A stretch of DNA of 14,251 nt from Armatimonadota bacterium (GCA_037443365.1 JBBIOM010000042.1:1-14251), one strand, 5' to 3'; positions 1 to 14,251 are shown, numbered from the stretch's first letter. Made by a program: numbers and translations. Notes: generated by a model not told the origin, from the letters alone.

Positions 1-2
1 AG

Positions 3-140
3 AAACAGCGATGGCTGGCGACGGTGCTGCTGGAAGTCGAACCGCGGCTGCGACGGCTGCGTGGCTATCGGGCCTTGCCGCAGTTACGAGTGGCACTGCA
101 ACAGGCCCTCAAGCAGGGCACAGAGGCGAGGGCTGCGTAA
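3..140 (+). CDS. IS256-family (mutator-type) transposase, C-terminal fragment (5'-truncated by window)
   Basis: Frame from nt 3 reads KQRWLATVLLEVEPRLRRLRGYRALPQLRVALQQALKQGTEARAA* (TAA 138-140). This matches the RW.A..LL..E..(F/L)RR..GY..LP.L..AL tail of IS256 transposases. Not in the ORF track. Confidence 0.8.
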   Translation, partial: KQRWLATVLLEVEPRLRRLRGYRALPQLRVALQQALKQGTEARAA

Positions 141-160
141 TGTACGCTGGAAGTTGCTCC

Positions 161-190
161 CCGAATTTCAACTCGGATTGGGACACCCCC
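161..190. repeat. Putative right terminal inverted repeat of the IS256-type element
   Basis: Lies 20 nt after the transposase stop, with a TTCAAC...GGGACA.CCC pattern. The partner IR is not visible in the window. Confidence 0.55.
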
Positions 191-205
191 GGCGAGCGGG
201 CCCAC

Positions 206-211
206 TATAAT
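206..211 (+). promoter_or_regulatory. Sigma70/SigA -10 box (TATAAT) upstream of the PP-loop gene
   Basis: Perfect TATAAT in a very GC-rich context, 9 nt before ATG 221. No recognisable -35 at 16-18 bp spacing; that position falls inside the IS end. Confidence 0.65.
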
Positions 212-220
212 GGGGAAGTC

Positions 221-1195
221 ATGAGCACGCCAACGGCTCCCTCCTGCCTGGCCCAGAACCTCGCGGACGAGATCCGTGGGGTGACCGGGGGAGGACCGGT
301 CGTGGTGGCCTACAGCGGAGGGCTGGACTCGTCTGTTGTCGCGTCGCTCGCGCGCGAGGCGCTGGGCCCGGCCAGCGTGCTGTTGATTACGGTTGACCTG
401 GGCCGGTACGCCTACCGCCGCGGCAGGGCCATAGTGCAGGAGATGGCGGCCCGGCTCGGCCTGGAGCATCGCTGGGTGCCGGCGCAGGAGCGGCAGGAGG
501 TGATCTTGCGCGGCGGCCCGGCCTGCAACCGGTGCGCGCGTGAGGTCAAGCTGGGCCTGGTCCGGGCTGCGGCAGCAGGGCGCCTGGTGCTCACCGGCGC
601 GAACCGCAGCGATTCCTGGGGGCAGATGGGGCTGCGGCTGCACGACGGGTACTACTCGCCGCTATTCGACCTGGACAAGCCCCAGATCAGGGAACTGGCC
701 CGCGTGCTCGGGCTCCAGATCCCGCGCATCGGCGAGCACTGGGCGCGCGAGGGATGCAAGCTCAAGCACCTGCTGAAGCCGCTCATCAATCCCGACTACC
801 ACGGTCGCGCCGCCAGTGACGCCAACGAGGTCCTGCTGCAGGTGCTGGAGGAGGCCGGGTTCACCGCCCTGCTGGCCAACGTCAAGGTCATCGGGCCGCT
901 GCGGCGCAACCTGGGGCTTGTCAACGTCCGGCCCACGCCCCCACCGGAACTGGCAGCCGCCGTGCTGCGGGCGCTGGGAGGACTGACATCCCTCGACGAG
1001 GTGCGCTTCATCGAGGGGCCGGTGCGCCTGGTGGTCAGGGCGGGCCCCGCGCTATCCGGCGACGCCGCGGGGCGCGGTTGGGTGGGGCGCGGGCGCCTGG
1101 CGCCGGATTTCGCCCACCCGATCGAGGTAGAGTGGAAGCCCAGCCCTGATGGGCGGCTGCGCACGTTCCACGTTCTCGACGCAATCCTCCTTTGA
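221..1195 (+). CDS. PP-loop ATP pyrophosphatase, LarE-like putative sulfur transferase (324 aa)
   Basis: VVVAYSGGLDSS PP-loop (SGGLDS 314-331), CNRC (C102/C105, 524-535), TGANRSD, YSPL and GCKLKH (C179, 755-757), in the same order as LarE motifs. Start placed at ATG 221 because 11-220 of the track ORF overlaps IS DNA and the promoter. Confidence 0.8.
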   Translation: MSTPTAPSCLAQNLADEIRGVTGGGPVVVAYSGGLDSSVVASLAREALGPASVLLITVDLGRYAYRRGRAIVQEMAARLGLEHRWVPAQERQEVILRGGPACNRCAREVKLGLVRAAAAGRLVLTGANRSDSWGQMGLRLHDGYYSPLFDLDKPQIRELARVLGLQIPRIGEHWAREGCKLKHLLKPLINPDYHGRAASDANEVLLQVLEEAGFTALLANVKVIGPLRRNLGLVNVRPTPPPELAAAVLRALGGLTSLDEVRFIEGPVRLVVRAGPALSGDAAGRGWVGRGRLAPDFAHPIEVEWKPSPDGRLRTFHVLDAILL

Positions 1196-1232
1196 TCGCA
1201 GGCGCTCGCGCCGCTCCCGTGGGGCAGGTGCA

Positions 1233-1260
1233 GCAGGATTCCCTTCGCGGGCGCCCGAAC
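1233..1260 (+). promoter_or_regulatory. Putative SigH-type alternative-sigma promoter (GCAGGA-N18-GAAC)
   Basis: GCAGGATT at 1233-1240 and CGAAC at 1256-1260, with 18 nt between AGGA and GAA, like the Bacillus SigH consensus AGGA-N17/18-GAAT. It lies in the only sizeable intergenic gap, 10 nt before ATG 1271. Confidence 0.45.
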
Positions 1261-1270
1261 CAGCGTGGCG

Positions 1271-2548
1271 ATGATGCGGCCAAGAACCGGTCTTCCACTG
1301 TGCTGCCTTATGCCGGCCCTCGTGCTGCTCTGCCTGTTGGCTCTTGCGTCCCCCGCCGGCGTGCGCGGCGCGCCTTCCATCACGCTTGAGTTCTGGACCA
1401 TCTCGCTCCAGCCGTTCTTCAACGACTACGTGAACGGGGTCATCGCCGCATACGAGCGCGCCAACCCCGGTAGACGGATCCGCTGGGTGGACGTGCAGTT
1501 CGCCGCGGTTGAGCAGAAGCTGCTGGCCGCCCTGGCCGGGGGCGTGCCGCCCGACGTCGTCAACCTCAACACCGAGATGACCGCCCGGCTGGCCGAGCGG
1601 AACGCCCTTGTGGACATGGACGAGGCAGTCCCGGCCCAGGCCCGCGCCCGCTACTTCGACGGGCTATGGCGCTCCGGGCAGGTGCGCGGCCGCACCCACG
1701 CGCTGCCCTGGTACGTTGTGCCCAATGTGATCGCCTACAACACGGCGATCTACCGGCGGGCCGGCCTCAACCCTGTTGAGCCCCCGCGCACCGAGGAGGA
1801 GATGATCGCCCACGCGCGCACCATCCGGGACCGCACCAAAGTGTACGGGTTCATGCCCAACGTGGACGGGGTGCGCCTGCTGCACCGGTTCCAGGAGAAC
1901 GGCCTGCCGATCTTGAGTCCCGATGGGAAGCGGGCCGTGTTCAACTCGCCCGAGCACGTGCGCTACCTGACCCGCTACGCCGAGCTCCTGCGGGACGACT
2001 ACTTCCCCGAGGACACGCTGCGGCGAGGATACCTGGGCGCCACCGAGCGCTACAGCGGCGGCCAACTGGGGATGCTGGTCACCGGCCCCCAGTTCCTGCT
2101 GAGAGTGAAGAAGGACAACCCCGAGGTGTACGCGCAGACATTCGTGGCGGCCTACCCCAGGGGAGCGGGCAACACCCTGCACCTGTCCACGATGACCCTG
2201 GCGGTGCCCAGGTCGAGCCGCAACGCGGCCGCGGGCGTGGACTTCGCGCTCTTCGTCTCCAGCGACGAGAACCAGCTCGAGTTCTGCAAGCAGGTGGTTG
2301 TATTCCCCTCGACCCGACAGGCCGCCGCGGATCCGTTCTTCCGCCGCGGGGGCGCCGGTCCCGAGGACGTCGCCCGCAAGGTGGCCGCAGCCGACCTGCC
2401 CTATGCGCGCGACCTCAGCGTGATCGTCCCCAATGCCGGGGATCTCTTCCGCGTCTTCCGGGAGGCCGTGGAGAGCGCGTTCTACGGCAAGCGCACGCCG
2501 AAGGACGCGCTCGACTGGGCGGTCAGGCAGTGGAATGCGCGCCTCTAG
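1271..2548 (+). CDS. Carbohydrate ABC transporter (CUT1) substrate-binding protein
   Basis: Hydrophobic signal peptide, then ITLEFWT, KLLAALAGGVPPDVVNL, HALPWY..NVIAYN, YSGGQLGMLVTGP and a C-terminal TPKDALD..VRQWN. Start could be GTG 1265, ATG 1271, 1274 or 1310. Confidence 0.92.
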   Translation: MMRPRTGLPLCCLMPALVLLCLLALASPAGVRGAPSITLEFWTISLQPFFNDYVNGVIAAYERANPGRRIRWVDVQFAAVEQKLLAALAGGVPPDVVNLNTEMTARLAERNALVDMDEAVPAQARARYFDGLWRSGQVRGRTHALPWYVVPNVIAYNTAIYRRAGLNPVEPPRTEEEMIAHARTIRDRTKVYGFMPNVDGVRLLHRFQENGLPILSPDGKRAVFNSPEHVRYLTRYAELLRDDYFPEDTLRRGYLGATERYSGGQLGMLVTGPQFLLRVKKDNPEVYAQTFVAAYPRGAGNTLHLSTMTLAVPRSSRNAAAGVDFALFVSSDENQLEFCKQVVVFPSTRQAAADPFFRRGGAGPEDVARKVAAADLPYARDLSVIVPNAGDLFRVFREAVESAFYGKRTPKDALDWAVRQWNARL

Positions 2549-4745
2549 AGGTGCGATCCAGGGGCTGATCGCGTCCGCGCTCGGGATCGCCCTGGCGATC
2601 CTCCCGGCGCCCGTGCAGGCCCTGTCGGGGAGCGTGTGGCCCAACGCCTACGTCACGCCCCTGCGCGACGCGCGCATCATCCCGCTCCCCAAGTCGCTGC
2701 GGTATCTGGAAGAGGGCTTCGAGATCACGCCGGCGACACGGATCATAGTCGGCGACGATGCCGCCGCCGAGGATCTCTATGCCGCGCGCGAGCTGAACGA
2801 GGAACTGGCGGCCTGGGGCGCGCCGCCGCTTCAGGTCGTGCGTGCCTCTGCCGCGGGCGATCCCGCGCGCGCGGGAAGTGGACCGGGCTCAGGCGGGTGG
2901 CCCGCCGGAGGCGCCATCCTGCTCGGCGAGCCCGCGCTCAACCCCCTGGTGGCCGCGTCGCTCGCCGCGCACCGGATCACGGTGGACCCGCGTGATCCGG
3001 GGCCCGAGGGCTACCTGCTGCGCTCAAGCCCCGACGTGATCATAGCCGCCGGCGCCGATCGGCGAGGCACGTTCTACGCGGTGGCGACCCTGCGCCAGAT
3101 GATTGAGCGCGATCCGCGCGTCCCGGGCCGTCTGATCGTGCGCGGGGCCGAGGTGCGCGACTGGCCCGACCACCCGATTCGCGCGGTGCACGTCGTGCTC
3201 GACGGCCACTCCGACGTTCTCCACACCGCGCTGGTGGACCGCGTCTTCGGCCGCTACAAGTTCAACATGCTGATCGCCGAGTCCCAGTATGTCAGGTGGG
3301 AGAGCGCGCGCAACATCTGGCACCCCGGGGGCGCGACTCGAGCCCAGGCCGCGGCGGTGATCGCATCTGCCCGTGAGCACCTGATCGAGCCGGTCCCGCT
3401 CATCCAGACGCTCGGGCACTCGGGCTGGCTCTTTCACAACGACCAGAACCTCGACCTGCTCGAGATGCCCTCGGAGCTGGCACCGGCGCGGTTCGCCTAC
3501 GACCCGCTCAATCCACGGGTCTACGAGGTCGTGCTGCCGGTGCTGGACGAGGCGATAGCGCTGTTCGGCGCGCGCTTCCTCCACATCGGGCACGACGAGG
3601 TGCGCAACGTTGTGCCCTTCCCGTGGTCGGAGGAAGGCCGGCGCCTGGGCTTTGCCGAGCTGTTCGTGCGCGACACCGTGCGCCTCTACGACCACCTCAA
3701 GGCCCGGGGCGTAGGGACGATGATGTGGGGCGATGTGCTGCTCACCAACGAGTTCGCTCCGGAACTGGCGCGCCTGCCGCGCGACATCGTCGTGGTGGAC
3801 TGGCAGTACCACGCCGCGGCCCGCTATCCGAGCCTGGACCGTATCAGATCCTGGGGATTCCCGGTCCTGGCCGCCGCGTGGGACAGCCACGAGGGCATCG
3901 CGTCCCTGGCGCGCGACGCCCGACGCGCCGGCGCCTCCGGCATGGTCAGGACCACCTGGACCGGGTACTTCGGCAACCGGGGCGCGCTGGAATCATCCTA
4001 CCAGCAGATCTACAGTTACCTGCCTGCGGCCGACCACTTCTGGACGGCCGGCAGGGAGGGTCCCTCGCTGTCGCGCGTGGAGGCCGCGGCCAGGTTCCGC
4101 GAGGCCTGGATTCCGGTGCGCGAGGAACCGCGGGCAGTCCCCGGCCGCCCGCTGGACATCAGGGGCGTCGCCAACCACGCGCACACGGACGACGACGGCG
4201 CCGGGTGGCTCGGGAAGGGGCCCGACTACGATCTCCGGAATCTTCCCGCAGGAGAGACGCGCTTCGCCGGCGTGCTGTTTCGAGTGCTTGATCCCGCAGA
4301 GCGCCAAGGCCGCAGCATCGTGCTGCTGCGCGGTGCACGCCCCCCTGCCCGCGCCAAGCCCGAGCGCGTGGCGGTCGGCGCCGGGTTTGCCGCGGGCGCG
4401 TTGTGCTTCCTGCATGCCCTTCCCTACCCGGCCTCGCGCTTTGGCGAGGAGGTCGCCACCTACCGCGTCCGGTTCGCCGACGGCGGGGCCGCACAGATCC
4501 CTATCCGGTACCGCGTGAACATCGGTACGTGGCTGGATGATCCCATCTCGATCGGGCACGAGATCGGCTGGGCCGGCAAGACCCGATCAGGCGTGGATGT
4601 TCGGCTCTCGCTTCTCTGCTGGTCCAACCCGGACCCGGCGCGCCCCATGGTCGCGGTGGAACTGCAGGCCGCCGACGTCGCTTCGGCGCCGGCCGTCTTC
4701 GCCATCACCGCGCTGGAGCGCGACCGCGGCCCAAACATCAGGTAG
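2535..4745 (+). CDS. Secreted GH20 beta-N-acetylhexosaminidase with N-terminal GH20b domain and an extra C-terminal domain (736 aa)
   Basis: Signal peptide ending PVQA. GH20b motifs IIPLPK, EGYLL, GADRRGTFYAVATLRQ and VRDWPDHPIR. Catalytic-domain motifs VPLIQTLGH, HIGHDE (3582-3599), MMWGD and DWQY. ATG 2535 overlaps the upstream gene by 14 nt. Confidence 0.9.
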   Translation: MRASRGAIQGLIASALGIALAILPAPVQALSGSVWPNAYVTPLRDARIIPLPKSLRYLEEGFEITPATRIIVGDDAAAEDLYAARELNEELAAWGAPPLQVVRASAAGDPARAGSGPGSGGWPAGGAILLGEPALNPLVAASLAAHRITVDPRDPGPEGYLLRSSPDVIIAAGADRRGTFYAVATLRQMIERDPRVPGRLIVRGAEVRDWPDHPIRAVHVVLDGHSDVLHTALVDRVFGRYKFNMLIAESQYVRWESARNIWHPGGATRAQAAAVIASAREHLIEPVPLIQTLGHSGWLFHNDQNLDLLEMPSELAPARFAYDPLNPRVYEVVLPVLDEAIALFGARFLHIGHDEVRNVVPFPWSEEGRRLGFAELFVRDTVRLYDHLKARGVGTMMWGDVLLTNEFAPELARLPRDIVVVDWQYHAAARYPSLDRIRSWGFPVLAAAWDSHEGIASLARDARRAGASGMVRTTWTGYFGNRGALESSYQQIYSYLPAADHFWTAGREGPSLSRVEAAARFREAWIPVREEPRAVPGRPLDIRGVANHAHTDDDGAGWLGKGPDYDLRNLPAGETRFAGVLFRVLDPAERQGRSIVLLRGARPPARAKPERVAVGAGFAAGALCFLHALPYPASRFGEEVATYRVRFADGGAAQIPIRYRVNIGTWLDDPISIGHEIGWAGKTRSGVDVRLSLLCWSNPDPARPMVAVELQAADVASAPAVFAITALERDRGPNIR

Positions 4746-4756
4746 GGAGGGACGGC

Positions 4757-5770
4757 ATGGCGCTGGCAGGACGCGTTACAATCGAGCAGGTCGAGAGCCG
4801 GGCGCTGCAGGGCAACCCCCTGGGCGATCCGCACGTCCGCGAGATCCCGGTCTACCTTCCGCCGGGCTACGACGCCTCGGCGGCTTCCTACCCGGTCGTC
4901 TACTGGTTGCACGGCTTCACCGGGATCGGCCTCTCGGCCATCAACGCCGGCCCGTGGGTGCCGTCGCTCCCGGAGTGCATGGAGCGGGTCATCGCGTCGG
5001 GCGCGCCGCCCGCGATCCTGGTCATGGCCGACGGGTTCACGCGCTTCGGCGGCAGCCAGTATCTCAACTCCGAGGCCACGGGCCGCTACGAGGACTTCGT
5101 CTCTTCGGAACTCGTCGCTCACACCGATCGCCGGTTCAGGACCCTGGCGTCGCGCGCGCACCGCGGCATCGCCGGCAAGTCGAGCGGCGGCTACGGCGCG
5201 CTCGCACTCGCGATGCGCCACCCCGACATCTTTGGCGCCGCCGCGTCCCATAGCGGCGACATGCTCTTTGAGGCCTGCTACATGCCCGACTTCTGGAAGT
5301 TCTGCAACATCACGGCCAGGTACGGCGGGGTTGACGCGTTTCTGCGGGCGTTCCTCGAGATGCCGAAGAAGACCAACGATGCGGTCACCGCGGTCAACAT
5401 CGCCGCCATGGCCATGGCCTACTCGCCCAACCCGGCCCGGCTGCCGTGGCGCTTTGATCTCCCCTTTGACCCCCATACCGGCGCGATCAACGAGGCGGTA
5501 TGGACGCGCTGGCTTGCCTGGGATCCGGTGCGCATGGCGGAGCAGCACGTCGAGGCCCTGCGGTCGCTTGGGCTGCTCTACTTCGAGTGCGGCTCTCGCG
5601 ACCAGTACAACCTGCACCTGGGGGCCCGGCTCCTGCACCAGAAACTGGAGGCGCTGGGCGTCCGGCATGAGCACCAGGAGTTCGATGACGATCACGCAAG
5701 CATCAACTACCGGTACGTTGAGTCTCTGCAGCGGCTCTGCCGCGCGCTGGCAGGACAGCATGGGGACTGA
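4757..5770 (+). CDS. Alpha/beta-hydrolase serine esterase (Fes/putative esterase family), cytoplasmic
   Basis: VYLPPGY, YPVVYWLHG, nucleophile elbow GKSSGG (from 5174), candidate Asp (SRDQY) and His (DDDH). GGGAGG RBS at 4746-4751; no signal peptide. Confidence 0.9.
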   Translation: MALAGRVTIEQVESRALQGNPLGDPHVREIPVYLPPGYDASAASYPVVYWLHGFTGIGLSAINAGPWVPSLPECMERVIASGAPPAILVMADGFTRFGGSQYLNSEATGRYEDFVSSELVAHTDRRFRTLASRAHRGIAGKSSGGYGALALAMRHPDIFGAAASHSGDMLFEACYMPDFWKFCNITARYGGVDAFLRAFLEMPKKTNDAVTAVNIAAMAMAYSPNPARLPWRFDLPFDPHTGAINEAVWTRWLAWDPVRMAEQHVEALRSLGLLYFECGSRDQYNLHLGARLLHQKLEALGVRHEHQEFDDDHASINYRYVESLQRLCRALAGQHGD

Positions 5771-6698
5771 CCCCGGACCAAGGCCGGCCGGCCCAAGGCC
5801 CGCCGGCTGGCCAGGGGTCAGCCGGCGCCGGTGGCGGAGGGCCGCCACCGCGTACCTGTTCCTTGCGCCGGCGCTGCTGCTGCTGGGTGTCTTCACCTTC
5901 TACCCCGTGGCGTTCGGGACCGCGCTGAGCCTGTTCGAGTACGACGTCATCTCCCCGCCGCGCTTCGTGGGGCTGGAGCACTTCCGCGGGCTGTGGGACG
6001 ACCGCTTCCTGTGGATATCGCTTGCCAACTCGACCAAGTTCCTCCTGGTCGTGCCGGTGCTGCAGGCCCTCTCGATCGGGCTGGCGGTGGCGGTCAACGT
6101 GCCGCTTCGGGGCATCCGGTGGTTCCGCGCGGCGTACTACCTTCCGGTGGTCACCTCGATGGTCGTGGCCGGCCTGATGTGGCGGTGGCTGCTCGAGCAG
6201 GACGGCGTGGTGAACTACCTGCTTCGGGCGGTCGGGCTGCTCGACCGCCCGATCGCCTGGCTGGGGCACCCCGACCTGGCGCTCTACGCGGTCATGTTCG
6301 TGACGCTCTGGAAGGGCCTGGGGTACTACATGGTGATCTACCTGGCCGGGCTTCAGGCGATATCGCCGGAGTACGAGGAGGCGGCGACGACCGACGGCGC
6401 CTCTCGGTGGCAGGTGTTCCGCTGGGTGACCCTCCCGCTGCTGCGCCCCTCGATCCTCCTGGCGAGCACGATCTCGGCCATCGCGGCGCTGAAGGTATTC
6501 GAAGAAGTCTACGTAATGACCGCCGGGGGGCCGATGTTTCGGACCTACACGATGTTCTTCTACATCTTCGACAAGGGCTTCCAGCAGCTCGACCTCGGAT
6601 ACGCCGCGGCCCTGGCCGTTGTGCTGGCCGTCCTGGTGATGGCTCTCTCGACGGCCAACTTCCTCGTGTTCCGCAAGGGGGGGTGGAGCTATTACTAA
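5760..6698 (+). CDS. Carbohydrate ABC transporter permease (MalF/UgpA-like)
   Basis: AYLFLAPALLL, FVGLEHF, YYLPVVTS, WKGLGYYMVIYLAGLQ, EAA loop YEEAATTDGASRWQVF..VTLPLL, and F..VYVMT.GGP. ATG 5760 overlaps the esterase by 11 nt; the 5232 start in the track is a shadow extension. Confidence 0.92.
   Translation: MGTDPGPRPAGPRPAGWPGVSRRRWRRAATAYLFLAPALLLLGVFTFYPVAFGTALSLFEYDVISPPRFVGLEHFRGLWDDRFLWISLANSTKFLLVVPVLQALSIGLAVAVNVPLRGIRWFRAAYYLPVVTSMVVAGLMWRWLLEQDGVVNYLLRAVGLLDRPIAWLGHPDLALYAVMFVTLWKGLGYYMVIYLAGLQAISPEYEEAATTDGASRWQVFRWVTLPLLRPSILLASTISAIAALKVFEEVYVMTAGGPMFRTYTMFFYIFDKGFQQLDLGYAAALAVVLAVLVMALSTANFLVFRKGGWSYY
5778..5807 (+). repeat. 15-bp imperfect tandem duplication (CCAAGGCC[G/C]GCCGGC x2) encoding PRPAG-PRPAG
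   Basis: 5778-5792 and 5793-5807 differ at one position; in frame within the permease N-terminal tail. Confidence 0.7.
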
Positions 6699-6702
6699 CG
6701 CG

Positions 6703-7497
6703 GTGCGGTATGCCGGGCTCGGGGCCCTGGCCCTCGCCACCACCTTCCCGCTGCTCTGGCTGATCTCCATAGCCCTGCGCACCACCGGCAGCGTCTTCGG
6801 GTACCCGCCTCAGTTGCTGCCCTATCCCGCGTCGCTGGACAACTTCGTATCGGTTTGGCAGACGATGCCGCTCCCGCGCTTCTTCCTCAACACGATCGTG
6901 CTTGCCGGTGCCGCGGTGGCGCTCAACCTGGTGTTGTGCTCGATGGCCGCGTACCCGCTCGCGCGGATGGAGTTCCCAGGCCGGCGGGTGGTCTTGGCGC
7001 TGCTGCTCTCCACGCTGATGCTGCCCGGGCACGTGGGCCTGATCGTCAACTTCGTCACGCTGCTGCGCCTGCGCCTGATTGACACCTACCCCGGCGTGCT
7101 GTTGCCCGGCGCGGTCAGCGTCTTCGGGATCCTCCTGCTGCGGCAGGCGTTCCTGACCGTGCCCCGCGAGATGGAGGACGCCGCGCGCATGGACGGCGCC
7201 TCCGAGTGGACCATATGGTGGCGGGTCATGCTGCCGGTGATCTCCCCGGCGCTGGGAGTGCTGGCCCTCTTCGAGTTCGTGGCTGTGTGGAACTCGTTCC
7301 TTTGGCCGCTTATCGTGCTCAAGACACCTGACAAGTACCCGCTGGCGGTCGGGCTGCTCTACCTCTCGGGCCTGTTCGCGCACAACACGCGCGCCGTGGC
7401 AGCCGGCGCCGTGATGATGACCGCCCCGATCATCGCCGTCTTCCTGTTCACGCAGCGCTACTTCATGCGCGGCCTGACCATGGGGGCGATCCGGTGA
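6703..7497 (+). CDS. Carbohydrate ABC transporter permease (MalG/UgpE-like)
   Basis: FPLLW, FFLNT, MAAYPLARMEFPGR, EAA loop MEDAARMDGASEWTIWWRVMLP, WNSFLWPL and FLFTQRYFMRGLTMGAIR. Confidence 0.93.
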   Translation: MRYAGLGALALATTFPLLWLISIALRTTGSVFGYPPQLLPYPASLDNFVSVWQTMPLPRFFLNTIVLAGAAVALNLVLCSMAAYPLARMEFPGRRVVLALLLSTLMLPGHVGLIVNFVTLLRLRLIDTYPGVLLPGAVSVFGILLLRQAFLTVPREMEDAARMDGASEWTIWWRVMLPVISPALGVLALFEFVAVWNSFLWPLIVLKTPDKYPLAVGLLYLSGLFAHNTRAVAAGAVMMTAPIIAVFLFTQRYFMRGLTMGAIR

Positions 7498-9002
7498 GGC
7501 GCGTCCTGTTCCTGCCGCTCGATGACCGGCCGGCGACGCGCGAGACCGTGCTGGACCTGCTGCCGCTGCTGGGCGCACCGTGGGCTACGCCACCTCGCGA
7601 CCTGCTTGGGCACCGACGCCGCCCGGCCGACCTGGACGCCCTGTTCCGCTGGGCCGAGCGCGAGGCCGCGTCTTCGGGTGCCATGATCGCCTCGGCCGAG
7701 ATTCTCATACACGGAGGCCTGGTGCCCTCGCGCCTAAGTGCGGACCCGATGGAGGTCCTCTGGCGGCGGCTGGACCGGCTGGCCCGGCTGGCGGCCCGCG
7801 TGCCGACCTACCTCGGCGCGATCGTCCCGCGCATCCCTTCCGGGGGCGCGGCCGAGGAGCCGTCCTACTGGGAGCCGTACGGCGACCTGCTGCGCACTTA
7901 TTCGGCCTGCCTGGATGCCGGCGAGCAGACCGGCAACGAGATCAGATACCGGCGGGCCATGGAAGCGCTGGACGGCGTGCCCGCCGCCGTGGTGGACGAC
8001 CTGCTGCGCCGCCGCCGCCGGCAGTTGCTGGTGAACCTAGAGCTGCTCGAGATGGCCTCGCGCGGCGGCCTGGCAGCGCTGCTCATCGGGCAGGACGACG
8101 CCGAGCCGCACGGTCTCGCGAGGGCCGACCTGGCGGTTCTGCGCCGGTTCTGCGGGCGCCAGGGCGGCGGCCGCGCCCAGGTCTCGGTCGGCGCCGACGA
8201 GCTCGGCGCCCGGCTGCTGGCGCGCCTCGCCAACGACGCGGCCGGCCGCGCGCCCCGCGTGTGCGTGCGCTACACCTTCCCCGAGGCGCGGCGCAGCGTG
8301 CCGCGCTACGAGCCGGCTCCGATCGAAGAGACCGTCGCCGAGCACCTGGCCGCATCCGGTTGCGAGATCACGGACGACTCCCCGGAGATGCTGCTGTGGG
8401 TGCACAACTTCTCGGGCGCCGCGCAGCGCGAGGCGTCAGATCAGCGGGGCGCGCCTCCCGCGCCCGTGCGCACGGTGGCCGCCGCGCTGGCCGAGGCCGC
8501 ATCGCGCGGAATCGTCTGCGGATGCGCTGACGTGCGCTTCGCCAACGGCGCCGACGACTCGCTCGTCCGCTCGCTGCTCGCGCGCGAGAACCTGGCTGGC
8601 CTGGCCGGCTACGCCGGGTGGAACACCTCCAGCAACAGCCTGGGCACCGTGATCGCGCAGACCGTGCTGTTCTGTCACGCCCGAGGACAGCTCGGCGAGA
8701 TGCGCCTGCGCCAGCTGCGGCGGCGCTACCTGCTGCGGCGGCTCCTGGATGACTGGGGATACCAGGCGCTCGTGCGTCCCTACCTGGCGCGCGAGGTCGC
8801 GCCGTCGCTGGGCGCGAACCCATCGAGCCTGGGCCCGCACGCGGCGGCGGTGCGCGAGGCGGCGATGGCGCGCCTGCAGGAAGAGGCACTGGCGCCGCTG
8901 GGCCGCGCGCTCGGCCCCTGCGCGCTTGAGAGGGTCGCGTTCCCGTGGGACCGGCTGTTTGAGGTGGAGATGGTGCTCTCCGATGACCTCCAAGGGCCCT
9001 GA
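7494..9002 (+). CDS. DUF4127 family protein (502 aa)
   Basis: Family-typical motifs LPLDDRP, GGLVPSR, GQDD, GADE, DVRFANGAD, YAGWNTSSNSLG, LLDDWGYQ and FPWDRLFE. GTGA overlap with the permease stop. Confidence 0.85.
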   Translation: MRRVLFLPLDDRPATRETVLDLLPLLGAPWATPPRDLLGHRRRPADLDALFRWAEREAASSGAMIASAEILIHGGLVPSRLSADPMEVLWRRLDRLARLAARVPTYLGAIVPRIPSGGAAEEPSYWEPYGDLLRTYSACLDAGEQTGNEIRYRRAMEALDGVPAAVVDDLLRRRRRQLLVNLELLEMASRGGLAALLIGQDDAEPHGLARADLAVLRRFCGRQGGGRAQVSVGADELGARLLARLANDAAGRAPRVCVRYTFPEARRSVPRYEPAPIEETVAEHLAASGCEITDDSPEMLLWVHNFSGAAQREASDQRGAPPAPVRTVAAALAEAASRGIVCGCADVRFANGADDSLVRSLLARENLAGLAGYAGWNTSSNSLGTVIAQTVLFCHARGQLGEMRLRQLRRRYLLRRLLDDWGYQALVRPYLAREVAPSLGANPSSLGPHAAAVREAAMARLQEEALAPLGRALGPCALERVAFPWDRLFEVEMVLSDDLQGP

Positions 9003-10347
9003 TGTCGCGGTGATCGGAGGCGGGCCCGCGGGCATCGTGGCCGCCGTGGCCGCGGCGCGCGCGGGCTCCCGCGTTACCCTGGTCGAGCGCTACGGCTTCC
9101 TGGGCGGCGCGCTGACAGCCGCGCTCGTGGCGCCGATGATGGGCTTCCACGCCGGGGATCGGCAGGTGGTGGCCGGCATCCCCGAGGAGATCGTGGGACG
9201 GTTGCGCTCGATCGGCGCCTCGCCTGGGCACGTGCCCGACCCGATTGACTTCTGCCACACGGTGACGCCGTTCGATCACGAAGGCCTGCGGCGCGTGCTG
9301 CTGGAGATGGCCGCGGAGGCCGGTGTGGAGCTGTGGCTGCACAGCGTGTTCCTCGACGCCCAGGCCGACTCAGGGGTCGTGCAGGCCGCCCGCATCTGGC
9401 AGAAGGACGGCGCGAAGGAGCTGCGCGCGCGGGTGTTCGTGGACGCCTCGGGCGACGGCGACCTCTCTGTGGCCGCCGGGGCCTCTGCCGAAATCGGGCG
9501 CGCCGCGGACCACCTTACTCAGCCGATGACGCTTGTGTTCCGGCTGGGCGGGGTGGACTGGCCCGCTGTGATGGAACACCTCGAACGGCATCCCGACGAT
9601 ATACAGCACGGCCAGGGAGTCCGCGATCGCATTGACATCGAGTGGCTTGCGGGGCTGCCCTGCCGCGGGTTCGCCGGCTTCGGGGCCGCCGTGCGCGAGG
9701 CGCGCGAGTGCGGGGAGTGGACCGTCCCGCGCGACCGGCTGCTCGTCTTCGAGGGCAGGCGCCCCGGCGAGGCCATCGTGAACACGACGCGCGTGCTTGA
9801 CCGGAGCGGGATCTCGGGCGAGGATCTCTCGCGGGCCGAGATCGAGGGCCGCCGACAGGCGTATCAGGTAGCGGAGTTCCTCCAGAGGCGGGTCCCCGGC
9901 TTCGCGGACGCGTACATCCTGGAGACACCGGCGCAGATCGGCGTGCGCGAGACGCGGCGCATCAGAGGCGACTACGTCCTGACCGCGGAAGACGTCCTGG
10001 GCGCACGCAAGTTCGACGACGCCATCGCGGCCGGCGCCTATCCGGTGGATATCCACGATCCTGCCTCGGACCGCCTGCAGGTGCGGCGTCTGCCCGAGGG
10101 CGAGTACTACACGATCCCCTACCGCTGCCTGCTGCCCCGCGGCGGAGCGAACTGGCTGGTAGCCGGCAGGTGCATCTCGGCCACGCACGAAGCGTTCGCC
10201 GCGCTTCGCGTGTCGGCCATCGTGATGGCGATCGGCCAGGCCGCCGGCACCGCGGCAGCGATGGCCGCGCTCGGGGGCATGCCCCCGCGCCAGGTGGATC
10301 CACGCAGCCTCCGCCAGGCCCTGCGAGATGCAGGGGCATTCGTGTAG
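8983..10347 (+). CDS. FAD-dependent oxidoreductase (FAD_oxidored / PF12831-type, 454 aa)
   Basis: DVAVIGGGPAG Rossmann motif, VERYGFLGG, FVDASGDGD, IGVRETRRIRGDY, YPVDIH, YTIPYRCLLP, AGRCISATHEA and MAIGQAAG. ATG 8983 overlaps DUF4127 by 20 nt. Confidence 0.9.
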   Translation: MTSKGPDVAVIGGGPAGIVAAVAAARAGSRVTLVERYGFLGGALTAALVAPMMGFHAGDRQVVAGIPEEIVGRLRSIGASPGHVPDPIDFCHTVTPFDHEGLRRVLLEMAAEAGVELWLHSVFLDAQADSGVVQAARIWQKDGAKELRARVFVDASGDGDLSVAAGASAEIGRAADHLTQPMTLVFRLGGVDWPAVMEHLERHPDDIQHGQGVRDRIDIEWLAGLPCRGFAGFGAAVREARECGEWTVPRDRLLVFEGRRPGEAIVNTTRVLDRSGISGEDLSRAEIEGRRQAYQVAEFLQRRVPGFADAYILETPAQIGVRETRRIRGDYVLTAEDVLGARKFDDAIAAGAYPVDIHDPASDRLQVRRLPEGEYYTIPYRCLLPRGGANWLVAGRCISATHEAFAALRVSAIVMAIGQAAGTAAAMAALGGMPPRQVDPRSLRQALRDAGAFV

Positions 10348-10361
10348 GCCTGGTGCAGCCG

Positions 10362-11033
10362 ATGACTGACCCGCTAGCGCGCCGCGGCATCCTGATCGTC
10401 AGCCTGCCGCGCAACGACGGCGGGCTTGCGCGCGCGGCCGCCGAAGCAGGGGCCGACATGCTCAAGGTCCACGTAAACGTCCACCACCGCGCCTCGGGGG
10501 AGCGCTTCGGATCGCTGGATGAAGAGGAGGAAGGCCTGGAGGCGGTTCTGCGTGTCGGCCTTCCTACCGGGCTCGTGCCCGGGGAGGAGGCGATGGTGGC
10601 GCTTGAGCAGCTCCCGCGGCTGCGCCGGTTCGCGTTTCTCGACGCCTACGTCACGCGGCTGCCCCTGTTCCTCTACGATGCCGGCGTGCCGGTGATCCCG
10701 GCGGTGCCGCACGACTATCCGCCGGAGATGCTGGGGTCGCTGGGCGCGCTGCCCGGCGACTGGCTGGAGGCGGCGCTCGTTCCGCCGCACTGCTACGGCC
10801 TCGACCCCACAGCCGACGACCTTGTCGCCCTCGCACGCTTGGGGGCGCTCACCCGCCGGCGTTTGATCGTGCCCAGCCAGCGCCGCATCCGTCCCGAAGA
10901 CCTGGTACGTTACCTCGAGATCCCGGAGGTGTGGGCGATGATGATCGGTGTCGTGGTGACCGGTCGCACGGCGCGGGGCATCGGCCGTGCCACAAGTGCG
11001 TTCCGGCTCGCATTGGACGCGCTGCTCCGATGA
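10362..11033 (+). CDS. Conserved hypothetical protein, probable ribulose-phosphate-binding TIM barrel (NanE-like, 223 aa)
   Basis: LIVSLPRND..LARAAAEAGADMLKVHVNVHHRASG at the N-terminus and IVPSQRRIRPEDL...AMMIGVVVTG at the C-terminus. It fills the gap between neighbours and its stop overlaps the next start (ATGA). Alternative GTG at 10353. The gene is solid; the fold call is inference. Confidence 0.7.
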   Translation: MTDPLARRGILIVSLPRNDGGLARAAAEAGADMLKVHVNVHHRASGERFGSLDEEEEGLEAVLRVGLPTGLVPGEEAMVALEQLPRLRRFAFLDAYVTRLPLFLYDAGVPVIPAVPHDYPPEMLGSLGALPGDWLEAALVPPHCYGLDPTADDLVALARLGALTRRRLIVPSQRRIRPEDLVRYLEIPEVWAMMIGVVVTGRTARGIGRATSAFRLALDALLR

Positions 11034-12037
11034 TAGTCGAGGCCACATCACCCACCCGCGTTGACCTGGCCGGCGGCACGCTTGACATCCATCCGCTGTA
11101 CCTGATGGAGGAGGACGTCTGGACGCTGAACGCCGCGATTGAGATACCGGTCCGCGTGCGCCTCGCGCGGGCCCGGGCCGGCTTCCTGATCGTCTCGACG
11201 GACCTGCGGGAGCGCATCGAGGCCCCGGATCTGGACTCCCTGCCGAGCGGCGGGGCGCTGGAACCGGCCTGCCGCGCCTTGCGCTTTGTTGCGCCGCGAG
11301 CGGGCCTGGCCGTGACGTTGCGATCCGCGGCGCCGCCTGGTTCAGGGCTAGGCGCCTCGTCTGCGCTCCTGCTGACGCTGCTGGCGGCACTCCACCGGTG
11401 GACGCGGCGTGCGTTCAGCCGTGACGGCCTGGTTGGATTGGCCTGGCGCCTGGAGGCGCAGTCCCTGCGCACGCTGACCGGCCGCCAGGACTACCTGGCG
11501 GCCGCGTACGGCGGCGTCAACGCCATACGGTTCGGCGCCGACGGAGACCATGTTGAGCCCCTGTTCCGCGGTGCCGCGGCGCGCCGGGCGCTGCAGGACC
11601 GCCTGGTCGTAGCGTACACCGGCCTGCCGCATCGCTCAGGGCCGACCAACTGGGAGATCGTGCGCTCGTACCTGGACGGGACCCCACAGACCGTTCAGCA
11701 TCTGCGCGCCATCGCGCAGACGGCGCGCGCCATGCGCGACGCCCTGCGCGAGCGCGACCTCGACGCCGCCGGTGGACTCGTGGCGCGTGAGTGGACGCAC
11801 CGGCGCGAGCTATCGCCGGGCGTTTCCACCCCGCGAATAGAAGAGGCACTCGCGGTTGCGCGCCGCGCCGGCGCGATCGGGGGCAAGGCGTGCGGCGCGG
11901 GCGGCGGCGGGTCCGTGCTCATCTTCACGCGCGAGGGCGGCAGGCAGTCGTGCGAGCGTGCGCTGCGCGCGGCCGGATTCACCGTGCTGCCCGCCCGGAT
12001 CGCTTCACGCGGTCTTCACGTGCGCACCGTGCTATAG
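11030..12037 (+). CDS. GHMP-family sugar kinase (HddA/fucokinase-like, 335 aa)
   Basis: PTRVDLAGGTLD (motif I), PPGSGLGASS (ATP-binding motif II), GRQD and KACGAGGGG (motif III). ATGA overlap with the upstream gene. Confidence 0.9.
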   Translation: MIVEATSPTRVDLAGGTLDIHPLYLMEEDVWTLNAAIEIPVRVRLARARAGFLIVSTDLRERIEAPDLDSLPSGGALEPACRALRFVAPRAGLAVTLRSAAPPGSGLGASSALLLTLLAALHRWTRRAFSRDGLVGLAWRLEAQSLRTLTGRQDYLAAAYGGVNAIRFGADGDHVEPLFRGAAARRALQDRLVVAYTGLPHRSGPTNWEIVRSYLDGTPQTVQHLRAIAQTARAMRDALRERDLDAAGGLVAREWTHRRELSPGVSTPRIEEALAVARRAGAIGGKACGAGGGGSVLIFTREGGRQSCERALRAAGFTVLPARIASRGLHVRTVL

Positions 12038-12038
12038 T
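12030..12038 (+). promoter_or_regulatory. Extended -10 promoter element (TGcTATAGT) overlapping the kinase stop codon
   Basis: TG-n-TATAGT, 9 nt before ATG 12048, which has no Shine-Dalgarno. Same geometry as 206-221. Confidence 0.5.
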
Positions 12039-12047
12039 GGGTGCGGC

Positions 12048-13208
12048 ATGTCCCTGCGTACCGACCGCACGCTCCACCTGATCTTCGCCTCGCTCTTCTT
12101 CTGGATGTTTGGAATTGGGCTCTACGAGCAGCTCATACCGATCTACGCCCGTCAGCTCGGCGCGTCGCCCGTGCAGCTAGGGACCCTCTTCACGGTGCGC
12201 CACATCGCCCTGGCCGGGGGCTTCCTGATCGGCTGGATGATGGCCGATCACCAGAACCGCCGCGCGGTGGTCGTCGCCTCGTGGCTGGCCGCGACCCCGG
12301 TGCCGCTGCTGCTGGCCGCGGCGCCGACCTACGGGTGGCTGGTGCCCGGGCTGCTGCTCTACGAGATTACCTATTTCGGGATGCCCGCGCTGCAGGCGTT
12401 CATGGCGCGGCGCGTGCCTGCCTCCGAGCTGGCCTCGGCGTTCGGAGCCATGGGCACCATCACCTCGCTCGGATTCCTCGTATCGCCGACCGTCGGCGGG
12501 GCCCTCGCCGACCGCTACGGTATCAGGGCGACCCTGCTCATCGCAGCGGCGTTCTACGTGCTGTCCACCTTTCTGATCCTCCGGGTCAGGTGGAACGATG
12601 CCGGTGCCCCGGTCCCCGAGGCACCTGGGCGTCTTTCGATGGCGCAGGTGCGCGATCTATTGCCTCTACTCTGGATCTACTCGCTGATGCTGCTGGTGGT
12701 GCTTATCACCATCCCGTTCGGCACGCCGTTCCTGCGCGAGGTGCGAGGCCTGTCGCTGGCCGAAATAGGCTTCCTCGGCTCGATGGTGGCGCTGGGCGCG
12801 GTGCTGCTGACCCCGGTGGCCGGCCGGCTCGGCGACCGGATCGGGCTGCTGCCCACGCTGTCCGGGAACCTTGGCGTGTTCGCGCTGGGGATGCTCCTCA
12901 CGGTGTACGGGCCTGCCGGGCTCCTTCCGGCCGCGGCCATGATTCGCTGCCGCTCTCCCCTGCAGACCCTGGGACAGGCGCTGCTCGGGGCGCGGACCCC
13001 GCCTCGCGTTCTTGGGCGGGTCTTCGCCCTGGGAGGAATCCTGTCCTCGATACTGGGCGCGGCCGCGGCGTTCTTCGGGGGGTACGCCTACCGGGCGGAC
13101 CCGGCGCTGCCGTTGTTGATCTCTGTGGGGATGGCAGGGGCACTCGCCGTGGCCCTGGTCTGGTGGCGCCCTCGTGTCTCCCGCGCCGACGCCGCGGACC
13201 CGGCGTGA
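12048..13208 (+). CDS. Major facilitator superfamily transporter (386 aa)
   Basis: Multiple hydrophobic segments, PIYARQLGASPVQLG, motif-A-like GWMMADHQNRR and GRLGDRIG, and SPTVGGALADRYG. Confidence 0.88.
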   Translation: MSLRTDRTLHLIFASLFFWMFGIGLYEQLIPIYARQLGASPVQLGTLFTVRHIALAGGFLIGWMMADHQNRRAVVVASWLAATPVPLLLAAAPTYGWLVPGLLLYEITYFGMPALQAFMARRVPASELASAFGAMGTITSLGFLVSPTVGGALADRYGIRATLLIAAAFYVLSTFLILRVRWNDAGAPVPEAPGRLSMAQVRDLLPLLWIYSLMLLVVLITIPFGTPFLREVRGLSLAEIGFLGSMVALGAVLLTPVAGRLGDRIGLLPTLSGNLGVFALGMLLTVYGPAGLLPAAAMIRCRSPLQTLGQALLGARTPPRVLGRVFALGGILSSILGAAAAFFGGYAYRADPALPLLISVGMAGALAVALVWWRPRVSRADAADPA

Positions 13209-14251
13209 CGACAGAGGAGCGCATCAGGTCGCGCGCCCGCGAGCTGGGCTTCGATCTTGTGGGCATTGCCCCGCCCGGATCACTGCGCCCTCCGGTGCGC
13301 TCGATCGTCTCCGTGGCTATGAACTACCACGCCGGTGGGCCTGCGCTCCCCTGCGGAGGCGACCTGCGTGGGCGCATCGCGCGGTTCGCCCGGGGTGATG
13401 ATTACCATCTGGTGGTGGGCGCACGCCTCAGGAAGTTGTGCGGCTTCCTCGTGGAGTGCGGCGCGCGCGTGGCGCGGCCATATGTGGACGCCGGACCGCT
13501 GTTCGAGCGCGCGATCGCCCAGCAGGCCGGCCTGGGCTGGCGCGGCCGCAACTCCTGCCTGATCACAGGGGGGTTTGGCTCATGGGTCGTGCTCGGAGAG
13601 ATCACGACCGACCTGGCGCTGCGGCCCGACGCGTCGGCCTCGGGCGACTGCGGTTCCTGCGAGGCCTGCATGCGTGGAGAGGCGGCCTGTCCCACCGGCG
13701 CCATCTTCGCGCCCGGGATCGTGGACGCCCACCGGTGCATCGCCTACTGGACCATCGAGCATCGTGGCTGGATCCCGCTCGATGTGCGCCCAATGCTGCA
13801 AGACATGATCTTTGGATGCGACATCTGCCAGGAGGTCTGCCCCCGTAACAGGGCGCCTGAGTCCGTGGCGGCGCATCCCGAGTTCGCGCCTCGCCCCGAG
13901 ATCGGCGCCCACCCGCGCTTGCTGCCGTTGCTAGGCATCGGGGAGGATGAGTTCCGCCGCCTCTTCCGCCGCAGCGGGATCAAGCGCGCCGGCAGGCGCG
14001 GGCTGCGGCGCAACGTCGCCGTTGCGCTTGGCAACGCCGGCGATGCCAGAGCCGTCCCCGACCTGGCGCTGGCGCTGCGCGACCCCGAGGATCCGGTCCT
14101 GCGCGGGCATGCGGCCTGGGCCCTGGGCCGCATCGGCGGGTCCTGTGCGTCGGATGCGCTCCGCGACGCGCGCGCCTGCGAGGAGGACCCCCGGGTGCGC
14201 GAGGAGATATTCGCGGCGCTCGAGGCGTCGAGCGCCGCGGGGCAGCAGCGA
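13205..14251 (+). CDS. queG: Epoxyqueuosine reductase QueG with C-terminal HEAT repeats (3'-truncated by window; atypical N-terminus)
   Basis: GTG 13205 (GTGA overlap with the MFS stop); open for 349 codons to the window end. Motifs ARELGFDLVGIA, RSIVSVAMNY, GRIARFARGDDYH, YVDAGPLFERAIAQQAGLGWRGRN, GSWVVLGEI, CGSCEAC...CPTGAI, DAHRCIAYWTIE, FGCDICQEVCPRN, RRNVAVALGN and RGHAAWALGRIG. Confidence 0.93.
   Translation, partial: MTTEERIRSRARELGFDLVGIAPPGSLRPPVRSIVSVAMNYHAGGPALPCGGDLRGRIARFARGDDYHLVVGARLRKLCGFLVECGARVARPYVDAGPLFERAIAQQAGLGWRGRNSCLITGGFGSWVVLGEITTDLALRPDASASGDCGSCEACMRGEAACPTGAIFAPGIVDAHRCIAYWTIEHRGWIPLDVRPMLQDMIFGCDICQEVCPRNRAPESVAAHPEFAPRPEIGAHPRLLPLLGIGEDEFRRLFRRSGIKRAGRRGLRRNVAVALGNAGDARAVPDLALALRDPEDPVLRGHAAWALGRIGGSCASDALRDARACEEDPRVREEIFAALEASSAAGQQR

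Follow-up and report, generated by a model that had tools for sequence, protein, structure and literature searches.

A tightly packed gene cluster in an Armatimonadota bacterium as a candidate system for using substituted amino sugars from cell-envelope glycans

Bacteria are well established to recycle the sugars of their peptidoglycan, through systems such as MurP-MurQ-MurR, AnmK/NagZ (E. coli, B. subtilis) and MurP-MupG (S. aureus). We know of no corresponding route for the turnover or scavenging of ManNAc-GlcNAc linkage units or of the pyruvylated secondary cell-wall polymers that anchor S-layers. The locus described here raises the question of which sugar is handled by a run of genes that joins a carbohydrate importer and a secreted glycosidase to enzyme families of obscure function. 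The window, by which we mean the whole 14,251-nucleotide stretch analysed (GCA_037443365.1, JBBIOM010000042.1:1-14251), comes from a hot-spring Armatimonadota-type bacterium, and a first-pass annotation had read nine of its genes as one candidate pathway for N-acetylhexosamine or cell-wall-glycan use. As predicted from sequence, and with confidence a little above even, we propose that the operon imports and processes a substituted N-acetyl-amino-sugar glycoside freed from a cell-envelope glycan.

An ORF listing, translations and Pfam searches confirmed nine co-oriented, closely spaced genes, which are tightly packed on the + strand at 1265-12037. Gene starts are predictions, taken as the first start codon compatible with homologues, and with these starts the successive junctions measure -14, +11, -11, +4, -4, -20, +14 and -4 nt. 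The genes and the transporter gene that follows them are:

1265..2548, + strand, CUT1-type solute-binding protein (SBP) with an N-terminal signal or lipoprotein-like leader (SBP_bac_1, 1.4e-26)
2535..4745, + strand, predicted secreted GH20-type hexosaminidase (Glyco_hydro_20b, 1.5e-14; Glyco_hydro_20, 1.1e-7)
4757..5770, + strand, predicted cytoplasmic serine esterase, esterase D/CE1-like (Pfam Esterase PF00756, 1.9e-23)
5760..6698, + strand, ABC permease 1, UgpA/MalF-like (BPD_transp_1, 2.1e-15)
6703..7497, + strand, ABC permease 2, UgpE/MalG-like (BPD_transp_1, 9.4e-11)
7494..9002, + strand, predicted cytoplasmic DUF4127 protein (PF13552, 4.9e-116)
8983..10347, + strand, PF12831 FAD-dependent oxidoreductase, the flavoprotein (FAD_oxidored, 1.2e-125)
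10362..11033, + strand, ribulose-phosphate-binding-type (beta/alpha)8 barrel of a new family (AlphaFold2 fold; no Pfam match)
11030..12037, + strand, GHMP kinase of the HddA/fucokinase (anomeric kinase) clade (GHMP N, 3e-11; GHMP C, 1.6e-11)
12048..13208, + strand, MFS transporter (MFS_1, 5.3e-35)

The binding-protein gene had previously been started at 1271; the gene stands, and its start has been moved to 1265, position 1271 being an ATG two codons inside. Close packing extends past the nine genes, with a gap of +10 nt between the kinase and MFS genes and a 4-nt overlap between MFS and QueG; thus spacing alone cannot delimit the unit, and co-occurrence across phyla does. Two sets of loci were examined, the best 80 of 340 DUF4127 loci (79 counted) and the best 80 of 177 barrel loci, the latter searched with a 10-sequence alignment; the counts are not of independent loci, several coming from one genus. 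The MFS gene is syntenic within related genomes and in L033 and L037 (41-42% identity) and occurs in only 3/80 barrel-seeded loci (best 80 of 177), and it is a possible but unproven trailing member of the unit.

In the barrel-seeded set (best 80 of 177), DUF4127 is encoded in 51/80 loci and the flavoprotein in 39/80; where barrel and DUF4127 occur together (46 loci), the two genes are neighbours in 34. These loci are distributed among Armatimonadota, Clostridia, Bacilli, Treponema, Coriobacteriales, Propionibacteriaceae, Margulisiibacteriota, Planctomycetales, Anaerolineae, Cloacimonadota, Riflebacteria and others. The flavoprotein gene, whose start overlaps the DUF4127 gene by 20 nt in the window, adjoins it in 27/40 and 19/24 of the examined loci with both. 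It is frequent but dispensable, being missing from the PTS-type loci of two plasmids. The trio of DUF4127, flavoprotein and barrel is kept with or without GH20 and beside PTS, ABC or secondary transporters. In L101-L103 the order SBP-GH20-permeases-DUF4127-flavoprotein-barrel is the same as here, at 42-71% identity, and an annotated Deinococcus plasmid carries SBP-GH20 domain-2 permeases-flavoprotein-DUF4127 beside nagZ. The neighbourhood comparison that the first-pass annotation had called for was therefore positive, the unit recurring far outside the lineage in both seeded sets and in plasmid records. By gene content the conserved core, found in many phyla, is the barrel, DUF4127 and the flavoprotein, often accompanied by the ABC importer and GH20. 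The nine-gene proposal is partly supported: the core recurs as a unit, but the nine genes are no invariant set, the esterase being kept mostly within the lineage and the kinase being specific to it.

These data bear directly on the reading that there is no single pathway at all, the genes being neighbours through the tight packing of a small genome and their synteny reflecting recent common descent. In its favour, spacing is as tight, and synteny within the family as good, for the flanking genes (PP-loop ATPase, MFS and QueG). Nor does any signal mark the unit: a scan for promoters and terminators placed nothing at its borders, and the 2 promoter-like and 3 terminator-like sites it gave did not exceed those in shuffled sequence. 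Against it, subsets keep the same order in distant phyla, as in L101-L103 and the Deinococcus plasmid, and PP-loop and QueG genes are not among the neighbours in distant loci (best 80 of 177/340). We regard this reading as extremely improbable overall, and for the core it is largely refuted.

The partners of DUF4127 connect the core to amino-sugar metabolism. In the DUF4127-seeded set (best 80 of 340), NanE is encoded in 27/79 loci (adjacent in 19), the barrel in 14/79 and both in none; ROK occurs in 18/79, RpiR in 22/79, GH20 or GH20C in 23/79, a PF00756 esterase in 19/79, a permease pair in 51/79 and GHL10 in 15/79. Another 37/79 loci (best 80 of 340) have neither NanE nor barrel; some of them are short contigs, and others lie in a wall-biogenesis setting, for instance TagA-LCP-DUF4127-SLH in Desulforadius. 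Bacillus sp. HNG has the order RpiR-DUF624-SBP-2 permeases-DUF4127-flavoprotein-GHL10-NanE-ROK-esterase-GH20C. Compact versions appear in independently annotated plasmid records, NanE-HAD-DUF4127-PTS IIC-MurR/RpiR on Carnobacterium pCAR50, with no other candidate cleaving enzyme, and ROK-acetylxylan esterase-DUF4127-ROK-ManA-PTS-NanE-RpiR in Priestia. The recurrence of NanE, ROK, RpiR, GH20/GH20C and esterase partners ties the output to ManNAc-6-P/GlcNAc-6-P and bears out the N-acetylhexosamine link drawn earlier. The trio probably marks an undescribed step in the use of cell-wall-type amino-sugar glycans.

To our knowledge, none of the three families (DUF4127, PF12831, barrel) has a member with an assigned activity, and the view that the unit is built on orphan families was upheld. 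DUF4127 matches PF13552 over its full length (388.6 bits, profile positions 1-488 of 489), and 29 residues, including 7 Arg and 6 Asp, are invariant across 27 aligned sequences; the many invariant Arg, Asp, Trp and Tyr would fit an anionic sugar ligand. Its sequence had 0 matches at E<=10 in the PDB. The AlphaFold2 model (pLDDT 94.4) had no convincing solved relative as a whole chain, with Foldseek TM <=0.26, no glycosidase-like fold match, and GH1 and GH5 chains listed at TM 0.17-0.20 only in this whole-model search. A wide VIA search returned flavodoxin-like/receiver-like matches at residues 229-402 with Z up to 9.7, a best value that spans 113/502 residues and lies near the tool's stated background. 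Neither a single-protein nor an alignment query returned longer fused forms, which is weak evidence, and an ESM Atlas search for DUF4127 outside PF13552 gave no usable match. The literature available to us held no mention of 'DUF4127', 'PF13552' or 'N-acetylmannosaminidase', and for PF12831 it gave papers that seem unrelated by title. The flavoprotein likewise matches PF12831 over its full length (420.5 bits, profile positions 1-416); its translation carries an N-terminal GxGxxG stretch, VIGGGPAG, with the dinucleotide motif GGGPAG, and its PDB sequence matches are confined to the N-terminal FAD-binding stretch. Prediction of a complex between flavoprotein and DUF4127 scored 0.00 against a mark of 0.32, which is evidence neither way.

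The barrel has no Pfam family at E<=0.1, and 251 cluster representatives among 1.84 billion match it at E<=1e-3. AlphaFold2 predicts a (beta/alpha)8 fold (pLDDT 97.1) with glycine-rich C-terminal strand loops, as in phosphate-binding barrels. Structural matches reach Z 19.3 to BX1/TrpA and 17.9 to KGPDC, the top folds among the matches listed being TrpA/BX1, KGPDC, PdxJ and KDPG aldolases; NanE chains are not among the 50 best structural matches listed, a result with which a likeness to NanE may still coexist. In the barrel family, 5/91 members have weak NanE matches (best 8.7e-4), and profile alignment to NanE with hhalign gave 96% probability and E 4.7e-9 over 207 columns. The predicted barrel is thus homologous to NanE at the profile level, but outside the NanE family PF04131. 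The invariant lysine of NanE, which we take to be catalytic, aligns to a proline that the barrel family conserves (P of GIVPG), and the barrel has its own K35-V-H37-x-N-V-x-H42. The missing lysine and the other best folds mean that the barrel need not be an epimerase. In the ESM Atlas the barrel falls among clusters without Pfam, one of which is auto-named 'N-acylglucosamine-6-phosphate 2-epimerase', a lead only.

Barrel and NanE occur together in 0 loci of either set (best 80 of 177 barrel-seeded, best 80 of 340 DUF4127-seeded). Gene neighbourhoods indicate that the barrel occupies the place of NanE, and that in Bacillota NanE and a ROK kinase replace the barrel and GHMP kinase. This invites comparison with the Gram-positive nan clusters for sialic acid and ManNAc (NanA, ROK-type NanK, NanE, RpiR, ABC importer, sialate esterase), with which the locus shares an importer, an esterase, a kinase and a small phosphate-binding barrel in the position of NanE, and the Bacillota versions share NanE, ROK and RpiR themselves. 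Unlike nan clusters, the window encodes no NanA-type lyase or sialidase and has GH20, DUF4127 and the flavoprotein instead; the barrel is outside the NanE family, and the kinase is GHMP, not ROK.

The binding protein and two permeases are those of a CUT1 carbohydrate ABC system. No ABC_tran ATPase of the MalK/MsiK type was found by Pfam among the 12 ORFs of the window, and 11 TOBE_2 matches elsewhere in the genome make a shared ATPase plausible. Permease 1 is UgpA-like (1.2e-27) and permease 2 UgpE-like (3.3e-29), both under the equivalog cut-offs. The predicted GH20 enzyme has a hydrophobic leader, Glyco_hydro_20b (55.3 bits, cut-off 26.1) and Glyco_hydro_20 (32 bits, cut-off 22.3) domains, and ~250 C-terminal residues without assignment. 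Its HIGHDE aligns to HVGLDE of 9fyl, corresponding to the GH20 catalytic motif H-x-G-x-D-E, and the adjacent catalytic Asp-Glu pair is present. Its best solved relatives are 9fyl/9fym (2.7e-14) and the lacto-N-biosidase 8hvb (3.3e-12), and 9fyl-9fyo are reported to be GH20s that release disaccharides (PMC11776370); the enzyme possibly does so too, which would call for a -2 subsite open to a second sugar. With lacto-N-biosidases and N-acetyllactosaminidases (LnbB, TrdeGH20, TrpyGH20; PMC11776370) it has the GH20b domain, the catalytic domain and the Asp-Glu pair in common. It differs from the lacto-N-biosidases in that similarity is low (E 1e-14 to 1e-12) and the context is of the bacterial-wall type, not that of milk or mucin glycans.

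Among solved structures the binding protein is closest to Synechococcus MsBP (6wpm; full-length match, E 3.4e-57), whose cleft is reported to carry positive charge and to favour sugars that are phosphorylated (PMC8938411). Four residues of the MsBP site had been mutated; here D173 and F248 are retained, R125 is replaced by N and R228 by L. The idea that the binding protein has the anion site of MsBP was thus only half borne out, with 2/4 residues retained, which counts against the proposal. An ordinary chitobiose or GlcNAc locus, in which GH20 and a ChiE-like binding protein act on chitin oligomers and the remaining genes are passengers or serve side products, would agree with the release of beta-GlcNAc by GH20 enzymes, with a faint match to the NgcE model (0.0099), and with a chitobiose ligand predicted for the binding-protein family from KEGG similarity (PMC8938411). 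The locus also has in common with NgcEFG and predicted ChiE systems a CUT1 importer, an ATPase encoded elsewhere and GH20 (theirs being GH20 or GH3). Such a role is nonetheless very unlikely, since MsBP, the closest solved relative, is reported to have no GlcNAc affinity (PMC8938411), the trio is kept irrespective of GH20 or transporter type, NagZ, NagA and ROK are already present elsewhere in the genome, and chitin use leaves the NanE partnership unexplained. Also unlike the chitobiose systems, the GH20 is nearest to disaccharide-releasing members, and the locus has three further conserved enzymes for which chitin use offers no role.

The esterase and kinase complete the five predicted cytoplasmic enzymes (serine esterase, DUF4127, flavoprotein, phosphate-binding-type barrel and GHMP kinase). 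The esterase matches PF00756 at 84 bits (cut-off 22), has GKSSG (G-x-S-x-G) in its translation and is without a leader. Its solved relatives are 8z91, titled 'Esterase' (8.4e-39), for which a literature search turned up no paper, followed by ferulic acid esterases and CE1; it is kept mostly within the lineage, and Bacillota loci carry a different PF00756 protein. The kinase has GHMP N and C domains and the ATP motif PPGSGLGASSA (P-x-G-S-G-L-G-x-S-S-A). With 97.6 bits against the HddA model (cut-off 600) and 90.4 against the fucokinase model (cut-off 721) of NCBIfam, it is a predicted relative, not a member, of these equivalogs, and its best solved relatives are the heptose-7-P kinases 3k85 and 4n3o, WcbL (4usk) and fucokinase. 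It adjoins the barrel in 18 of the 23 related genomes with a barrel, and a GHMP kinase occurs in 3/80 barrel-seeded (best 80 of 177) and 12/79 DUF4127-seeded loci (best 80 of 340); from its distribution, the putative kinase is specific to the genome family of the lineage.

These relatives phosphorylate the anomeric carbon, not C6, a kinship with which salvage to a nucleotide sugar fits equally with catabolism. In a salvage route the kinase would phosphorylate C1, the nucleotide sugar would enter wall-polymer synthesis, and DUF4127, flavoprotein and barrel would trim or convert the sugar. Consistent with this, GrpB, a predicted nucleotidyltransferase domain, is fused to DUF4127 in 8/120 homologues among the matches listed, Desulforadius has DUF4127 next to genes for TagA, an LCP ligase and SLH proteins, and a Margulisiibacteriota MAG has the trio in a mur neighbourhood, between murG-murC-murB and a Glycos_transf_4 gene. 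The window, however, has no nucleotidyltransferase; a secreted glycosidase, importer and esterase are typical parts of a catabolic locus; other phyla pair the module with NanE, ROK, RpiR and PTS; and the GHMP kinase is limited to one genome family. We consider salvage distinctly unlikely.

Which glycan, then, would a catabolic locus serve? The families of nagA, nagB, nagK, murQ, anmK and NanA are unmatched in the 12 ORFs of the window, as had been noted for all but NanA, and NagZ and ROK are likewise missing from it. Elsewhere in the genome, MurQ (329 bits, above cut-off) and AnmK are adjacent, a NagZ-like GH3 lies beside NagA with ROK nearby, and a true NanE is present; NagB (PF01182) was not found in the 97.7%-complete assembly. 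The search for murQ, anmK and nagA thus succeeded for all three, and the cluster is not a stand-in for missing peptidoglycan-recycling genes, which weakens the peptidoglycan (MurNAc) substrate suggested earlier. The genome also encodes what a ManNAc polymer would require, TagA/WecG, a UDP-GlcNAc 2-epimerase (MnaA), a CsaB-like pyruvyltransferase and SLH-domain proteins, from which we infer a ManNAc-containing wall polymer as the preferred substrate; within the phylum sample TagA is found in 60/60 genomes and DUF4127 in 50/60, a comparison that does not discriminate. A ManNAc-bearing glycan thus seems a likelier substrate than peptidoglycan MurNAc.

Variant peptidoglycan recycling would involve import of a MurNAc-containing sugar (GlcNAc-MurNAc, anhydro or O-acetylated) and removal of its lactyl ether by DUF4127 and/or the flavoprotein, for example through an elimination with scrambling at C2 or an oxidative cleavage of the ether, giving ManNAc/GlcNAc phosphate to be corrected by NanE or the barrel. 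It draws on GHL10, reportedly the family of the C. difficile lytic transglycosylase Cwp19 (15/79 DUF4127 loci, best 80 of 340), on MurR/RpiR-type regulators (22/79, same set), on an Armatimonadota-like MAG with SBP-permeases-DUF4127-GNAT-GH3, and on the mur context of the Margulisiibacteriota trio. The PTS, DUF4127 and RpiR layout of pCAR50 additionally resembles MurP-MurQ-MurR, and both systems share a logic in which a substituted amino sugar or disaccharide is taken up, a single dedicated enzyme cleaves it, RpiR regulates and the output passes into GlcNAc-6-P. Unlike in Mur recycling, MurQ and AnmK are encoded away from the cluster, DUF4127 is unrelated in sequence, and the NanE partnership points to a manno-configured product. 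We judge this variant unlikely, as it would be redundant given MurQ-AnmK, the NagZ-like GH3-NagA pair and ROK, NanE is superfluous in known MurNAc chemistry, and Pfam found no stem-peptide amidase or peptidase in the window. Two narrower ideas were dropped for want of support: that a hydantoinase-like partner opens muramic-delta-lactam, and that the flavoprotein cleaves the lactyl ether oxidatively.

Under the preferred reading of a ManNAc-bearing wall polymer, GH20 would first cut off a short GlcNAc-containing fragment, most likely of the ManNAc-beta-1,4-GlcNAc type, as in SLH-anchoring secondary cell-wall polymers or teichoic-acid linkage units. The fragment would be imported and its O-acyl groups removed by the esterase. 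DUF4127 would then perform the key cleavage to free ManNAc or ManNAc-6-P, as a beta-N-acetylmannosaminidase of a new kind or else by removing an acidic substituent, as MurQ does on MurNAc-6-P. Finally, the kinase may phosphorylate the product and the barrel convert the sugar phosphate for entry into GlcNAc-6-P metabolism via the NagA of the genome. We put forward only tentatively, as something that may well prove wrong, that DUF4127 is a new carbohydrate-active class with a fold unlike solved glycosidases, acting as a beta-N-acetylmannosaminidase on free or 6-phosphorylated glycosides or removing an acidic substituent of ManNAc, and that, in company with the flavoprotein and the NanE-like barrel, it would make up the first route to be described for breakdown or recycling of ManNAc wall polymers.

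A trio of uncharacterised families in >10 phyla, beside amino-sugar transporters and ManNAc/GlcNAc enzymes, is a testable candidate for this missing chemistry. If the proposal is true, it would provide a function for a Pfam DUF, for the PF12831 flavoproteins, which abound in glycan-degrading bacteria, and for an unannotated barrel family. The compact annotated versions on plasmids of culturable Carnobacterium and Priestia ease such testing.

The cluster is a genuine, conserved operon whose general type is known; the three enzymes that make up its core are uncharacterised. It lies in a window with a G+C content of about 70%, in which ORF listing and translations reveal 12 genes, all on the + strand and nearly without spacers; unless stated otherwise, the assignments come from Pfam and NCBIfam.

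Genes of the window (coordinates, strand, product)
11-1195, +, PP-loop ATPase; weak LarE/NAD synthase-like matches, far below cut-offs
1265-2548, +, binding protein; hydrophobic leader in the translation
2535-4745, +, GH20; hydrophobic leader in the translation
4757-5770, +, PF00756 esterase; without leader
5760-6698, +, permease
6703-7497, +, permease
7494-9002, +, DUF4127 protein; without leader
8983-10347, +, PF12831 flavoprotein; without leader
10362-11033, +, TIM-barrel protein of 223 residues; without Pfam match, without leader
11030-12037, +, GHMP kinase; without leader
12048-13208, +, MFS transporter
from 13205, +, QueG, tRNA epoxyqueuosine reductase (293 bits, above cut-off); C-terminal HEAT repeats

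The nine packed, co-oriented genes claimed in the first-pass annotation, binding protein to kinase, are borne out by the ORF listing, the translations, the Pfam/NCBIfam matches and a fold model of the barrel; their junctions measure, in order, -14, +11, -11, +4, -4, -20, +14 and -4 nt. Since the tight spacing extends to the MFS and QueG genes (kinase-MFS +10 nt, MFS-QueG -4 nt), spacing alone cannot define the unit. The PP-loop ATPase gene, 69 nt upstream of the binding protein gene, encodes about 70 low-complexity N-terminal residues and is syntenic in the family only.

Conservation was assessed by searching with the window proteins (tblastn; E<=1e-5 or 1e-6, coverage of at least 40%) within two sets of loci, with one genome per species. 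Set 1, seeded with DUF4127, comprises 79 distinct loci from the best 80 of 340 confirmed stretches; set 2, seeded with the barrel, comprises the best 80 of 177 loci, from Armatimonadota, Clostridia, Bacilli, Erysipelothrix, Treponema, Coriobacteriales, Propionibacteriaceae, Margulisiibacteriota, Planctomycetales, Anaerolineae, Cloacimonadota, Riflebacteria and others. Many loci lie on short contigs, so that presence counts are lower bounds; several loci share a genus and thus cannot be treated as independent. In set 1 the permease pair occurs in 51 of the 79 loci, followed by the flavoprotein (42), binding protein (32), NanE, the ManNAc-6-P 2-epimerase (27), RpiR (22), PF00756 esterase (19), ROK (18), GHL10 (15), barrel (14), GHMP kinase (12), GH20C (12) and GH20 (11). 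DUF4127, the flavoprotein and the GHMP kinase are found in 51, 39 and 3 of the 80 set 2 loci. With adjacency defined as same strand and a gap of <=300 nt, barrel and DUF4127 genes adjoin in 34/46 set 2 loci that have both, DUF4127 and flavoprotein genes in 27/40 (set 1) and 19/24 (set 2), NanE and DUF4127 genes in 19/27, and barrel and GHMP genes in 12/12 (set 1) and 3/3 (set 2). These presence and adjacency counts define a conserved core of barrel, DUF4127 and flavoprotein, with the importer and GH20 as common companions. Thus, of the gene association proposed for DUF4127, barrel and kinase, the core recurs across phyla, whereas the kinase (12/79, 3/80) is a lineage-specific addition.

Within the family the full array is syntenic, PP-loop, MFS and QueG genes included, which says little about function. 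Among 41 related genomes, DUF4127 is present in 34 and the barrel in 23, and by coordinates a kinase orthologue directly adjoins the barrel in 18 of these 23; without the unpublished genomes G015 and G024 the counts are 32/39, 21/39 and 16/21. Relatives with public names are Armatimonadota MAGs, among them 'Candidatus Fervidifonticultor'. More distant Armatimonadota-like MAGs (DUF4127 identity 42-50%) retain parts of the array: SBP-GH20-esterase-permeases-DUF4127-...-flavoprotein-...-barrel-kinase with inserted genes at loci L031, L033 and L037, and SBP-GH20-permeases-DUF4127-flavoprotein-barrel at L101-L103. At L033 the genes inserted among DUF4127, PF12831 flavoprotein and barrel include a DAO-family flavoprotein and serine hydroxymethyltransferase (12593-13864, 15357-16691).

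The DUF4127 protein yields a confident structure model (pLDDT 94.4, pTM 0.94) with few likenesses: its profile matched no PDB sequence at E<=10, TM scores in Foldseek were <=0.26, and an independent fold search gave a best Z of 9.7 over 113 residues, near the tool's stated background, the matches being flavodoxin- or receiver-like and covering residues 229-402. Across 27 sequences drawn from several phyla, the invariant residues include D10, R12, R80, R113, R174, D201, D202, D235, D346, N351, W376, N377, R416, D420, R428, W485 and R487, a set that may suit a sugar with an anionic group. No mention of 'DUF4127', 'PF13552' or 'N-acetylmannosaminidase' was found in the literature searched, a body that excludes subscription journals and about 1.7 million PMC articles, and prior work is possible. 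A GrpB domain is fused in 8 of the 120 DUF4127 homologues listed. In six genomes of family f2 (G025, G031, G034, G037, G046, G050) the DUF4127 match is split, covering profile positions 2-128 and about 175-488 with a few tens of bases between, and the helical segment 129-174 seems to be missing or altered in this subgroup.

The barrel is predicted to be a (beta/alpha)8 fold (pLDDT 97.1) and belongs to a family of 251 cluster representatives (E<=1e-3, among 1.84 billion) without a Pfam model. The fold resembles phosphate-binding barrels (BX1/TrpA, Z 19.3; KGPDC, Z 17.9; also PdxJ and KDPG aldolases), and the family profile matches a profile of 14 NanE sequences with 96% probability. The invariant NanE lysine aligns with a conserved proline, and the family has its own motif, K-V-H-x-N-V-x-H. 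The barrel occupies the working place of NanE yet is not a NanE; that it is an epimerase is a guess, and it may instead be an aldolase.

The nearest characterised relatives of the GHMP kinase phosphorylate the anomeric carbon. The GH20 retains the Asp-Glu pair, and its closest solved relatives release disaccharides, as described in PMC11776370. The binding protein is closest among solved structures to Synechococcus MsBP, which, as described in PMC8938411, carries positive charge in its cleft, favours phosphorylated sugars and leaves GlcNAc unbound; of four residues mutated in MsBP, only D173 and F248 are retained. The esterase is CE1-like with an intact G-x-S-x-G. The window layout resembles nan or Mur-type amino-sugar loci in its importer, esterase, single dedicated cleaving enzyme, kinase and small barrel, and in the RpiR of its relatives. 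It differs in that the candidate cleaving enzyme (DUF4127), the flavoprotein and the barrel fall outside any characterised family, in agreement with the orphan families first proposed.

Bacillota loci show the same logic with known parts. By Pfam, Bacillus sp. HNG carries RpiR-DUF624-SBP-2 permeases-DUF4127-flavoprotein-GHL10/DUF4985-NanE-ROK-esterase-GH20C, and Lachnoclostridium phytofermentans GH20C-?-2 permeases-flavoprotein-DUF4127-NanE-RpiR-...-GHL10. NanE and the barrel occur together in 0/79 set 1 loci (NanE only 27, barrel only 14, DUF7916 only 1, none 37), and NanE occurs in 0/80 set 2 loci. Three annotated plasmid records provide independent confirmation of the ManNAc/GlcNAc link: Carnobacterium pCAR50 (NanE-HAD hydrolase-DUF4127-PTS IIC-MurR/RpiR, flavoprotein absent), a Priestia megaterium plasmid (ROK-acetylxylan esterase-DUF4127-ROK-ManA-PTS-NanE-MurR/RpiR) and a Deinococcus plasmid (SBP-GH20 domain protein-hypothetical-2 permeases-FAD oxidoreductase-DUF4127, beside nagZ). 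On pCAR50, DUF4127 is the sole candidate enzyme to turn the PTS product into the NanE substrate. The cluster is probably an amino-sugar glycan utilisation unit, and we lean slightly towards the fuller statement that ManNAc is its product line. DUF4127 would convert an imported precursor to ManNAc or ManNAc-6-P, the barrel would substitute for NanE, and the flavoprotein would perform an accessory step; that DUF4127 is a glycosidase specific for beta-ManNAc is doubtful. In Allofournierella massiliensis a DUF7916 protein (L065:13098-14051, E 4.6e-129) lies near DUF4127 in the NanE/barrel position; weak DUF7916 matches came from 2/91 barrel-family members, and this protein may be a third barrel used at that position.

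The rest of the genome bears on whether the cluster instead degrades peptidoglycan. The murQ, anmK and nagA genes, absent from the window, are all present elsewhere: MurQ and AnmK are adjacent on contig C5, and on C24 a NagA above cut-off adjoins GH3 NagZ-like and MFS genes, with ROK nearby. NagB (PF01182) was not found in the assembly (2.2 Mb, 69 contigs, 97.7% complete). With AnmK, MurQ, NagZ-like, NagA and ROK elsewhere, the canonical peptidoglycan amino-sugar route is present, and the window cluster therefore serves something else or additional. The GHL10 partners, reportedly related to a peptidoglycan lytic transglycosylase, keep the peptidoglycan reading alive. Contig C35 (L095:7019-16922) holds a further amino-sugar-type locus, which lacks DUF4127 and resembles a muropeptide or amino-sugar-peptide route. 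It encodes a true NanE, whose ORF is extended by about 190 N-terminal residues, together with an ABC importer (SBP, permease), a pair of xylose-isomerase-like barrels, two M55 D-aminopeptidases, a second NagA-like amidohydrolase and a SIS_2 protein.

The genome also carries TagA/WecG, UDP-GlcNAc 2-epimerase, a CsaB-like pyruvyltransferase and SLH-domain proteins, the components needed to make a secondary cell-wall polymer that contains ManNAc and is pyruvylated, of a type described in reviews. On these circumstantial grounds such a polymer, from the organism itself or a neighbour, is the preferred substrate. In a phylum sample of 60 genomes TagA is present in 60/60 and DUF4127 in 50/60 (58/58 and 48/58 without G015 and G024), a pattern without discriminating power because every sampled genome has TagA.

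Several contexts complicate the assignment to ManNAc. Neither NanE nor the barrel is present in 37/79 DUF4127 loci, and Desulforadius has a wall-biogenesis-like arrangement, TagA-LCP-DUF4127-SLH, with two flavoproteins and DUF5693. In a Margulisiibacteriota MAG (L125:3237-14756) barrel, DUF4127 and flavoprotein genes run in one direction; upstream of them lie murG-murC-murB, glyQ and a restriction-modification pair, and downstream lies a Glycos_transf_4 (MraY/WecA-type) gene. This neighbourhood is one of wall synthesis, not catabolic. A Hydantoinase_A/Hydant_A_N ATPase-like protein of 700-950 residues lies beside barrel, DUF4127 and flavoprotein in 19/80 barrel loci (such as L124, 7591-9885; L126; L134; L138) and in 0/79 DUF4127-seeded loci; it may act in place of the kinase, or by opening a lactam or a cyclic intermediate. 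A 430-residue membrane protein accompanies the same three genes in 18/80 barrel loci (for example L126:13744-15051, L124:6416-7705, L138:17084-18385). Its likeness to CitMHS/DctM is faint (E about 5e-3, below cut-offs), and it may carry the same substrate as a secondary transporter of anion type. Together these two partners offer a hint that other clades use a monomeric organic anion as substrate, with a different ATP-dependent enzyme standing in for the kinase.
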